DNA of 64,000 bases from an uncultured virus (IMG/VR IMGVR_UViG_3300005683_000014). Its lineage: Duplodnaviria > Heunggongvirae > Uroviricota > Caudoviricetes. The notes under the pieces were generated by a model, which was not told where the DNA came from, did not search any database, and saw only the letters and a list, made by a program, of their open reading frames with translations. The position numbers were made by a program, and so were the translations under genes. The first letter of the stretch is position 1; each line of letters starts with the position of its first letter. The stretch lies in IMG/VR virus record IMGVR_UViG_3300005683_000014; one strand, 5' to 3'. This document shows positions 1 to 64,000 of this stretch, one piece after another.

Positions 1-1
1 T

Positions 2-178
2 TCGGCGGACGACGTGACCTACAACGACGTGGGCCTCGCGTTCACGCAGGCGACCGGTGTCACGAGCGAGCGGAAGTCGCTGGACTTTCCGCTGCGGAAG
101 TATGTTCGAGCTGTGGCGACCATCGGTGGTACCACGCCCTCTTTCACCTACTCGGTGAAGGCGCGCGTCGAAGAGTAA
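2..178 (+). CDS. Partial CDS (5' truncated), small beta-rich virion/cement-like protein
   Basis: Open frame SADDVTYNDVGLAFTQATG...RKYVRAVATIGGTTPSFTYSV ending TAA at 178. Confidence 0.5.
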   Translation, partial: SADDVTYNDVGLAFTQATGVTSERKSLDFPLRKYVRAVATIGGTTPSFTYSVKARVEE

Positions 179-185
179 GAAGTGC

Positions 186-213
186 TTGACTCCCTGAACA
201 AAGGGAGTATGGT
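186..213 (+). promoter_or_regulatory. Sigma70-like promoter upstream of the tRNA pair
   Basis: TTGACT-N16-TATGGT. Confidence 0.55.
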
Positions 214-295
214 ACACAAAGAACTGACCGAGACCGCTGGGCGGCTGCAATGTTCTGATGAGAGGTCGGGAGGGTTCGCTCTCCCGACCGTACAC

Positions 296-369
296 TGCGG
301 GATAGCGCAGACAGGTAGAGCGCCGGACTCATAATCCGGAGGTCACGGGTTCAAATCCCGTTCCCGCTA
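296..369 (+). tRNA. tRNA-Met(CAT), possibly initiator type (1:72 mismatch)
   Basis: Cloverleaf TGCGGGA/TCCCGCT, D stem GCGC, anticodon arm CCGGA-CTCATAA-TCCGG, T arm ACGGG-TTCAAAT-CCCGT; no encoded CCA. Confidence 0.9.
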
Positions 370-372
370 TGT

Positions 373-459
373 GTAGGGTTACTCAAGAGGCTGACGAGAC
401 CAGACTGTAAATCTGGCGGCTTACAACCCACGGTGGTTCGAATCCATCACCCTACACCA
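373..459 (+). tRNA. tRNA-Tyr(GTA)
   Basis: GTAGGGT/ACCCTAC acceptor, CCAGA-CTGTAAA-TCTGG anticodon arm, long variable arm, GGTTCGAATCC, encoded CCA. Confidence 0.93.
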
Positions 460-573
460 GTTCAAACAATTTCATCGCGTGTAGCCCGAGCGCGTTGAAG
501 GCTCCTTGTTCCTTCTGTGGAACCTCCTGGTGGTTGCGATATCGGGCACTCCTTCCCTCTCCCCTGGGCAGGC

Positions 574-936
574 ATGAAACTCAAGGCAGTTGATTTCGCG
601 ACCGTGAACGCTCTCCCCGAGCCGTTGCGCACGTCTGCGCCTTCGCTCATGAAGGACTGGAACACCGACGAGCGCCACGGCCAGTGTGTCGAGGCGTGTA
701 ACGACTTTCTGAATCTGCTGGACACGTATGGGCTCAAGGGCGATATCCAGTCGTGGAACGCGCCCGGGTTCAATCCGAAAGAACAGGGCTTGCTTCCCGA
801 GAAAACGTTCCCATGGTCCTGGGAAGGCTGGTACTACCACGCCGTGGTCGAGGTGCAAGGTTTGCTCATCGACTGGACCGCCAAGCAGTTCGACCCTAAT
901 GCACCGTTCCCCACGGTGTGGAGAATCGAAAAATGA
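574..936 (+). CDS. Papain/transglutaminase-like Cys-His-Asp protein
   Basis: Motifs GQCVEAC, YHAVVEV, IDWTAKQF in triad order. Confidence 0.5.
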   Translation: MKLKAVDFATVNALPEPLRTSAPSLMKDWNTDERHGQCVEACNDFLNLLDTYGLKGDIQSWNAPGFNPKEQGLLPEKTFPWSWEGWYYHAVVEVQGLLIDWTAKQFDPNAPFPTVWRIEK

Positions 937-1454
937 CCAAGACCCTCGAACTAAATCTCCAAGTCGTCAAGGCCGAAGTCGGCAAGCGCGATGACGCCAT
1001 CGTGCGCGAGGCGCTGAAGCAGACCCTCGCCTCCGACACGTCCTCCCCCACCGCCAAGCTCAGCGCCCTCAAGCTGTCGAGGGCTGAGGCAGAGGGGAGG
1101 ATTGCTCAGGCCGAGGCCGAAGCTCAGCGCATCCTTGCCGCTGTGGCCTTCGAGCGCCGTTACCTGGACATGACCGATGAGGTGGGCCTGGATTTGCTCA
1201 AGGCCGCCCGCTTCCCCGAGGAGGGAAGTTACAAGGACCCGTCCGGCGTCAGCCTCAAGGTCACGCCCACGGCCTCCTGCGTCGCCACCATGAAGCTGGA
1301 GGACGCCGTCGCCGGCCTGCCTCGCGAGTACGTGCGCGTCGTGCCTGAGCGCCACGAGGCCGACCTGAATCGCATCAAGGCAGCCATCAACCAGGGCGAG
1401 AACGTGCCCGGGTTCACGGTCGTCAAGGGTGTGTCGGAGAAGGTGAAATGGTGA
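933..1454 (+). CDS. Siphovirus Gp157-like protein
   Basis: Coiled coil plus C-terminal DLNRIKAAINQGENVPG motif. Confidence 0.55.
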   Translation: MTKTLELNLQVVKAEVGKRDDAIVREALKQTLASDTSSPTAKLSALKLSRAEAEGRIAQAEAEAQRILAAVAFERRYLDMTDEVGLDLLKAARFPEEGSYKDPSGVSLKVTPTASCVATMKLEDAVAGLPREYVRVVPERHEADLNRIKAAINQGENVPGFTVVKGVSEKVKW

Positions 1455-1759
1455 CGAAATCGTTGGAGGAAATATTCAAGGAGGTGGGCTTGTCCGATGA
1501 ACCGGATGAGCCTATCATGCCCTCCGAGCCACCGGCTCCGTATGAGCCGTATAAGCTGCCAGCGAAGACTCCTGAGCAACTCGCATACGCGGCTCGTGTC
1601 ACCTCCTTCCTCAAGGACTTGACGGAGCTGTCCCTCAAACACAAGCTCGCCATCGGTGGCTGTGGCTGCTGCGGTTCCCCCTTCATCTACGAGTGCCTCA
1701 AGGGCGTTTACGAGGAGGGTCATGGCAAAGACGTCGACTGGCAGGAGGACGTACCGTGA
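1448..1759 (+). CDS. Hypothetical protein (GGCGCCGSPF motif)
   Basis: ORF overlapping neighbours in operon fashion. Confidence 0.6.
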   Translation: MVTKSLEEIFKEVGLSDEPDEPIMPSEPPAPYEPYKLPAKTPEQLAYAARVTSFLKDLTELSLKHKLAIGGCGCCGSPFIYECLKGVYEEGHGKDVDWQEDVP

Positions 1760-1926
1760 ATCGGGAGGCTTACGCGAAATTGATGGAGGCTGAGTTGGCC
1801 TATCTTCAAGCCAATGGCTGGCTGGTTCAACCCCAAGATGAAATCCCACCCGGTTCGCGGTGGCCATGCCGTGAACTGTCAGAAACAGAACGACCGTATC
1901 GAGAGCATGCACGGAGGCTTTTATGA
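1756..1926 (+). CDS. Small hypothetical protein
   Basis: AGGAGG RBS, GTGA overlap. Confidence 0.45.
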   Translation: MNREAYAKLMEAELAYLQANGWLVQPQDEIPPGSRWPCRELSETERPYREHARRLL

Positions 1927-2438
1927 TGAAAAGCAAGAGCGAGGTGTTCGCCGAGTCGATGAACAAGGGCTCGATGCAGGCGACGGCTGTGATTCTGGAC
2001 GCGCGTCATCCTCGGGTGACGGTGCCGGGCCAGTACAAGGATAACCCCACGCTGAAACTCAATTTCGCGTGGGGCTTCGCGCAGTTCTCGTGCTTCTGGG
2101 ATGAGGACGGCATCGCGGCCTCCCTCACGTTCGGGGGAATTCCTTTCCCCTGCTACATCCCTTGGGAAGCGGTGTACGCCATCGCCCCCGTGGGAGTCGA
2201 CGGAATCATCCGCTGGGAAGGCTCCCAGCCCGGGGACGTGTCCCTGGTCACCCCTCAGCCCGAGCCTCAACCGGCTGTACGAGGACACAAGCACCTTCGC
2301 GCCCTCCCTCCGGCAATCGAAGAGAGGGAGGGGAGTTGGGGCTTGCCCGAGGGCAAGAAGCCCACTACCGTGGAGGAGGCGGTCAAGCAAGTGACTCGAC
2401 CCGGCCTCCGACTGGTTCGCCCTGAAGACCTGAACTGA
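1923..2438 (+). CDS. sspB: SspB-family ClpXP adaptor (stringent starvation protein B-like)
   Basis: LDARHPRVTVP...LKLNF...ASLTFGGIPFPCYIPWEAVYAI core; C-terminal RPGLRLVR resembles the ClpX-binding tail RPALRVVK. Confidence 0.8.
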   Translation: MMKSKSEVFAESMNKGSMQATAVILDARHPRVTVPGQYKDNPTLKLNFAWGFAQFSCFWDEDGIAASLTFGGIPFPCYIPWEAVYAIAPVGVDGIIRWEGSQPGDVSLVTPQPEPQPAVRGHKHLRALPPAIEEREGSWGLPEGKKPTTVEEAVKQVTRPGLRLVRPEDLN

Positions 2439-2466
2439 CCTCAAGAAAACGAAACAAAAAATCCAC

Positions 2467-2494
2467 TTGACGAGTCCGAAGGCGGACCTAAGGT
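2467..2494 (+). promoter_or_regulatory. Sigma70-like promoter
   Basis: TTGACG-N16-TAAGGT after an A-rich UP-like tract. Confidence 0.55.
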
Positions 2495-2538
2495 GGATGA
2501 GAACCTGGATGGGAAGCAAATTCCCGGGAGAAAGGAAA

Positions 2539-2730
2539 ATGGCGAAGAAGGAAGAGAAGAGTGTGACCCCGGAAGGTACCGTGATCGCGCGTTGCACGTG
2601 CAAGCACGCGGGGCAGGACGAGTTGCACGGCCCTGGCATGAGGGTCAAGAACATCGGCAGGAGTGGACCGCGGTGCACCGTGTGTGAGCCCGGTCCGCAG
2701 ACCCGCAAGGCGCGCAAGGGAGCGAAGTAA
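2539..2730 (+). CDS. Small Zn-finger-like protein
   Basis: CTCKH...RCTVC; AAGGA RBS. Confidence 0.6.
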   Translation: MAKKEEKSVTPEGTVIARCTCKHAGQDELHGPGMRVKNIGRSGPRCTVCEPGPQTRKARKGAK

Positions 2731-2731
2731 C

Positions 2732-3022
2732 ATGAGCACTGTCAACAAGCCCATTAACCGTGCTGCGGAACGTCGAGTCGAGGCCGAGGAGCGCAACAAG
2801 AAGTGGGCCGCGCTCACGACACAGCAGAAACTCGATGCCCTGGACGCGCGCCTCGGGCGTGGTCAGGGTGCCCGGTACCAGCGCGAGAAGCTGGCGAACC
2901 AGTTGAAGACCGAGAAGGAGCTGGCCGCCGTCAAGCTCGCGGAGGCGAGCAAGGTCGAGGAGGCCCGCAAGAACAAGGCCGAGAAGAACAAGAAGCATCA
3001 GGCCCGCAAACAGGCGGTCTGA
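2732..3022 (+). CDS. Basic helical hypothetical protein
   Basis: Strong GC3 codon bias. Confidence 0.65.
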   Translation: MSTVNKPINRAAERRVEAEERNKKWAALTTQQKLDALDARLGRGQGARYQREKLANQLKTEKELAAVKLAEASKVEEARKNKAEKNKKHQARKQAV

Positions 3023-3027
3023 CCTAT

Positions 3028-3180
3028 GGAGGTGGGCTACTCGGTGTCCTTAAAGCCGTGAGCCTAGAGCGGCACCTCCTACCCCTGAAGGTCTGTGCTA
3101 CAGAGGCCCCTAAAGTCTTTCGCTCTGCGCCCTGAGGCAAGAGCGAGGATAACGGAAAGCCACAAAGTGTGGTCTGTAGC
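3028..3180 (+). ncRNA. Candidate structured RNA(s); second element has GEMM-like junction motifs
   Basis: GGAGGTG/CACCTCC-closed element; GCTACAG/CTGTAGC-closed three-way junction with CTAAA...ACGGAAAGCC. Confidence 0.4.
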
Positions 3181-3224
3181 TTCGAACGAGAAACAGATTC
3201 GCTAGACGCACTAGGAGAAGTTCC

Positions 3225-3647
3225 ATGTCGCAAGTCGCAGTTGTTGGCAAAGTCGAAGTTCAACTCAGCAAGCCCACCCCCAAGGCTGAGGACCCGGCCA
3301 AGGCGTGGTACCCGATGGGCACCATCCTCCCCTACTCCTTCGAGGAGGTCTTCGAGGGGCTTCGGGAGCTGGTCCCGGCGAAGTTCGGGTCTGAGATGGC
3401 CCTCGTGGAGAAGCACGGGCCGGGCACGCGTCGGATGCGCCACTTCCGTTCGTATACGCTCCTGGTGGAGCAGCCGACCGCAGGACAGTTCCGCGGAGAG
3501 GGAAAGAAGGCCGACGACAAGCGCCCGGGGCGTGATGGGCGCGTGACGCTCACGTTCACGAACGGCCCCGAGGGTGCGCGCCGAAAACGGGAGTTCTCGC
3601 TCCGTCTCCCGCGGCGCTACGCAGAAGGAGGGGACCTGGACGTCTGA
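3225..3647 (+). CDS. Hypothetical protein
   Basis: AGGAG RBS, codon bias. Confidence 0.7.
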   Translation: MSQVAVVGKVEVQLSKPTPKAEDPAKAWYPMGTILPYSFEEVFEGLRELVPAKFGSEMALVEKHGPGTRRMRHFRSYTLLVEQPTAGQFRGEGKKADDKRPGRDGRVTLTFTNGPEGARRKREFSLRLPRRYAEGGDLDV

Positions 3648-3768
3648 GGCTTGTGCAGACGGTATTTATCAAACTCCGCGACTCATAATCGCGGACACAC
3701 GAGAGGGCATGCTGGCCTAATCGTGGCCAGGGTGGCGGCCGGCATGCCAAAGCCCTTGGTTCCCTTGT

Positions 3769-3854
3769 GCCCCTGTGAGCGTAAGAGAGGGTGCGTTAAT
3801 CCCGCGCGCTACTAGCCTGGGCTAGAGGTGTCGGTTCATATCCGACCAGGGGCC
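3769..3854 (+). ncRNA. tRNA-like element lacking a canonical anticodon loop
   Basis: GCCCCTG/CAGGGGC acceptor, AGCG/CGCT D stem with enlarged loop, CTAGC-CTGG-GCTAG arm, GTCGG-TTCATAT-CCGAC T arm. Confidence 0.6.
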
Positions 3855-3906
3855 GCCCAAACACTTTCACACTTGCCTAACCCAAATCGGTGGCGAAGGT
3901 CTGTTC

Positions 3907-5787
3907 ATGTACCCGAACCGATACCCCGGCAACTGCAACAAATGTGAAGTCCGCGTTCAGCCGAACGCGGGCTTCATCGAGAAGGTCAACGACCGCTGGA
4001 TTACGTGGTGTGCGGCTCACAAGCCCACCCAGAATCCCTTGGTCAAGCTCTTCATCCAGGACAAGCCGCCGGCCTACTGGCCCGCGGGCATGACGTTCGC
4101 GCCCCGTATCGCGTTCGAAATCAAGAACCTCAACAAGGACCAGTTCGACGAATACTACGCGGCCACGAAGGGCACCACGTACGAGAACATCGCTGGCAAC
4201 AAGCTGTCGTACATCCCCGTGACCAAGCCGGCTATCCTGGCGGCCGTGGTCAAGGCGCTGCTCGACTCTCCTCCTCTGGCCCCCTACATGAGCCCGGACG
4301 AGGGCGTGAAGCAGCTCCTGTTGGCGTACGAGAACGAGGCGCGGGAGCGTGTCGCGGCCGTTGCCGAGCGCGCCGACTCGGGACTGAAACTGTTTCCGTT
4401 CCAGGAGGTGGGGGCGGCGTGGCTCGCAGCACGGGACGCCGGCATCCTGGCTGACGACATGGGCCTCGGCAAGACCATCGAGGTGCTCGCGGCCCACCCG
4501 GATAACTCGCCGTTGCTCATCGTGGGCCCGGCGGTTGCCAAGGGCGTGTGGCGTCGTGAGATTCGTCGCTGGCGCAAGGATGTGGAACGTACCCAGGTCA
4601 TGGAAGGGCGCGGCTCGTTCATGTGGCCGGACAACGGCGAGGCCATCATCACAAACTATGACATCCTGCCGGGAGTCGACCACCCCCAGCTCGACCTCGT
4701 GCCCGCCGGCTGTACCCTGGTCCTCGACGAGGGACACAACGCCAAGAACGAGAAAACCGCCCGCTTCCAGAAGCTGGAGTTGCTCGTCCAGCGCGTGAAG
4801 GCGGCCGGTGGTCGAGTGTACTTGCTCACCGCCACCCCTCTCCTCAATCATCCCCGTGAACTGTGGACGCTGTTGAAACTGTTGGACCTGCACACGGAGG
4901 CGTACGGGACCTGGGGCCGGTTCCAGCGCGCGTTCAACTACGGGGCAGGGGAGCCGGGTCCCGAGGCGGCCGCGGGTCTTGCGCGCGTGTGTCTGCGCCG
5001 AACCAAGGCTGAGGTGCGCAAGGATATCCCGCCCAAGATGTACGACGAACGCATCGTCGGAATCAAGCTCACCGCGACCGAGAACGAGGAGGTCCGCGCC
5101 GCCGAGGAGGTGTTGCTGCGCGAGGGCCCGATGGTCGACTTCAACAAGATTTCGAAGGCGCGCGCCGTGCTCGCGAAGGCCAAGATTCCGGCCCTTAACG
5201 AACTGGTGGATACCTTCGAGGAAGCCAACGAGCCCTTGGTCGTGTTCTCCTGCCACCGCGCCCCCATCGACCAGTTGGGCCAGCGTGAGGGCTGGGCACT
5301 CATCACCGGGGACACGCCGCCTGAGAAGCGTACGGCCATCGAGGACGCTTTCCAGCGAGGCGAGCTGAGGGGAATCGGGGCCACCGTGCGAGCTGGCGGC
5401 GTCGCCATCACCCTGACGCGGGCCGCGAACGTGGTCTTCGTTGACCGTGACTGGACCCCGGCGCTCAACGCCCAGGCCGAGGACCGCCTCTGCCGCATCG
5501 GCCAGACCCGGACGGTCAACGTGATTCGTCTCATCGCCGAAGATTCGCTTGACCAGCGAGTCGAGGAGATTATCTCTGAGAAGACGGTCATCATCGAGGG
5601 CTCGGTGGAGAAGATTTCGAATCCTCTGCACGGCCTCGAAGGTGTGCTGGGCTTCGGGACGGCCTCGCGGCTGTCCCAGGTGAGTGAGAAGAAACAGATT
5701 CAGCCCTCCTTACCCCCGGCTAAACCGGCTCAGGAGAAGGGCTTCGTGGAAGGGGTCGATGTCCTGAGCATCGAGTGTCCCTTTTGA
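3907..5787 (+). CDS. SNF2-family (SF2) helicase/translocase
   Basis: LFPFQ, LADDMGLGKT, LDEGH, LTATP, QAEDRLCRIGQ. Confidence 0.93.
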   Translation: MYPNRYPGNCNKCEVRVQPNAGFIEKVNDRWITWCAAHKPTQNPLVKLFIQDKPPAYWPAGMTFAPRIAFEIKNLNKDQFDEYYAATKGTTYENIAGNKLSYIPVTKPAILAAVVKALLDSPPLAPYMSPDEGVKQLLLAYENEARERVAAVAERADSGLKLFPFQEVGAAWLAARDAGILADDMGLGKTIEVLAAHPDNSPLLIVGPAVAKGVWRREIRRWRKDVERTQVMEGRGSFMWPDNGEAIITNYDILPGVDHPQLDLVPAGCTLVLDEGHNAKNEKTARFQKLELLVQRVKAAGGRVYLLTATPLLNHPRELWTLLKLLDLHTEAYGTWGRFQRAFNYGAGEPGPEAAAGLARVCLRRTKAEVRKDIPPKMYDERIVGIKLTATENEEVRAAEEVLLREGPMVDFNKISKARAVLAKAKIPALNELVDTFEEANEPLVVFSCHRAPIDQLGQREGWALITGDTPPEKRTAIEDAFQRGELRGIGATVRAGGVAITLTRAANVVFVDRDWTPALNAQAEDRLCRIGQTRTVNVIRLIAEDSLDQRVEEIISEKTVIIEGSVEKISNPLHGLEGVLGFGTASRLSQVSEKKQIQPSLPPAKPAQEKGFVEGVDVLSIECPF

Positions 5788-5799
5788 AACAGGTAGTGC

Positions 5800-6064
5800 T
5801 CTGGGCAGTGGAAGGACCGCAACCTTCCTGACCTGGGACCTATCGCCTACAACATCAGGCTTACCATGCCGCTATCGATATTCGATCAAACCCAGCCCGC
5901 GACCGTGGCATAGTAACGGCGAGTGACTCGGGCCTTCGAGAGTGGACTTAGGGGGTAACCAAGCGGCCCAGCTCTACAACAAAATCGAGGAACGTCAGCC
6001 CAGATCAACAAGCTGACCCTGAGAACTAAGCTCGCGAGGGCGTTCATATCGGGTGCCCTCGCGA
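5800..6064 (+). ncRNA. Candidate multibranch structured RNA followed by a hairpin
   Basis: Non-coding interval with nested stems TCTGGGC/GCCCAGA, GGAAGG/CCTTCC, TTACCATGCCGC/GTGGCATAGTAA; TCGCGAGGGC/GCCCTCGCGA. Confidence 0.4.
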
Positions 6065-6166
6065 AGCCAAATTCGTGACACCTCTCCCGGATTGTGTACA
6101 GTGTCTTGCCGGCGCCTGCGTGCGCATGTCCGTTCCCGGGCGCCGGCTTTGTGAAAGGAGTTGAAC

Positions 6167-6496
6167 ATGCGTCTGTTGCTTCCCTTCATCCTGCTCTTGG
6201 CGTGTGGTGACGCGCCTGCCCCCAGTGAGCCTCGCGAGGACTTCGAGGTCGCTGTGTACGAGCAATCGCTGTCCTACGACGTGGCCCAGTACATCCCCGC
6301 GGGCATCTACGTGTCCTACGACCAGATCCGGACCTTCGTGGGCCGGCGCGGGATGTCGGCTGACCTCGATGCCATCCTCGTGCGCTTGACTGAACTGGGG
6401 CTCCAGAAGCTCCTGCCGGCCACGAACGAGGTGCTCTACCGCTGGGCAAACAGCAAGGCCAAGACCGTGGCCCTCATGCAGCTCACGGGGGAGTAA
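6167..6496 (+). CDS. Lipoprotein
   Basis: MRLLLPFILLLAC signal peptide with lipobox; AAGGAG RBS. Confidence 0.7.
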   Translation: MRLLLPFILLLACGDAPAPSEPREDFEVAVYEQSLSYDVAQYIPAGIYVSYDQIRTFVGRRGMSADLDAILVRLTELGLQKLLPATNEVLYRWANSKAKTVALMQLTGE

Positions 6497-6498
6497 AC

Positions 6499-6681
6499 GT
6501 GGAAATCTACATCGATGGTGTGGGCATAATCAAGGTGCCCTATCGACAGCGCCTCGAAATCGCCTTGTCCTTCATCGAGGAATTCGAGGATGTGATCGAG
6601 TTATTCACTCAAGTGGGCCCTGAGTACGTGGGTCAGACCCTCAAGGGATTACGCAAGCTCTCACAGGAGAAAGACAGATGA
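6499..6681 (+). CDS. Hypothetical protein
   Basis: GGAG RBS, operon position. Confidence 0.55.
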   Translation: MEIYIDGVGIIKVPYRQRLEIALSFIEEFEDVIELFTQVGPEYVGQTLKGLRKLSQEKDR

Positions 6682-6980
6682 TCTCGGCAATGAGAGACTT
6701 CGTGTACTCCTACGTGAAGGAGCTTCAGGTGCGCGCCGCGTTCAATGCCGTGGAGGAACTGGCGTCGGCCATAGTCTCGATTTCGAACATTCCATACTGC
6801 GTGTGGAAGATGCGGCGCGTGCAGCAATGGCTGCGCATCGCCAAGGACATGGCGGGGATGGAGGAAATCAATTCGGCCCTATACGAGCTGAACTATGTCA
6901 TCGGTCCCTACCTGCCCGCGGTCTTGGCGGATTCCCGGATTCTCAAACACTTGAATCCTCTGATGAGAATAGAGGGTTGA
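6678..6980 (+). CDS. Hypothetical protein
   Basis: ATGA overlap, AGGAG RBS. Confidence 0.6.
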   Translation: MISAMRDFVYSYVKELQVRAAFNAVEELASAIVSISNIPYCVWKMRRVQQWLRIAKDMAGMEEINSALYELNYVIGPYLPAVLADSRILKHLNPLMRIEG

Positions 6981-7004
6981 CTTCTTCTCCCTGGCGTATA
7001 TGGT
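6977..7004 (+). promoter_or_regulatory. Sigma70-like promoter, probably giving a leaderless transcript
   Basis: TTGACT-N16-TATGGT, ATG starts 7 nt after the -10 box. Confidence 0.55.
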
Positions 7005-7010
7005 GTGTCC

Positions 7011-7412
7011 ATGGAAGTTGTACTCCCCAACGACAGTGTCATGAAGTTCATGCTCGGCGAAAACAGCCTGTTCACGATGGTGGGCAAGGAGTCGCGCTTC
7101 ACCTACCGGGTGACGCAAGACCCCAAGAACGCCAACGTGCTCAAGCTCGGGGTGCTTAGTGGGCCCAACAACACGCAGGACTACCGGCGTGTCGGGTCCA
7201 TCTTGAAGGACACCCAGGAGGTCCGCTCCTACACGCCCGACGTACCCAGCGTGAAAGCATTTCGCTGGGTCTTCGAGCGCGCCAAGCGAGCCATGAACAT
7301 CAACCCGGTGCAGGTACTGCACCACGGTCGATGCTGCCGCTGCGGACGTGTACTGACCACCCCCGAGAGCATCCGGTCCGGCATCGGCCCGATATGCGCC
7401 GAAGGGCCCTAA
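7011..7412 (+). CDS. DUF6011-type Zn-finger domain protein
   Basis: RCCRCGRVLTTPESIRSGIGPICA. Confidence 0.75.
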   Translation: MEVVLPNDSVMKFMLGENSLFTMVGKESRFTYRVTQDPKNANVLKLGVLSGPNNTQDYRRVGSILKDTQEVRSYTPDVPSVKAFRWVFERAKRAMNINPVQVLHHGRCCRCGRVLTTPESIRSGIGPICAEGP

Positions 7413-7466
7413 CCACAAGCTCAAGGCCCTCACCAAAGGTTGAGCATGCAATTCACGAGGTACACA

Positions 7467-7991
7467 ATGCAAGCACGTACTGTCCCCGCGTCGGAGGTCA
7501 AGGACAACCTTGCCCTCGACATCAAGTCCTACTTCAATCAGGCAGAGGGGGAGAACCCCTCTACCTTGGGAAGCATGCTCGCGAAGCCCAAGGCGGTCCT
7601 GATTCCCCCTCTGTCCACGCAGGACAAGACCCTGCGCGGGCTCTACGACTACGTGGTGCGGAACAGGACCGACGCCGCGTTCATCCGCAAGCTTGCCAAG
7701 AGCATCGACGCGTTCGCGGCCGAGCGCGCCATCGACGCGGAAATCGAACAGCTCACGGCGTCCAGCAAGGACGTGGTGCTGACCTGTCACTCAAACATCA
7801 ACAAGATCCAGTGCATCAAGTACATCCGTGAGTACACCGGCCTGGGTCTGCGAGAGGCCAAGGACATTGCCGACGCCGCGCACGCGTACGGTAAGACGAC
7901 CATCGGCGGGACTTGGGACGCTGAGGATTTCCAGCGCTTCCAGCAAGGCCTCGTCAACTCGGGCTGCGGCTACACCGCGAGTCGACCGTGA
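7467..7991 (+). CDS. Protein with ribosomal protein bL12 (L7/L12) C-terminal domain
   Basis: NKIQCIKYIREYTGLGLREAKDIAD versus bL12 consensus KIxVIKxVRxxTGLGLKEAKxLV. Confidence 0.75.
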   Translation: MQARTVPASEVKDNLALDIKSYFNQAEGENPSTLGSMLAKPKAVLIPPLSTQDKTLRGLYDYVVRNRTDAAFIRKLAKSIDAFAAERAIDAEIEQLTASSKDVVLTCHSNINKIQCIKYIREYTGLGLREAKDIADAAHAYGKTTIGGTWDAEDFQRFQQGLVNSGCGYTASRP

Positions 7992-8228
7992 CCTGGGACG
8001 AGTACGCTGACTCCTTGATTGACCAACTCTCCCGGCTAAAGGGGACTGAAAGAGCGGTATTCAAGGCGTTGACTTTCTTCGCACGCTACTCACGCGGAAG
8101 AGGCCTAGGTGTGCCAGCAATGGACGAATTAAAAATCTTGCTTACCGGCGCCGGCTTCGGTAAGACCGAGTTGCACAGACAGCAGGAAAGTTTCCTGCAC
8201 AACAGCACCCCGAACCATTCAGGAGGCA

Positions 8229-9011
8229 GTGAAACAGATGAGCATTCCCAAGAACGAGACCGACTTCCCCATCTCCGTCGAGCAGTTCAACGAGCTGACC
8301 GACACGAGCATCCCCCTGGTTCCTCTCAAGCAGCGCAACCTCAAGTCCAAGGACGAGCGCTTCAAGGCGAAGCGCAAGGCGATCGAGCAGAAGGACAAGC
8401 GTGAGGCTCGTCGAGTGCCGGCCAAGGTCGCGTCCATCAACAACGACGTCATCATGGTCGACGAGCAGCACCCTGCCAAGGCGCCGGTCAAGAACAAGAG
8501 CCGGCGCCGTCGTCTCGCCAAGGCTGCCGTGAAGCTGAAGGAGCAGATGGCCCGGCTCAAGATGCCCGCCAACGCTCTCCAGCGCGTCGTGGCGCTCTAT
8601 CAGGCTGCGTGCAAGTACGAGTGCGCCGTGCAGCCCAAGAGGCATCCTGCGCTCGCTCTGGAGCCCGTCTACCTGCCCAGGCCGGTCAAGTACCGGATGA
8701 ACGGCAACGGCCAGCCCAAGCTCGACAGGAAGGGCAATCCGATCGAGAAGAAGGCGGCGTGGCGGCTCGTGGAGTACAAGCTCGTGCCTCGGAACCCCGG
8801 CGTGCTGTTCGACAACGTCAAGATGGCCCTCTCGGAGGAGAAGCGCGAGCTGCTCAAGAAGGAAATCGAATTCCCGAAGTTCGCTGTCGAGAACGGGAAG
8901 GTCTTCGGCCTGAACGCCAAGGGTGTGCGTCTCTTCGAGAGTGATCCCGACGGCCACAACGTGATTCTCCTCGGAAACTGGTTCACGCCGGCGCAGGAGG
9001 TTACGGCATGA
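8229..9011 (+). CDS. Basic hypothetical protein
   Basis: AGGAGG RBS, strong codon bias. Confidence 0.75.
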   Translation: MKQMSIPKNETDFPISVEQFNELTDTSIPLVPLKQRNLKSKDERFKAKRKAIEQKDKREARRVPAKVASINNDVIMVDEQHPAKAPVKNKSRRRRLAKAAVKLKEQMARLKMPANALQRVVALYQAACKYECAVQPKRHPALALEPVYLPRPVKYRMNGNGQPKLDRKGNPIEKKAAWRLVEYKLVPRNPGVLFDNVKMALSEEKRELLKKEIEFPKFAVENGKVFGLNAKGVRLFESDPDGHNVILLGNWFTPAQEVTA

Positions 9012-9289
9012 CGCACATTCATTTCCTCCTTGGGTCTCTCGTCTTCGTCGGCCTGTGGCTGGCGAAGGTCATCATGGCGACCTTTCAGGAGACTTGGCGC
9101 GATGACATCAGCGTTCAGCACCAAACGAGGCAGGAGGGGCAATCTTACATCGAGACCATTAGAGTGGTTGACGTCAACCCCGCCACGAATCCCTCCAAGC
9201 CATGGTATTTCGCGGCGTGGTTGGATTTCGCCACGGCTATCGTGCTGGGTGTTACTGGTCTGGTGATGGCACTGGTGCAACATGCCTGA
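9008..9289 (+). CDS. Two-TM membrane protein
   Basis: Hydrophobic termini, ATGA overlap, AGGAGG. Confidence 0.6.
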   Translation: MTHIHFLLGSLVFVGLWLAKVIMATFQETWRDDISVQHQTRQEGQSYIETIRVVDVNPATNPSKPWYFAAWLDFATAIVLGVTGLVMALVQHA

Positions 9290-9491
9290 GAGCAATCCCA
9301 GTCGCGGGGGCACTGTTATTGAAATGGACAGTGGTCCTCCGTGCCGGCCCATCAACATACCACTTCATCACGAGTTGCGACTCACGTTCGAGCAACGTCG
9401 AGAGATTGCGGCCTTGTTCCTACGGGAACATTGCCGTGGTGTTTGCTCGGTGAGTCTGATTCAATACATTGAGGGCATGAACAGACCATGA
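9282..9491 (+). CDS. Hypothetical protein
   Basis: Operon position. Confidence 0.45.
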   Translation: MPESNPSRGGTVIEMDSGPPCRPINIPLHHELRLTFEQRREIAALFLREHCRGVCSVSLIQYIEGMNRP

Positions 9492-9694
9492 CTTACCTAG
9501 TGACCTGGAAACGCCGTATCGGTCGCATTCAGCCGGCCTCGGGGTTTGCGAATCTGGAAGCTCAACTCGTGACTGCCGATGACGAAGCAGAAGCCCTGAC
9601 CATTGTCCCTACGGAGGGCTTCGATGAGCAGGCGATACACATCGGAAAGTTGAACAAGCCTACTCTCCTCACCGAAATGAAGGTTGGCGCATGA
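9488..9694 (+). CDS. Hypothetical protein
   Basis: ATGA overlaps at both ends. Confidence 0.55.
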   Translation: MTYLVTWKRRIGRIQPASGFANLEAQLVTADDEAEALTIVPTEGFDEQAIHIGKLNKPTLLTEMKVGA

Positions 9695-10635
9695 CCAAGG
9701 TACTCAACATCACACATGCTGGGTGCCTCGACGGCGCCTGTAGCACATGGCTGGTCCGGAAAGCATTTCCTGACTGCACCATTCTCTCGGTCGGGGCCGG
9801 GAGACCGCTTCCCCCTCTCCCCGAGATCGAGGGCGGGTGGGACCTCATCCTCGTGACCGACATCTCCTTCGAGCTGGAGGACATGGATCGATTGGACGCC
9901 ACGGGGGCCGAGGTCGAGTTGCTCGACCACCACAAGAGCGCGTTCGACCGGCTTGGTGATACCAAGTGGGCGGCGTACCTGAGCAAGACCATGAGCGGGT
10001 CTCTGGTGACCTACAATTGGTTGTGCGACTACGTCAAGGACGACTGGGACGAGGCCACGCAAGAGATTGTGGCCTACCACAGCGACATCGATTTGTGGCA
10101 GTTCAAGCTCCCTCGGGCCCGAGACTTCCTGCATTACAACTACGCCAAGGTGCGCATCAGCAACATCGAGGAGTCGTTGGCCGACCTCGACGCACTGCAT
10201 GCGAAGTGGAGCGCGAATCCTGTTGCTGTGCTCGACCTCGGTGAGGTCATGCGCGAGCGCGCTGAACGGCAGATTGCTCGCGCCGCCGACCGCGTCGTGT
10301 GGTCGGACTTCATGGGCTACCGCAACGTGCCGGTCGTCAACTGCGAGGCCGACCTCAGCTCCGAGGTGGGCAACTACCTCGCGCGCCAAGCGAAGGAGAA
10401 GAACGCAGGAAACGATTTCGCGGCCGACTTCGCTGTGTGCTGGATGGTCGACACCAACGACCATTTCGAGGCTGAGATCAAGGTCTCGTTCCGCTCCGTG
10501 ACCGGCTCGGGCAACTGTCTCGACCTCGCGACCCAGTACGGCGGCGGGGGGCACATCAAGGCTTGTGGCTGTCGCTTCAAGCCCTCGGTGTGGTTCAAGA
10601 TGCTGCGAGACGAGACGGGGGAGGAGTGGACGTGA
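9691..10635 (+). CDS. DHH/DHHA1 family phosphoesterase
   Basis: HAGCLDG, VTDIS, LDHHKS, DIDLW, SFRS, GGGGH. Confidence 0.9.
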   Translation: MTKVLNITHAGCLDGACSTWLVRKAFPDCTILSVGAGRPLPPLPEIEGGWDLILVTDISFELEDMDRLDATGAEVELLDHHKSAFDRLGDTKWAAYLSKTMSGSLVTYNWLCDYVKDDWDEATQEIVAYHSDIDLWQFKLPRARDFLHYNYAKVRISNIEESLADLDALHAKWSANPVAVLDLGEVMRERAERQIARAADRVVWSDFMGYRNVPVVNCEADLSSEVGNYLARQAKEKNAGNDFAADFAVCWMVDTNDHFEAEIKVSFRSVTGSGNCLDLATQYGGGGHIKACGCRFKPSVWFKMLRDETGEEWT

Positions 10636-10796
10636 GAATCCCATCCTGGCTTCTACTCGTGGCAGTCGGAATCATGCTGGTCGTTGGTGCTGTCATGCTA
10701 GGCCGGAGTATTGAGTCTGCCGAACAGCAAGCTAAAGAACAACAAGACCAGCGCACGATTGCTCTGTGTCGACAGGTCGTGAAGGACGCGAAGTGA
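10632..10796 (+). CDS. Small membrane-anchored protein
   Basis: N-terminal TM segment, GAGGAG RBS. Confidence 0.55.
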   Translation: MRIPSWLLLVAVGIMLVVGAVMLGRSIESAEQQAKEQQDQRTIALCRQVVKDAK

Positions 10797-10815
10797 AACA
10801 CTTCAAAGGAGCATC

Positions 10816-11169
10816 ATGAAAACCGATTCGTTCGAACACCCGGAGGTCAACAAGACCATGGAGATCAAAATCAACTCTCCGTGGATTGCGCGACAGCTTC
10901 TGGGTCTGTTCAGCCAGAGGCGTGAATCCCGTGTTGATCAGTACTGGGGCACGCGCCTCGCAGCCGATCATGTACCCGAGCTGCGTTTCAGGGTCAGTGA
11001 TCAACATGACCTGGAGAAGATGCAGTACGTGGCAGCTCAAGCCGCCGACAAGAACGCCACGCGCGTGTACTTGAACAAGCGCGCTGAAGTGGAGTACACC
11101 CTCGCCAACATGAGGGACGACTTCGACAACCTGCCCGATGCAGATCCCGAGCCGTTCCGCCCATGGTGA
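10816..11169 (+). CDS. Hypothetical protein
   Basis: AAGGAG RBS. Confidence 0.7.
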   Translation: MKTDSFEHPEVNKTMEIKINSPWIARQLLGLFSQRRESRVDQYWGTRLAADHVPELRFRVSDQHDLEKMQYVAAQAADKNATRVYLNKRAEVEYTLANMRDDFDNLPDADPEPFRPW

Positions 11170-12250
11170 GGAATGGTGGGCTGGTACCGGAGAAGCCTCT
11201 GCACCCTGCTGTGATAAGCCCAACAAACGGGTGCATGACTTGAACCGCCCATGCCCTATTTGTGCCCCGTCCCCTGAAAACACCCGCCCCCCTGTACATA
11301 CCGGGGGAGGGTAATGACGGGGGTAGGGTAACGAATTCGCGTTCCATCCTCCCCTCTCCTGTGTCCTAAGGCTTACACACGACCCTGGTCCTGCTCCTGT
11401 TCGAGGCGCGGGACTGGGGTCGTTGCGTTTCTGGATTGGAGCTGGATCGGGATCCCGGGGAGCCCCTTGAGAGGGTTCAGCAAACCGCCTCCGAGGTCCC
11501 TGGCAAACTTGCCCAGGCGCATGCCCCCAAGGCCCAGCAAGGCGTGTCCAGGCAGAAGGGGAGGCTACCCTACGCACTTTGGACTCGACGCGTCCTGGGG
11601 CCTTCTGAGCGCGTTCTGGGACCCGGCGTCCGGGAACTACCAATTCATAAGTGAATTAATAGGTGAGTAGTAGTTCATCATCAGCAGAACTTATGGATGC
11701 CCTAGCAATCGAACTACTCCAACAAGTTCGTGGCGTTGCGCGCCATGTGCAAAGAATACACATGGTGTGTACAGATTCACCCACAAGCTGCGCAGCCCGA
11801 CCTCGTGCAGGAGAACAAGCTCTTGAAATCCCACCAAATTTTTCGAAAACGGTTTCGTTTCGAAACGCGAATCGGCCATGGGTATCGCTGTATCGAAATT
11901 CATTCCGTATCAGAAAAATTATCCCACTATATCGGAGGGACCGGGTGCTCTGGGGGAGCGTGCTGGGGCCCGAGCGAGCGCCCGGTCGGGGCACCGAGTG
12001 ACTGCTCGGTCGCGACATCGATTTCGTGACCAGGCAGTTGCTCTTTCGGCCGAGCGACTGTTCGGTCACGGTATCAGTTTGCGACGCTCCCGAGCCGGGC
12101 TAGTAGGAAGGTATGAACGCGCCCGAGCCCGGGCTAGTGTGAAAACAGTTTCGCACTAGCGAAAGCGCTTTCTCGCTTGCGACCGTGATAGGTGCGCAAA
12201 CGGTTGCACACTGAAACGGTTTCGGCACGGTCGCAAGCGGCTCGGCGCGT

Positions 12251-12266
12251 TGGCATTGCGCTTGCT
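12251..12266 (+). promoter_or_regulatory. Sigma54-like -24/-12 promoter at the start of the island
   Basis: TGGCATTGCGCTTGCT, exact GG-N10-GC spacing. Confidence 0.55.
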
Positions 12267-12316
12267 CACTCTCTGCCCGTTCGCGGCGCAAGCCCGAACC
12301 TAGGCGAGCGTTCCCC

Positions 12317-12387
12317 GGCTCACTAGAGCCCGCGTCTTTGTCCCTTGGCTTATTCCTAGCGCCAAGCGACGCGGGCTCTAATGAGCC
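12317..12387 (+). repeat. Island spacer hairpin unit 1
   Basis: GGCTCACTAGAGCCCGCGTC / GACGCGGGCTCTAATGAGCC, 20-bp stem with one mismatch. Confidence 0.85.
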
Positions 12388-12416
12388 GCAATCAAGCGGT
12401 TTCCGGAGGTTCTAAG

Positions 12417-12587
12417 ATGTATCCGACCGATGCTGAATGGTCCGCTTTCATGGTCGAAATCGCTCCCTTCCCTTGGCTCGGGCAATTAAAGCCCGCGCCG
12501 AGCAAGCCCGAGCACAAGCCCGAGCCCGAGCCGATGTTCACGGCTCGCGCGGTCAAGGGTTTCGACCCGTTCGATTCTGACGATTGA
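12417..12587 (+). CDS. Island cassette ORF, small hypothetical protein
   Basis: GGAGGT RBS; MYPTDAEW...KPEPEP. Confidence 0.65.
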   Translation: MYPTDAEWSAFMVEIAPFPWLGQLKPAPSKPEHKPEPEPMFTARAVKGFDPFDSDD

Positions 12588-12589
12588 AC

Positions 12590-12660
12590 CCGGGCTCGGG
12601 AGCATGGCTCCCGGGCTCAATTGAGCCTGTTAGCTAGCTGCTAGCGGGCTCACTTGAGCC
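12590..12660 (+). repeat. Island spacer two-hairpin unit 2
   Basis: GGCTCGGGAGC-ATG-GCTCCCGGGCT then GGCTCAATTGAGCCTGTTAG...CTAGCGGGCTCACTTGAGCC. Confidence 0.9.
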
Positions 12661-12708
12661 GATACCGGTTCCGTTCGCCAACCCAGCTTCCCAAACAATG
12701 AGGTTCCA

Positions 12709-13323
12709 ATGTACGCGTTCCCGTTCCCGTCCTTTCTCGCCTTTCTGGCTTTCATCTTCACGGCCTTCCTGTTCATCGGCGCGGTCGTCATGGCGCGCGA
12801 GACGTTCCGGGCGCACAAGCTCGGGCGCGAGTCGGGCGCACTGAAGCTGCACAAGCTCCGCCGTTCCTTCTACAGCGTGCGCGCCGAGCTTGTGGCTTGG
12901 CTCGCGGCTCGCGTGAAAGAGCGCGGGCTCAAGTGGATTGCAACCGACAACGCGCCCGATACGTTTGAGCGGCTCATGAGCGAGACTAGCGCAACGCGCA
13001 TGCTCGTTAGCCCCGCAATCGCTGATAACTACTTCGGCAACGCGTATGACTCCAATATGTTCCAAGCGTGGCACGATTCAGAGCACCATCGCACGGGCTT
13101 CGATTTCAGCGAAGCCGGGGAAGCGGCTCTTACCACGGACCATATGCGCGAGGCTAAGCGCACTGGCCTTAGCAGCGCGGCTCGCGCGATGCTGAAAGCG
13201 GCCGTTATGACGCGCGTTCGCTATTACTTTCGCCACAACCGCTTTCCGACCCGTCAAAGCGCTATGCTTTGGCTCGCGTTCGCGTATGGCGAATCGGCCG
13301 CGTTGGCTAACGCGAGCCTGTAA
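12709..13323 (+). CDS. Island cassette ORF, N-terminal TM plus FQAWHDxxH putative metal-binding domain
   Basis: GAGGT RBS; MFQAWHDSEHH...F...GE motif. Confidence 0.7.
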   Translation: MYAFPFPSFLAFLAFIFTAFLFIGAVVMARETFRAHKLGRESGALKLHKLRRSFYSVRAELVAWLAARVKERGLKWIATDNAPDTFERLMSETSATRMLVSPAIADNYFGNAYDSNMFQAWHDSEHHRTGFDFSEAGEAALTTDHMREAKRTGLSSAARAMLKAAVMTRVRYYFRHNRFPTRQSAMLWLAFAYGESAALANASL

Positions 13324-13399
13324 GCCTACCTGCTAGAGCCCGGGCGCGTTGCTTGGGCTCGCCTCCCCTACCTCTAACCCTTCACTCCCGAGGTAATCA

Positions 13400-13639
13400 A
13401 TGAAGCTCCCGAACCCTGTTCCCGTCGTCAAGCGCGCGCTCCCCGGGCGCGCTTGGGTTGACACGTTCCGCTTGGCGTTCGCGCCCGGAGCCGCGTTGCT
13501 TGCGCTTGACCATGGCAACCCTGCGATGTTCGTTATCACGGTTGTTTCCGTGGGCTTGGCGCACGGTATCCACAAACACTTGCGCAAGGCGGCGCACAAG
13601 CGCAAAACCGCGCGCAAGGCGGCGCATAACCGCCACTAA
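13400..13639 (+). CDS. Island cassette ORF, membrane protein with basic tail
   Basis: GAGGT RBS. Confidence 0.65.
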   Translation: MKLPNPVPVVKRALPGRAWVDTFRLAFAPGAALLALDHGNPAMFVITVVSVGLAHGIHKHLRKAAHKRKTARKAAHNRH

Positions 13640-13642
13640 TCG

Positions 13643-13754
13643 CCCGGCTCGGGAGCTTAGCTCCCGGGCTCAATTGAGCCTGCTAGCGTTCCTGCTAGCG
13701 CTGATAGCGGAGACCGCCAACGGTAGGCGCTTCGCTAGCAGGCTCACTTGAGCC
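13643..13754 (+). repeat. Island spacer two-hairpin unit 3 (expanded loop)
   Basis: GGCTCGGGAGC-TTA-GCTCCCGG; GGCTCAATTGAGCCTGCTAGCG...CGCTAGCAGGCTCACTTGAGCC. Confidence 0.9.
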
Positions 13755-13783
13755 TATCTCGGGCTCTAACGGAGGTAATCTCT

Positions 13784-13996
13784 ATGGCAATCAAGGGTAA
13801 GGTTATGAACGGGCAGAATATGCCCGAAACCACGTTCGGAACGCTCGGCGGGGTCGGGCAGAACAGCGGCTCGGCGCGTCAATGGCGCGGTTCCGACCCG
13901 GCTCCGGGCTTGGCCGCATTCCTTTCCGAGCTTGGGTTCGGGCCCGAGCCCGAGCCCGAGCCCGGGCTTATGCTCGGGCCTTGGTTCAAGCGTTGA
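13784..13996 (+). CDS. Island cassette ORF, hypothetical protein
   Basis: GGAGGT RBS; GPEPEPEPG. Confidence 0.65.
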   Translation: MAIKGKVMNGQNMPETTFGTLGGVGQNSGSARQWRGSDPAPGLAAFLSELGFGPEPEPEPGLMLGPWFKR

Positions 13997-13999
13997 CAA

Positions 14000-14070
14000 C
14001 CGGGCTCGGGAGCCATGCTCCCGGGCTCAATTGAGCCTGTTAGACGCGTTCTAGCGGGCTCACTTGAGCC
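14000..14070 (+). repeat. Island spacer two-hairpin unit 4
   Basis: Near-identical to unit 2, differing only in the loops. Confidence 0.9.
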
Positions 14071-14099
14071 TTACCCTGTTCTCAATCTAAAGAGGTTCT

Positions 14100-14450
14100 A
14101 TGGCGCGAATTCTGAGGCTACAGAATGCTGCGGGCGATGGTCCTTACTCCAATTTTGAATGGCACAACCCGGCAACGCTGTATACTACGCTTGCTAACCG
14201 GCCGTTGCCTCCCGGGGATTTGCTTTGGAATATGCAAATGGGTTGGAACGGAGCCCGCGAATATCGGTTCGGCTTCCGCAACGTGAAGCAAGCCCGCGCA
14301 TGGTTTAATGATGCGGGCGAACGGAAACGGCTCCGGGCGCTTGGATACCGGTTCCGTTGGGTTAACGGAACCATCGCGGGCGATGACGGTAAACAGGTTT
14401 GGTTCAAGCCCGAGCCCGAGCCCGAAACCCGTTCAAGTGAGGTATCATGA
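14100..14450 (+). CDS. Island cassette ORF, phage early protein (RxxNxxGxGPY...FGF...WF...QVxF pattern)
   Basis: GAGGT RBS; motif pattern. Confidence 0.7.
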   Translation: MARILRLQNAAGDGPYSNFEWHNPATLYTTLANRPLPPGDLLWNMQMGWNGAREYRFGFRNVKQARAWFNDAGERKRLRALGYRFRWVNGTIAGDDGKQVWFKPEPEPETRSSEVS

Positions 14451-14764
14451 AAGGCTTTAATTTCGTCATTCTCCCTACGGCCGGACCGCTCGGGAACCCG
14501 ATTCCCGAAAGCGAGCTGGAACCGTGGTATAACTCGGCGCGAGCCGCGTTCGCTAACGCTTTCGGAGGCTATACAGAATCCGAGGCGCTTGGCGGTTGGG
14601 TTGCGGGCTCGGGCTTCACGGTTTCCGAACCCGTGCGAATCCTAGAGGCTTTCGGCGACGATAAGCCCGAGGTTCGGGCGCGCGTTGCTCAAACGCTGAA
14701 AGCCGGGCTCGGGCAAGCGGCCGTCATGGTTGGCTTTAAGCCCGGCTCGGCCGAATTCATCTAA
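14447..14764 (+). CDS. Island cassette ORF, SAM lyase/DUF3574-like ferredoxin-fold protein
   Basis: FGGYT...GGW...G..VSEPV...LGQAAVMV; ATGA overlap, GAGGT RBS. Confidence 0.55.
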   Translation: MKGFNFVILPTAGPLGNPIPESELEPWYNSARAAFANAFGGYTESEALGGWVAGSGFTVSEPVRILEAFGDDKPEVRARVAQTLKAGLGQAAVMVGFKPGSAEFI

Positions 14765-14842
14765 CCGGGCTCGGGAGCATGGCTCCCGGGCTCACTTTCG
14801 CGTCATAGGCTCGGGCTCGGGCTTGTGGCGCGAACGTGAGCC
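14765..14842 (+). repeat. Island spacer two-hairpin unit 5 (covaried stem)
   Basis: Same first hairpin; GGCTCAC-T-TTCGCGTCATAGGC / GCTTGTGGCGCGAA-C-GTGAGCC. Confidence 0.85.
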
Positions 14843-14872
14843 TGATTCCCCTACTCTGTCAACGGAGGTTCT

Positions 14873-15190
14873 ATGTTCGGTTTCTCGCCTCTTTCGCCCG
14901 CTTACGGCCGCGATTACAAGTCGACGGCCGAAATCATCCGGGATTGGAACGCCGGAAAGGATTTCATGACGCCGGGCGGTTCCTATGCCAACCGCGATGA
15001 TGCTGTCAACGCGGGCTTGCGTAGCGTCAACGTGCGCTATGACAAGCTCCGCAAGGTCGCGGTTCTGAAGCTCGGCGCCGATGGAAAAGCGCCCGAGCCG
15101 AAACCGCGCGCCAAGCGCCCGAGCAAGCCCGCGCCGAGCACGGCTCCCGAGCCCGAGCCTTACGATAGCGCTATCATCGCGGGTAGCTAA
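14873..15190 (+). CDS. Island cassette ORF, PAYGRDYKS-motif phage protein
   Basis: GGAGGT RBS; LSPAYGRDYKS...GKDF...VRY. Confidence 0.7.
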   Translation: MFGFSPLSPAYGRDYKSTAEIIRDWNAGKDFMTPGGSYANRDDAVNAGLRSVNVRYDKLRKVAVLKLGADGKAPEPKPRAKRPSKPAPSTAPEPEPYDSAIIAGS

Positions 15191-15213
15191 TGGTTATCAT
15201 CGGGCTTAACCTC

Positions 15214-15264
15214 TCGCCCGGCTCAACTCGGGAGNNNNNNNNNCTCCCGAGTTGAGCCGGGCGA
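15214..15264 (+). repeat. Island spacer hairpin unit 6, spanning a scaffold gap
   Basis: TCGCCCGGCTCAACTCGGGAG-(N gap)-CTCCCGAGTTGAGCCGGGCGA. Confidence 0.6.
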
Positions 15265-15312
15265 ATCAACGCGCAACGGTCAACTCTACAACGTTCTGGC
15301 TCCGGAGGTTCA

Positions 15313-15489
15313 ATGCTTCGAATCCTGCTAGCGCTCGGCGCCATGCTCGGCGCATGCGACGTCAACCCGCTCTATGAGCCCGGTTGCGACGTGGTAAACG
15401 TTACGCGTGACGCGCCGAGCTTCTACTCGCTCAATCCAACGGAGCCCGGTGCGCTCATGAGCGATGCTGTAGACCGGGCGCTTGCCTAG
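15313..15489 (+). CDS. Island cassette ORF, 58-aa lipoprotein (not in ORF track)
   Basis: GGAGGT RBS; MLRILLALGAMLGAC lipobox. Confidence 0.7.
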   Translation: MLRILLALGAMLGACDVNPLYEPGCDVVNVTRDAPSFYSLNPTEPGALMSDAVDRALA

Positions 15490-15566
15490 CCAAAGGACAC
15501 TAGCCCGGGCTAACTCGGGAGGTTCCTTAGCTAGCGCGGGCTCCAAACCTCGGGAGGCTTACGCGC

Positions 15567-15623
15567 ATGTATATACTTGCAGCGTTGCTAATCTTGGCTA
15601 TGGCGTTCGGCCGTTGCCTCTAA
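15567..15623 (+). CDS. Possible 18-aa hydrophobic peptide
   Basis: GGAGG RBS; MYILAALLILAMAFGRCL. Confidence 0.35.
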   Translation: MYILAALLILAMAFGRCL

Positions 15624-16059
15624 TTTCCTAGGTGCGGACGCAAGGCCTGCTAACCCGTGAAGGCTAGCAGGCCCTTTGCGTTTCTAGCCCGGGCGCGTGG
15701 TAGGGTAGGGGAAGGGTAGCCTTGCCCTAGTCGACGCGTTAGAGCGCTTCCTAGACGCGTTCTAAGCGAACCTGCTAGCAGCTTCACTTGAGCCCGAGCA
15801 AGCAAACGGTTTCGCACTAGCAGGGGAGCAACGGCCTTGACCGTCAACCCAAGCGTGCCGATGGTAGGGGAGCCGGGCTGCTAGCTTCTAATCGGTTCCT
15901 GTTCACTGGGTTTCTCAGGCCGAACGCGGCCCGCGCGCTAGAGCCCGCGGAGACAGTTTCAAGGGCTTGCACTAGCGAAAGCCCTTCGGAGCCTTATTCT
16001 AGGCCGTCTAGCGCGGTTCTGAAACGATTTCCGAGAGCGCGAGCGAGAGCGAGAGGCGT

Positions 16060-16095
16060 TGGCATGCCCATTGCAGGCCTGCAACCCCCGTGCCA
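16060..16095. promoter_or_regulatory. Two face-to-face sigma54-like motifs
   Basis: Plus strand TGGCATGCCCATTGCA (16060-16075); minus strand TGGCACGGGGGTTGCA (16095-16080). Confidence 0.55.
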
Positions 16096-16328
16096 TTGTC
16101 CGAAATCGTGGCCCCTACCTAGAAAATTCGATTTGCGCAACAACATGAAAAAACTGGAGATTCGAGCATGAGCACGTCTCATGTCTCCCCTCCTCACAGT
16201 AAATGCACGTACGAGATCGTCAAGGCCTGAGGCCGCCGTGAGCAAAAAATACACACGTGAGAACACCCGCCCGATCCATAATCAGAAGTCATGGATTAGG
16301 CGAGAACCCATAAGTGTATTTTATGGCA

Positions 16329-16871
16329 CTATACTTGAGCCTCAATAAATTCCTCAATATCGGCCACGGAGCAATCTCCGCCGTACAGGATCGCACGGAT
16401 TGCCTTTCGGAAAGAGATTTCATCCCCCTCGCGAATCGACTGCATCATGGTGTGGTGAATGGCGTGCATTCGGTGCAGGCACAGCAGCAAGCACACGAGC
16501 AGCAGCCCGGGCCGGAGACTGTTCCGAACCCCCATCGTCTGGAAGCCCAGCGCCTTGATCTCGGGCTCGGACGTTCCCTTCAAGCTAGAGGCCCGCCAAG
16601 GCACAGCGAACTTAGCTGCCATGCGAGCGAACTTGCCCAGGTCGACCCCGTCCTCGCGCGCCTGTTGAATGACCCCAGCCACGATCACCGGAAGGTCGAT
16701 GACCTCAGCCTCGGTGCCCGGAAAGAGGGCCTGCATCCCCTCTCCTGCGTGTTTCTTATGGGAAATCTCGTCGAAGTGAGCGAACCAGCGCACGCGCTCA
16801 CCCTTCTTTTCGAGCGGGTCGTAGACCTTGTTCTTTCTAGGTCGCTTCGTCCCAGTCGTTGTCTCCGACAT
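16329..16871 (-). CDS. Hypothetical protein
   Basis: GGAGGAG RBS, codon bias. Confidence 0.65.
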   Translation of the reverse strand: MSETTTGTKRPRKNKVYDPLEKKGERVRWFAHFDEISHKKHAGEGMQALFPGTEAEVIDLPVIVAGVIQQAREDGVDLGKFARMAAKFAVPWRASSLKGTSEPEIKALGFQTMGVRNSLRPGLLLVCLLLCLHRMHAIHHTMMQSIREGDEISFRKAIRAILYGGDCSVADIEEFIEAQV

Positions 16872-17013
16872 CCAGCTCCTCCAGCCTCTCGATCAACAGC
16901 TTGATCGTTATATCGAATTCGGCCGCACTCGGCGGCCGAGGACCATTCTTCCAGTCCTGAAGGGACTTGAGAATTCGATTGACCTTGGACTCGCGCGCCA
17001 CGATCTCGGGCAT
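16837..17013 (-). CDS. Small hypothetical protein (MPEIVARESK...)
   Basis: GGAGGTGAGG RBS; 58 aa. Confidence 0.45.
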   Translation of the reverse strand: MPEIVARESKVNRILKSLQDWKNGPRPPSAAEFDITIKLLIERLEELDVGDNDWDEAT

Positions 17014-17161
17014 AGCCTCACCTCCAGCCTGCCCGACACCTTGCTCAGCCTCGGGCCTTCAGTTTTCCAGACCTCATGATACGGATGCCACTCCTCGCGC
17101 CCGTTCACGGCCAACGCCACGGCAGCACGGATTACCTCTGCCGACAGTTTCAGCACAACTC

Positions 17162-17800
17162 TCATCGGATGGGTGGGGTGTAGAAGCCCAAGTGATTCAG
17201 CCAGCCGAACCCAGCCGCCGAGCCATACGCGACACACACATCCCACCCGCTATCTGTCAGTTCCTCAAGCCATTCCAACTGTGCTTCCGAGATGTCATTG
17301 AGTTGCCCGTGTCGCCTCTTGAATTCGATTGCGACAGGCTTCCCGCTCCAGTTTCGACGGAACTTCTCGTCCCACGAGTTGGGCTTCTTGATCTTGTTGG
17401 CTTTCGCGGCCTCCCAGTCCTTGGCCAGGGCCGCAGGAATCCCGCGCGCCACGATCAGGTCCGGAAATCCGGTACTCATCCCCTCTCTCTTCATTTTCAC
17501 GGCAGTCGAGGTGTCTCGGTATCCGCCATTGGGGACGGCGGCGACCTTACATCCGAAGTTGCGCGCCTGGGCAACGAACAGCGACTGCTCATCCGTTTCC
17601 TCAGGTCCGACCGTATCCTCGATGTGATCCTCGTTGAAGGCAATGTAGAAGACCGGGTCGACAGTAATCGGATTCATCCGGAACACCGGCACGATGCAGA
17701 TCGGCCCCACACGGAAGCCCTGCTCGACCACGCCCACGGCGAGGTTTGGATCCTTCAGTTGTCGACGAGGTCTGGCCATACACGCCCTCCAGTCAGGCAA
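17162..17800 (-). CDS. VRR-NUC domain nuclease
   Basis: MKREGMSTGFPDLIV...IEFKR...SEAQLEWLEEL...G. Confidence 0.85.
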   Translation of the reverse strand: MPDWRACMARPRRQLKDPNLAVGVVEQGFRVGPICIVPVFRMNPITVDPVFYIAFNEDHIEDTVGPEETDEQSLFVAQARNFGCKVAAVPNGGYRDTSTAVKMKREGMSTGFPDLIVARGIPAALAKDWEAAKANKIKKPNSWDEKFRRNWSGKPVAIEFKRRHGQLNDISEAQLEWLEELTDSGWDVCVAYGSAAGFGWLNHLGFYTPPIR

Positions 17801-18046
17801 ACTAATTGACTAAAACGGGTCGAGGGCGCTGCCGCGTTCCCCAAGGAGCCTGACCGTTTCCGTTCACTCACTACCTAAACGGCAGACACGCCCTCGACCC
17901 AGACCTCACCATACATGGTGTATCGGGACCGAGCAAGCGCTCGGTGAGGAGCACATCAATTTAGATTCAAGGGCTCCCGGCGAGTGTGTAGGAATTACAC
18001 ACGCCCCCGGCTCGGAATTAAACGACAGGTGTTCAATTCTTGGGCT

Positions 18047-18646
18047 TAATGCACTCTAGACCCTCAAGTGCATTTAGCCTCGCTCGTGTCATTCCGGGCA
18101 CTTAGGTAATGAAAACACATGTCCGCGGCCTCGGGCGCGGTCGAACCCATATGCACTTAGAAAGCCCAATGGAGACGGGGAGTTGGGACCTAAGTGCCTT
18201 TAGGGTTTCTGTAACCCAAACCTAAATGCACTCGGCGCGACCGCGCCCCAGGCCGGGATGAGGACTCTGGTGCATTAAAACAAGTGCATTATCCCGTTCC
18301 CCTCCATACACGTACGGAGAATGGGATTAACGTAATACGTTAACCACCGACGCCCGCAGCTCCCAACTTTCTCAGGAAGGTAATCGGGATAATGCACTTA
18401 ATTTATAGCACTTGTCGGCTAACCCTACGGAAGTACAGGGGAATCTAAGTGCATTGCGCCGCGGGTTACAGAAACCTCAAATGCACTCGTCTCCGAACTA
18501 CCGAGAATCACAGTGCTTTTCTCGGTGCATTTAGGGGTTCCCCGCCATGGGCGCGGTCGCGAGCCCCTTCTGCCTCGTAAGTAGGCGGAATCTTTGAGAC
18601 CATAAGTGCATTTACGCATTGTAACTTTCCCGTGGAGTGCATTTAG
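18047..18646. repeat. Iteron-like array (AAGTGCATTTAG) with nested inverted repeats; putative origin or packaging region
   Basis: About 14 GTGCATT/AATGCAC-type copies in both orientations in non-coding DNA. Confidence 0.75.
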
Positions 18647-18702
18647 AGCCGGCGCCGGCCCCTCGGAAAGGAATTAACAGACTCCGTTAATCCTGCTAGG
18701 AT

Positions 18703-19098
18703 GTGCTCCTTTGTGTGGAGGTGAACGTGGAAAAACGATGTGATGTTCATGGGTTGGTGCGGTTCATGCTTGGTGGTCAGAAGTGGTACTGCCCTCAATG
18801 TCGGTCCTCGGCCGTGCTCCGGGCTAAGAGGAAGCAGAAGAAAAGAGCCCTAGAGTTTTTAGGGGGGCACTGCATACGCTGTGGATACAACAAGTGCCCC
18901 GATGCTCTGGAGTTTCATCATACCGAACCTGAGCACAAGGACCTCGCTATCGGGAGCACCAACAGAGCCTGGGATGTGATCGAACGGGAGTTGAAGAAAT
19001 GCATTCTTCTGTGTGCTAACTGTCATCGAGAAGAGCACTACAGAATGCGCAAGGAGAATGAGCTGGAGTCGGTCACCAAGATGCTTAGCGATTTGTGA
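18703..19098 (+). CDS. HNH endonuclease
   Basis: CIRCGY...LEFHH...KCILLCANCHREEH. Confidence 0.88.
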   Translation: MLLCVEVNVEKRCDVHGLVRFMLGGQKWYCPQCRSSAVLRAKRKQKKRALEFLGGHCIRCGYNKCPDALEFHHTEPEHKDLAIGSTNRAWDVIERELKKCILLCANCHREEHYRMRKENELESVTKMLSDL

Positions 19099-19197
19099 TG
19101 TAGAAATTACTTGCTTCCTCCTGTCCGTGTGACTACGTTCCTGTACGAAACATCGCACTCGCGATGAACACGTTCCCCCTCCGCGATGGAGTATCTA

Positions 19198-19752
19198 ATG
19201 TCCAAGAGAGCCCTCGTTTGTGTTGTTCAGTTCCAGCCCGGTCCTGCCCTCCAGTCGCTGGCTGAAGAGTCCTTCAAGGAGGACGGAGGCGTGGGCGAGT
19301 TCTCGTTCCCGCTCGTCTACAAGAATCAGCCCGTGACTGAGGAGTCGGCGCCGTTCGCTCCGATGGAGCAACTCATGGAGCAATCCGTACGCAGTGTCGT
19401 GTCCCATCTCGACGTCGGGTGCGTGTTCGCGAACTTGGACGGTTCGGTGCCCGACACGACCGTGCTCTTCCCGGTGATCCAGACCGGGCCGCGTACCTAT
19501 GTCTTCCCCGACCTCAAATTCACGGCCCCTCTAAAGGAGGGGGAGGATGGCGCTGATACGCTGGAGGTCGCCCTGGATACGTGGATCGAGGGGCAGGGTT
19601 ACGACGTGCCCGTGCCGGGGCAGCTCCAGGGACGTCTGGGAATCCCTCTGAAGGTCGGGACGTCCGCGAAGGTCCAGGAGGTCTGGAAGTGGCGCGCGGC
19701 GGTCCATGAGTCCGCCAACGATGTCCCGCTCGATCTCCGGATCGAGGGGTAA
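19198..19752 (+). CDS. Hypothetical protein
   Basis: GGAG RBS, codon bias. Confidence 0.7.
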   Translation: MSKRALVCVVQFQPGPALQSLAEESFKEDGGVGEFSFPLVYKNQPVTEESAPFAPMEQLMEQSVRSVVSHLDVGCVFANLDGSVPDTTVLFPVIQTGPRTYVFPDLKFTAPLKEGEDGADTLEVALDTWIEGQGYDVPVPGQLQGRLGIPLKVGTSAKVQEVWKWRAAVHESANDVPLDLRIEG

Positions 19753-19869
19753 CGTGTTTACGAAAATTCACGTTTTCCTGCTGGACAATCTGACTCTCAG
19801 TTCGTACATCCTGTACGCAATGGTGCAATAAGTCCAGAGAGGACAAAAAGCACTCCAAGGAGAATCGAC

Positions 19870-20973
19870 ATGAACGAAGCGTGGCACAAGAACATCGGCT
19901 GCATGGGGGCGTGGCCCCTGGTCAAGAAGCTGCTCGGGATGGTTCCCGGCTATAAGGTCATGGATCCGCCGCCGTCGCAGGCCGGGCGTACGGCGCGGGC
20001 CGCGTGGGAGGCCGGAATCGTGGAGCGCGCTCGCGAGGCCGCTGAGACCGTGCGCCCTCTCTGGTACGCCAAGAAGGTGAAGCAGTTTCACGCCCTCGGC
20101 GACCGCGTGATCGGCGAGCTGATCTTGCACGACCGTATCGACGCGCAGCTCGACATGTTCGAGGGTGTGGAGGCCGCGTTCTACCGGGGCCCCCAGAGCG
20201 GTGATCTGGAGTTCTTGGCGAACATTCGCCGGGCCGAGTTGGCGCTCCTGGACCGTGGTCAGAACCCGTGGGATGTCGGGACCTGCGCCGGGGCCGCCAT
20301 GTATTTCGTCGCCCTCGCGGAGCAGGAGCAGAAGGGACCGGCGTTCGAGTCCTCGTACGTTCAGGCCTGCGTGTTCATGGCGCTCATCAACGCCTACGCC
20401 GCGACGGGCAAGAACATCACGTCCATCGAGGAGAAACTCCGGGGTGAGGTCTTGTACCAGGAGAAGATGCTCAAGGATTGTGAGAACGAGGCCCTCCGGG
20501 TCTATCTCAAGCACCCCAGCGAGCACGCGGAGAAACTCCTGCGCAAGGTCGAGGCGGAGTTCCACGAGGTGGTGGGGCCGATCGAAATCGAGATGGAGTA
20601 CAAGGGCGATGAGGTGTTCGATCTGACCGTGGAGATCAACATGGCGCGCGGGGACAACCACATCCCCGTGTACGGTCCGACTCGTGAGCACCCGATCGCG
20701 CCGGTCAAGGCCAAGAGCAAGGCGCCCAACTCCGGGGACTTTTCGAGCAGGGTGAAGGCCGATCCGGATCTCCTGAACAAGTTGTTCGCGCAGTTGTTTC
20801 CGTTGAGCGGTGGTCCTGATCTCATGATCGAGTGCGAGACCGAGCAGGAGGCTCAGGAGTTGGGTCGCTACATCCAGGCCCAGCAGCCTCATACCAAGGA
20901 GGAGGCCGAGGAGTTGGCCAAGCGCTGGAAGGCACGGCGCGCAGGCAAGACCCTTCGCGACTTCGACGCTTGA
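19870..20973 (+). CDS. Hypothetical protein
   Basis: AAGGAG RBS, 367 aa. Confidence 0.8.
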   Translation: MNEAWHKNIGCMGAWPLVKKLLGMVPGYKVMDPPPSQAGRTARAAWEAGIVERAREAAETVRPLWYAKKVKQFHALGDRVIGELILHDRIDAQLDMFEGVEAAFYRGPQSGDLEFLANIRRAELALLDRGQNPWDVGTCAGAAMYFVALAEQEQKGPAFESSYVQACVFMALINAYAATGKNITSIEEKLRGEVLYQEKMLKDCENEALRVYLKHPSEHAEKLLRKVEAEFHEVVGPIEIEMEYKGDEVFDLTVEINMARGDNHIPVYGPTREHPIAPVKAKSKAPNSGDFSSRVKADPDLLNKLFAQLFPLSGGPDLMIECETEQEAQELGRYIQAQQPHTKEEAEELAKRWKARRAGKTLRDFDA

Positions 20974-21024
20974 GAAATAGATTCGGGCCCTGTATAAGGG
21001 CCCGAACTGTTTGAGGAGACACGT

Positions 21025-21924
21025 ATGTCTATCTACGTCGATGTGAAAATGGTGGCGGATTCGGTCAGCCCGCAGGGCGCTCGAATTTCCACCCTCCAGT
21101 TGGAGTACCCGAGGTACATCCATTCCGAGGTGATGACGCACCGGCAATTCTCGCGCAACGCCCAGTCGTCTCGCGCCATCCCTGTCGAGCGCCTCATCAA
21201 GAGACTCTACGACCACGAAGTCGTGCCCGACCCGAAGGACTTCGGTCTGAACAAGAAAGGCATGCAGGCAGGGGAAGGATTGCCTATCGAAGACGCCCTC
21301 AAGGCGCATCTTGTGTGGAGGGATATTCGTGAGGCCTCGGTCAAGGCGGCTATGCGCCTCAAGGAATTGAAGGTTCACAAGCAGTGGGTAAATCGCATCC
21401 TGGAACCGTATAGCACCATCGTGACCCTTATCACGGCCACGGCGGATTACTGGCCTCACTTTCTGGCGCTGAGGGACCACCCCGACGCCGAGCCCTCATT
21501 CATGCGTCTGGCGAAACTGATTCGTGAGGGGCTCGACACTTCTTCTCCGGTTGAGCGTCTCTGGCACCTTCCGTACATCACCGAGGAGGAACGTGAGACT
21601 GCGGCCAACGCAGACATTCGCAATTGCCTAGCGCCCATCTCGGCTGCGCGATGTGCCCGCGTGTCTTATGTCACACATGATGGTATTCGGGATCTAGCTG
21701 CCGACATGGTCTTGTACAACACTTTGGCTACAGCGGAACCTCCGCACGAGAGCCCACTGGAACACCCTAGTGTAGCGAGAGTGAACAGAAAGCAGAGGTT
21801 CGCCAACTTCACTGGGTGGGAGAGTTGGCGTCACTACGTCTCCAAGTCCCCCGACAGGCGGATGTTCAGGCAGGAAGACATGAAAGCAGTTCTCCTGGCA
21901 CTGGAGGTGCCGAAGTGCGTGTGA
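21025..21924 (+). CDS. thyX: FAD-dependent thymidylate synthase
   Basis: PRYIHSEVMTHRQFSRNAQSSRAIP; HKQWVNRILEP; SAARCARVSY; HESPLEH. Confidence 0.9.
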   Translation: MSIYVDVKMVADSVSPQGARISTLQLEYPRYIHSEVMTHRQFSRNAQSSRAIPVERLIKRLYDHEVVPDPKDFGLNKKGMQAGEGLPIEDALKAHLVWRDIREASVKAAMRLKELKVHKQWVNRILEPYSTIVTLITATADYWPHFLALRDHPDAEPSFMRLAKLIREGLDTSSPVERLWHLPYITEEERETAANADIRNCLAPISAARCARVSYVTHDGIRDLAADMVLYNTLATAEPPHESPLEHPSVARVNRKQRFANFTGWESWRHYVSKSPDRRMFRQEDMKAVLLALEVPKCV

Positions 21925-22712
21925 AGCACGTCAAGAGAGATCGGCGCGTTCGAGGAGCCTCGCCCCTGATGGGGCGTAGGTTCGTTCTCGATCGCACTGG
22001 CACCTTCGAGGCCATGCACGTGTACGCGGACCTCCTGCAAACGCAGGGCGAGGCCTCGATGCACTGGAACCCCAACGTCATCGAGATGTTGGGATTCCAG
22101 TTTCTCATGAACCGGCTGCGGCCCTTCAAGAGGTTCAATACCCCATCCCGGACAGAGGGGATGCCGAAGTTGTCGCGAAATGAATTCGCTGGGTTTTTAC
22201 AATTCCTGCAATGGAGTGAGGACCCCAGCGTCAAGACGTCTATCGTCAAGCCGGCAGCCTACACGTGGACGACGGGGAACGAGCACATTCCCATCCTCGA
22301 AGACAGAAAGGGACGCCCGCCCATTCACCAGGATGTGACCCCTCCCATCACGGCTGTCGATGCCGAGATTCTGGCGCTCTTCCATTCGGACGATCCGCTC
22401 AAACGTGTTGAGAAGTGGCAGCCGTGGCTTCAGAAAACGGCCTCGGTCGACCGGGTGTTCGACATCATCCGCCTCGACGGCGACGCGTTTACGGAACAGG
22501 TCACGCACCCGGTAACGAAGAAGGTCGTGGCCATCGACGAGCTTGTGGCATGTGAACCACAAGAGAAGGGGGAGACTTGGGCTACCCAGGTCTGGGTAAA
22601 TACGGCGAAAGGGCGTATCCTCCTGCCCGTCAGCAATAGCATCCCGCGAATCGATTTCCCTGGGTTCGAAGTGGATGAGCAATCTCTCGGGGAACAAGCA
22701 GGAAAGAAATGA
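21921..22712 (+). CDS. Hypothetical protein
   Basis: Overlaps both neighbours. Confidence 0.7.
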   Translation: MKHVKRDRRVRGASPLMGRRFVLDRTGTFEAMHVYADLLQTQGEASMHWNPNVIEMLGFQFLMNRLRPFKRFNTPSRTEGMPKLSRNEFAGFLQFLQWSEDPSVKTSIVKPAAYTWTTGNEHIPILEDRKGRPPIHQDVTPPITAVDAEILALFHSDDPLKRVEKWQPWLQKTASVDRVFDIIRLDGDAFTEQVTHPVTKKVVAIDELVACEPQEKGETWATQVWVNTAKGRILLPVSNSIPRIDFPGFEVDEQSLGEQAGKK

Positions 22713-23167
22713 GGCTCATGTACGTGGCCGGTGCGTATACCGGTAAGACTCCTGAGGAAGTCGATCTCAACATCCAGGCGGCGGCCAAGGTCGGTCAGGT
22801 GGTGGTGCGTAAGGGCTGGTATCCGATCATTCCGCACATGAACACGGCGGGATTCGATCGGACGGCCAGTGAAGTCACTTATGACTTCTGGATAGAAGGG
22901 ACGCTGGAAGTCATGCGGCGATGTGATGCGGTCATCATGTGCCCCGGCTGGGAGCTCTCGGATGGGGCCGTTGGCGAGTTGGAGATCGCCAATCAACTCA
23001 AGATGCCGGTATACTTCGACACCTTCCACTTGCCCGAGGCGGTCTTCCGTGAAGGAACGATGTCGGGTTCTGGTATGCCTCGTCAGGCTCGGGCGTGCAA
23101 TGCGTACGCGGAGGCTGTCAACCGCATGTACCAGCACGATACGCTTCCCGTGAAGGTGACTCGGTAA
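22709..23167 (+). CDS. DUF4406/DUF1937-type nucleoside deoxyribosyltransferase-like protein
   Basis: YVAGAY...PH.N...RRCDAVIMCPGWELSDGAVGELEIA. Confidence 0.75.
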   Translation: MRLMYVAGAYTGKTPEEVDLNIQAAAKVGQVVVRKGWYPIIPHMNTAGFDRTASEVTYDFWIEGTLEVMRRCDAVIMCPGWELSDGAVGELEIANQLKMPVYFDTFHLPEAVFREGTMSGSGMPRQARACNAYAEAVNRMYQHDTLPVKVTR

Positions 23168-23373
23168 TGGCCAATACTTTTCGCGAGGACACGATCGTTA
23201 AGCGCTCCGTCGAGGCGATTGGTGGACATCGTGTTCCTGTTGAATTCACCAAGGACGTAATCCTGTTCTCGTGGAGGAACGAGGATATCGCTTTCGATAT
23301 CGAGACGGTGGAGGCTCTGGTTGCCGCGCACCATCGCGCGTACGCACCGAAGCTAAGTAAGAGGGGTGAATGA
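23167..23373 (+). CDS. Hypothetical protein
   Basis: TAATG coupling. Confidence 0.55.
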   Translation: MANTFREDTIVKRSVEAIGGHRVPVEFTKDVILFSWRNEDIAFDIETVEALVAAHHRAYAPKLSKRGE

Positions 23374-23828
23374 GTTACACGCACGTTCTGGGGTTCGTGT
23401 TCGACCCCACCTTTAAACACGTCGCGCTCATCCGCAAGAACCGACCAGAGTGGGCGGCCGGGCTGTTGAACGGTATCGGAGGCAAGGTCGAGGATACGGA
23501 TCTCGGCATCGTTGACTCGATGATCCGTGAATTCAAAGAGGAGACCGGGGTCGAGATCACAGACTGGAAACAATTTGGGATCTTCTCCAGTAAGAAGTAC
23601 CAGTTCAGGATCGGGTGCTTCGCAGCGGTCTCCCCGAGTGTCTACAACGTACAGAGCGTGACCGATGAGGAGGTGTGCCTTCAAGAGGTCAGGCATGTGT
23701 TGTGTTCTCTGCCGCATTACTACTGTGAGAACACACAGTGGATGGTGGCGATGGCGCGCAACAAGCTGTTCGGGCAGAAGTCCTTCTTCGGTTTCGACAT
23801 CAAAGGCTTGACGACCGAAGACAATTGA
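23370..23828 (+). CDS. NUDIX hydrolase
   Basis: NGIGGKVE...REFKEETG Nudix box. Confidence 0.9.
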   Translation: MSYTHVLGFVFDPTFKHVALIRKNRPEWAAGLLNGIGGKVEDTDLGIVDSMIREFKEETGVEITDWKQFGIFSSKKYQFRIGCFAAVSPSVYNVQSVTDEEVCLQEVRHVLCSLPHYYCENTQWMVAMARNKLFGQKSFFGFDIKGLTTEDN

Positions 23829-23886
23829 GGGTAGAGTTCAAACTCCTGTTGGGTAGGACCTACGAATCCCTTTCTGAGAGGTAGCG

Positions 23887-24177
23887 ATGGCTGAGAACAA
23901 TGAGCAGATCGAGGGCGCCAAGGTGGCAGTGAACGAGTTCCTGGATGCGCGCGAGACGTTTCAGGAGGCGCAGGATGCCTTCAACGAGGCTGAGAAGCGG
24001 TACAAAGCGGTGTGTGCCGAGGCGGCGAAGGCGTGCGAGGGCATCACCTTCAAGAGCAAGGACGGGTCCCTGTATTTCTTCTCGAAGGTCCGCGGGGGCG
24101 GGTACGCGCTCAAGGCGCGGCAGGAGCGCTGGGACTCTGAGGGTCTCACGATCGTGAGCGTGGGGGACCGGCTCTAA
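23887..24177 (+). CDS. Hypothetical protein
   Basis: GAGGT RBS; upstream TTGACG-N18-TAGAGT. Confidence 0.7.
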   Translation: MAENNEQIEGAKVAVNEFLDARETFQEAQDAFNEAEKRYKAVCAEAAKACEGITFKSKDGSLYFFSKVRGGGYALKARQERWDSEGLTIVSVGDRL

Positions 24178-24355
24178 GCCGGCCCCTCGAAATCCGGTGC
24201 ATGGTTTGGAGGGCGCCCTCAAGGCTTTAGCCGTCGTCCTGGCGTACCAGGAGCGTCCGACCCGGTCCATATAGGGTGCGAAAGGCAGGGACATGCAAAG
24301 GTTGAAACACGGGTCCGGAAGGAAGGCCGTGCTACCGGGTGGAACGCCCGTACAT

Positions 24356-24433
24356 GGCGTACCGTAGCTCAAGTGGGTAGAGCATCCTCGTGTGGCGAGG
24401 AAGGTTGCAGGTTCGAGGCCTGCCAGCGCCCCA
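24356..24433 (+). tRNA. tRNA-His(GTG) with irregular acceptor stem
   Basis: GCTC/GAGC D arm, TCCTC-GTGTGGC-GAGGA, GCAGG-TTCGAGG-CCTGC, CCA; acceptor pairs only partly. Confidence 0.7.
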
Positions 24434-24458
24434 AGAAACGATTTCCCTGGAGCCTTAC

Positions 24459-25223
24459 ATGCGTGACGTGCGCTATCTCGACGCTGTCTTCGAAGAGGAC
24501 AGGGTCCGGCCCGTGAAGGGCTATGTCATTTGTGAGAAGTACGTGGAGACCAACAAGGTCTTCGTCGAGGGCCTTGGTTGGGTCGACTCCAAGGGTTTCA
24601 GCCCGGGTGGTCTCCTGCTCGTCTCGAACAAGACGACGGAACAGGAGTATGTCAACGCGGTCAGATTCGTAGTGCGGCGTGTTGGTCTTTCTCCGGACGA
24701 ATGGCGCTTTCGCTGTTTGTCGACCGGCGGGTGCTGGAATGGTCCCCAGCCTGGGAAACCCATCGAGCGCAACTTTCACACGACCTTCGAAGCACAGAAG
24801 ATCGAGGTCGGTATGGTGCTCGCGGCGCGCGCGGTCTCGGGTTCCCAGCAGGACAAGGCCTCCCGGTTCATCGCGCTCCGGTACGACGAAATTTGTGCCA
24901 TTGGTAAGCCACTGGACGAGCCCGAGGGCTTCGACATGCTTCCAGCGCCTGGCTGGGTCATGGTGAAGAAGGACGAGGTCCAGGCACGGCCCGGCTCGCG
25001 AATTCATACCTATGTGGGCTTGGAACAGTTGACACAGCACGGACAGGGAACCCTGGGCGTCGTGATTGAGCTTCCACGTGGTACTGACTCGGATGGGCTC
25101 AAGGTCGGGGACCGTGTCATGTTTCCGACACATGCGGGGGTCGGAGCTACGGAGTTCATCGAGTTCGAAGGGGGTATCCGATGTTTGCCGTTGGAAGACG
25201 TCCTCCTAGTCCTAGAGGCGTAG
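24459..25223 (+). CDS. Multi-domain GroES (Cpn10)-like protein
   Basis: LPAPGWVMVK...GVVIEL...LKVGDRVMFP...EDVLLVLE; N-terminal VRPVKGYVICEK. Confidence 0.7.
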   Translation: MRDVRYLDAVFEEDRVRPVKGYVICEKYVETNKVFVEGLGWVDSKGFSPGGLLLVSNKTTEQEYVNAVRFVVRRVGLSPDEWRFRCLSTGGCWNGPQPGKPIERNFHTTFEAQKIEVGMVLAARAVSGSQQDKASRFIALRYDEICAIGKPLDEPEGFDMLPAPGWVMVKKDEVQARPGSRIHTYVGLEQLTQHGQGTLGVVIELPRGTDSDGLKVGDRVMFPTHAGVGATEFIEFEGGIRCLPLEDVLLVLEA

Positions 25224-26047
25224 AACGCAAAGAGTTGGATCGACAGCTCAAGGCCTTGATTGTCAACCCTCGGATGCCCACCGTCCCGTTCTTGGTGGAC
25301 ATGGACAACCGAGGAGTTTACGACATTCGTACGCCGTACCCGGACTACTCGCGATTCAATACAGAGGGTTCGGACATGCCCACGCTACCATTGAAGCAGA
25401 TCGAGGCCTGGGTGAAGTCTTATATCCAGCGAAAGCGGTGGGACTTCGCCTGGATTCTGGCCCGTCTCATGTACACGGGCTCTCTGGAGCCGGCGGACAT
25501 GAATCTATTTCAGTGGCAGGGGTTCCCTGGGGCGTCCCGACTCTGGATCTACCGCGACGGGATCCTTCTACCCACGCCAGTGGTCAGCCCGGTCCGAACT
25601 ATTCTGTCGAATTGGTTCGGTCTCTCTGGAGGTTTCGATGCCCTCAAGGGCATGCCTCTGGAGGCGTCTACGGATCAGTTCCTCGATGACTGGGTGTCTC
25701 CTAATTCACCCTTGGTGGAGCACCCTCCCGAGCAGCCGTGTGACGTGTATGAGGTGCTGGAACGTATCGCCAACTCGTTCCACGACGTGGGCTCCTACCC
25801 TCGGGTTCTTCTCGAAGACCTGCATCCGGAGGCTGTCCAGGTCCCAGAAGCCGAGGAGAGGGGAGGAGTGGTGTACGTTCGGGATACACCGCTCTATCGC
25901 GCTCGTCCTTTCAAAGCTGGTAGTGGTAAGGAAAAGCTCATTCCCTGTTCGTCACCTTGGGGGATGCGTTGGCTCTTGGGACAACGAGAACGAGTTCCTC
26001 CTCTGACGTTTCAGCAGGCCTCTCGTATTCGAGCGACTGACGACTGA
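25181..26047 (+). CDS. Hypothetical protein (start uncertain)
   Basis: Long ORF. Confidence 0.6.
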   Translation: MFAVGRRPPSPRGVERKELDRQLKALIVNPRMPTVPFLVDMDNRGVYDIRTPYPDYSRFNTEGSDMPTLPLKQIEAWVKSYIQRKRWDFAWILARLMYTGSLEPADMNLFQWQGFPGASRLWIYRDGILLPTPVVSPVRTILSNWFGLSGGFDALKGMPLEASTDQFLDDWVSPNSPLVEHPPEQPCDVYEVLERIANSFHDVGSYPRVLLEDLHPEAVQVPEAEERGGVVYVRDTPLYRARPFKAGSGKEKLIPCSSPWGMRWLLGQRERVPPLTFQQASRIRATDD

Positions 26048-26387
26048 ATAGGGCACGACCCCTAAGGAGGCGCTCCGGGGCCAAGGTGACGTTGGTTCTA
26101 TCGCCGAAGACTACTGCATCCCCCAGGACAAGAGCTTCGTTTTTCTGCTTGAACACGTAGGGATTCAGCGCTCCCAGTTTGACCTGGAAGGGAAGACGAA
26201 ACGCTTCTAAGCCTACTGTTCGGGCCAGTGTCGTTGTCATGTAGTGCAGGTTCTCTGGGGCCCATACTACATAGTGTCCTGACACGAAAGAGTTTCGCAT
26301 CCACGGCAAGATGGCGAAGTAGGCCTTTCGATTGAAGTGGGCGCCGAAGTGGCGAGTACCCTTCACATTACTGTATTTGATTCGCAT
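25938..26387 (-). CDS. Hypothetical protein, divergent from the terminase operon
   Basis: GAGG RBS, ATG at 26387; 3' end overlaps the convergent gene. Confidence 0.5.
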   Translation of the reverse strand: MRIKYSNVKGTRHFGAHFNRKAYFAILPWMRNSFVSGHYVVWAPENLHYMTTTLARTVGLEAFRLPFQVKLGALNPYVFKQKNEALVLGDAVVFGDRTNVTLAPERLLRGRALFSRQSLEYERPAETSEEELVLVVPRANASPKVTNRE

Positions 26388-26399
26388 GTTTCGCCTCTC

Positions 26400-26429
26400 T
26401 TGACTATGTACCCCATCTTGGGGTATAAA
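26400..26429 (+). promoter_or_regulatory. Sigma70-like promoter for the packaging/head operon
   Basis: TTGACT-N18-TATAAA. Confidence 0.5.
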
Positions 26430-26463
26430 GTCAAGCTCGTGCGTCTACCGCACGGAGGAAGAC

Positions 26464-26955
26464 ATGGCGAACGACGACGCATGGCATAACAATCTCCCGC
26501 GAGATATCCGACAAGCGCTGAACGTAGATCAGAGCACTCTGGGTGACTTCTCTGAAGCCGTCGAGCGGTTGGAAATTCTTTCGCGTCTTGCTACACGCAG
26601 GGCTGTCGAAGGGTTCGGCGCCGAGTCGTGGACCAAGGAAGAGGTGGTCGAGATGGGAGACACCATCGAGCCTCCGTCCAAGAAGCCGACCAAGGTCGAT
26701 GACAAGGAACTGTCTCTGCGTTTCGACGTGGCCATTCGTGCCAACAAGGAGTTGGCGAAGGTGAAATACCTGCGGCTGGATGCGCAGAAGAAGCACAAGC
26801 AGAAGGCCGCCGACGTACCTGAGAGGGCCAATATCGTGTTCGAGGTGCGTCATACTTCGCCCGAGCGCAAGATCGAGGCGCTCAAGCGTCTTCGCCGCTT
26901 CGATGAGGCACGTGCTGTGGCTAAGGAACACAACATCGCATACGAGGAAGCATGA
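26464..26955 (+). CDS. Putative terminase small subunit
   Basis: Helical protein directly upstream of TerL. Confidence 0.55.
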   Translation: MANDDAWHNNLPRDIRQALNVDQSTLGDFSEAVERLEILSRLATRRAVEGFGAESWTKEEVVEMGDTIEPPSKKPTKVDDKELSLRFDVAIRANKELAKVKYLRLDAQKKHKQKAADVPERANIVFEVRHTSPERKIEALKRLRRFDEARAVAKEHNIAYEEA

Positions 26956-28448
26956 GCGAAGGACTGGATTCCAATAAAATTCCGCATTTCGACTTCGAGG
27001 AGGAGTTTGCGGAGTTCATGATCTGGGACGGACAAGCGAAATTCTTGGAGGCCAAGAAGCGCCGCGTCGGGCTATTTACGGGAGCGGGCTATGGCAAGTC
27101 CAAGATTCTAGCGACCCGAGCCATCATGGATGGTGTGAAGCAGGATGGCTGGTGGGAAGGGGAGTTGGCCGGCGACTGGAAGGGCAACCCCCTGCGCTTG
27201 ATCATGGCGGCTCCGCACAGCCGGTATATTACGAATCGTCTGGCCCCCGCTTTCCGTGGTATGCTCTCCGCGTTCGAGACGCACATCGGGAGGCAGATTA
27301 CTGCCCCCACCGGCAAGCATAGGAACGGATGGTTCGACTCCAAGGATGAACGACGTCAAGAAATGAAAAGTGGCATCGTGTACAGCTTCTATGGCTTGCA
27401 TGACGAGGAGTCCGCCATCTCCGCCGACGTCGGGGGCGTGTACATCGACGAGGGCACCTTCTTGACGAACCAGGGGATCTGGACTCGTGCCAATCAGCGT
27501 GTGCGTGATCCTCGGGCGATAGAGTCGCACGTGTGCGTAGTGGGAACGCCCGAGAAAAGTCATTTCTTGTACGAGGTGTTCTTCGACCCCACGACCGGGG
27601 AGCCTCGCCCCGATGTCGATGCGTTCACGGACTCTGCACTCTCCAATCCGATGTTGGAGCCCGAGTTCTTCGAGGATGCGGCTCACGCCTCCCCGCTCAT
27701 GGTGGACATGCAGGTGTTCGGTAAATGGGTCAAGGGTGTGGGTGGTCAGCGATTTTCGCAATCGTTTGATGAGTCTGTCCATCTGGTCGAGATGGATATG
27801 AATCCCCGCAAGTATCCGCATCTTATGTGGCATCTGGGGCTTGATCCTGGTTGGGCATCGGGCTCGCTGGTGATGATGCGTAAGTCTCAGGTGCATGATG
27901 CTTGGATGCTATACGATGAGATCGTGATCGAGGGCATGCAACTTGAGGAAGTTCTGGCCGAGTGCAAGTCGCGCGGATACCGTCTGGGGAACATCAAGAC
28001 GTTCTCGTCCGATCCCAAGGACTCTCACAAGAGGCATTCAAATGCCTTGAGCAAGGAGTCGGTGGCGGACATTATCAAAAGAGTCATGGGGATCCGGCCT
28101 AAGTGCTATCAGATTCCCAACACCGGAGCACTGCTGACTCGTCTCGACGTGATCGCGATGCTTCTTCAAGAGAAGAAGCTGTTCATCAACAGAGCCCTGC
28201 TCCCCCGCTCCCGTAAGGTTCGTGGGATTGTGAATTCGTTGCGCAACTTCGCCTTCAAGGAAGTGAAAGACCTTGAGGGTCACTTCATTGACGAGATCAC
28301 CGTTGAGACCAAGAACGAGTGGAAACACAGCATCGATGCCGTGCATTACGTTCTGATGAATAACGAGTACGGCGCGTATCGCAAGGTTCAACTGGGTGCC
28401 AATGTACCGCAGAAAGTGAAGCACAAGCGGCTGGCTGAGGAGGAGTAA
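26952..28448 (+). CDS. terL: Terminase large subunit
   Basis: Walker A TGAGYGKS, Walker B YIDEG, VGTP, nuclease GLDPG, HSIDAVHY. Confidence 0.92.
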   Translation: MSEGLDSNKIPHFDFEEEFAEFMIWDGQAKFLEAKKRRVGLFTGAGYGKSKILATRAIMDGVKQDGWWEGELAGDWKGNPLRLIMAAPHSRYITNRLAPAFRGMLSAFETHIGRQITAPTGKHRNGWFDSKDERRQEMKSGIVYSFYGLHDEESAISADVGGVYIDEGTFLTNQGIWTRANQRVRDPRAIESHVCVVGTPEKSHFLYEVFFDPTTGEPRPDVDAFTDSALSNPMLEPEFFEDAAHASPLMVDMQVFGKWVKGVGGQRFSQSFDESVHLVEMDMNPRKYPHLMWHLGLDPGWASGSLVMMRKSQVHDAWMLYDEIVIEGMQLEEVLAECKSRGYRLGNIKTFSSDPKDSHKRHSNALSKESVADIIKRVMGIRPKCYQIPNTGALLTRLDVIAMLLQEKKLFINRALLPRSRKVRGIVNSLRNFAFKEVKDLEGHFIDEITVETKNEWKHSIDAVHYVLMNNEYGAYRKVQLGANVPQKVKHKRLAEEE

Positions 28449-28449
28449 C

Positions 28450-30360
28450 ATGGGAATCATCGATACCCTGCGCAAGGCATTCAAGATGTCTCCGCGCGTG
28501 ATCAAGTACGATCTGGAGAAGTTCCCCGAGCTTGAAGGCCTTGCCGAGGCGCGCAGAGGGCATGACTCCTACACCGAGTGGATGAGCGGGCAGTACGCGC
28601 ACGAGATGCGCCGTCGGTTCGAATACTACGAGGTAAATCAGGTTGTGCAGGACCCGGCGGTGTTGCAGGGGAAGCAGTACATCACGCCCAAGCTGTGGCG
28701 CACTGCTCATCGAGGCTCGGGGTGGGATGATATTCGAGCCATGCTTCCCGACGCGACCGAGAACACCATCGTGAAGCCGATGGTTGTCAACTTCACTCAG
28801 GTGGTTGTGGACAACACGGGTATCGTGTACTCGGTTCCTCCCAAGAAGCGTGAGGTTCTGAAGGGCGTTGTCAAGCTCGTGGAACTTCCGCTTGTCGGTC
28901 CCGAGAAGCCTCCCGAGATGGAAGTTGGTCCCGATGGCATTCCGAAGCCTAAGCCGGTGGAGCCTCCTCCTCCTGAGCCTCCGGATCAGCTCACGCGTTT
29001 GTTTGCTACGGCGTTTCAACAGATTTCGTACGATGAAGACAACCAACGCATCGAGGTCGAGGCGACGCAGATTCTGAATGACGTGTACGAGTCCGCGGAG
29101 CACGATACCAAGGCGGATCAGCTCTGCAAGTGGACGCGTTTGTTTGCTACGGCGTTTCAACAGATTTCGTACGATGAAGACAACCAGCGCATCGTCAAGA
29201 CGAACCTTCAGCCTCAGGACGTGTACGTCTGTCCGGATAAGAAGCGCCCTTGGGATCTTCAGCACCCCAACTGTTTCGTTGCGGTGCGACAGGATCTCGA
29301 TTGGGAGACCAAGTCCAGGCCTGATTCCAAGATCATCTGGCAGTGCTGGTGGGGCAAGTATTGGTGGTATGAGACCGAGGAATGTGTTCCCTTTCGGGAT
29401 CTCGATATGCTTGAAGAAGGCGTGAACGAGAATCCGTACACGGACTCTATTACCGGGCGTCCCGTCAAACCCATTCTCGTGGTTCACGACAAGATCACGG
29501 GGCACGTGCATGACGCAGGCTCGGATGCGTTGGTTCAGCAGAATCAGGTGTTCGATCGTGGCATGACTGGCGTCACACACACGCAAGAATTTCAGGGCTT
29601 CGCTATTCCCGTGTTCAGCGGCACGGACGTCGAGGAAGTTGAGGCCAACCCATATAGCGCGGCGGCGCCTGTCATCCTTCGTGACCCTCAGGCGAAGTTG
29701 TCATTCGCTCATCCTGCGGCGCCCATCGGAGAGAGTCAGGGAGCGGTTATCAAGGGTATGCGCACGGCCGCGCGCCTTCATCAGATTGATCCTGAGCTGG
29801 TGGATCCGGAGACCAAGGTGCAGTCCGGGACCTCCCGGGCGCAGGGGAGGATCGCACTGGCGGAACGTCGTATTGTCGAGTTCCCGAAGTGGGTACCTTT
29901 CGAGCGCGAGAGCTATTGGATCACCGGTATCATGTGGAACTATCACAACCCGGAAGGCAAACAGTTTCTTGTCATCGCGCGTTTCGATAACCCGAACATT
30001 CCGGAGTCGGAGAAGGTACGCATTCTGGTTCAGTTTGGGGAGCTGGCGCCTGTGACGGACCCCATGGCCGATGCCGCCACCAACAAGATGAATCTGGAGA
30101 TGAACGTCATTACCACGGCCGATATCGTGGCTTCTCAGCGGCAGATTCCCGTGGAGCGCGCTCAGGAAATCGTTGATGAGAATCGTGCGCGAAACAAGGC
30201 TGAGCGACCCCCCTCCCTTCTGGAGATGAAGAGAGCTGGTGGGCCTCCCAGACTCGGGCAGAGCGGCAATCGCCCCACTAATCCAGACCGTCCTGCCGAT
30301 AAGACTGGAGGGAACACCACCTCGGCCTCTGGCAACAATGTCATTGGGAAGGGTGAGTAA
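28450..30360 (+). CDS. Portal protein
   Basis: Follows TerL; NFTQVVVD, QSGTS and portal-like size. Confidence 0.8.
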   Translation: MGIIDTLRKAFKMSPRVIKYDLEKFPELEGLAEARRGHDSYTEWMSGQYAHEMRRRFEYYEVNQVVQDPAVLQGKQYITPKLWRTAHRGSGWDDIRAMLPDATENTIVKPMVVNFTQVVVDNTGIVYSVPPKKREVLKGVVKLVELPLVGPEKPPEMEVGPDGIPKPKPVEPPPPEPPDQLTRLFATAFQQISYDEDNQRIEVEATQILNDVYESAEHDTKADQLCKWTRLFATAFQQISYDEDNQRIVKTNLQPQDVYVCPDKKRPWDLQHPNCFVAVRQDLDWETKSRPDSKIIWQCWWGKYWWYETEECVPFRDLDMLEEGVNENPYTDSITGRPVKPILVVHDKITGHVHDAGSDALVQQNQVFDRGMTGVTHTQEFQGFAIPVFSGTDVEEVEANPYSAAAPVILRDPQAKLSFAHPAAPIGESQGAVIKGMRTAARLHQIDPELVDPETKVQSGTSRAQGRIALAERRIVEFPKWVPFERESYWITGIMWNYHNPEGKQFLVIARFDNPNIPESEKVRILVQFGELAPVTDPMADAATNKMNLEMNVITTADIVASQRQIPVERAQEIVDENRARNKAERPPSLLEMKRAGGPPRLGQSGNRPTNPDRPADKTGGNTTSASGNNVIGKGE

Positions 30361-31076
30361 TGCAGCAGATGTTTGAGGCGTTAGCACTGTCGGCTGACGC
30401 CTTCCTGGAGAAGGAGCTGGGGAGGGTCGATGATCTAACCCAGCGCATCCTCGACGAGGCTACCGCCGAGGACATTGAGAAGAACGAGATCACATGGTGG
30501 CTGTTGATTATTCATTCGATTCTCGATGACGTCATCGAGCGGATGCCTTTTGATCGTCGCCGGCAGCTCCTAGAGGAGGGGATGAAGGGTTCCGCCGAAG
30601 TCCCAGTCGAAGAAATCGTTTCCCGCTCGTATGCACGGATTGATCTTGTTGCTGCGAGCATTCGTGCGCGCGTGGCAGAAGGCAAGATCGGTGGTCTTCT
30701 TGGAGAAGACCTCATCGAAGCTATCGAACAAGCGCTAAGCAAGGGGATAGCCGATTTCATTCGGGATTTGGATACCTCCTTAACTATGTACGACCGCCTG
30801 TTCATGGCCTCCCTGGCTGAGGGGATGGACAATCATCGTTGGCAATATGCTGGGCCAAGGGATCTGAAGAATCGGCTCTTTTGTGCTGAGGTGCTGGATG
30901 CCAAGCAGGCGTACACAGACAATGGCGTGGAGGAGTTAAACAATCATCCTTCTCTGCATCCATATGTGTCACCGAACGTGAGAACGTTGTGTGGCGGGTA
31001 CGGGTGTAGGCACGTGTTCGTTCCTGTTACTCGTACGCAGGCTGAGAAGGAAGGGTTGCAATGGGATTCCAGATGA
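30360..31076 (+). CDS. Minor head/head morphogenesis protein (gpF/gp7-like)
   Basis: YAGPRD..NRLFC...GGYGCRH. Confidence 0.7.
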   Translation: MQQMFEALALSADAFLEKELGRVDDLTQRILDEATAEDIEKNEITWWLLIIHSILDDVIERMPFDRRRQLLEEGMKGSAEVPVEEIVSRSYARIDLVAASIRARVAEGKIGGLLGEDLIEAIEQALSKGIADFIRDLDTSLTMYDRLFMASLAEGMDNHRWQYAGPRDLKNRLFCAEVLDAKQAYTDNGVEELNNHPSLHPYVSPNVRTLCGGYGCRHVFVPVTRTQAEKEGLQWDSR

Positions 31077-31561
31077 CGTGGAAACAGGTTCCAGAAGCTC
31101 TTCTGGTTCGCAACGCCTATCGCCTTAGCATCGCCGTGTATATGAGAGACGCCATTCGAGAGCGTGTTTCTACTCGGGGTGAGGGAGCTAGTGGCGTTCT
31201 CAATGGGTACAGCACAAGCCCGTTGGTGGTGGAACCGGGAATCCTGAAGCCGAAACGGAAACCCGTTAGAGGTTGGTACTCATTCCATATCGGGGGATAC
31301 AAGCAGTACCGTAAGGAGCTGGGGCTGGTGTCGGATCTTTTCGTTTTCAAGAACAAGGGTGCGGCTTGGAGAGACTGGAGGTACTTCGACCTGATGGATA
31401 GCGGTCCTCTGGCTTTCGGTTTCGCTTCGGCTGCAAACTCTGAAGCCGCGGATGCTGCGGTGGATAACGGTCGCCCTGACATGTTCGAGCCCGGAGACAA
31501 GGAACTGAACACAGCAGCAGATAAACTGCTGGACATCATAGTTCAAAAAATCTATGGGTGA
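31073..31561 (+). CDS. Putative neck/tail completion protein
   Basis: IRERVSTRG...GYS...Y..YR pattern; synteny. Confidence 0.5.
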   Translation: MTWKQVPEALLVRNAYRLSIAVYMRDAIRERVSTRGEGASGVLNGYSTSPLVVEPGILKPKRKPVRGWYSFHIGGYKQYRKELGLVSDLFVFKNKGAAWRDWRYFDLMDSGPLAFGFASAANSEAADAAVDNGRPDMFEPGDKELNTAADKLLDIIVQKIYG

Positions 31562-31574
31562 AACGATTTCGTTG

Positions 31575-31604
31575 TTGACACCGAGCGAGCGCTCGGTTTA
31601 CAGT
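31575..31604 (+). promoter_or_regulatory. Sigma70-like promoter for capsid genes
   Basis: TTGACA-N18-TACAGT. Confidence 0.55.
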
Positions 31605-31689
31605 ATAGGACGTTGCTCGCGGCGTGGATGCCGGAGCCCTCATCCCGGACGCTGGCCGGGTCAATAACCAGACGTACGAGGAGACTCGC

Positions 31690-32352
31690 ATGCCCAAGAC
31701 CGCGGAAGAGATTGTGGCCGAGAAACCTGCTTCCGAGCAGGCGGCCTCTGACAAGACCAATATCAAGCCCGAAGACTTTGAGGCTCTGAAGAAAGAGAAC
31801 GAGCGCCTGCGCGGCACCGTTCAGAACTTTCAGAAGAAGGCTGAGGAGTTCGAGACCTACAAGAAGGAGCAGGAGAAGTCCAAGCTCTCTGAGTCCGACC
31901 GTGTCAAGGTCGAGGTCGAGGAGCAGCGAGGTGCTCGTGCCAAGGCGGATGCGCGTGTTTCGGAGCTGGAGGCGCAGCTCAAGACCCAGCGACTCGTGAA
32001 TGAGTTGGTGGCGGATCATGGGCTGACTAATCCGGAATTCGGTGAGGTCATCGTGAAGAAGTTCGATCCCGAGAAGGAGAGCTTCAGCGATTTCGCAAAA
32101 AGGGTGGCTGCCGACGCAAAATACGCTCCCGTGTTCGGTCGGGCCATCGGAACTACGGAAAAGGGAGCGCCTCAGCAGCGTGCTCCTGCCCCGCCGGGCC
32201 CCTCTGGCGGTGGTTCTCGCGGCAAGGCTCCGTCTAATGATGAGCAGAGTGAGAAGGATAAGGCCTGGGCCAAGAGCCGATACCCGAACGACGAGGAAAA
32301 GCAGAAGCGTCTTCTGAAAAGCCTCGAAATCCAGCGCAAGAATCGCGAGTAA
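31690..32352 (+). CDS. Capsid scaffolding protein
   Basis: Charged coiled coil KSKLSESDR, Gly/Pro linker, position before MCP. Confidence 0.75.
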   Translation: MPKTAEEIVAEKPASEQAASDKTNIKPEDFEALKKENERLRGTVQNFQKKAEEFETYKKEQEKSKLSESDRVKVEVEEQRGARAKADARVSELEAQLKTQRLVNELVADHGLTNPEFGEVIVKKFDPEKESFSDFAKRVAADAKYAPVFGRAIGTTEKGAPQQRAPAPPGPSGGGSRGKAPSNDEQSEKDKAWAKSRYPNDEEKQKRLLKSLEIQRKNRE

Positions 32353-32365
32353 GGGAGAGAAATAG

Positions 32366-32896
32366 ATGGCTGACAATAACACTGATAAGGCTCCGGCTTC
32401 GGCCAAGGAGCCCACCCTCCGCGAATCTATTGCGGAAAAGATCAAGAGTCGTAGTTCGATGCCCGTCATCTTGGACGGTCGCGCCAATCGTTTCGATTTA
32501 CGTCGCTACGGTAATCACGATTACACGGCCGGGGGCCAACTCCAGCCGCGGTTCGTGGTCAAGTCGGATGAGCGCATCCAGCAGTGCATCGCGGAGGGAT
32601 ACGATTTCCCGAAGCAGTGGGATTCGCGACTTCCGAATCTCGAAGTGTCGGGCTTGGTGTTGATGCTGCGGTCGAACGATCATGCTCACGAGGTGCGTAA
32701 CTTCCACCTGGAGACGGCGGAGCAGCTCGATCGTTCGAAGGCACCCTCGGAGCACGCGAAAACGATTGCTCGTGAGGCGCGTGAGAATGCCGAGTTCATT
32801 CATCATGGGCCCGAAAAGCCCGTCAACGTGACGGTGGGCGCTGATGCCAAGTCCCTGGCCATGGGGGGTGCCCCCCGGGTGATGGGTCCCGAGTAA
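32366..32896 (+). CDS. Head-region hypothetical protein
   Basis: GGAG RBS; synteny. Confidence 0.65.
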   Translation: MADNNTDKAPASAKEPTLRESIAEKIKSRSSMPVILDGRANRFDLRRYGNHDYTAGGQLQPRFVVKSDERIQQCIAEGYDFPKQWDSRLPNLEVSGLVLMLRSNDHAHEVRNFHLETAEQLDRSKAPSEHAKTIAREARENAEFIHHGPEKPVNVTVGADAKSLAMGGAPRVMGPE

Positions 32897-32921
32897 CAGC
32901 CAAGGCTGAAGGAGAAAAACG

Positions 32922-33401
32922 ATGGGCGATTTCGTTTGTGTTAAGAATGACCGCATCGAGCGGTACCCCCTCGCGGCGTCGCAGACGATCGCCATCGGTG
33001 ACCCCGTGGCTGTCGATGCGAATGGCTACGTTGTGCTCGCGGACGCGACCAGCACGCCGCTGCTCGGTGTCGCTGCGCGCGACTGCACCAGCTCGGCCGA
33101 GGGCGACGAGATGCTTGTCTACGATGACCCGGACGCCGAGTTCGAGTGTCAGGCGGACAACGTCGCGCAGGTGCTTCAGGCCGAGGTGGGTGATACGTGC
33201 GATCTGGTGGTCTCCAGCTCGACGTTCTACGCCAACCTGGATGCCACGGCGGTCAACGTTTTGAAGGTTCTGGCGATCGGGCAGTACATGGACCCGCTGC
33301 GCGATGGCTCGACCTACTACGGGTCGGTGCTCGCCGGGGACTGGACGCCCGGCTGGCAGAGCAAGAACAAGCTCCGGGTCAAGATCGCGCAGCACGTCTA
33401 A
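32922..33401 (+). CDS. Capsid decoration/cement protein
   Basis: IAIGDPV...GV...VYDDPDAEFECQ; directly before MCP. Confidence 0.7.
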   Translation: MGDFVCVKNDRIERYPLAASQTIAIGDPVAVDANGYVVLADATSTPLLGVAARDCTSSAEGDEMLVYDDPDAEFECQADNVAQVLQAEVGDTCDLVVSSSTFYANLDATAVNVLKVLAIGQYMDPLRDGSTYYGSVLAGDWTPGWQSKNKLRVKIAQHV

Positions 33402-33452
33402 TACGTGCAGCCGACCGCTCGCTAACCAAGAAGAGAGAGGGGGAGGAAACAA

Positions 33453-34388
33453 ATGGCTAAGGCTACTATCGAGGCATTTCTCCGAGAGATCGACGAGCGG
33501 TATCGCGCGTACTTCTTCGAGGAGTGGGATTCGCAGCTTGATCAGGCTCTTCCGCTGGTGCGGCAGACGTTTCTGTCGGGGACGGATCGGTACCGTGTGA
33601 GCGAGAGCTACCTCGGTTTCGCGACGGCTCCGCGCTCGAATGAGGGTGCGCAGTACACGTACTACACCCCGAACCAGGGCAAGGAGACGATCGTCACCAC
33701 GGACATCTATAAGTTCGGCATGAAGGCCACTGAGGAGCTTCGCGACTACGGTCGTGCGCATCAGATTGAGCTGTGGCCGCGTCTGATGGTCGAGGTGCTG
33801 AATCACACCGTGAAGGTGATGATCTTCAACATGTTCAACCGCGCGTTCTCGGGTTCGTACCCGTCCAAGTACGATGGCAAGGCGCTCATCGCGAACGACC
33901 ACCCGCTCGGCAATACCACGCTGGGCACGGCGTCGAACGTTCTCGCGACCCCGGCTGACCTCGCTGAGGCCACCGTCGAGGCGCTGATCGAGCTGCTTCG
34001 TCGTACCGTCAACGAGTCTGGTGTTCTCACCGGTTCGTTCGAGCCGTCGCTGCTCATCACGGGTGGTGGTTCGTGGGGCGATGCTGAGCGCGTGACCAAG
34101 AGCCAGTACACGCAGGCTCCGACCTCGGTTCGTGGTCCGAACACCATCAGCGCAATCACTGCGCGGTACGGTATCCAGACCATGGCGCATCCGCTCATCT
34201 CGGACAACGATGCGAGCTTCCTGCTCGACAGCCGGCGTACCCCGCTGAACGTCGTGTGGGCGCGTCTGCCTGAGCTGAAGGAGGCCTACATCGAGCAGGG
34301 CACCGATGACTGGGTCTGGCACGTGAAGATGCAGCTCGCCGTGATCGCGGATGACTGGCGCGGCATCGTGGGTACCCCGGGCGCGTAA
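33453..34388 (+). CDS. Major capsid protein (HK97 fold, Mu gpT-like)
   Basis: NEGA, YDGKALIANDHP, C-terminal DWRGIVGTPGA; highest codon bias. Confidence 0.88.
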   Translation: MAKATIEAFLREIDERYRAYFFEEWDSQLDQALPLVRQTFLSGTDRYRVSESYLGFATAPRSNEGAQYTYYTPNQGKETIVTTDIYKFGMKATEELRDYGRAHQIELWPRLMVEVLNHTVKVMIFNMFNRAFSGSYPSKYDGKALIANDHPLGNTTLGTASNVLATPADLAEATVEALIELLRRTVNESGVLTGSFEPSLLITGGGSWGDAERVTKSQYTQAPTSVRGPNTISAITARYGIQTMAHPLISDNDASFLLDSRRTPLNVVWARLPELKEAYIEQGTDDWVWHVKMQLAVIADDWRGIVGTPGA

Positions 34389-34408
34389 TCGTTCGGTTGA
34401 GGGGGATC

Positions 34409-34440
34409 GGGGACACTCCATTCGTTGGAGTGTCCCCTTG
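34409..34440 (+). terminator. Hairpin terminator after MCP
   Basis: GGGGACACTCCA/TGGAGTGTCCCC; weak U tract. Confidence 0.6.
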
Positions 34441-34455
34441 TGCTAGGAGGCTGTC

Positions 34456-35436
34456 TTGTCCACGTACAACGTACTGATCTACCAGCAAGGCGGAACGTTG
34501 TATCTGGACGAGCGCCTTGATGCACAACCTAGTGCTGCAACTGTTTCCATCACAGCTCTCGATTCTCGGGGATTGTCGTCGATGGACGGTAGTTTCCCTG
34601 ACATCTCGGATGAGGTCTGTGCATTAGACGATCTAGTGCTGACTCTCCCGGCCAAGCAGGCCCCCTGGAAGGTCGTTGTTCCCAGTGGAACTACAGGAAC
34701 GATTGGAGACATGGCAGCAGAGGGGAGGAAGTTTCTTCTGAACCGCGGCGGCCGTAAGATGTGGGTGAAGGTGTCGGAATTCGATACTTCAATGGGTGCT
34801 GTGTCAGAAGTGCGGTTCGACGAAGGAATCGATTTCGCGCTGAAGACGGGGGACACATTGAAGGGTGTGCGCGTATCGTACACCGTTGACTGGAGCGGGA
34901 ACGCCTCCACCTTCACAGGTCAGGTCAAGGCTACGTGGCGAGTCACTGTGAATGGCGTCGTGCAAGTGTTTGTCAAACTGTACGACGTGGTGAGACAGGT
35001 TCTTGAGCAGCCGGCTACGTGGGCCGATGTTCTGGATCTGCGCTCGGACGCGGACGATCAGCTTTCGCAGGTTCCGAATAAGGAACGGTTCGTCACTCAG
35101 GCGTGGCGCGACGTCGTGCGCGACCTGTACAACATGGGGATTCGACATAACCTAGTCATTCCCGATGGGAATACAGTGCTGAAGGATGTGACCGTTCTTC
35201 AGTGCATTCGCAATCTGGTTCTCTTCCAGGGACTTTCCATTCCTGATGGGTATATCGGACAGGCCGATGACTACATCGAGACTCTGGAAATGAATCGTGC
35301 GCGATATCTGGGTTCGTTGAAAATTGCTGTGGATCAGGACGAGGATGGCAATCTGACTACGGCAGAAGTCTCGGCTCCAAAGAGACAGGCGTGGTTCCGG
35401 CGCAATCGGGCGTTGGATAACGGGAGAGACGGATGA
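34456..35436 (+). CDS. Putative head-tail adaptor
   Basis: AGGAGG RBS with TTG start; synteny. Confidence 0.55.
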   Translation: MSTYNVLIYQQGGTLYLDERLDAQPSAATVSITALDSRGLSSMDGSFPDISDEVCALDDLVLTLPAKQAPWKVVVPSGTTGTIGDMAAEGRKFLLNRGGRKMWVKVSEFDTSMGAVSEVRFDEGIDFALKTGDTLKGVRVSYTVDWSGNASTFTGQVKATWRVTVNGVVQVFVKLYDVVRQVLEQPATWADVLDLRSDADDQLSQVPNKERFVTQAWRDVVRDLYNMGIRHNLVIPDGNTVLKDVTVLQCIRNLVLFQGLSIPDGYIGQADDYIETLEMNRARYLGSLKIAVDQDEDGNLTTAEVSAPKRQAWFRRNRALDNGRDG

Positions 35437-35903
35437 GTTACGAGTGTGTAATCAACGGCCTCTACGATCTCATTTGTCGTAATCCAGACTCAGGAGAGGG
35501 GGGTCTCACTCCTACCTCCAACGATTTCCATCTCCCGTATTTTCAGCGGACTATGCGGGAGGAGTTGCGACGCAAGACCGGTGGAAGTATCGATCGGTGC
35601 GTGCAAATCGAGTACAAGGGAACGCGAGGGGTTAAGCCATTCATCAGCGGTGGTAAGACTCGTCATGTGGACCACGTCATGGTGTGCGTTGGGTTCTTCG
35701 CTGGTGATCATCACGATCAGACACACATTGTGATGCACTCAGATGATAAAATCCTTCAGAACTTCTTGGTACAACCGGACAATTATCCGAGTTGCCAAGG
35801 GGCTTGTGTCGAGAAAATCGACATCGTCAACTCCGACGTCGTGAAGCTCGGACGAGAACAATACATTCTGGAGTTGCTACTCGCGATCCAGACGACTTCG
35901 TAA
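35433..35903 (+). CDS. Putative tail terminator
   Basis: Size and position before tail tube. Confidence 0.5.
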   Translation: MSYECVINGLYDLICRNPDSGEGGLTPTSNDFHLPYFQRTMREELRRKTGGSIDRCVQIEYKGTRGVKPFISGGKTRHVDHVMVCVGFFAGDHHDQTHIVMHSDDKILQNFLVQPDNYPSCQGACVEKIDIVNSDVVKLGREQYILELLLAIQTTS

Positions 35904-35918
35904 GGGGGGAGGTAGACA

Positions 35919-37574
35919 ATGCCTGCTGTCGGTAAGCGCGCCGATTTTTTCTCGCTCAAGTTCATGCCCGAGGCGGCCTACGGCACCGACCCCGGTATCA
36001 CCACGGTTCCCTATGTCGATGGGGCGACTGAGACCTATAAGTTTCAGGCGAACGCTACGCTGGCGCAGTTCGTGCGTCTGGCTGAGAAGCCCTCGGGTAT
36101 GCCGAAGGTCCCGCTCGTCGAGGTCCCTCAGGTATTTACGTCTCACGACTACGATACCTGCAAGGTTCTCGGCATTCGTGGTGACGCTGGCGAGTTCCAG
36201 ATCACTGTCAACATGAATGGCACGACCACGGACTACGGCACGACCGGTAATACCGGGCGTACTCAGCCGCCCACGTGGTTGCGTCTTGCGTCGTCTGCAT
36301 GTGGTACTCTGCTGGGGGATCAGACTGGGGATCCGGGTGGTTCGGCTACTACGGTGGCGTCGGCTACCGATGCTGATACGTTCGTGGCGACTGGTGGAAA
36401 CAATCAGGCCGGGTACGTACTGGCAGTCGATGGCCCTGGTGCTGCCACCTCGTTCGAAATCATCCGCCCGACGTTGGCTTCCACCACGTCTATCGTGGCC
36501 TCGGTCTACGATGGGGTGGCCTGGGGTCTCTCGACTACGCCGGCTGGCTCGGATCCGCTCTACTACTCGTGTCAGAGCGCATACGACAAGCGTCTGGAGG
36601 ACGTCAGCGAGTCCTTCACGATGCTCCTGATGCGTCCGAACAGCTCGGCCTCGGTCAAGATGCTTGGGTGTCGGTGCCGTATGTGGGAGATCACTTCGAA
36701 GGTGGGCGAGATCCCGCAGATGAAGCTGACCTTCACGTATAACGATTTCGCGTACGTGACCAAGACCATCGATGATGAGCCTTCGTACATCGAGGACTAC
36801 ATCCCGTGTGCCAAGGTGTCCTACGGCGCGAGCCTGTGGCTGACCTGGGACAACAACACGGATGGTGTCGTCGATTCGACCGACCGCAAGGTGAACCTCG
36901 ACGTCAGCTCGATGTCCATCAAGTGGGAGGCTGGCTACGTGCGGCGCAAGTCGGTCACGGCGTCTTCGGGTATCTCGGAGATCCTGGCCGCTCAGCCGGG
37001 CAAGTTCGAGATGTCGTTCGAGTGCGTGCATGACCAGAACTGGCAGCGGTACGTCGGGTTGTGCTGCAACGAGGCCTTCGGCAATCTCACGGTGGCGTAC
37101 TGGGAGCCGCAGTCGGGCTACGTGCGCACCAGCAACAGCGCGGTTCGGAAGGGAGCGTGGTACGTCTTCGTGCCCCAGGCGCACTTGATGGAGGATCCGG
37201 GTAGCGAAGGGAATGCGGACGACATCATGACGCAAACGATTCGTCTTGGTGCCAGCGACTGGACCGGCGACGGTTCGGGTGCGTCGACCACGGTCGCTGT
37301 GGCCTCGAACGGTGTCAACATCAGCACTTTCGCTGGTGCCGGTACCCTGAACGTGGCGTCGACTTCGGGCTTCCCGGCTACGGGCTCGATTCTCGTGCAG
37401 ACGGCCTCGGGTGCCTTCATCCTCACGTACACCGGCATCGGTGGCACCACGTTCACGGGTGTGAATGCTAACGGTCAGTCGGGTGTTCTCGCCACTGGTG
37501 GGTTCGTGCAGTCGACGGCGGTTTTCGCGACTTCCGCGCACATTGATACGATCTTCCAGCTTGGCGTGGTCTAA
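35919..37574 (+). CDS. Major tail tube protein with inserted accessory domains
   Basis: EAAYGTDP N-terminus, GCRC...VGEIP.M.LTF; position before chaperone and tape measure. Confidence 0.75.
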   Translation: MPAVGKRADFFSLKFMPEAAYGTDPGITTVPYVDGATETYKFQANATLAQFVRLAEKPSGMPKVPLVEVPQVFTSHDYDTCKVLGIRGDAGEFQITVNMNGTTTDYGTTGNTGRTQPPTWLRLASSACGTLLGDQTGDPGGSATTVASATDADTFVATGGNNQAGYVLAVDGPGAATSFEIIRPTLASTTSIVASVYDGVAWGLSTTPAGSDPLYYSCQSAYDKRLEDVSESFTMLLMRPNSSASVKMLGCRCRMWEITSKVGEIPQMKLTFTYNDFAYVTKTIDDEPSYIEDYIPCAKVSYGASLWLTWDNNTDGVVDSTDRKVNLDVSSMSIKWEAGYVRRKSVTASSGISEILAAQPGKFEMSFECVHDQNWQRYVGLCCNEAFGNLTVAYWEPQSGYVRTSNSAVRKGAWYVFVPQAHLMEDPGSEGNADDIMTQTIRLGASDWTGDGSGASTTVAVASNGVNISTFAGAGTLNVASTSGFPATGSILVQTASGAFILTYTGIGGTTFTGVNANGQSGVLATGGFVQSTAVFATSAHIDTIFQLGVV

Positions 37575-37589
37575 GACTTGAGGTAGAGT

Positions 37590-37626
37590 GACAAAGACCG
37601 GGCACAGTGTCCGGTCTTTGTCATTT
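37590..37626 (+). terminator. Hairpin after tail tube gene
   Basis: GACAAAGACCGG/CCGGTCTTTGTC followed by ATTT. Confidence 0.55.
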
Positions 37627-37638
37627 CTGGAGGCTTGC

Positions 37639-38220
37639 ATGGCACGTAGGGCACGGCCCGGGTTGGGCACTACGGTGAAATTCATTGCGCTCGACGATGA
37701 CGCCATCGGTGGCGATATGTCGACGTTGGGTACTCGGTATGCCGAGTATATCAAGACGGCCAATCATAGGATCCTTGAAATCGATCCGGATAAGGCTCCC
37801 TCGTTCTACTACCTGCGACCGCTCGATACGCAACAGGTGCAGAATCTTCAATCCTGTCTCGCCCAGGCGCGAGTCTTCATGATGCGAAGGCTCGAAGCTG
37901 TGAAAGCCGCGGAGGAGGGGAGTAAGGTTCTTGCTCTCACGGAACAGGAGAAGCACGACGGAAAGGAACTGGACGAGGAATATGCCGAGACTCGTCGTGA
38001 AATCATTTCACAGTGTCTGATCGGGTGTGAGAGCCACAAGGTGGTATCGCATGTCGATGACGATGGTGAGATGCAGTACGAGGAAGTTCGTTGGGAGCGT
38101 GGAACGCCTCGGCCTCATGGGCTGCTTCAGTCAGTGGTGAACGATTCGATCCTGGTGGATAACATGGTCCACTATCTGGTTCGCGTTTCCCAACTGACGG
38201 AGAAGGAAAAAAAGCGATAA
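37639..38220 (+). CDS. Tail assembly chaperone (gpG-like)
   Basis: GGAGG RBS; between tube and tape measure; ends at slippery site. Confidence 0.75.
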   Translation: MARRARPGLGTTVKFIALDDDAIGGDMSTLGTRYAEYIKTANHRILEIDPDKAPSFYYLRPLDTQQVQNLQSCLAQARVFMMRRLEAVKAAEEGSKVLALTEQEKHDGKELDEEYAETRREIISQCLIGCESHKVVSHVDDDGEMQYEEVRWERGTPRPHGLLQSVVNDSILVDNMVHYLVRVSQLTEKEKKR

Positions 38221-38615
38221 CGCTGGCGGTCTGGGAAACCGAGTGGACTTGGTTTGAGAACCTCAAATGCAAGGACTGTGGAGGGGCGGCGGCAACAAAG
38301 GACCCAGGGTTCGATGAGTATGTCCGCAATCGCCTAGGATGTGACCCGTCAGCATGTAAGACCCACTCGCTTCCAGTGGGCGGAAATGAGTTCATTGAGA
38401 TTGAGGGGTGTCCGCGTAAGTATACCATGCAGGCAAATGAATTCCTGCGTGTGTACAACTGGGCCGAGAATGGGAGGCTGAGCTTCCTCTATCCAGCCCA
38501 AGGGATGCCTGCGCGAATTGGCGAGGCTCTCGATCTGATCGAGTATCAGGTCGATCGCAAGAACAAGGCAGCGCTTGATAAGGCCAAGCGAAAGCGAAAA
38601 GACAAGGGGGACTAA
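38208..38615 (+). CDS. -1 frameshift extension of tail chaperone (gpGT-like)
   Basis: A AAA AAG at 38208-38214; -1 frame open to TAA 38615. Confidence 0.8.
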   Translation, partial: KKAITLAVWETEWTWFENLKCKDCGGAAATKDPGFDEYVRNRLGCDPSACKTHSLPVGGNEFIEIEGCPRKYTMQANEFLRVYNWAENGRLSFLYPAQGMPARIGEALDLIEYQVDRKNKAALDKAKRKRKDKGD

Positions 38616-41600
38616 TGAGCCGCATTGCTAACGCGAAGCTCGTTCTCGATATCGAGGATGACAAGCTCGATCCTCACATTCAGCGCGTGAAGGAAGCCAA
38701 GGCCTCGTGGGAGGCTCTTGGCTCCACCTTCCAGGAGATCATGGGCGGCGACATGAATGCGCTCAAGGGTCTCATGGCGGCGTTTTCTACGGAGCTGAGC
38801 AAGGTCGCTTCGGCTACGGGCAAGATGAAGTTGGAACCCATGGCGGCGGCTGTGGGTGTCCTCGATTCTGTGCTCGGCGGGCTCAACCCGAAGCTCTCGG
38901 CCTTCGTCAACGAGTTGAATAACGCGGCTCCCATTGTCGAGCGTATTACCAAGGCAACGGGGACTTGGTCTAAGTCGCTGCAAACCGTCTCGTCGGTCAT
39001 TGCTCGGCTGGAGGAGAGGCTGGAGTCCCTTACCACGGCCCAGATGAAGGGAGACAAGCACCTCGACGATTTTGCCACTAGGCTCATCGCTACTAATGAG
39101 GCGTTGAAGACGCAGGGTCAGGAAATTCTGAAGGTTCTTCAGCAGTACGCGGGCTTCAATAAAGCTGTTGATGATGCAGCCAAGAAGCAGGCAGCCGCAG
39201 CTAAGTCTTCCCGCTCTTGGTGGGAGGGGTTGCGTGATATCGAGCGGGCGTTCATTCGCCACTCGACCGTTATCTTCATTCTTCAGAATCAGGTCGAGTC
39301 CCTGCTTGACGCATTCACGGCGGCGGCCACCCAGGCGGATCTGGGTATGGTTCTCGGTCGCTCGCTGCCTCACTTCAATGAATTGATGGAGGAGACGCGC
39401 GCAGCTACTCGTGGCATGGTCTCGGACTTGAAGATGATGCAGTCGGCGGCTCTGATGTCGTCGTTCGGTCTTCCCATCGAGAAGTTCGCCAAGAACATGG
39501 AGCTGGTGCAGAAACTCGCAATTCGCACGGGGCAGTCGACTGACTATCTCATGGACTCGTTCGGTCGAGGTATCGCTCGTCTCAGCCCTGCGATCCTCGA
39601 CAACCTGGGTTTGCAAATCAAGCTCAAGGACGCGTACGAGGCCTACGCGGCTGGTGTGGGTAAGGCCACGGAAGCCTTGTCTGCTCAGGAGAAGAAGGCC
39701 GCTGTCATGAACGAGGTGCTTCGTCAAGCCACTGAGTTGACGTCGGAGGTTGATCCGGCAGCCTCTATGGCTGGGCGAATCGAGCAAGCACGTGCTCGAA
39801 TCACCAACGTGTTCAACGACATTAAGGAAGGGATTCTCGACTTCTTCGTCAACATCACGGCCTCTAAGGAGGAGAAGGTCGGTATGTTGTCGGGCGAGTT
39901 GGCCCTGCTCGCCAAGAACTTGCGTGAGGTAGGACACGCTACTGCCGATTCGATTGACGAGGTCGCAGATAAGTTGTCCAACACGACCTTGCACGATATG
40001 TGGCGCATGTTCTCCGGTGAGACCTTGCCGGATGCCAAGCGAACGGCTTTCATGAAGGAGTTCGAGAGGGCTACGCGGTCCATTACGGATTTCTCTCAGA
40101 AGGGAGATTCCGACGCGAAGTATCGCACCTTCACGATCAAGGATGTTGAACTTGTTCAGAAGATGGCTGAGAAGATGGAGTTGATTCTACATCTTGCTCC
40201 CCAGGCTGCGGACAAGGTCAAAGAGTTGGCGATGAATGTGCAGAACTTCGTTCCTGAAGACCGAATGCGAGACCTGTCGGCTGCGCAGCGAGCGTACAAT
40301 GAGGATCCATTCGATGAGGATGCACAGGAAGAGCTGAAGAATGCCAAGGCGTGGGTCGATTACTACACGGCTGAGATACCGCGCTCACAGGCTGCGTACA
40401 AGAAGGCTTCCGACGAATTCATTGCGCTCGCAGATACGTGGCAGCAACTGATTGCTCTGGGCAAGGATTTGCCGAAGGTGGCTCAGAGTTTGTTCCCCGA
40501 TGACAAGGCAGGACAAGCAGCGTACACGCAGAACATGATGGATGCGATCGATACAGCGCAGAAGGAAATTCGCAGTAAGGCAAATTCAGGCGTCCTGGAT
40601 GGTATCGCTGACTACTTCGCTGCCTGGAAGGCACGCGTTGAGCCGCAGATTATCGCCTCGACCAAGCTCATGGCCGAGAAGAGCGCCGCCGCGAATAAGG
40701 CGCAGTTGCAGCGACTGGCCAATCTCGACTACGAGGTCGAATTGGTGCAGATGCTCGCGGGGAATGCCAAGGGACTGACGGATAACGAAGTTCTTCTCTC
40801 TCTCCAGAAGAAGGAGGTGAACAAGCTTCAGTCTGAGTACAATCAGATGCACGAGAAGCTCATCATCCTGAATGCGGAGGAGGGGAAGTATACTGTCGAC
40901 GAGTTGGCGGCCAAGAAGGACATGTTGGACAAGGAGTATCGGCGGCTTGCGGTAATGGAGGCTCAAGTCGAGTTCGAGAAGGAATTCGCTAAGGCTCTGA
41001 ATGACACGTCTGTCCTCAGCAAGGATCTTCGGCAGTCGGAAGCAGAAAGGCTGGCCAACAACAAGACGCGAAACGAGTTGGAGGCCGAGTACCTGAATCT
41101 TCGTATTTCTTTGGCGATTGCCACGGACGAGTTGTCGGTCGCGGCGGCGCACTATTACGAGATTCTTGCTATGGGTACGGCTCTTGAAGCCGATCTCGCC
41201 AACGAGGAGTTGGAAGAGGCTCAGCGTAAGCTCGATGCCATCAAGGCCGACATTATCGAGAATCGCAATCGTTTGGCTGCTATGCGCAAGCCTTCGGGCG
41301 GGGGCGGGGGTCGAGGAAAGGGAGAGAAGGAGCACGGATCAGAGAGTGTAACCGAGGACTTCAATCAGTTTCTGTCTGACGTGACGGTGGGTGGATCACT
41401 GGCGCTGCGGGAGATCGAGCGTCGTGTGAAGTTTACCTTCGACAAAATCACGGGGCAGTTGATTGGTAAGGAAGAGTTGTTCAATCGTGGCACTCTTGAT
41501 CTACTCACTCCCAATCTTATGTCTCCCGGTATCGGCAAGGATGTGGAAGGCGCGTTCAAGCACAACGAGGAAATTCTTGAGCAACTCGATGAGTTTCAAG

Positions 41601-42217
41601 CGAAGGGTGGTAAGGTCTCGGACGAGACTGCTGCCTGGGCCGATAATGTGCGCAACGTCAACAATGAATTGAGGGAGCATCTCAATTTGATGCTGGCGAT
41701 CGGGGAAGCTGCGGTTGACGCCGCGGTCGGGATCAAGAACGCCTTCGCTGGTGGAGATGAACTGATTGGTGAGGATTGGCTGAATGCACTCGACGGGCTT
41801 CAGCAGGGCTTCACGGGTGTTGCCGATGCGGCGGCCGCTAACGCGGATGCTTACGGTCTTGTCACTGCGGCGCTCCCGGCACTCCGAGGCTTCACCAAGG
41901 AATTTATAAAGGATCTGAGGCTTCGGGCGTTCTTCGAGATGATGATGAACACCGCGGCGGCCTGGGCTGCTTACCCGAACGTTCCCAAGATGGTGGCACA
42001 TGGCACGGCCGCCCTTCTCTATGGGGCCATCGCCGGTGGCGTAGTCAAATTGCCGTCTAAGGCAACCAAGGAGACGGACAAGGACGACGACAAGAAGAAC
42101 AAGAACATGTCACCGATCAACGTCTATCTCTATGGGGAGATGATCATGTCGGAGGGGCAGATGGGTGTGATGGTGGAACAGGGAGTGCAGCAGGCACGGG
42201 CCGAGGGGAGGTTGTAA
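38615..42217 (+). CDS. Tape measure protein
   Basis: 1200-aa helical, Ala-rich; ATRGMVSD..MM, ILDNLGL. Confidence 0.88.
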   Translation: MSRIANAKLVLDIEDDKLDPHIQRVKEAKASWEALGSTFQEIMGGDMNALKGLMAAFSTELSKVASATGKMKLEPMAAAVGVLDSVLGGLNPKLSAFVNELNNAAPIVERITKATGTWSKSLQTVSSVIARLEERLESLTTAQMKGDKHLDDFATRLIATNEALKTQGQEILKVLQQYAGFNKAVDDAAKKQAAAAKSSRSWWEGLRDIERAFIRHSTVIFILQNQVESLLDAFTAAATQADLGMVLGRSLPHFNELMEETRAATRGMVSDLKMMQSAALMSSFGLPIEKFAKNMELVQKLAIRTGQSTDYLMDSFGRGIARLSPAILDNLGLQIKLKDAYEAYAAGVGKATEALSAQEKKAAVMNEVLRQATELTSEVDPAASMAGRIEQARARITNVFNDIKEGILDFFVNITASKEEKVGMLSGELALLAKNLREVGHATADSIDEVADKLSNTTLHDMWRMFSGETLPDAKRTAFMKEFERATRSITDFSQKGDSDAKYRTFTIKDVELVQKMAEKMELILHLAPQAADKVKELAMNVQNFVPEDRMRDLSAAQRAYNEDPFDEDAQEELKNAKAWVDYYTAEIPRSQAAYKKASDEFIALADTWQQLIALGKDLPKVAQSLFPDDKAGQAAYTQNMMDAIDTAQKEIRSKANSGVLDGIADYFAAWKARVEPQIIASTKLMAEKSAAANKAQLQRLANLDYEVELVQMLAGNAKGLTDNEVLLSLQKKEVNKLQSEYNQMHEKLIILNAEEGKYTVDELAAKKDMLDKEYRRLAVMEAQVEFEKEFAKALNDTSVLSKDLRQSEAERLANNKTRNELEAEYLNLRISLAIATDELSVAAAHYYEILAMGTALEADLANEELEEAQRKLDAIKADIIENRNRLAAMRKPSGGGGGRGKGEKEHGSESVTEDFNQFLSDVTVGGSLALREIERRVKFTFDKITGQLIGKEELFNRGTLDLLTPNLMSPGIGKDVEGAFKHNEEILEQLDEFQAKGGKVSDETAAWADNVRNVNNELREHLNLMLAIGEAAVDAAVGIKNAFAGGDELIGEDWLNALDGLQQGFTGVADAAAANADAYGLVTAALPALRGFTKEFIKDLRLRAFFEMMMNTAAAWAAYPNVPKMVAHGTAALLYGAIAGGVVKLPSKATKETDKDDDKKNKNMSPINVYLYGEMIMSEGQMGVMVEQGVQQARAEGRL

Positions 42218-43104
42218 TGATTCCTCCTCTCTGGTCCTCACTGTTCATGGGAGATGTGCTGGCGACCACCGACGTTTCCCTGAACGTGTTCGATTCGGCA
42301 CTTAACATGGACACTATATCTATCGAGAAGGGGTCGTGGTGGGCCAATCCTATGGTGTTCTGGTTATGGTTCCAGATGCAGTTTACCAACTGTGTCACAC
42401 AGCCAATCAGCCTCGTTTCCGATACCGATCCCGATGCACTCGCTATTGCGTTTGCAGATGACACGCAATCGTTTGAGTTTGAGTTGGCATCGGGGGATGC
42501 TACCTGGATGAGCGAGGTTGGTTTGTCGGCCGAGGATCTCCCTCTTTCCCAATCCTCAATGTACTTGGAATCCAGGTTCAAGGCGTGTGCATGGCTCACG
42601 ACCTTCCCGGTCAAGTCCTATTTGCGGGGGGAAACCGCTCTCGACGGTACGAGCAATCGCTCGCACTCGGGCAAGAGCTACTCGACACAGGGGAAGACGC
42701 AGGAGATTCGTAAGCTAGCACTTCAATTTGATCGACGCTACTTCGAAGGGGTCTCGCCTCGGATGAGCTATTTTGAGTTCGAGAAGTGGCGTGCTCTTTG
42801 GCGGAAGCGCTGGAACCAGGGTCGCTCGGTGTCGTTTTGGTTGGAGTTGCCTGAATTTATCGCGACCGGGAGTCATCTGCATCCCCTTCAGGCTCCCGTG
42901 GGGTTGCAGTGGGGGTCGGGTTCCGGTAAACTGGGTAAGTTCGATCAATTAATCACCGTGCCTGATAATCGGGTGTGGCGCCCCAAGCGGTTGATCGAGT
43001 CTAGTGAGTTCTTGGATGGAGAGGATACCGAAACTACTTTCCATCTGAAGCCCAAGAGAACCGCCTCCGACCCAGGCAAGATGGAACTGTACTGGATTCC
43101 GTAA
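42217..43104 (+). CDS. Distal tail/minor tail protein
   Basis: Follows tape measure. Confidence 0.55.
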   Translation: MIPPLWSSLFMGDVLATTDVSLNVFDSALNMDTISIEKGSWWANPMVFWLWFQMQFTNCVTQPISLVSDTDPDALAIAFADDTQSFEFELASGDATWMSEVGLSAEDLPLSQSSMYLESRFKACAWLTTFPVKSYLRGETALDGTSNRSHSGKSYSTQGKTQEIRKLALQFDRRYFEGVSPRMSYFEFEKWRALWRKRWNQGRSVSFWLELPEFIATGSHLHPLQAPVGLQWGSGSGKLGKFDQLITVPDNRVWRPKRLIESSEFLDGEDTETTFHLKPKRTASDPGKMELYWIP

Positions 43105-43114
43105 GGAGAGATAG

Positions 43115-44470
43115 ATGGCTCAGCTTCTGGTTCCCTCGCAGTACAGCACGATCCAGGCCGCGATTACGGCGTGTGCGTCTGGAGATGAAATCGTTGTATC
43201 GGCTGGTACGTACAATGAGGTGCTCACCTTCACCAGCAAGAACAATGTGTTGGTGCGTGCCGTTGTTGGCGATACGGTGACGGTCACCGGCACTGGAACG
43301 ATTGTGCCATTTCCGTCCACGTGTCATCGGATTACGTTCTTGGGAATCACGTTCGTTCGCACCGGTACGAGTGCTCTGGGACTGGTTACAGCAGCGTCTA
43401 CCGCTGTGCGCGGGTGCAAGTTCATAGACTGCATCTTCGACTTCAGCGGGATGGGGGCGATGGTATCAACTACGGTACCCCTTATCGCGCTCTACCCAGG
43501 TGATGCAAACTCCCCCTCGATTCTGCGTCGTTGCAGGTTCGTGGGTAATGGCGCGACCACCATCTTTGCGAGGATGGCGGAGTGGGCCACAGCCTCCGTC
43601 ACGAATCAGACCATCCTCGTGGAGTGCAACACGTTCTACAACGTGCAGACGGCCAACATCTCTACGGCCTATATGCTGTACCTGAATGGAAATGCCTCTA
43701 CTGGTGGCCGGTACGTTGCGCGGAACAACAGTTTCCATTCCTGCAAGTGCTTCAAGACGATCATTCGTGTGGTGGGTAATACGGCAGCGGCGGCCTGTTA
43801 TAACAACGTGACTCAGAATCAGTCGTTTTGGTCGCCTGCTTCCGCTAACTTCATCTTCATCTGTCCCTCGGGGGCTCCGACGTTTTGTGGGTACAACACC
43901 GCGCATAACTCGGATGGTGTGAGCACCACAGTAGCCAGTCCTGATAGTGGCAACAACGATTACAACAATCCTGTGTTCGCTGACACGGACTGTAAGCAGA
44001 CCGTACTGAACGGTACGGTGTACAGTACCCCCTTGTATCGAACCGGGGTGGCACTTTCGGGTGGTGGCGAGCGTCGCGTGATGTTGGGCAGGAATCGAAT
44101 TCCTTTCGCAGCTACCCCCTCGCGGGGAGCGCACGAGGCATATGCCACCGGACGAGGTGTCCTGCATTTGAAGTACAAGTACGTCAACGTCATGAATGGA
44201 ATGGTCTTCAACATGACCGGACAGGCGGCTCCTACACTCCCTAGCACGAACAGGGCCTTTACTACGCCCATGGAAATTGCTGAGTACGTGGAGACATCGA
44301 TTCGTCCAACGAAGGGCCTGGAGTATGGCCCGATCGAGTTCTGGTACGATTTCGAGAATTATCGATACCGGGTGTCCTGTTATCAGAGCACGTTCGAGTT
44401 GAGTTGCTCCGGCAATGCTGCTATAATTTTCGGCTCGCAGTCACTTACTGCGCAGACCGACACGGGGTGA
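43115..44470 (+). CDS. Pectin-lyase-fold beta-helix protein (tail spike/depolymerase candidate)
   Basis: VPSQYSTIQAAI...GDEIVVSAGTYNE; repeated N/C-x-F ladders. Confidence 0.75.
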   Translation: MAQLLVPSQYSTIQAAITACASGDEIVVSAGTYNEVLTFTSKNNVLVRAVVGDTVTVTGTGTIVPFPSTCHRITFLGITFVRTGTSALGLVTAASTAVRGCKFIDCIFDFSGMGAMVSTTVPLIALYPGDANSPSILRRCRFVGNGATTIFARMAEWATASVTNQTILVECNTFYNVQTANISTAYMLYLNGNASTGGRYVARNNSFHSCKCFKTIIRVVGNTAAAACYNNVTQNQSFWSPASANFIFICPSGAPTFCGYNTAHNSDGVSTTVASPDSGNNDYNNPVFADTDCKQTVLNGTVYSTPLYRTGVALSGGGERRVMLGRNRIPFAATPSRGAHEAYATGRGVLHLKYKYVNVMNGMVFNMTGQAAPTLPSTNRAFTTPMEIAEYVETSIRPTKGLEYGPIEFWYDFENYRYRVSCYQSTFELSCSGNAAIIFGSQSLTAQTDTG

Positions 44471-44473
44471 ATC

Positions 44474-44923
44474 ATGGCGCTCTCGTCCGATCCAAACACC
44501 ATTGTGCTGACATACGCGCTTCACGAGGAGCCGATAGGAGAAGAGGCCTCGTTCGTAGTCGAGCGCACGGAAAACGGAGAAGTTGTCGGAGAGGTTCTTC
44601 CGGATAACAATCACAACAACGTTTTCCGGTTCCAGGGTCTCTCGGCTAAGGAGAGTTACAACCCGGCCCTGACGGAACAGGACACTCGTCGTGTACTAAA
44701 CAAGTTCTACGCCGGAGGAGAGTTGCGGGTGTATCGCAATTTCCCCGCAGACATCGACGCGTTCGGTTACCCACGTAGTTACATGAATGTTGAGGGGGAC
44801 ACGAACAACACGGACGGGTATTCGGACATCGTGGCTGTGGAGATTCGGGACCTCGACTACGCGTGGTTCGATAATGTGCTTCAGCGCTTCGAGTTCAGCA
44901 TTGAAGGAGTAGCGGTCAGATGA
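44474..44923 (+). CDS. Minor tail protein
   Basis: Synteny. Confidence 0.5.
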   Translation: MALSSDPNTIVLTYALHEEPIGEEASFVVERTENGEVVGEVLPDNNHNNVFRFQGLSAKESYNPALTEQDTRRVLNKFYAGGELRVYRNFPADIDAFGYPRSYMNVEGDTNNTDGYSDIVAVEIRDLDYAWFDNVLQRFEFSIEGVAVR

Positions 44924-47763
44924 CGTTTTTGAATTCACTTGTCACCTCGCTCCCCCGAGGGTCTGAGTGGTCGTACGCGATCACCATCAGTGGCATCCCA
45001 GACATCTTCAGCGATGGCAAGGCGTCATGGGCGGCGCTGTACTCAGACCGCACGGACAGGCCTGGAACGTTGACGACACGCGATTTCTCATTCGTCAACA
45101 AGTCCGACCCACAGAACCCCTTGGTCACATCCGGGGGTGGAGGGCCGTCCATCAAACTGAGGGATGACGGAACGGATTACCTACATCAAATCTTTTCCGT
45201 TGCCTATGAGGGTAGCTACTCGTACCTCGCTGCGGCCCTTACGGCAGCATCGGCGTCCACCACTATTACCGTTCAAGATAGCAGTATCTTCAGTGTCAAC
45301 CAGTACGTCTATCTCGGCCTGGAGACGTGCAAGGTGACTGCCAAGGCGGCTGGGCCCCCGGCGACTCTGACGGTCGAACGAGCCAAGTTCGATACGTTGC
45401 GGCGCGCCTTCCTCAATACTAACCACCTTGGAATCAAGGTGACCACGGCTCCCCGTGTGATGAAGGGGAGGTTCGTCGAGATTTGGATGGCCCCAATCGA
45501 GCAGTTGAGTGGCACCATCGATATCACCTCGGCCGCGCCCATCTGGGCCGGAATCATGTCCGAGGTGCGCATCGACGGGGAGATCATCGAGCTTCAGACG
45601 GACAGTTTGGATAAACTGTTGACTGGGTCGTGGCCTACCGTGCTGCCCACGGGCTCCCTGTATCAGGGACAGGACACGGTCAACATGACGGTGTCTTCGT
45701 GGCGGTTCAAGTTGGCGTGGTGGGATCTCACGGCCTCTGCCTCGGGGCAGAACACGATCGACCTCGACGTCGGCGCCTATGACACGGCCGGTACCTTCAC
45801 AGTGGTGACTCCGGCGGCCGGTAGGTATGCTTTTACCTACTTGGCGAAGTGTCTTCAGGACACGTTAAACAATTTCTTCGCCACCACCATCCTCACTCCC
45901 TTCTTCTCTGGTGGTGTCCGGCCGTTCACGAACAGTATGACCGTCTGGGTTGAGAAGACGACTGATAAGACACGAATCGTGGCGAACTGGATCCCTGGTG
46001 TCAGCACGGCCTCTACCTCGATCAGCGCCATCGAGATCATCCGTGGTGCAGGCGGGGGAGGAGAGAACGGGTTTGCTCATCGGTTCGCTGGAGGCAAGAT
46101 CCGCCTTGGCGAGACTGACCAGGAGTTGCGTTCTTGGGGTCCTGACTTGGTCGCCATTCTGAAGGGGGATACCAGTATCCCTGTGTATTGTGACAACCCG
46201 TCCTATCCGTTTGCTGTGGCTTGGAAGCGGACCGGTACGTCCGATATCGGAGTCGTGCGTATCCAGAATGGGGATGCTTGGGAGTTGGTGCAGTTCTCGG
46301 GAGTCACTCTGGACTCGACCGATGGCCGACGTATGACCTTGACGGGGTGCATCAGGGGTATTGGTGGGTCAGAGCCACTGGACTGGGCATTGGAGGATGG
46401 GAAGCCCAATCCTGCAATCGTTTCGCAGCTCCTATGTATGTCGGCCAAGACTGGTGCCACCACCATGCTTCGACTGGACGAAGTCGTGGCGGGTATTCTC
46501 ATGTCGACCGAGGACCAGGGACAACAGGGCAGTACGTATGATAACCTCTATGGCAAGGGCATGGGTCTCTACATTCCAGCTCGGTACGTGGACTACGACC
46601 GTATGATGCTGCTTCAGTCCCAGGGCAACCTCATCCAGGTCAACAAGTTCTGGATCGATGAGAAAGGGAAGGGGAAGGAATCTCTCGGTGAGTATTTGAA
46701 GATGCTCGGCATCTATATGACAACTCGCAGGTTCACGCGAGGTGGAGTCCAATACTATGGATTGAGCTGCGACAGCATCGATCCGCCGGTCACCACCACC
46801 ACCTACGACACGTTCACCGATGATGATCGGTTGGCCTTTTCCAGGGCCCCCACCGAGCATAACGAACGGCTGATCATCAATTCGGTGTCGACCCGTCCGT
46901 TCACCAAGCGCTGGGGAACGAAAGAGACCGATGGTGAGCCGATGACGGAATTCGATCAGTGGTCTATCGAGGAATACGGAGCATCCAAGACCCTGGAGAT
47001 CAAGCCGACCGCGCTCTATATCATCTGGGATGATTCGATCACTGGCAATCGGTACAACGGGCGCGAGGCACAGTTGGCGTGGTTGACCATGGTGGCCATC
47101 CGGTGGTTCGGCGCATTCGGGCGAGGACACTACACGATCGATTTGGAAGCTCCTGCTCCCATTGGATGGCGCTTTCAGATGGGGGATAAACTTCTGGTGA
47201 CTCTTACCGGCGTTCGTGATCCGGAGGGCAATCGAGGCATCGTTTCTCGACCCGCCAAGATCACGGAAGTTGATTCTGCTCATGGGTCCAAGGCCAAGGT
47301 AAAGATTCGCCTGCGTATGGGGTACGAGAACTTCGCCGAGTTGGCTCCCTCTGGACAGGTGTCATCGCTGACGTCGACCACGATGACCCTGGTCAGCAAC
47401 ACCTTCAGTCTGTCGACTTGGCCCATTATCGGTAACGGAGCCATTGGTGCTACGGACGCGGACTGGTTCGATCCGGCGTTCTACGGCGGGAATGTGCGCG
47501 CGACTGTTTGGACGGAGGGGAAGTGGGCCTCCACGAAACAGACATTCCAGATCACGGGGCGTAGTGGTAACGTGCTGACCATCAACACCAATCTCACTGC
47601 CACCACCATGGCAACCAATCTGGGTCTCGGTGAGCGTACATTGATTTCCTTCGACACGTATCACACGACCAACAACACGGCACGGCAGAATGCTTTCGCT
47701 CATACGGCGGACAACAGCAGCCCTCCGGACATTAACGGTGGTCGGTGCAAGGAGTTCCGGTAA
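44920..47763 (+). CDS. Tail tip/hub protein
   Basis: 947-aa beta-rich; SIEEYGASK motif; synteny. Confidence 0.65.
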   Translation: MTFLNSLVTSLPRGSEWSYAITISGIPDIFSDGKASWAALYSDRTDRPGTLTTRDFSFVNKSDPQNPLVTSGGGGPSIKLRDDGTDYLHQIFSVAYEGSYSYLAAALTAASASTTITVQDSSIFSVNQYVYLGLETCKVTAKAAGPPATLTVERAKFDTLRRAFLNTNHLGIKVTTAPRVMKGRFVEIWMAPIEQLSGTIDITSAAPIWAGIMSEVRIDGEIIELQTDSLDKLLTGSWPTVLPTGSLYQGQDTVNMTVSSWRFKLAWWDLTASASGQNTIDLDVGAYDTAGTFTVVTPAAGRYAFTYLAKCLQDTLNNFFATTILTPFFSGGVRPFTNSMTVWVEKTTDKTRIVANWIPGVSTASTSISAIEIIRGAGGGGENGFAHRFAGGKIRLGETDQELRSWGPDLVAILKGDTSIPVYCDNPSYPFAVAWKRTGTSDIGVVRIQNGDAWELVQFSGVTLDSTDGRRMTLTGCIRGIGGSEPLDWALEDGKPNPAIVSQLLCMSAKTGATTMLRLDEVVAGILMSTEDQGQQGSTYDNLYGKGMGLYIPARYVDYDRMMLLQSQGNLIQVNKFWIDEKGKGKESLGEYLKMLGIYMTTRRFTRGGVQYYGLSCDSIDPPVTTTTYDTFTDDDRLAFSRAPTEHNERLIINSVSTRPFTKRWGTKETDGEPMTEFDQWSIEEYGASKTLEIKPTALYIIWDDSITGNRYNGREAQLAWLTMVAIRWFGAFGRGHYTIDLEAPAPIGWRFQMGDKLLVTLTGVRDPEGNRGIVSRPAKITEVDSAHGSKAKVKIRLRMGYENFAELAPSGQVSSLTSTTMTLVSNTFSLSTWPIIGNGAIGATDADWFDPAFYGGNVRATVWTEGKWASTKQTFQITGRSGNVLTINTNLTATTMATNLGLGERTLISFDTYHTTNNTARQNAFAHTADNSSPPDINGGRCKEFR

Positions 47764-49364
47764 TGGCTTACAACCAAGAGCCTAATCTGCGGTTCATCCC
47801 CTACCGCCCAGGGGACTTCAAGAACAATCGGCCCATCCAGCAAGGTGGTCAGCTTACGACCCCTTGGCAGAAGGGAATTCAGGATCTGATCTACAATCAG
47901 CTCACGCTGTGGGGGCAGACAGCGCCACCGGTTATTCAGGATTCGCGCACCTGTCTGCTGACGCTGCCGGTTCAGAACACGTACTACGATTTCGCCATGT
48001 ATCGCTACGACACTCCTGGGTTGTTGAATCCGGGAGCTGCTTCGGGTCGGCGGTATTTGCAAATCACAGTTCGCGCGCTGACGACTGGTGCGCATGCGTG
48101 GCAATTTCAGGCACGCACCAGCTCGGGTGTTACGGTCACTTCTGCCAGCTCAGGTGCCGGCGGCTTGCCAGTTCAGGTCACGGCCAATTGTGAGATCCCA
48201 CAGAGTGCCTTGGGTGATTGGGTCATCCTGTCGATTCGTTGCACCACGGCGGCCCAGAAGGCCATCTTGATTTCCCAGGTTACGGCACGGGTGCTTCCGG
48301 CATCGGCCGCAGCGTTGGGCGAAGGGACGGCTCTTTACACCTCCAATCAATTTCGTCCTCTGGACTCGTCGGTAGGTCAGGGGAGTGAAGGGTACCCTCT
48401 CACTGTTCGCGCTGTGCAGGATCTGATCTTCGCGAACCAGAGCATGTTCGAGAGCAACATCCGCGGAGTGATCAACTACTCCGCCTGGGATGTCTTCTCG
48501 ACCCTGACGAATCCCACAACCACGGTGGCTGCGCTGTCTAACGGCGTGAACATCAATACATTCGTTGGGGCAGGTGTGTTGAACGTGGCCTCTACCACGG
48601 GCTTCCCTCCATGGGGTAAGATCCAGGTAACCACAGGGTCGGGCGTCTTCTCGATCTCCTACACCGGCACTACCGCAACCACGTTCACGGGCTGTCAGTG
48701 CAACGGACAAGCGGGCGTCATGTCTACCGGTGGCGCTATCATGAAGGACCACGTCTGCTCCATGATCCAGACCACCATTGCTCCGGCGTCGAACGGCGTG
48801 AACATCAATACATTTGCAGGAGCGGGTGTGTTGAACGTGGGATCGACCACCGGAGCTGCATCTGCGGGCGTGGTGCTCATCACTACGGGGGGTGGTGTCT
48901 TCCCGGTATCCTACACGGGTATCTCAGCTACCACCTTTACGGGCTGTCACTCCAATGGTGCCGCGGGTGTCATGGCTACGGGTGGTGCGGTCATGGCTAC
49001 TGGTAGTGCCCTCGGATTCACTTTCGATCCGGACACCAGCAACAAAATCATGGGGCACCAATGGATTTATTACCCCCGACAAGGGGTTCGCAATCTACGG
49101 CTCTACCTGGATGGCTATGTCCAGGGCTGGGCTAGCTCGTCGGATACGGCCTCTCTGGCTTTCGGGTTCGCGAACAGGGACCCTCAGATTTTCACGATCG
49201 CCAAGGCGACGTATTTGACGGGTACCAGTGCCTGGCCTGCCGAGGGACTTCTGGTGCCTGTTCCGAATGAGAGTGGGCCCTTGTTTTTGGATCTTCGTCG
49301 CACTGACGTACGCATGAAGCCTTGCAAGATCATGAGCATGGCCGTCTTCGAGGAGAATCGCTAA
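47763..49364 (+). CDS. Tail protein with two copies of a domain shared with the tail tube
   Basis: Two SNGVNINTF.GAGVLNV.STTG...SYTG..ATTFTGC repeats. Confidence 0.7.
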   Translation: MAYNQEPNLRFIPYRPGDFKNNRPIQQGGQLTTPWQKGIQDLIYNQLTLWGQTAPPVIQDSRTCLLTLPVQNTYYDFAMYRYDTPGLLNPGAASGRRYLQITVRALTTGAHAWQFQARTSSGVTVTSASSGAGGLPVQVTANCEIPQSALGDWVILSIRCTTAAQKAILISQVTARVLPASAAALGEGTALYTSNQFRPLDSSVGQGSEGYPLTVRAVQDLIFANQSMFESNIRGVINYSAWDVFSTLTNPTTTVAALSNGVNINTFVGAGVLNVASTTGFPPWGKIQVTTGSGVFSISYTGTTATTFTGCQCNGQAGVMSTGGAIMKDHVCSMIQTTIAPASNGVNINTFAGAGVLNVGSTTGAASAGVVLITTGGGVFPVSYTGISATTFTGCHSNGAAGVMATGGAVMATGSALGFTFDPDTSNKIMGHQWIYYPRQGVRNLRLYLDGYVQGWASSSDTASLAFGFANRDPQIFTIAKATYLTGTSAWPAEGLLVPVPNESGPLFLDLRRTDVRMKPCKIMSMAVFEENR

Positions 49365-49981
49365 TGGCTGTTGAGTACAATGGTGAGAATGCGCACAGCT
49401 ATCAGAACGATGAGTACAGCTACGTCTTGAACGGGGCCCTGGCTTCATCCTCGATCTTCCGCAAGATCGCGATGAACCAGACGTGGCTGGCGGTGCAGGA
49501 CTCCGAGGCAATGAATTTCTTCACCTCGACTGCCGGACAGACGCCCGCCATGCCCACGTATCTGGCAACGCGAATTCGAATGCCACCGTTCGCGCAATAC
49601 GTGGAGTTTTGGTTCCTGTGTGAGCGCAATGGTGCCAGCACTGGAGCACCCTACTCCTACATCGAATTGAATGCCGTCGAGTCTTTCGACCAAAAGACGC
49701 TCAACGTCATCTTCGGGGGTTCGAACCCCACGGGGAAGGGTGCAGCGTGGGAAGGTAGTCGTGAGGCGCGTTGGGTAATGTTCACAGGTACTGTGGGCGG
49801 GGCTGGAACGGCGAACGATCCCTTGGCGCTGAAGACCGTCAACACTGCCGTGAACACCTGGACCGATGTGAACGTAACGGTTGCTGTCAGCGACCATAGT
49901 GGGATTGGGGGAGACGTGCGCATCTTCACGGGGTTCTATCGGGTTATCCCTGCCACCGGGCCGTTGCCTTCCTGGGCGTGA
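49364..49981 (+). CDS. Minor tail protein
   Basis: TAATG coupling; beta-rich. Confidence 0.55.
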   Translation: MAVEYNGENAHSYQNDEYSYVLNGALASSSIFRKIAMNQTWLAVQDSEAMNFFTSTAGQTPAMPTYLATRIRMPPFAQYVEFWFLCERNGASTGAPYSYIELNAVESFDQKTLNVIFGGSNPTGKGAAWEGSREARWVMFTGTVGGAGTANDPLALKTVNTAVNTWTDVNVTVAVSDHSGIGGDVRIFTGFYRVIPATGPLPSWA

Positions 49982-50046
49982 AATAAATTCTACTTGCCAC
50001 CGAGCGCTCGTTCGGGGTATCCTGTCATGAATTTGCTGGAGGGTGT

Positions 50047-50865
50047 ATGTCCACAAAGCCGGTGGTTCTCACTATCATTTCAGAAAAGGAGCTGCCGCAG
50101 CCAACGTCCCCTCTGGGTATGTTGACTGGCATCTTCACACAGGATCCTCGGGTCGTGTATCTGAAGCACTTCACGGCCGTGAATGTCAAGTTCGCAGCAT
50201 ACGATCGGGGGTTCGGTAAGGTCATCGATCAGGCGGGATGTGAGCGCCATTCTTGGGAATACCTGGAGATGCGCTCGTTGGAGCAGGCTGAGGTGCTGGC
50301 GAAGAAGCTGGCAACGAAGTGCTACCAGCACCAGATCAAGGTCTTCAACGCCAACGCGGAGGCCGGCACGTCCGGTACCACGCCTTACTCGCCGTACCCC
50401 AATCCGTACTACGTGCTCCAGCACTTCGTGAAAATCTTTCGCTTGTGCGCACCCAGTTACACGGAGCTGTGGTACAATGGTTTCTCCTGGGGAGTGACCA
50501 GTGACGGGCGGCGCCTGCATGATGCCCCTCTCATCAACCTGTTCGATGCGTGGTGTCCGATGAACTACGGGACCTCGGCGGCCGGCATCGAGAAATACTG
50601 GAACGACAAGTGCTTCAAGTATCGGAATCGTCTTCCCGATCTCCAGGTCATTCCCATGCTGGGTGTCGGCCGTGTCGACAAGGACGGGAGTACGTGGGGA
50701 TTCTGGGCCACGCACAAGAAACTGTTGACGACCACTCCTGTGAATGGGGTGAGCTTTTACTTTGGCAACGGGGCCAAGAGTCAGATGCTGGTTGGCAACA
50801 AGAAGCACCCGGCGCTCATCGCTTGTGTGCAGGATCTGCGGGATTCTCCTGGTTGGGAGGTGTAG
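50047..50865 (+). CDS. Putative endolysin (TIM-barrel glycoside hydrolase-like)
   Basis: VNVKF, HSWEYL, ANAE, WCPMNY, GVSFY; heads a cluster of membrane-protein genes. Confidence 0.55.
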   Translation: MSTKPVVLTIISEKELPQPTSPLGMLTGIFTQDPRVVYLKHFTAVNVKFAAYDRGFGKVIDQAGCERHSWEYLEMRSLEQAEVLAKKLATKCYQHQIKVFNANAEAGTSGTTPYSPYPNPYYVLQHFVKIFRLCAPSYTELWYNGFSWGVTSDGRRLHDAPLINLFDAWCPMNYGTSAAGIEKYWNDKCFKYRNRLPDLQVIPMLGVGRVDKDGSTWGFWATHKKLLTTTPVNGVSFYFGNGAKSQMLVGNKKHPALIACVQDLRDSPGWEV

Positions 50866-50866
50866 G

Positions 50867-51229
50867 ATGACGCGACGAAAGGCTTTGGAAGTTGTTGCGC
50901 CGGCTCCCGGGCCGGATGACAAGCCCATTACTCAGGGTATGATCCTGAGCTGGGGGAAGATCGTGGGGTTCATCCTCCCTATCATGGTGACCATCATCGT
51001 GTCTGTGTGGCAGTTCTCGGGCAATACCAAGGCCGCAGAGGTCACCATCAACACTGAGGTCGCGGCTCTCAAGCAGAGTGCCGAGAGCTGGAGGGACAGC
51101 ATGGAGAAGGCTACTAAGGCACTCGAAAAGCTCACCGAGACTACCATTCGTTTCGATGAGCGCCTGCGTGCTTCTGAGCGCGAGAGCGCTGATATCAAGC
51201 GTCGCATCGAGAAGCTGGAGGACAAGTAA
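50867..51229 (+). CDS. One-TM plus coiled-coil protein (holin/antiholin-like)
   Basis: Single TM then coiled coil ending RIEKLEDK. Confidence 0.55.
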   Translation: MTRRKALEVVAPAPGPDDKPITQGMILSWGKIVGFILPIMVTIIVSVWQFSGNTKAAEVTINTEVAALKQSAESWRDSMEKATKALEKLTETTIRFDERLRASERESADIKRRIEKLEDK

Positions 51230-51525
51230 TGGACGAGCTTGGAATCATCTTGACGCTGGGTCTGGCGATCTTTGCACTGCTCCGCATCATCAAGAGCTGG
51301 AGACACAAGAAGTCAATGATTCTGAGTTCGGCGGCGGCCCTGATCGGCGCCCTGCTCGGGATCTTGGCTTTGGGCTGGCCCCAGGGTATGATCGTGGGTC
51401 TGGCTGCTTCGGCTGTTGCGCCCTATGCACTTCAGCGTTGGATCAACAATGTCCCCGCCCCCGCCGTTGAGCGGACCGAGAGCGAGGAGACGTCTCCGCC
51501 CCAAGCGGAAAAGAGAGGGGAGTAA
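51229..51525 (+). CDS. Putative holin (3 TM)
   Basis: Three hydrophobic segments, charged tail. Confidence 0.6.
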   Translation: MDELGIILTLGLAIFALLRIIKSWRHKKSMILSSAAALIGALLGILALGWPQGMIVGLAASAVAPYALQRWINNVPAPAVERTESEETSPPQAEKRGE

Positions 51526-51812
51526 TGCGCGAGCGTTTCGACTGCACCAAGGAAGGTGTGAAGTTCTTGGAGGTGCGCTTCGGTGAGGATGCCGGAGTGT
51601 ATGTCATGGGCGAGAGCATGGCTGGTCCTTTGACTGGCCCTCTAGACCTGATCGCCGATCAGTTCGGGGTCAAGGCAGCGGCCAAGTTCGAGAAGATGGC
51701 GGCTCCTTCGCATGCGGCTGCTCAGGCTCGTGTGTCTGCGGCTCTGACGCGGGTCGAGGAGAAGGTCGCGGAGGATCTCGACAGCGAACCTAGCCAGCGA
51801 TATCCGGAGTAA
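51525..51812 (+). CDS. Hypothetical protein
   Basis: TAATG coupling, GGAG RBS. Confidence 0.65.
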   Translation: MRERFDCTKEGVKFLEVRFGEDAGVYVMGESMAGPLTGPLDLIADQFGVKAAAKFEKMAAPSHAAAQARVSAALTRVEEKVAEDLDSEPSQRYPE

Positions 51813-51816
51813 GAGC

Positions 51817-52170
51817 ATGTGGAGCACCATCGGAAACTACTTGAAGCGTTTCTGGTGGGTCCTCGCTCTCATTGGTTTGGCGATTTACGTGTGGCTGCGC
51901 GCTCGGCTTCGTGAGGCTGAGCGTGCGGCTGTGCTTCGTCAACAGCTCGAAATCGAGCGGACAATGAGGGAGAAGATCCGTACCAGTGAATCTGTTTCGC
52001 GCGAGCAGCGACGTTCGTACGAACTTGAAGTGGAGGTGGGTCGTGCGGCAGTCGAAGCTAAGAAGCGAGAGCTGGATGTACAAGTGGCTTCTGATGCCAA
52101 TGCTTTGGCTAATGCTTGGAATCGCTCCTTCGGCCCGAAGCGAGAGCCCCCTTCCCCTCCCTCTCCCTGA
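51817..52170 (+). CDS. Inner-membrane spanin-like (Rz-like) protein
   Basis: N-terminal TM plus coiled coil in lysis cluster. Confidence 0.55.
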   Translation: MWSTIGNYLKRFWWVLALIGLAIYVWLRARLREAERAAVLRQQLEIERTMREKIRTSESVSREQRRSYELEVEVGRAAVEAKKRELDVQVASDANALANAWNRSFGPKREPPSPPSP

Positions 52171-52522
52171 CCAGTGCGTGCAGGCTTCCATCTTGCTCAA
52201 GGGCAAGGTGGCACCCTGCTCGGGGCTACACGTTAATCCGGTTGAAGCTGCCGAGGCTCTGAAGGCCAAGGACATTGATTTGCCGGCTGCTCGTGAGGCC
52301 TTGAAGAAGCAAGAGGACTTCTATGAGGGAGAGCTGCGTCGAGCGCATGAGCAGACTGATGCTGCCATCGACGCTACCAACAAGCTACAGGCTCTGATCA
52401 TCGACAAGGTAACGTTGCCTCCTTCGAATCCTTCGGTGCTGGAGAGCCCGATTTTCTGGGGAGTTACGTTGTTTCTGGTCGGGTCTATTGCTGGGGCCGC
52501 TACGGTTCTGGCTCTGGAGTAA
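52076..52522 (+). CDS. Overlapping secreted protein with C-terminal TM (spanin partner candidate)
   Basis: Signal peptide MYKWLLMPMLWLMLGIAPSA, coiled coil, C-terminal hydrophobic helix. Confidence 0.55.
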   Translation: MYKWLLMPMLWLMLGIAPSARSESPLPLPLPDQCVQASILLKGKVAPCSGLHVNPVEAAEALKAKDIDLPAAREALKKQEDFYEGELRRAHEQTDAAIDATNKLQALIIDKVTLPPSNPSVLESPIFWGVTLFLVGSIAGAATVLALE

Positions 52523-52524
52523 GC

Positions 52525-53742
52525 ATGGAACCGAACAACGATAAGCCCACGCTGAATCAGTTGCGTGAGGCGCTGGGAGACGGCTACCTTGCTTCTCGGC
52601 CCTCGTTCAAGAAGGCTGCTGCTCGTGTTAAACGACGCATTGGCGTGGACATGGCGCGCGAGGACTTTGACAAACTCAAGAGCGATCTCCGGACGCTGGA
52701 TGAGCTGTTGCACGACCGCAAGGTGGATCTCACCAAATTTCGTGTTGCCAAATACGTCGTGAATTCCTGGGGCAAGTTCGGAGATCACGGTCAGGTAAAG
52801 GCGCACCTTGTGCCTCTGGAGAACGGTAAGCCCCTTCAGAAGATACGACCGGCAGCACGCAAGAATTTCACTTCGAAGGAAGTACGCACTCGCTCCTCCT
52901 GGATGGAGAATCTTTTAATCCCGGATGTGCATTTCGGGTACAAGATGGTTGGAGACTGGTCCACTGGCGACGTCGTGTTGGAGCCTCTTCACGATGAAAA
53001 TGCAGTGTGGCTTCTCCTCAAAGTGGCTGAAGAGTACCAGCCTACGGTTATCACTATTCTTGGTGACGTTCTCGATTTGCCGGCGCTGAGCAAGTTCCTG
53101 TCGGAGCCCGGTCTCAAGCACTTAGTGCAGCCGGCTATCGATGCGGCTGGAGAGTTTCTTCAAAATCTGCGCGCCGCTTGCCCCAAGAGCCGAATCGTCT
53201 TCATCAAGGGTAATCACGAGGAGCGCATCGACATACAGTTGAAGGCTCTCCTTCCCGAATTTGTGGGCATCTGCAAGGCCGGTTCCAAGGAGCCTGTGTT
53301 AGGCATCCCTTATCTTCTGGGTTTTGAAGAGAACGCAATCGAATACGTGCAGCCTTATGGCAAGCGCGTGTACATCAACGGTGTTCTGTATCACCACGGT
53401 GAACTAATCGGGAAGAGGGGAGGTGATACCGTCAGCAAGATGCTGGGGCACTTTCGGCGCTCGTCCGTGTGTGGGCATATTCATCGTCTGGAGCTGGCGT
53501 TCGAGACGCTTCACGAAGAGCATGGGGAGGTGGTCATCTTCGCCATGTCGTGTGGAACGCTTGCTCGCACGGATGGTACTGTGCCCGGTCCCCTCTACCC
53601 CAACTGGCAGAAGGGCTTCGGCGTGATTGCCTTCGGTGGCATCCCCCAGCTCTATCCAATCATCAACGACTCGGTATCGATCGAGGGACGCATCATCTCC
53701 GTCCTCGATGAGGTGATCGAGGAAGAGGAGAAGGAAGAATGA
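52525..53742 (+). CDS. Calcineurin-like metallophosphoesterase
   Basis: PDVHFG, LGDVLD, GNHE, HHGE, GHIHR. Confidence 0.9.
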   Translation: MEPNNDKPTLNQLREALGDGYLASRPSFKKAAARVKRRIGVDMAREDFDKLKSDLRTLDELLHDRKVDLTKFRVAKYVVNSWGKFGDHGQVKAHLVPLENGKPLQKIRPAARKNFTSKEVRTRSSWMENLLIPDVHFGYKMVGDWSTGDVVLEPLHDENAVWLLLKVAEEYQPTVITILGDVLDLPALSKFLSEPGLKHLVQPAIDAAGEFLQNLRAACPKSRIVFIKGNHEERIDIQLKALLPEFVGICKAGSKEPVLGIPYLLGFEENAIEYVQPYGKRVYINGVLYHHGELIGKRGGDTVSKMLGHFRRSSVCGHIHRLELAFETLHEEHGEVVIFAMSCGTLARTDGTVPGPLYPNWQKGFGVIAFGGIPQLYPIINDSVSIEGRIISVLDEVIEEEEKEE

Positions 53743-53918
53743 TTTTCACTCTGCGTCCTGTGATCGAGATCGAGGCCGAGTCCTCGAACGAGGCGCTCAA
53801 GAAGCTCTTGTGCAATATGTCCAATCATCTCGGCGAATTCGATGTGACTATCGATCCCGATGATGGTACCCTGCCTGAGGAGGAGGACTACCCCTCGATC
53901 GAGACTAAGCATGGGTGA
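53739..53918 (+). CDS. Small acidic hypothetical protein (not in ORF track)
   Basis: ATGA overlap; MIFTLRPVIEIEAES... Confidence 0.55.
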   Translation: MIFTLRPVIEIEAESSNEALKKLLCNMSNHLGEFDVTIDPDDGTLPEEEDYPSIETKHG

Positions 53919-55221
53919 CGCCTGGATGGCTAGCGCCAGCCAGATTTCTACCTGGAGCCGGTGCAAGAGGAAGTGGTACTTCGAGAAGGTGATGAAACTG
54001 TTTGCTCCTCAGCATCCCAGTGCTGAGTTGGGCGAGCGGTGTCATAAGGCGTTGGAAATCTACATCGAGACCGGACGCAAAGAAGCGGACGATGACGTGA
54101 TGCGGATCCTGGCACTGGTGTGGGACCAACCTTGGTTGCGTCGACTGGTGCTGGATAAACGCACACAGGTCGAACACAAGATCGAGAACCTGTTCATCGG
54201 TGGTATCGGGCTCAATGGCCGGATCGATCTCGGGTATCGGAGTGGTGCGTTCCCAGCGGGTCTGAATCCGATAGCGGAGTGGTCCGCAATTGATATCCCT
54301 GAGCCGGATGAAACAGGCAAGACGCGAGTCATCATCGATCATAAGTCCACCAGCAATTTCTCGTATGTCAAGTCACAGGAAATTGCTTTGGAGGACCCGC
54401 AAACAGTCGTGTACGGGGCAGCAGCGTTCTGTGATCCGACTATCGAGGAGGTGGTGTTCGTCTATCACTACTTCCGAACGAAGGGCCCTCCTATTCTCCC
54501 GCGATGTGTGATTGTGCGTCATACGCGAGAAACACTTGCACCAGTGCTGGAGAAATTCGCTGTTTTCCTTGACGAAATGAGGCAGATGCGCGATCTTCCC
54601 CTGGCTGCCATCCCCCGAAACACTGATGCCTGTTGGGATTTTGGCGGGTGTCATTTTCGTGGTCAGTGTTTCGAAGAACAAGAAAACTCTCTCACCGAGG
54701 AGCAGATCATGGCTGATACGGGTTTCGATTTCGATGCGTTGCTGGCCGCTCAGGCTGCTAAGGGTTCTGGTCCTGTTCCCGCTGCGGCGCCGGCTTTTGT
54801 CCCCCCTCCTGTGAAGCCTCCAGAGCCGAAGCCCGAGTCTGTGAAGGCTCAGGAGCCGGTTAAGGTGCCCGAGACCAACAAGCCTGCGTCGCCAGTTGTT
54901 TCACTACCTACAGGCTTCAAGCCCATGTTCTTCTGCGGGACTATGGTCGTCGGAGTACACATGGTTTCTATCGAGGAAATCGCCGCGCCCTATGCCGAGA
55001 ACTGGTCGAAGGCGAACAAGGGCGTTCACTACCTCAATGCCGACTTCAACAAGGCGGAACGGGTTATCGCGGTGCAGATTATTGCGGACATGGCGCGTGG
55101 CGAACTGGAGATCCCTCCATTCGTCTACATTCGTACGGACTCGGTCATCGGGAAGTTGGTGCGAAACGAGCTGTATCTGTTGAAGGACAAGATCCACGTT
55201 GTGGTGCCGACGATCGCGTAA
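53911..55221 (+). CDS. Cas4/RecB-like PD-(D/E)XK exonuclease with C-terminal extension
   Basis: SASQI...RCKRKWY, G..CH, GRID, IDHKS, Q..VY, CWDFGGCHFRGQC. Confidence 0.85.
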   Translation: MGDAWMASASQISTWSRCKRKWYFEKVMKLFAPQHPSAELGERCHKALEIYIETGRKEADDDVMRILALVWDQPWLRRLVLDKRTQVEHKIENLFIGGIGLNGRIDLGYRSGAFPAGLNPIAEWSAIDIPEPDETGKTRVIIDHKSTSNFSYVKSQEIALEDPQTVVYGAAAFCDPTIEEVVFVYHYFRTKGPPILPRCVIVRHTRETLAPVLEKFAVFLDEMRQMRDLPLAAIPRNTDACWDFGGCHFRGQCFEEQENSLTEEQIMADTGFDFDALLAAQAAKGSGPVPAAAPAFVPPPVKPPEPKPESVKAQEPVKVPETNKPASPVVSLPTGFKPMFFCGTMVVGVHMVSIEEIAAPYAENWSKANKGVHYLNADFNKAERVIAVQIIADMARGELEIPPFVYIRTDSVIGKLVRNELYLLKDKIHVVVPTIA

Positions 55222-55239
55222 TCGCGACTCCTGGTTGAA

Positions 55240-55268
55240 TTGACGTTCCCAGGGTGACATGGTATGCT
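55240..55268 (+). promoter_or_regulatory. Sigma70-like promoter for primase
   Basis: TTGACG-N17-TATGCT. Confidence 0.6.
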
Positions 55269-55300
55269 ACCCTGGGTCTGTCGTCTCTATTGGAGGCGTG

Positions 55301-57769
55301 ATGAGCTATATTCACGTGTGGCCGGATAGGTACCCGGATAGGTGGGACGGAGGCTCGCAAGTCGAGAATCTGACTGCCTTTCTGCGCGTACCGTTCCGCG
55401 ATGCTCTCACCAAGCGTTACACGACCGACGCCCACTTCAGCCCGGCGATGCTCGGGGACCAAGAGTCCTTTCCGCCGATGAAGAAGAAGGGTTTTCCTCA
55501 GCACTACATGGACATGGTTCGCTACCACGTGCTGGTGGTGGATCTTGACGCCCCCGACGAAATGGTCGACGGCGAGATGGTAAAGCACCATCGTACTCCT
55601 GAATGGGAAGCGAAACAGTTGGAGCTGCTTCGTGATACCCCTTGGGATGGGGCGATCAAGTACGTGACTAAGGGCGGGTATCGCTTGGTTTGGGAGCTTC
55701 CTGAGTTCCTGACCATTAAGCAGTACGAAATCACTTTGAAGGCTGTGTGCTCGGCTCTACGGAGGATTGGGATGAATCCCGATCCGCTGTTCGACTGGGT
55801 ACGTTGCTTCCGTTTGCCGTTCGTGGTTCGAAAGGATGAGCGCACGAATTTCAAGGCCGAGGCTCAGGAGTTCTCCTACTACGATTCGGAGAATCCGATT
55901 CTCCCGCTGGCTTTCCTCGACCTCAAGGCCGAGGTGACTGCGACTCAGGTCTCGCTTGGTACGCTTATCGAGAACACCCAGCTTCCGCTGTCTTTGAATA
56001 GTTCAGCGGCGACTGGAAGAAACAATTTCCTGTACCGCATCGGCTGCTCCCTTCGCAATCTGGCCTGGATTGATGAGGAGCTTATGGCTGACTTCCTGAA
56101 CCGCGTGAACGAGCGTAAGTTCGAGTTGGATCCTCTTGATTTCGACGAGATCCAGGGTATCGCAAGCAAGGTGTGCAGCCAGCACGAGGTCCAGGAAGGA
56201 ACTGATCTTGAGACAGTAATCGAAGAGCCTCTGCCGGTTATCAAGATTCAGGGAGGGGAGTTGGACGTTCATGTGCGTGAAGCTATTGCGTCTCTCGTAC
56301 GCGCTGAGAATCTGTACGTCCGCGGAGGCAAGCTCGCGCGCCTCACTCCCGAGGAAATAGAGGTGCTTCCCAAGGACGCCCTTTGTACGCTGATGTGTGA
56401 GAACGCCGAGTACCAGCGCGCCAAGCCTCGTAAGGACGGAGGCTTTGACATGATCAGCATCGATCCTCCCAACAAGCTAGTGGACTGTGTATACGTGGCC
56501 GGGCACTTCCCCGGAATTAGAGAGCTGGAGCAGATTGTGACGTTCCCCACCCTCAGGCCCGATGGCTCCATGTTGGAGCACTCCGGGTATGACGAGCAGA
56601 CCCGTGCCTATCTCCGTCCGACGGTGGAGGTACCATCTGTGCCCGACGTCGTCTCGGAGGAGATGGCAGGGGACGCGCTTACGCGAATCAAGCTCTTGTT
56701 CCAGGACTTCCCCTTCGCCGAGCGCTGTCACGAGTCTGCGGCTATTGCTGCGATCATGACTCCGGTTCTACGTCTGGCCATCACAGGTCCGACTCCCCTC
56801 TTCATCTTCGATTCCACGACCCCCGGCTCGGGCAAGAGCCTGCTCGCGGACATCGTGTCAATCATTGCGACAGGGGAGGATGCTGCTCGACGCCCGCAGA
56901 CCGATGACACGGAGATGCGCAAGGAAATTACTGCGGACCTTCTCGCCGGCACCCTCGTCATCCTCATCGATAACGTGGATCGCCCTCTCGGTGGTCCTGC
57001 TCTCGATGCCGCGCTCACGTCCATCAACTGGACTGGTCGCGAGTTGAGCCGCACCAAGATGCTCAAGCTGAAGAACATCACTACGTGGTTGGCGACTGGA
57101 AACAATATCGTTGTCAAGGGAGACCTCTCGCGGCGGTCGATGCGTATCTATCTCGATCCTGGGATGGAGCGTCCTGAGGAACGCAACAAGTTCCGCATCC
57201 CGAAGTTGTTGGAGTACGTGCGAGAGAACCGTGCGCAGCTCATCCACGACATTCTGGTCTTGGCGCGCGGTCGTCAGCAGTCGGGGTTCTCCGGTGTCAG
57301 TGCCTTTGGGTCGTTCGAGTCCTGGAGCTACTGGGTTCGTGAGACACTCATTTGGTGTGGACAAGCGGATCCGCTCGACAGCCAGAAGCCGCTGCGTGAG
57401 GGTTCATCGGTGTCGACGTGGGGTCAGATTCTGTTCAACCTGTTCCACGTGTTCAACACCAAGAAGTTGGCTACCTCAACTGAGGAGTTCACGGCCAAGC
57501 AGGTTCACGACTGTGTATTCGACAACATCGGACCTGGCTCGGCCGACCACAAGGCTGTTCTTTCGTCCGGCTACCAGGAGTTGACGGATGACCAGTCTGT
57601 GCGGAAGACCACGGACATTCTTCGTCGGTGGTCGAATCGAGTAGTAGGTGGATTCAAGCTCGTGGCCAACAACGACGAGCGTCGTAAGGCTCTCAAGGGC
57701 GTGACGTATCGCGTCGAGAGAATTGATGTTCCCAACCTTCAGGTAGTCCCGAACACCAAGATCGGGTAA
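55301..57769 (+). CDS. Primase-helicase (AEP-like N-terminus, PriCT, P-loop NTPase)
   Basis: VDLD, TKGGYR, RLPFV, GRNNFLY, PGSGKS, LIDNV, ATGNN, DLSRR. Confidence 0.82.
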   Translation: MSYIHVWPDRYPDRWDGGSQVENLTAFLRVPFRDALTKRYTTDAHFSPAMLGDQESFPPMKKKGFPQHYMDMVRYHVLVVDLDAPDEMVDGEMVKHHRTPEWEAKQLELLRDTPWDGAIKYVTKGGYRLVWELPEFLTIKQYEITLKAVCSALRRIGMNPDPLFDWVRCFRLPFVVRKDERTNFKAEAQEFSYYDSENPILPLAFLDLKAEVTATQVSLGTLIENTQLPLSLNSSAATGRNNFLYRIGCSLRNLAWIDEELMADFLNRVNERKFELDPLDFDEIQGIASKVCSQHEVQEGTDLETVIEEPLPVIKIQGGELDVHVREAIASLVRAENLYVRGGKLARLTPEEIEVLPKDALCTLMCENAEYQRAKPRKDGGFDMISIDPPNKLVDCVYVAGHFPGIRELEQIVTFPTLRPDGSMLEHSGYDEQTRAYLRPTVEVPSVPDVVSEEMAGDALTRIKLLFQDFPFAERCHESAAIAAIMTPVLRLAITGPTPLFIFDSTTPGSGKSLLADIVSIIATGEDAARRPQTDDTEMRKEITADLLAGTLVILIDNVDRPLGGPALDAALTSINWTGRELSRTKMLKLKNITTWLATGNNIVVKGDLSRRSMRIYLDPGMERPEERNKFRIPKLLEYVRENRAQLIHDILVLARGRQQSGFSGVSAFGSFESWSYWVRETLIWCGQADPLDSQKPLREGSSVSTWGQILFNLFHVFNTKKLATSTEEFTAKQVHDCVFDNIGPGSADHKAVLSSGYQELTDDQSVRKTTDILRRWSNRVVGGFKLVANNDERRKALKGVTYRVERIDVPNLQVVPNTKIG

Positions 57770-57781
57770 CAGGAGATTCAA

Positions 57782-59878
57782 ATGAGTAATGCTGTCATCC
57801 CGGTCGCGGAGCGGGAGTTCTTTCGCTTCGACGATGTGTTCTTCGAGCCCTATCGCAACACCGAGCCTCAGTGGACGGTTGAGGGGTATATCACGTACCT
57901 GCGAACGTACTCCGCCACCATCGTGGACGAGGTCACGGGCAAGCAGCGAAATGAATTGTGGTGGGAGACGTGTCGCCGTGTGGTCGAGGGGGCGATGTCT
58001 ATCCTGCGCTGGCACATGAAGAAGCGCGGCGTTCTGGAGACGCCTTGGTATCAGGACGTGGAAGGATACTGGTCACGCGCCATGTACCATAGCCTGTTCT
58101 ACCAGAAGTGGTCGCCGGCGGGTCGTGGACTCCAGCACATGGGGCGACGGGACGTTATCTGGGAGAAGGGCGCGGCCGTGCTCAACAACTGTGCCTTCGT
58201 ATCGACCGCCAACATCGACAAGGACTTCACCTACCCCTTCGAGTACCTCATGGACATGAGCATGCTCGGGGTTGGTGTCGGGTTCGATACCGAGGGAGCC
58301 GGCAAGGTTCTTTGGGGTCCTCCTGGGATCGACAAGGATTTCACGTTTGTGGTGGAGGACACGCGAGAGGGCTGGGTGGAGCTTCTGCACGTGGTGCTCA
58401 ACTCCTTCATCGGCAAGAGCAAGTTCCCAGGCGTCATCGATTATCGACAGATCCGTCCTCTGGGTACGCCGCTCTTGACTATGGGTGGGTTGGCGTCTGG
58501 TCCTGCTCCTCTTCAACTCATGGTGGATGAGCTGCTTCAAATCATTGGTATGGGGCAGCGCTGCATCGAGTGGTTCGAGTTCGATCCTGAGGTGCGCACC
58601 TACTCGTACGTTCCTACCTGGGACCGGTATGATGATACCCTGATCACCTCAAACCAGATTGGAGACATCGGTAACATCGTCGGGAAGTGCGTCATCAGCG
58701 GAGGTATCCGGCGGACTGCCGAGATCATCCTGGGGAACATCGAAGACATCGAGTTCTTGGATCGCAAACAAGATATGGAGTTGCTGAAGGCTTGGCGCTC
58801 GTTCTCTAACAACAGCATCGTAGCTGACCAGCCCCTGACGTATGAGCAGTGCGATTTCATCGGTACTCATGCTGCTCGTTTCGGGGACCCTGGAATCTTT
58901 TTCCGTGGGAACGCTCGTGCTTGGGGTCGCACTCTGGAGCAGTGCCTGTTCGACTGGGTGATTGGGTGCAATCCCTGTGGTGAGCAACAGCTCCTGGACG
59001 GTGAGATGTGCAACCTCGTCGAGACCGTGCCCTGGCGTCATGATTCCATCGAGGACTACATGAGCACGGCGCGCTGTGCCTTCTTGTACGCCAAGATTGT
59101 GTCCCTGCTTCCGACACACCGCCCCGAGATCAATCTCATTCAGGAACGAAATCGGCGTGTGGGTGTGTCCATGACGGGCATCTTCATGGCATACAACAAG
59201 TTCGGACGCTCCAAATTCTTGGAGGGGTACTGTGCTCACACGTATGAGGATATGGGCTACTTCGACCGGGAGATTTCCAACTTCCTGGGCGTTCGCTTCT
59301 CCGTGAAGCGAACCTCGGTCAAACCCAGTGGCTCGGTGTCTCTGGTGCTTGGGGTCACGTCCGGTATTCGTGCGCCTGAGGGTCCTTTCAGTCTGAAGTT
59401 GATCCAGTTCGAGCAGACGTCTCCCCTTCTGCCTATTCTACGGGCCGCGGGCTACCGCATCGAGAAGTCCGTGTACACGCCCTCGTCGTATGTCGTGTAT
59501 TTCCCTGTGCGCCTGGAATGCGAGAGGGGAGTCGATGACGTGTCGGCGGCCGAGCAGATCGAGATGGTCAAGGACATGCAGTGTTACTGGGCCGATAACA
59601 TGGTGTCCAACACCATCGAGTTCCAGCCATCGGAGATTAACGATTTGGGCAAGCTCATCTACGAGGCGCAGGGAAGCATCAAATCGTTGACGCTCATGGC
59701 GCGCGTTCATGGGTTCGAGCAGGCTCCATTCCAACGCATCACGGAGGAGCAGTACGAGAAGGAAATCGAAAACATCTTGCCGATTGACTTCTCGTCTCTG
59801 CATGATACTGTGGTCCACGAAATTGACGAGCGGGGCTGTGACAACGGAAGCTGCTCTCTCGTCCCTCTCCAGGAGTGA
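57782..59878 (+). CDS. nrdJ: Class II (B12-dependent) ribonucleotide reductase
   Basis: SPAGRGL, LNNCAFVST, GGIRRTAEI, NPCGEQ, VKPSGSVSL, C-terminal CDNGSC; no adjacent small subunit. Confidence 0.9.
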   Translation: MSNAVIPVAEREFFRFDDVFFEPYRNTEPQWTVEGYITYLRTYSATIVDEVTGKQRNELWWETCRRVVEGAMSILRWHMKKRGVLETPWYQDVEGYWSRAMYHSLFYQKWSPAGRGLQHMGRRDVIWEKGAAVLNNCAFVSTANIDKDFTYPFEYLMDMSMLGVGVGFDTEGAGKVLWGPPGIDKDFTFVVEDTREGWVELLHVVLNSFIGKSKFPGVIDYRQIRPLGTPLLTMGGLASGPAPLQLMVDELLQIIGMGQRCIEWFEFDPEVRTYSYVPTWDRYDDTLITSNQIGDIGNIVGKCVISGGIRRTAEIILGNIEDIEFLDRKQDMELLKAWRSFSNNSIVADQPLTYEQCDFIGTHAARFGDPGIFFRGNARAWGRTLEQCLFDWVIGCNPCGEQQLLDGEMCNLVETVPWRHDSIEDYMSTARCAFLYAKIVSLLPTHRPEINLIQERNRRVGVSMTGIFMAYNKFGRSKFLEGYCAHTYEDMGYFDREISNFLGVRFSVKRTSVKPSGSVSLVLGVTSGIRAPEGPFSLKLIQFEQTSPLLPILRAAGYRIEKSVYTPSSYVVYFPVRLECERGVDDVSAAEQIEMVKDMQCYWADNMVSNTIEFQPSEINDLGKLIYEAQGSIKSLTLMARVHGFEQAPFQRITEEQYEKEIENILPIDFSSLHDTVVHEIDERGCDNGSCSLVPLQE

Positions 59879-59948
59879 GATAAGGCATCGGAGGACTGGG
59901 TGGCCTTCCTGGAAGAGGAACATCACCATCAGAGGAGAGTTCAAACAG

Positions 59949-60338
59949 ATGAGCGAGACTGAGAACAAGAACGAGAAGATCCCGAAGCCCCCGATCGATT
60001 CGGTGACCTTCGTGGGCTACAAGGGCGGTGAGTTGGTGTGGAACACGGTCGAGACGCGCGCGAGCAAGGAGGAGGATTCGGTCCTTCTCAACGCCAAGAC
60101 GTGGCCGAACGTGCGCAAGTTGCACTGCACGTACGATCGCATCCGGTCGGCCCCGTTTGAGGTGCAGGATGGTGAGTTGTACGCCGGTGCCGATCTGGAT
60201 GCTGCGCTGAAGGGCATGGCGTTCTTCTATGACAAGAAGATCGAGCGCCTGACCAAGCATCGCACTCGCGTCCAGGAGCTGGGCGAGGCGATGAGTGAGA
60301 ACTGCGTCGAGGTGCTCAAGGAAGCGAGGGCTCAGTGA
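59949..60338 (+). CDS. Hypothetical protein
   Basis: GAGGAG RBS. Confidence 0.7.
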
Positions 60339-60562
60339 ATCCATTTCTGAATTTCGGGCAGGCGCTCGAACTGCTCAAGAGTGGACAAAGGGTCGCTCGT
60401 CAGGGGTGGAACGGTAAGGGCATGTGGCTCGCTCTACAGCGTCCCGATGTGAACAGCAAGATGTCCCTGCCGTACATCTACATGAGCACGGTCACCGGTG
60501 ATCTCGTGCCGTGGCTGGCGTCCCAAACGGACGTCCTGGCCGAGGACTGGATCTCCGTGTGA
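60335..60562 (+). CDS. tad2: DUF2829/Tad2-family anti-defence nucleotide-signal sponge
   Basis: [25 protein letters not shown]...[14 protein letters not shown]. Confidence 0.85.
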
Positions 60563-60610
60563 GTTTGGGCCGGGACATCACCGGTCCGTTCCATCACCGA
60601 GGAGTGAGAT

Positions 60611-61045
60611 ATGTCATCGGAGAAGGAGGAGAGGAACATCACCATCAGAGGAGAAGAAAGCGAGGGCTCAGTGAGCACTCCCTATTACACCGGCCGCTTT
60701 TACGAAGGGGTTGTGACACAAGCCATGTTCGAGTCTGGGGATATCCCGGAAGAGGCTCGATACAACTTCTATAAGACGTTCCGGATGGACGTCTGTTTGA
60801 AGCAGATGGTGGTGCGTGCAAAGTGGTATCGCTGGCCGGAACCCGTGAGTGAGCTTCGGGAGGGATGGGATCATGCTCCTGCTCTGAAGGGAGGGCTCGC
60901 TATTCCTTTTGAGATTCATAAGGTGGCAGTCACCTTCAAGAACAAGGAGGATATGGATAAGGCGCAACGTCTTGCCATTGAATCTGTGCTCAGCTTGAAG
61001 TATCGCGTGTCCGAGGGTTCCCTGTATCCGCTGATTACTCTCTGA
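60611..61045 (+). CDS. Hypothetical protein (alternative start 60671)
   Basis: GAGGAG RBS. Confidence 0.6.
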   Translation: MSSEKEERNITIRGEESEGSVSTPYYTGRFYEGVVTQAMFESGDIPEEARYNFYKTFRMDVCLKQMVVRAKWYRWPEPVSELREGWDHAPALKGGLAIPFEIHKVAVTFKNKEDMDKAQRLAIESVLSLKYRVSEGSLYPLITL

Positions 61046-61278
61046 TCGAACATGGGCCAGGACAGCACTGGCCCTTTCGGGAGGTCATGTGAAGACACGA
61101 GAAGCATTCGCGAAACTCGGTGTCGAAGTGCAGTGGGCAAAGCAACGAGTCGTGCTCCATGTAGGGCGCGAGCGAAACAAAATCGTTTGCTCCCCTCCTG
61201 CGTTCCGGTGGCTCGACAAGTTGGTTCGTTGGGCACTCGAAGCCGGATTCAATCAAGAGCAATTGATGGGGGTCATCC

Positions 61279-63140
61279 GTGGATCTGGATGCGCTATTCA
61301 AAGCAAGAGAGAAAAGCGGGAACCAGCCTACCAAAGAGCTGAATCTCGACTCGATCTTCAGCCCATCGAAGACGATTGTGAGCCCGGTCCCCAGCCTGAT
61401 CCTCCCTTCGACCCCCGTATTGACGACGAGTTCCGGTACGGGACCGTCATCATCGACGGAGTTGGATTCTATCCTCGGGAAGATGAAGGGCGCCCGGGAC
61501 GACGAGTGGCAGCGAATCATCGCCGTTCCTCGCGCTGAGCCCGTAAACACGAAGAGTGTCGCGTGGCTCCATGTTACGCGACAATTCACTCTTCGCGAGA
61601 TTCAAGCTACCGCGCTGGCCATCATTCAACAGTTTGGCGGCCTGTTCGGTGACATCGGAGTGGGTCACGGTAAATCGTTGATTGCGTGGCTCACACCTGT
61701 AGTTCGTGGATCCGAGCGCTGCGTCATCATGATGCCCTCGGACATGGTCGAGCCCTTCAAGGCGGACATTGCTAGATTCAAGGAGCACTTCAGGAAGCCC
61801 AAGGTCGAGCCCACTATCCTCCCCTACTCCATTCTCTCGCGCGCCGACGGCACGGACATTCTGGATCGTTTGGCCCCGGACATTATCGTGGCGGACGAGG
61901 GGCACACTCTCGCCAACGATTCGGCCCGTACTCGCCGGCTCAAGCGCTACTTCGCTGCGCACCCCGAGACCACGTTCGTCGTGATGTCAGGGACCTTCAT
62001 CGGTCCGGAGATGTCCAAGCTGGCCCATCTCGTTCACTACGCGTTGCGTGAAAATGCTTTCATGCCGGTTCGTGGGCGGGCTCTTGAGGTCTGGGGCGAG
62101 TGCGTGGACCTGGACGGACGGCCCGCTGAGTCGGACTGGAAAGTGTTTGAGCCCCTGGCCAAGGCCGAAGGGTTCGACATATGCGGGCAGGTAGGGGAGG
62201 ATAGAACTACGCTGGCACGGAAGGCCGTGTTCTCGCGTATGTTCACTACCCCTGGTGTAGCCACTACTACAGAGAATGCTTGTACTACGCCGCTTGTCTG
62301 TCGGCGCGTTCGGTCGCTCGAAGTACCGCCTGAAATCGATGAGGTGCTTCGGCGGATGAGGACAGGGGAGGAAACGCCTGACGGCGAGGACATCATTGCA
62401 GACGATGCGCAGAAGGCTCGTCTACAGCGACACCTCAGCATGGGGTTCTACTACCGCTGGGCCTGGGAGTTGATTGGTGGTCGTAACGAGGAGTGGCTCA
62501 TGTCGCGGCGTGCCTGGAATCGCGCTGTACGCAAAGAGTTGGAGCGTAATTCGCGGGAGCACTATGACTCTGAGAAGTTGGTGTTCGATGCCGTGGCGCG
62601 CCAGCTTCTTGAGGATCCTTCGCTGGCGCACAGAAGCCTCCTCCACATGAGCTTCGTGGAGTGGCGCAAGATGAAAGAATTGGTCAAGCCGCCCACGGTC
62701 CCTGTGTGGCTCGACACCTTCATGCTCGACTGGCTGAAGAAATTTCTTGCGTCCCGGCCCCCAACTCTGGTTTGGTATCACTCAGACGCAATTGAGGAAG
62801 CACTCGGCGCTATGGGTCTCCCCATCTACGGCGCTGGGTCGCTTCCCCCCTCTCGACATGAGACCTGTGGTGTGGCAATTGAAGTGCATCACAAGGGGAA
62901 GAATCTTCAGTTCTTCAATCAGAATCTGGTTGTGGAACCCTTTGGAAACGGAAAGCGCTGGCAGCAATTGCTGGGGCGCACGCGTCGACCTGGACAAGAG
63001 GCGCCGTTGATTGAGACCTTCATCATGGCGCATACCGATATCTTGAATTCCTACATCGACAAGGGTATAACTCAGGCAGAGTTCTCGGCGCTGGGTGGCT
63101 CCGAGCAACATCTGCTTCAGGCTAAGTGGGAGATTCTCTA

Positions 63141-63141
<1 letters not shown>
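61279..63141 (+). CDS. Second SF2 (SNF2-like) helicase
   Basis: LREIQ, GVGHGKS, ADEGH, MSGT, GKNLQ, QLLGRTRRPGQ. Confidence 0.85.

Positions 63142-64000
<859 letters not shown>

Follow-up and report, generated by a model that had tools for sequence, protein, structure and literature searches.

The small genes of an early or accessory-like region of an uncultured phage are separated by a repeated module of about 75 nt, present in four full copies, in which a GC hairpin of 7–12 bp lies 0–3 nt after a stop codon and abuts a hairpin of 21–25 bp with a conserved single mismatch. The stems covary, most of them favor the coding strand, their spacing to the neighboring genes is regular, and genes beside them are present or absent in near-identical phages. 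We propose that the spacers serve an early or accessory operon as intercistronic modules for RNA processing and stabilization, comparable to the RNase III sites of phage T7, in a hyperplastic region resembling the promoter-early stem-loop (PeSL) regions of T4-type phages. Judged on the anatomy of the spacers, we give this reading a probability of about 45%.

Small genes and their spacers

The phage contig is about 73 kb long; the window, the whole stretch that was analyzed and to which the gene scans apply, comprises 64,000 nt of it, with about 9.4 kb of the contig beyond. The array of short co-oriented ORFs described in the earlier note is present: nine lie on the plus strand within 12.4–15.6 kb. 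Nearly all had been said to carry a (G)GAGGT ribosome-binding site, and GAGGT indeed stands 6–9 nt 5′ of the ATG in eight of the nine, the ninth having GGGAGG. ORF1 (12417–12587, 56 aa, ribosome-binding site GGAGGT), ORF4 (13784–13996, 70 aa), and ORF7 (14873–15190, 105 aa) contain a PEPEP, a PEPEPEP, and a PEPEP motif, respectively, and have no family match; nor has ORF3 (13400–13639, 79 aa), which has a hydrophobic segment and a basic tail. ORF2 (12709–13323, 204 aa), with a hydrophobic segment at its N-terminus, matches phrog_33646, and ORF5 (14100–14450, 116 aa) matches phrog_1106. The stop codon of ORF5 overlaps the start of ORF6 (14447–14764, 105 aa) in an ATGA, and the GC3 of ORF5 is 0.59, versus 0.66–0.79 in ORFs 1–4 and 6–8. 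The N-terminus of ORF8 (15313–15489, 58 aa), read by eye from the translation, looks like a lipoprotein signal (LGAC). Whether ORF9 (15567–15623), a hydrophobic peptide of 18 aa, is a real gene is uncertain. Six of eight array ORFs have no Pfam or PHROG family at E < 0.01. Words like those of the module recur inside ORF 3′ ends (families D2 and D19), and the array region is a compositionally odd island of 4 kb.

Relatives of ORF2 occur in nine records of the phage collection at 25–28% identity. In the one record whose map we consider here, that of Marinomonas phage CB5A (Autographiviridae), the relative lies among hypothetical genes, in a block that precedes the RNA polymerase gene, a position that would count for an early-region context. 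A tape-measure gene found in the window suggests a long-tailed phage.

Six related spacers had been described. All lie on the plus strand; four are full two-hairpin modules, whereas unit 1 has the long hairpin only and unit 6 is a different, perfect hairpin. Unit 2 (12590–12660) consists of a short hairpin at 12597–12613 and a long one at 12614–12660; unit 3 (13643–13754) of a short hairpin and a long one at 13667–13754 with a longer, branched top; unit 4 (14000–14070) of a short hairpin and a long one at 14024–14070. In unit 5 (14765–14842), the short hairpin is that of unit 2, and the long hairpin (14789–14842) has a different, covarying upper stem. Unit 1 (12317–12387) comprises 7 bp, a C.A defect at position 7, 13 bp, and a 31-nt top; it has neither a short hairpin nor an ORF upstream, and its 3′ end lies 29 nt 5′ of the ORF1 ATG. 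Unit 6 (15214–15264) is a single hairpin whose arms measure at least 21 nt and whose loop reads N in the window; it has GGCTCAA and CTCGGGAG, words from both hairpins, in common with the module.

The four full modules were correctly reported to begin just after a stop codon: their conserved block starts 2, 3, 3, and 0 nt past it, and their long stem begins 24–27 nt after it. From the end of the long stem to the next ATG, the distance is 29, 29, 29, and 30 nt in four of five units and 48 nt in unit 2, which precedes the variable ORF2 cassette. A 33-nt block made of the short hairpin and the base of the long stem is almost identical in the four full modules.

The short hairpin, GGCTCGGGAGC-N3-GCTCCCGGGCT, was found in four copies without mismatch (12593, 13646, 14003, and 14768), all on the plus strand, with none expected from 100 shuffles. 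Its loop is ATG in units 2 and 5 and CAT in unit 4. Folded alone, the short hairpin of unit 2 extends to 12 bp (12592–12618, −23.6 kcal/mol). On its 3′ side, ORF2 has no long hairpin but its own 10-bp hairpin (13336–13360). As unit 1 lacks both an upstream gene and a short hairpin, and ORF2 has a 3′ hairpin without a long one, the short hairpin goes with the 3′ end of the gene before it and the long hairpin with the gene that follows.

The long hairpin is conserved as a structure

The long stems fold as claimed, with RNA z-scores of −5.0 to −8.9 and none of 200 shuffles as good for each of the five units. We also recovered the U.C mismatch at stem position 8 of units 2–5 and the change from A-U to C-G at position 7 of unit 5. 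The helix defect is thus kept in all five long hairpins, at position 8 in units 2–5 and at position 7 in unit 1, while the neighboring pairs differ. Among the lowest 14 pairs, both sides change in five and eight are invariant, in a comparison of five structures that are all paralogous copies from one genome. Here, 92.9% of cells pair, and sliding the partner by 1–3 columns reduces this to 10–41%; the covariation score was reached by none of 500 shuffles. Pairing, with further double changes, extends to positions 20–25. Covariation among such paralogous copies could come in part from maintenance of the palindrome at the DNA level.

Wobble pairs are unevenly distributed between the strands, nine cells being exclusive to the plus strand and one to the minus strand; units 2 and 4 have wobble pairs in common by descent, and this 9:1 count corresponds to about 7:1 independent events. 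The plus strand folds better as RNA by 9.4, 7.7, and 16.2 kcal/mol in units 2, 4, and 5, a gap that falls to 2.7, 2.3, and 4.8 kcal/mol with DNA parameters. The statement that G.U pairs occur only on the plus strand is not strict, as the C.A of unit 1 at position 7 would be a G.U on the minus strand. Unit 1 folds better on that strand (−53.2 vs. −46.6 kcal/mol) and unit 3 shows no strand asymmetry in folding, and both speak against the processing reading. On the whole, the proposal that structure is selected in the plus strand is supported by the covariation, the helix defect in five of five units, and the nine versus one wobble cells, the strand gap being large as RNA and small as DNA.

In units 2–4, both arms of the long stem also form 14-bp palindromes on their own, GGCTCA-NN-TGAGCC, so part of the complementarity between the arms is automatic. 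Such arms are what a dimeric DNA-binding protein would be expected to need, which counts against RNA processing, and they could be operator pairs on double-stranded DNA, two per spacer, at which a dimeric regulator would shut off the accessory genes. Eight of these sites occur in 1.8 kb, versus 0.12 matches expected in the whole window; their centers are 33, 74, and 33 bp apart in units 2, 3, and 4, near whole helical turns, and the same palindrome recurs in two other viral contigs of high GC (L004 and L005), where it forms arrays of direct repeats. We nevertheless find operators improbable. In unit 1, the sites stand at another spacing, and units 1 and 5 have lost the local palindromes and kept the long stem; unit 6, too, has a long stem without them. 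Operators would also leave unexplained the complementarity and covariation past position 14, the short hairpin, and the strand-specific wobble pairs, and no scanned ORF matched a helix-turn-helix family in Pfam.

Near-identical phages differ by single genes beside the modules

Estuary metagenomes contain fragments that are at least 99% identical. The earlier note had proposed checking whether relatives carry different genes between the spacers, and single genes, ORF2 or ORF5, are indeed missing beside modules. A contig of run X2 lacks plus-strand positions 12668–13362 (leader, ORF2, and its own 3′ hairpin), and one of run X3 lacks 14077–14420 (leader and most of ORF5). The joints are found 7 nt (12667|13363) and 6 nt (14076|14421) past the end of a long-hairpin stem; the far ends of both gaps (13362 and 14420) lie outside modules. 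Each indel touches only one module. Units 3 and 4, the two modules that estuary contigs cover in full (records 8, 21, and 16), are unchanged there, while SNPs occur in ORF3, ORF4, and ORF6.

Gaps that both begin 6–7 nt past the 3′ end of a long hairpin would be expected of structure-specific DNA recombination, with plus-strand hairpins in single-stranded DNA or cruciforms at which an integron-integrase-like or HUH/Y1-like recombinase inserts cassettes a few nt 3′ of the stem. In integrons, the ORFs of a cassette array share one orientation, and each is followed by an attC site, an imperfect inverted repeat with a strand-specific fold whose ends are conserved and whose center varies; the spacers, too, are imperfect inverted repeats with conserved stem ends, a variable center, a conserved helix defect, and a strand-specific fold in a co-oriented array. 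Units 2 and 5 have the loop ATG and unit 4 its reverse complement, CAT, as if from a flip within the palindrome. Read by eye, the arms of unit 6 fit the attC core consensus, RYYYAAC … GTTRRRY, exactly. The four full modules, however, are one base off this core on each side: units 2–4 read GCTCAAT/CTTGAGC, six of seven each, and units 1 and 5 are further off. The spacers also differ from attC in having no bulged bases and in the favored strand, which is the coding (top) one here and the bottom one in attC sites; the strand difference is, moreover, small with DNA parameters. Among 66 window ORFs searched against Pfam and 20 large plus eight array ORFs searched against PHROGs, none matched an integrase, a serine recombinase, or an HUH protein. 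Recombination at the hairpins therefore seems to us to have little chance of being right. In the cassette exchange put forward earlier, the single-gene differences adjoining modules hold up; the breakpoints are outside the hairpins, however, 6–7 nt from the stem on one side and away from any module on the other. With one module per indel, no integrase among the scanned ORFs, and four full modules that miss the core, we rejected an attC-like identity.

Transcription signals and known repeat families

No sigma-70-like −35/−10 pair of at least 8/12 was found in any module; the consensus of the phage's host may be a different one. A non-sigma-70 promoter within the modules is possible. There is no AT-rich stretch near the upstream stop codons, the modules being GC-rich from the first base past the stop, and no U-tract behind the modules, where the short hairpin runs into the long stem and the long stem into mixed sequence. 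The only hairpin of the array with a U-rich tail lies at 15644–15685 on the plus strand, a 9-bp GC stem followed by CUUUGCGUUUCU, which a strict terminator scan missed; we propose it as the end of the transcription unit. With no promoter at this threshold in the modules and a U-rich tail only at 15644–15685, these results would fit a single transcription unit.

Each gene could also be its own unit, with the short hairpin or the hairpin pair stopping upstream transcription, a host promoter in or just after the long hairpin, and the conserved block as a recombination anchor; we regard this as rather unlikely. It would fit the constant distance of 29–30 nt to the ATG and the gene content that varies beside the modules in near-identical phages. 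Units 2–4 contain TTGAGCC-N12-13-(G/T)CTAGCG, which may be faintly like an alphaproteobacterial promoter consensus. Units 1 and 5 have the hairpin yet lack these words, the −35/−10 pair, AT-rich stretch, and U-tract are missing, and a DNA promoter needs neither a G.U bias of the coding strand nor covariation along the whole stem. PeSL motifs, known from T4-type phages (Arbiol et al., 2010, PMC2839356; Comeau et al., 2014, PMC4122927), share this setting. They are, in outline, likewise repeated stem-loop motifs of 50–100 nt between the stop codon of a small ORFan and the next Shine–Dalgarno sequence, clustered in a hyperplastic region where close relatives differ by single adjoining genes. A stable stem-loop is present here as well (z −5.0 to −8.9). 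Our modules differ in having no sigma-70-like promoter (the host consensus may differ) or AT-rich stretch and in having two abutting hairpins, one of 21–25 bp with a conserved mismatch; each of the two indels has a module at one end only, and the phage, with its tape-measure gene and contig of about 73 kb, is not T4-like. PeSL motifs, which we call the closest described analogue, are absent from the earlier note. A similar motif, a TATA-box plus an inverted repeat, is described in the haloarchaeal virus HGTV-1 (PMC3950731).

Single-stranded DNA promoters of the N4 or Frpo type, another role suggested earlier, found no support: the window encodes no phage RNA polymerase, and a virion polymerase of the N4 type would not fit into the 9.4 kb or so beyond it. 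Rfam covariance models returned no family, the sole match being a plant miRNA model (E 0.6, 22.8 bits vs. a gathering score of 110). A motif scan of 185,579 species genomes found one locus, a lone hairpin without long stem in Methylobacterium segetis.

REP/BIME elements are 3′ stabilizers and the Correia elements of Neisseria are RNase III substrates; both are chromosomal families of hundreds of copies in both orientations. They resemble the modules as intercistronic hairpins of a repeat family, with an action at the RNA level that we propose here, and differ from them in that we find four full copies, in one orientation and one phage region, and the full module in no bacterial genome scanned. 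There is a slight chance that the modules are MITE- or REP-like palindromic repeats, selfish or neutral, which have spread in this region and do nothing for the phage. They are repeated and palindromic and lie inside the odd island, and the module-like words of families D2 and D19 in ORF 3′ ends look like decayed old copies. Against such repeats stand the single orientation, the fixed distances to stop and start codons, the lack of visible target-site duplications, the single, partial match among the species genomes, and the identity of units 3 and 4 in estuary contigs while ORF3, ORF4, and ORF6 show SNPs.

A candidate RNA processing module

RNA processing and stabilization is the best anatomical fit of the three roles proposed earlier, with cleavage as a candidate only. 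In the T7 early region, the RNase III sites R0.3 to R1.3 lie between small early genes of one transcript. Each is an irregular hairpin that spans about two helical turns and has an internal defect, and after cleavage the upstream message ends in a hairpin on its 3′ side. The present modules likewise have an irregular hairpin of 21–25 bp with one 1 × 1 defect, in five of five units, between small genes. They differ from the T7 sites in that a separate, dedicated GC hairpin would give the 3′ end, the defect is a 1 × 1 mismatch and not an internal loop, cleavage is putative, and the window has no RNA polymerase gene. The near-100% identity of the short hairpin, which a stabilizer does not need, speaks against this reading and suggests a sequence-specific reader or gene conversion.

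From these features, we infer co-transcription, cleavage, and stabilization. The nine small genes would be transcribed as one unit, in a hyperplastic, early or accessory part of a tailed-phage genome, each spacer being an RNA element of the transcript. The long hairpin (7 bp, the 1 × 1 defect, and at least 13 bp, about two helical turns) would be the cleavage site for a double-strand-specific RNase of the RNase III type from the host; no RNase III gene was found in the window. Cleavage would split the polycistronic RNA into single-gene messages, the downstream one beginning about 30 nt 5′ of its ATG, and the short GC hairpin after the stop codon would become the new 3′ end of the upstream one. 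Once the long stem is cut, the short hairpin could take up its first six bases and grow from 7 to 12 bp, blocking 3′ exonucleases. Since the four full modules have almost the same 33-nt block, they would also mark the points at which the phage gains and loses genes.

Results

The array carries two-hairpin modules at fixed distances from its genes

Between 12.4 and 15.6 kb the array holds nine co-oriented ORFs of 18–204 aa, and GAGGT precedes the ATG in 8 of the 9. The 25-nt short-hairpin pattern was found four times, always on the + strand and with 0 mismatches (0 matches in 100 shuffles). Each copy begins 0–3 nt past a stop codon and abuts a long hairpin, which gives the full modules of units 2–5 (12590, 13643, 14000, and 14765). 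A fifth long hairpin, unit 1 (12317–12387, + strand), stands alone ahead of ORF1, and unit 6 (15214–15264, + strand) is a different perfect hairpin made from the same words as the module. All 5 long hairpins fold as RNA far better than shuffles (z from −5.0 to −8.9), and a window-wide inverted-repeat scan places the longest inverted repeats of the whole window in the array region. The array of small co-oriented ORFs with hairpin spacers described in the earlier note is upheld. Of its six related spacers, four are full modules, unit 1 is a long hairpin alone, and unit 6 is a different hairpin.

From the stop codon to the start of the long stem we measured 24–27 nt in all four full modules, and from the end of the long stem to the ATG 29–30 nt in 4 of 5 units; in unit 2 the latter distance is 48 nt. 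Unit 1, with no gene ahead of it, lacks the short hairpin. ORF2 (12709–13323) lacks a long hairpin downstream, yet has its own 10-bp GC hairpin 12 nt past its stop. These two exceptions assign the short hairpin to the 3′ end of the gene before it and the long hairpin to the 5′ side of the gene after it. When the 3′ arm of the long stem is left out, the short hairpin grows from 7 to 12 bp (−23.6 kcal/mol). A 33-nt block is near-identical across modules although the upper stems have diverged. Unlike the modules, which have no U-tract, a hairpin past the last ORF (15644–15673) runs into CUUUGCGUUUCU, and a 17-bp hairpin past the 551-aa gene runs into TTTCTGG.

Within the coding sequence, (CCCGAG)n hexamer repeats (12506–12535, 13940–13968, 14407–14425, and 15086–15160) give ORF1, 4, 5, and 7, four small ORFs that are otherwise unrelated, a PEPEP motif close to the C-terminus. 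The hexamer is the reverse complement of short-hairpin words, and 24 nt of ORF1 (12513–12536) show 96% complementarity with the unit 5 top (14804–14827).

Covariation and strand bias of the long stem

Stem pairs were numbered from the base, and covariation was scored, on structures that all come from one genome, over the 14 pairs to which the MAFFT registration of the 3′ arms extends. Pairs 1–6 are invariant (GGCTCA/TGAGCC), while both sides change at positions 7, 9, 10, 11, and 14 in one unit or another (5 of 14 pairs). Pairing continues to positions 20–25, with more double changes. Paired cells represent 92.9% of the 14-pair set versus 10–41% when the partner is slid, and 0 of 500 shuffles attained the covariation score. 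Every long stem contains exactly one defect (5/5): a C.A at position 7 in unit 1 and, as the earlier note had stated, a U.C at position 8 in units 2–5. In units 2–4 each arm is itself a 14-bp palindrome, a point missing from the earlier note, and two such palindromes are trivially complementary; however, units 1 and 5 drop the local palindromes and retain the long stem, which identifies the long stem as the conserved feature.

Cells that form a wobble pair on one strand only number 9 for the + strand and 1 for the − strand, the independent count being nearer 7:1 because units 2 and 4 share theirs by descent. G.U pairs had been said to occur on the plus strand only; the bias is real, but the single minus-strand cell removes strict exclusivity. 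As RNA, the + strand is favored by 9.4, 7.7, and 16.2 kcal/mol in units 2, 4, and 5, but by −0.5 kcal/mol in unit 3 and −6.6 kcal/mol in unit 1. As DNA, the strand difference in units 2, 4, and 5 is small (2.7, 2.3, and 4.8 kcal/mol). Large as RNA and small as DNA, these energies favor an RNA reading, though not cleanly. Selection of the structure in the single-stranded plus strand, as previously proposed, is supported by the covariation, the conserved defect, and the wobble bias, but not by the energetics of units 1 and 3.

Natural variants lack single genes directly beside modules

Sequencing runs X1–X4 were compared with the window at 80% likeness. X1 (bioreactor sludge; a possible source sample) carries the whole stretch, and four estuary runs, all from one other study and at depth 2–5, contain 7–18% of its words. 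Pieces at least 99% identical (7 of 17 in X2, 7 of 10 in X3) cover both flanks of the island (12000–16030) and parts of the array. Matches and loose ends of about 35 nt (e.g., 13815–13850, 13928–13962, 14825, 15097–15131) were set aside as short hits, GC-rich or in hexamer repeats, that come from other organisms.

One X2 contig joins 12667 to 13363 and misses 695 nt comprising ORF2 together with its leader and its 3′ hairpin; the shorter side of this joint is 22 nt, under the comparison tool's caution line of 30. One X3 contig joins 14076 to 14421 (shorter side 77 nt) and misses 344 nt, corresponding to the ORF5 leader and ORF5 (14100–14450) minus its last ten codons. No letters are common to the two sides of either joint, making repeat-driven assembly collapse unlikely. 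The gaps begin 7 nt (ORF2) and 6 nt (ORF5) past a long stem and end 37 nt and 26 nt, respectively, before the next ATG. Consequently, in the variants unit 2 directly serves ORF3 (13400–13639) at a stem-to-ATG spacing of 44 nt, and unit 4 directly serves ORF6 (14447–14764) at 32 nt. A check for relatives with different ORFs between the same spacers had been proposed: close relatives do lack ORF2 or ORF5 beside modules, but the breakpoints do not lie in the hairpins.

ORF5 has the lowest GC3 (0.59) among the eight ORFs of >50 aa (others 0.66–0.79), and the word TCCCCTAC is common to the ORF3 leader and the leader after unit 5. Judged from composition and this shared word, both would fit insertion into a pre-existing module-leader-gene unit. 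Units 3 and 4, the two modules that estuary contigs (records 8, 21, and 16) span in full, show 0 differences; ORF3, ORF4, and ORF6 carry SNPs in estuary contigs, in numbers too small for a test against units 3 and 4. The left breakpoint of the ORF2 cassette lies within the exact 15-mer GATACCGGTTCCGTT (12661–12675), which is present again inside ORF5 (14344–14358), the second variable cassette.

An attC-like role in cassette exchange had also been suggested, and the single-gene differences beside modules speak for it. On the other side, only unit 6 matches the attC core consensus, no scanned window ORF matched an integrase, and neither breakpoint falls within the stem, so the modules were rejected as attC sites. 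A more novel reading would make them landing pads of an integron-like gene-capture system for early accessory genes in a lytic phage: an enzyme reading the hairpins on the single-stranded coding strand would insert promoterless cassettes at a fixed offset of 6–7 nt 3′ of the long hairpin. We consider this reading very improbable.

Context of the array and comparison with known elements

The window covers all but ~9.4 kb of a phage contig about 73 kb long. Nearly all genes are on the + strand. They include structural and packaging genes (large terminase, capsid protein, cement protein, and a tape-measure protein of 1,200 aa), replication and nucleotide genes (SNF2 helicase, primase-polymerase, ribonucleotide reductase, and thymidylate synthase), as well as genes for a Tad2-like protein, a VRR-NUC nuclease, and a PD-(D/E)XK exonuclease. 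At 60335–60559, a 75-aa ORF has a match to PF11195 (E 1e-26), the Tad2-like domain of Thoeris anti-defence. Among the scanned window ORFs none matched an integrase, another recombinase, an RNA polymerase, RNase III, or a helix-turn-helix regulator. Of two phage ORFs with weak matches (1923–2435 and 7440–7988), one resembles the SspB adaptor family (E 1.7e-5) and the other the C-terminal domain of ribosomal L7/L12 (E 1.6e-8), and adjacent tRNA-Met and tRNA-Tyr genes lie at 296–459. A motif similar to AAGTGCATTTAG / TAAATGCACT is repeated at least 12 times at 18040–18660, with copies facing either way. These copies occupy a 0.9-kb non-coding gap that separates the minus-strand VRR-NUC block from an HNH-like ORF on the + strand, and cumulative GC skew climbs steadily from about this point onward. 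We regard the motif cluster as a candidate origin of replication (iterons) or set of operators.

Blastn of window 12000–16000 showed no DNA-level likeness in 50,697 phage records, in which tblastn found no match to the large terminase at E 1e-10 and no relative of ORF5. IMG/VR yielded no relative of the module pattern, nor any with ORF2, ORF5, the DHH phosphoesterase, the SNF2 helicase, or the ORF2 alignment as queries; against metagenome contigs this alignment returned only the window's own contig, L001. The sole ORF2 relative in the protein database (P0002, 59% identity) is on a 77.5-kb contig. Tblastn with ORF2 gave 9 phage records, all of 44–45 kb (5 Marinomonas, 3 Vibrio, 1 Caulobacter), at 25–28% identity over 53–65% of the query. 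On the one map examined, that of Marinomonas phage CB5A (Autographiviridae), the relative lies in the early region, surrounded by hypothetical genes that precede the RNA polymerase gene. ORF2 belongs to phrog_33646 (E 9e-15) and ORF5 to phrog_1106 (E 2.2e-10), families with no function assigned; the other six array ORFs tested had no family match at E <0.01. Read by eye, the translations of several array ORFs suggest small membrane proteins, and that of ORF8 a lipoprotein-like N-terminus.

The island differs from the rest of the window in composition. CTAG occurs 27 times in its 1,575 non-coding bases (4 kb in all) and 39 times elsewhere, where 222 are expected (observed/expected ~5 versus 0.18). 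The island is rich in CCCGGG, GCTAGC, and ACGCGT, palindromic hexamers that the rest of the window avoids (GCTAGC, 10 in 4 kb versus 3 in 60 kb; CCCGGG, 12 versus 15). It holds 21 of the 29 window copies of CCCGAGCC/GGCTCGGG, and CTCGAG does not occur anywhere in the window. This composition reflects either a separate origin of the island or structure prevailing over the avoidance of restriction sites. Upstream of the array, 12044–12140 is a tandem repeat of ~33 nt, GCTCCCGAGCCGGGCTAGT-like, whose copy number differs in estuary contigs (joints 12044→12104 and 12049→12090). A motif around AAACGGTTTCGCACTAGC(GAAAGC) has four + strand copies on both sides of the array (12141–12170, 12196–12230, 15797–15825, and 15950–15990), which may be promoters or binding sites of some factor. 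The ~1.1 kb upstream of the array (11170–12316) contains no convincing ORF and no Rfam match.

The modules have no Rfam family (top match, a plant miRNA model at E 0.6). None contains a U-tract or a sigma-70-like promoter at ≥8/12, a consensus that may not be that of the host. Scanning 185,579 species genomes for the motif turned up a single lone hairpin, which excludes a bacterial repeat family; this hairpin, between convergent ORFs of Methylobacterium segetis, was rejected as a family member. The Rfam and species-genome searches agree with the earlier note, which recognised no described family. The two-palindrome pattern retrieved 2 loci from IMG/VR: L004, with a GGCTCA/TGAGCC run inside an ORF adjoining an FtsK/SpoIIIE-like gene, and L005, with four direct intergenic copies of GGCTCATTTGAGCC. 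Having neither short hairpin nor long stem, they are not the same module. Both are high-GC viral contigs with direct repeats of the 14-bp palindrome GGCTCA-NN-TGAGCC (L004 2850–3150, L005 3000–3080) and look like putative protein-binding arrays rather than hairpin modules.

N4-type hairpin promoters require a virion RNA polymerase of ~3,500 aa. No such polymerase is present in the window and the remaining 9.4 kb is too short to encode one, so the ssDNA promoter role suggested previously has no support.

Discussion

Our preferred reading, which we hold tentatively at slightly under even odds (about 0.45), is that the modules are RNA elements for host RNase III processing and 3′ stabilisation of one array transcript. 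This transcript would start at a promoter ahead of 12317 and stop at the terminator-like hairpin (15644–15685). RNase III cuts near-perfect duplex of about two helical turns, and the long stems would form about two turns of such duplex for the host enzyme to cleave. The short hairpin, grown to 12 bp, would then cap every upstream message, and downstream messages would begin about 30 nt ahead of their ATG. We infer co-transcription, cleavage, and stabilisation beside the structures, spacing, covariation, and strand bias that we observed.

Stability alone does not explain the near-identity of the 33-nt block, which points to either a sequence-specific reader or homogenisation by recombination. 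Homogenising recombination would make the modules handy anchors for gene exchange, a role argued in PMC2839356 for PeSLs, the promoter-early stem-loops of T4-type phages.

Functionally, the nearest systems are PeSLs and the T7 early RNase III sites, and the module is a member of neither. The promoter and AT-rich stretch that define a PeSL were sought in the modules and are absent, the promoter being judged on a sigma-70-like consensus that may not be the host's. RNase III cleavage of the module is our proposal. Literature searches on intercistronic hairpin arrays in phages and on Correia/RNase III returned nothing usable. The module belongs to a known type of element, the regulatory spacers repeated through hyperplastic regions of phages, and has a distinct two-hairpin, promoterless architecture.

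Were gene capture true, a captured gene would automatically be equipped with a leader for ribosome binding, a 5′ end made by processing, and a stabiliser at its 3′ end. Phage accessory-gene regions show the fastest turnover of host-takeover and counter-defence genes, and beyond T4-type phages little is understood of how they accept new genes while expression stays intact. The compact two-hairpin unit is a potential operon insulator. It would represent a second, structurally different solution, a portable RNA punctuation giving neighbouring genes defined message ends, accompanied by natural evidence of genes coming and going directly beside it.
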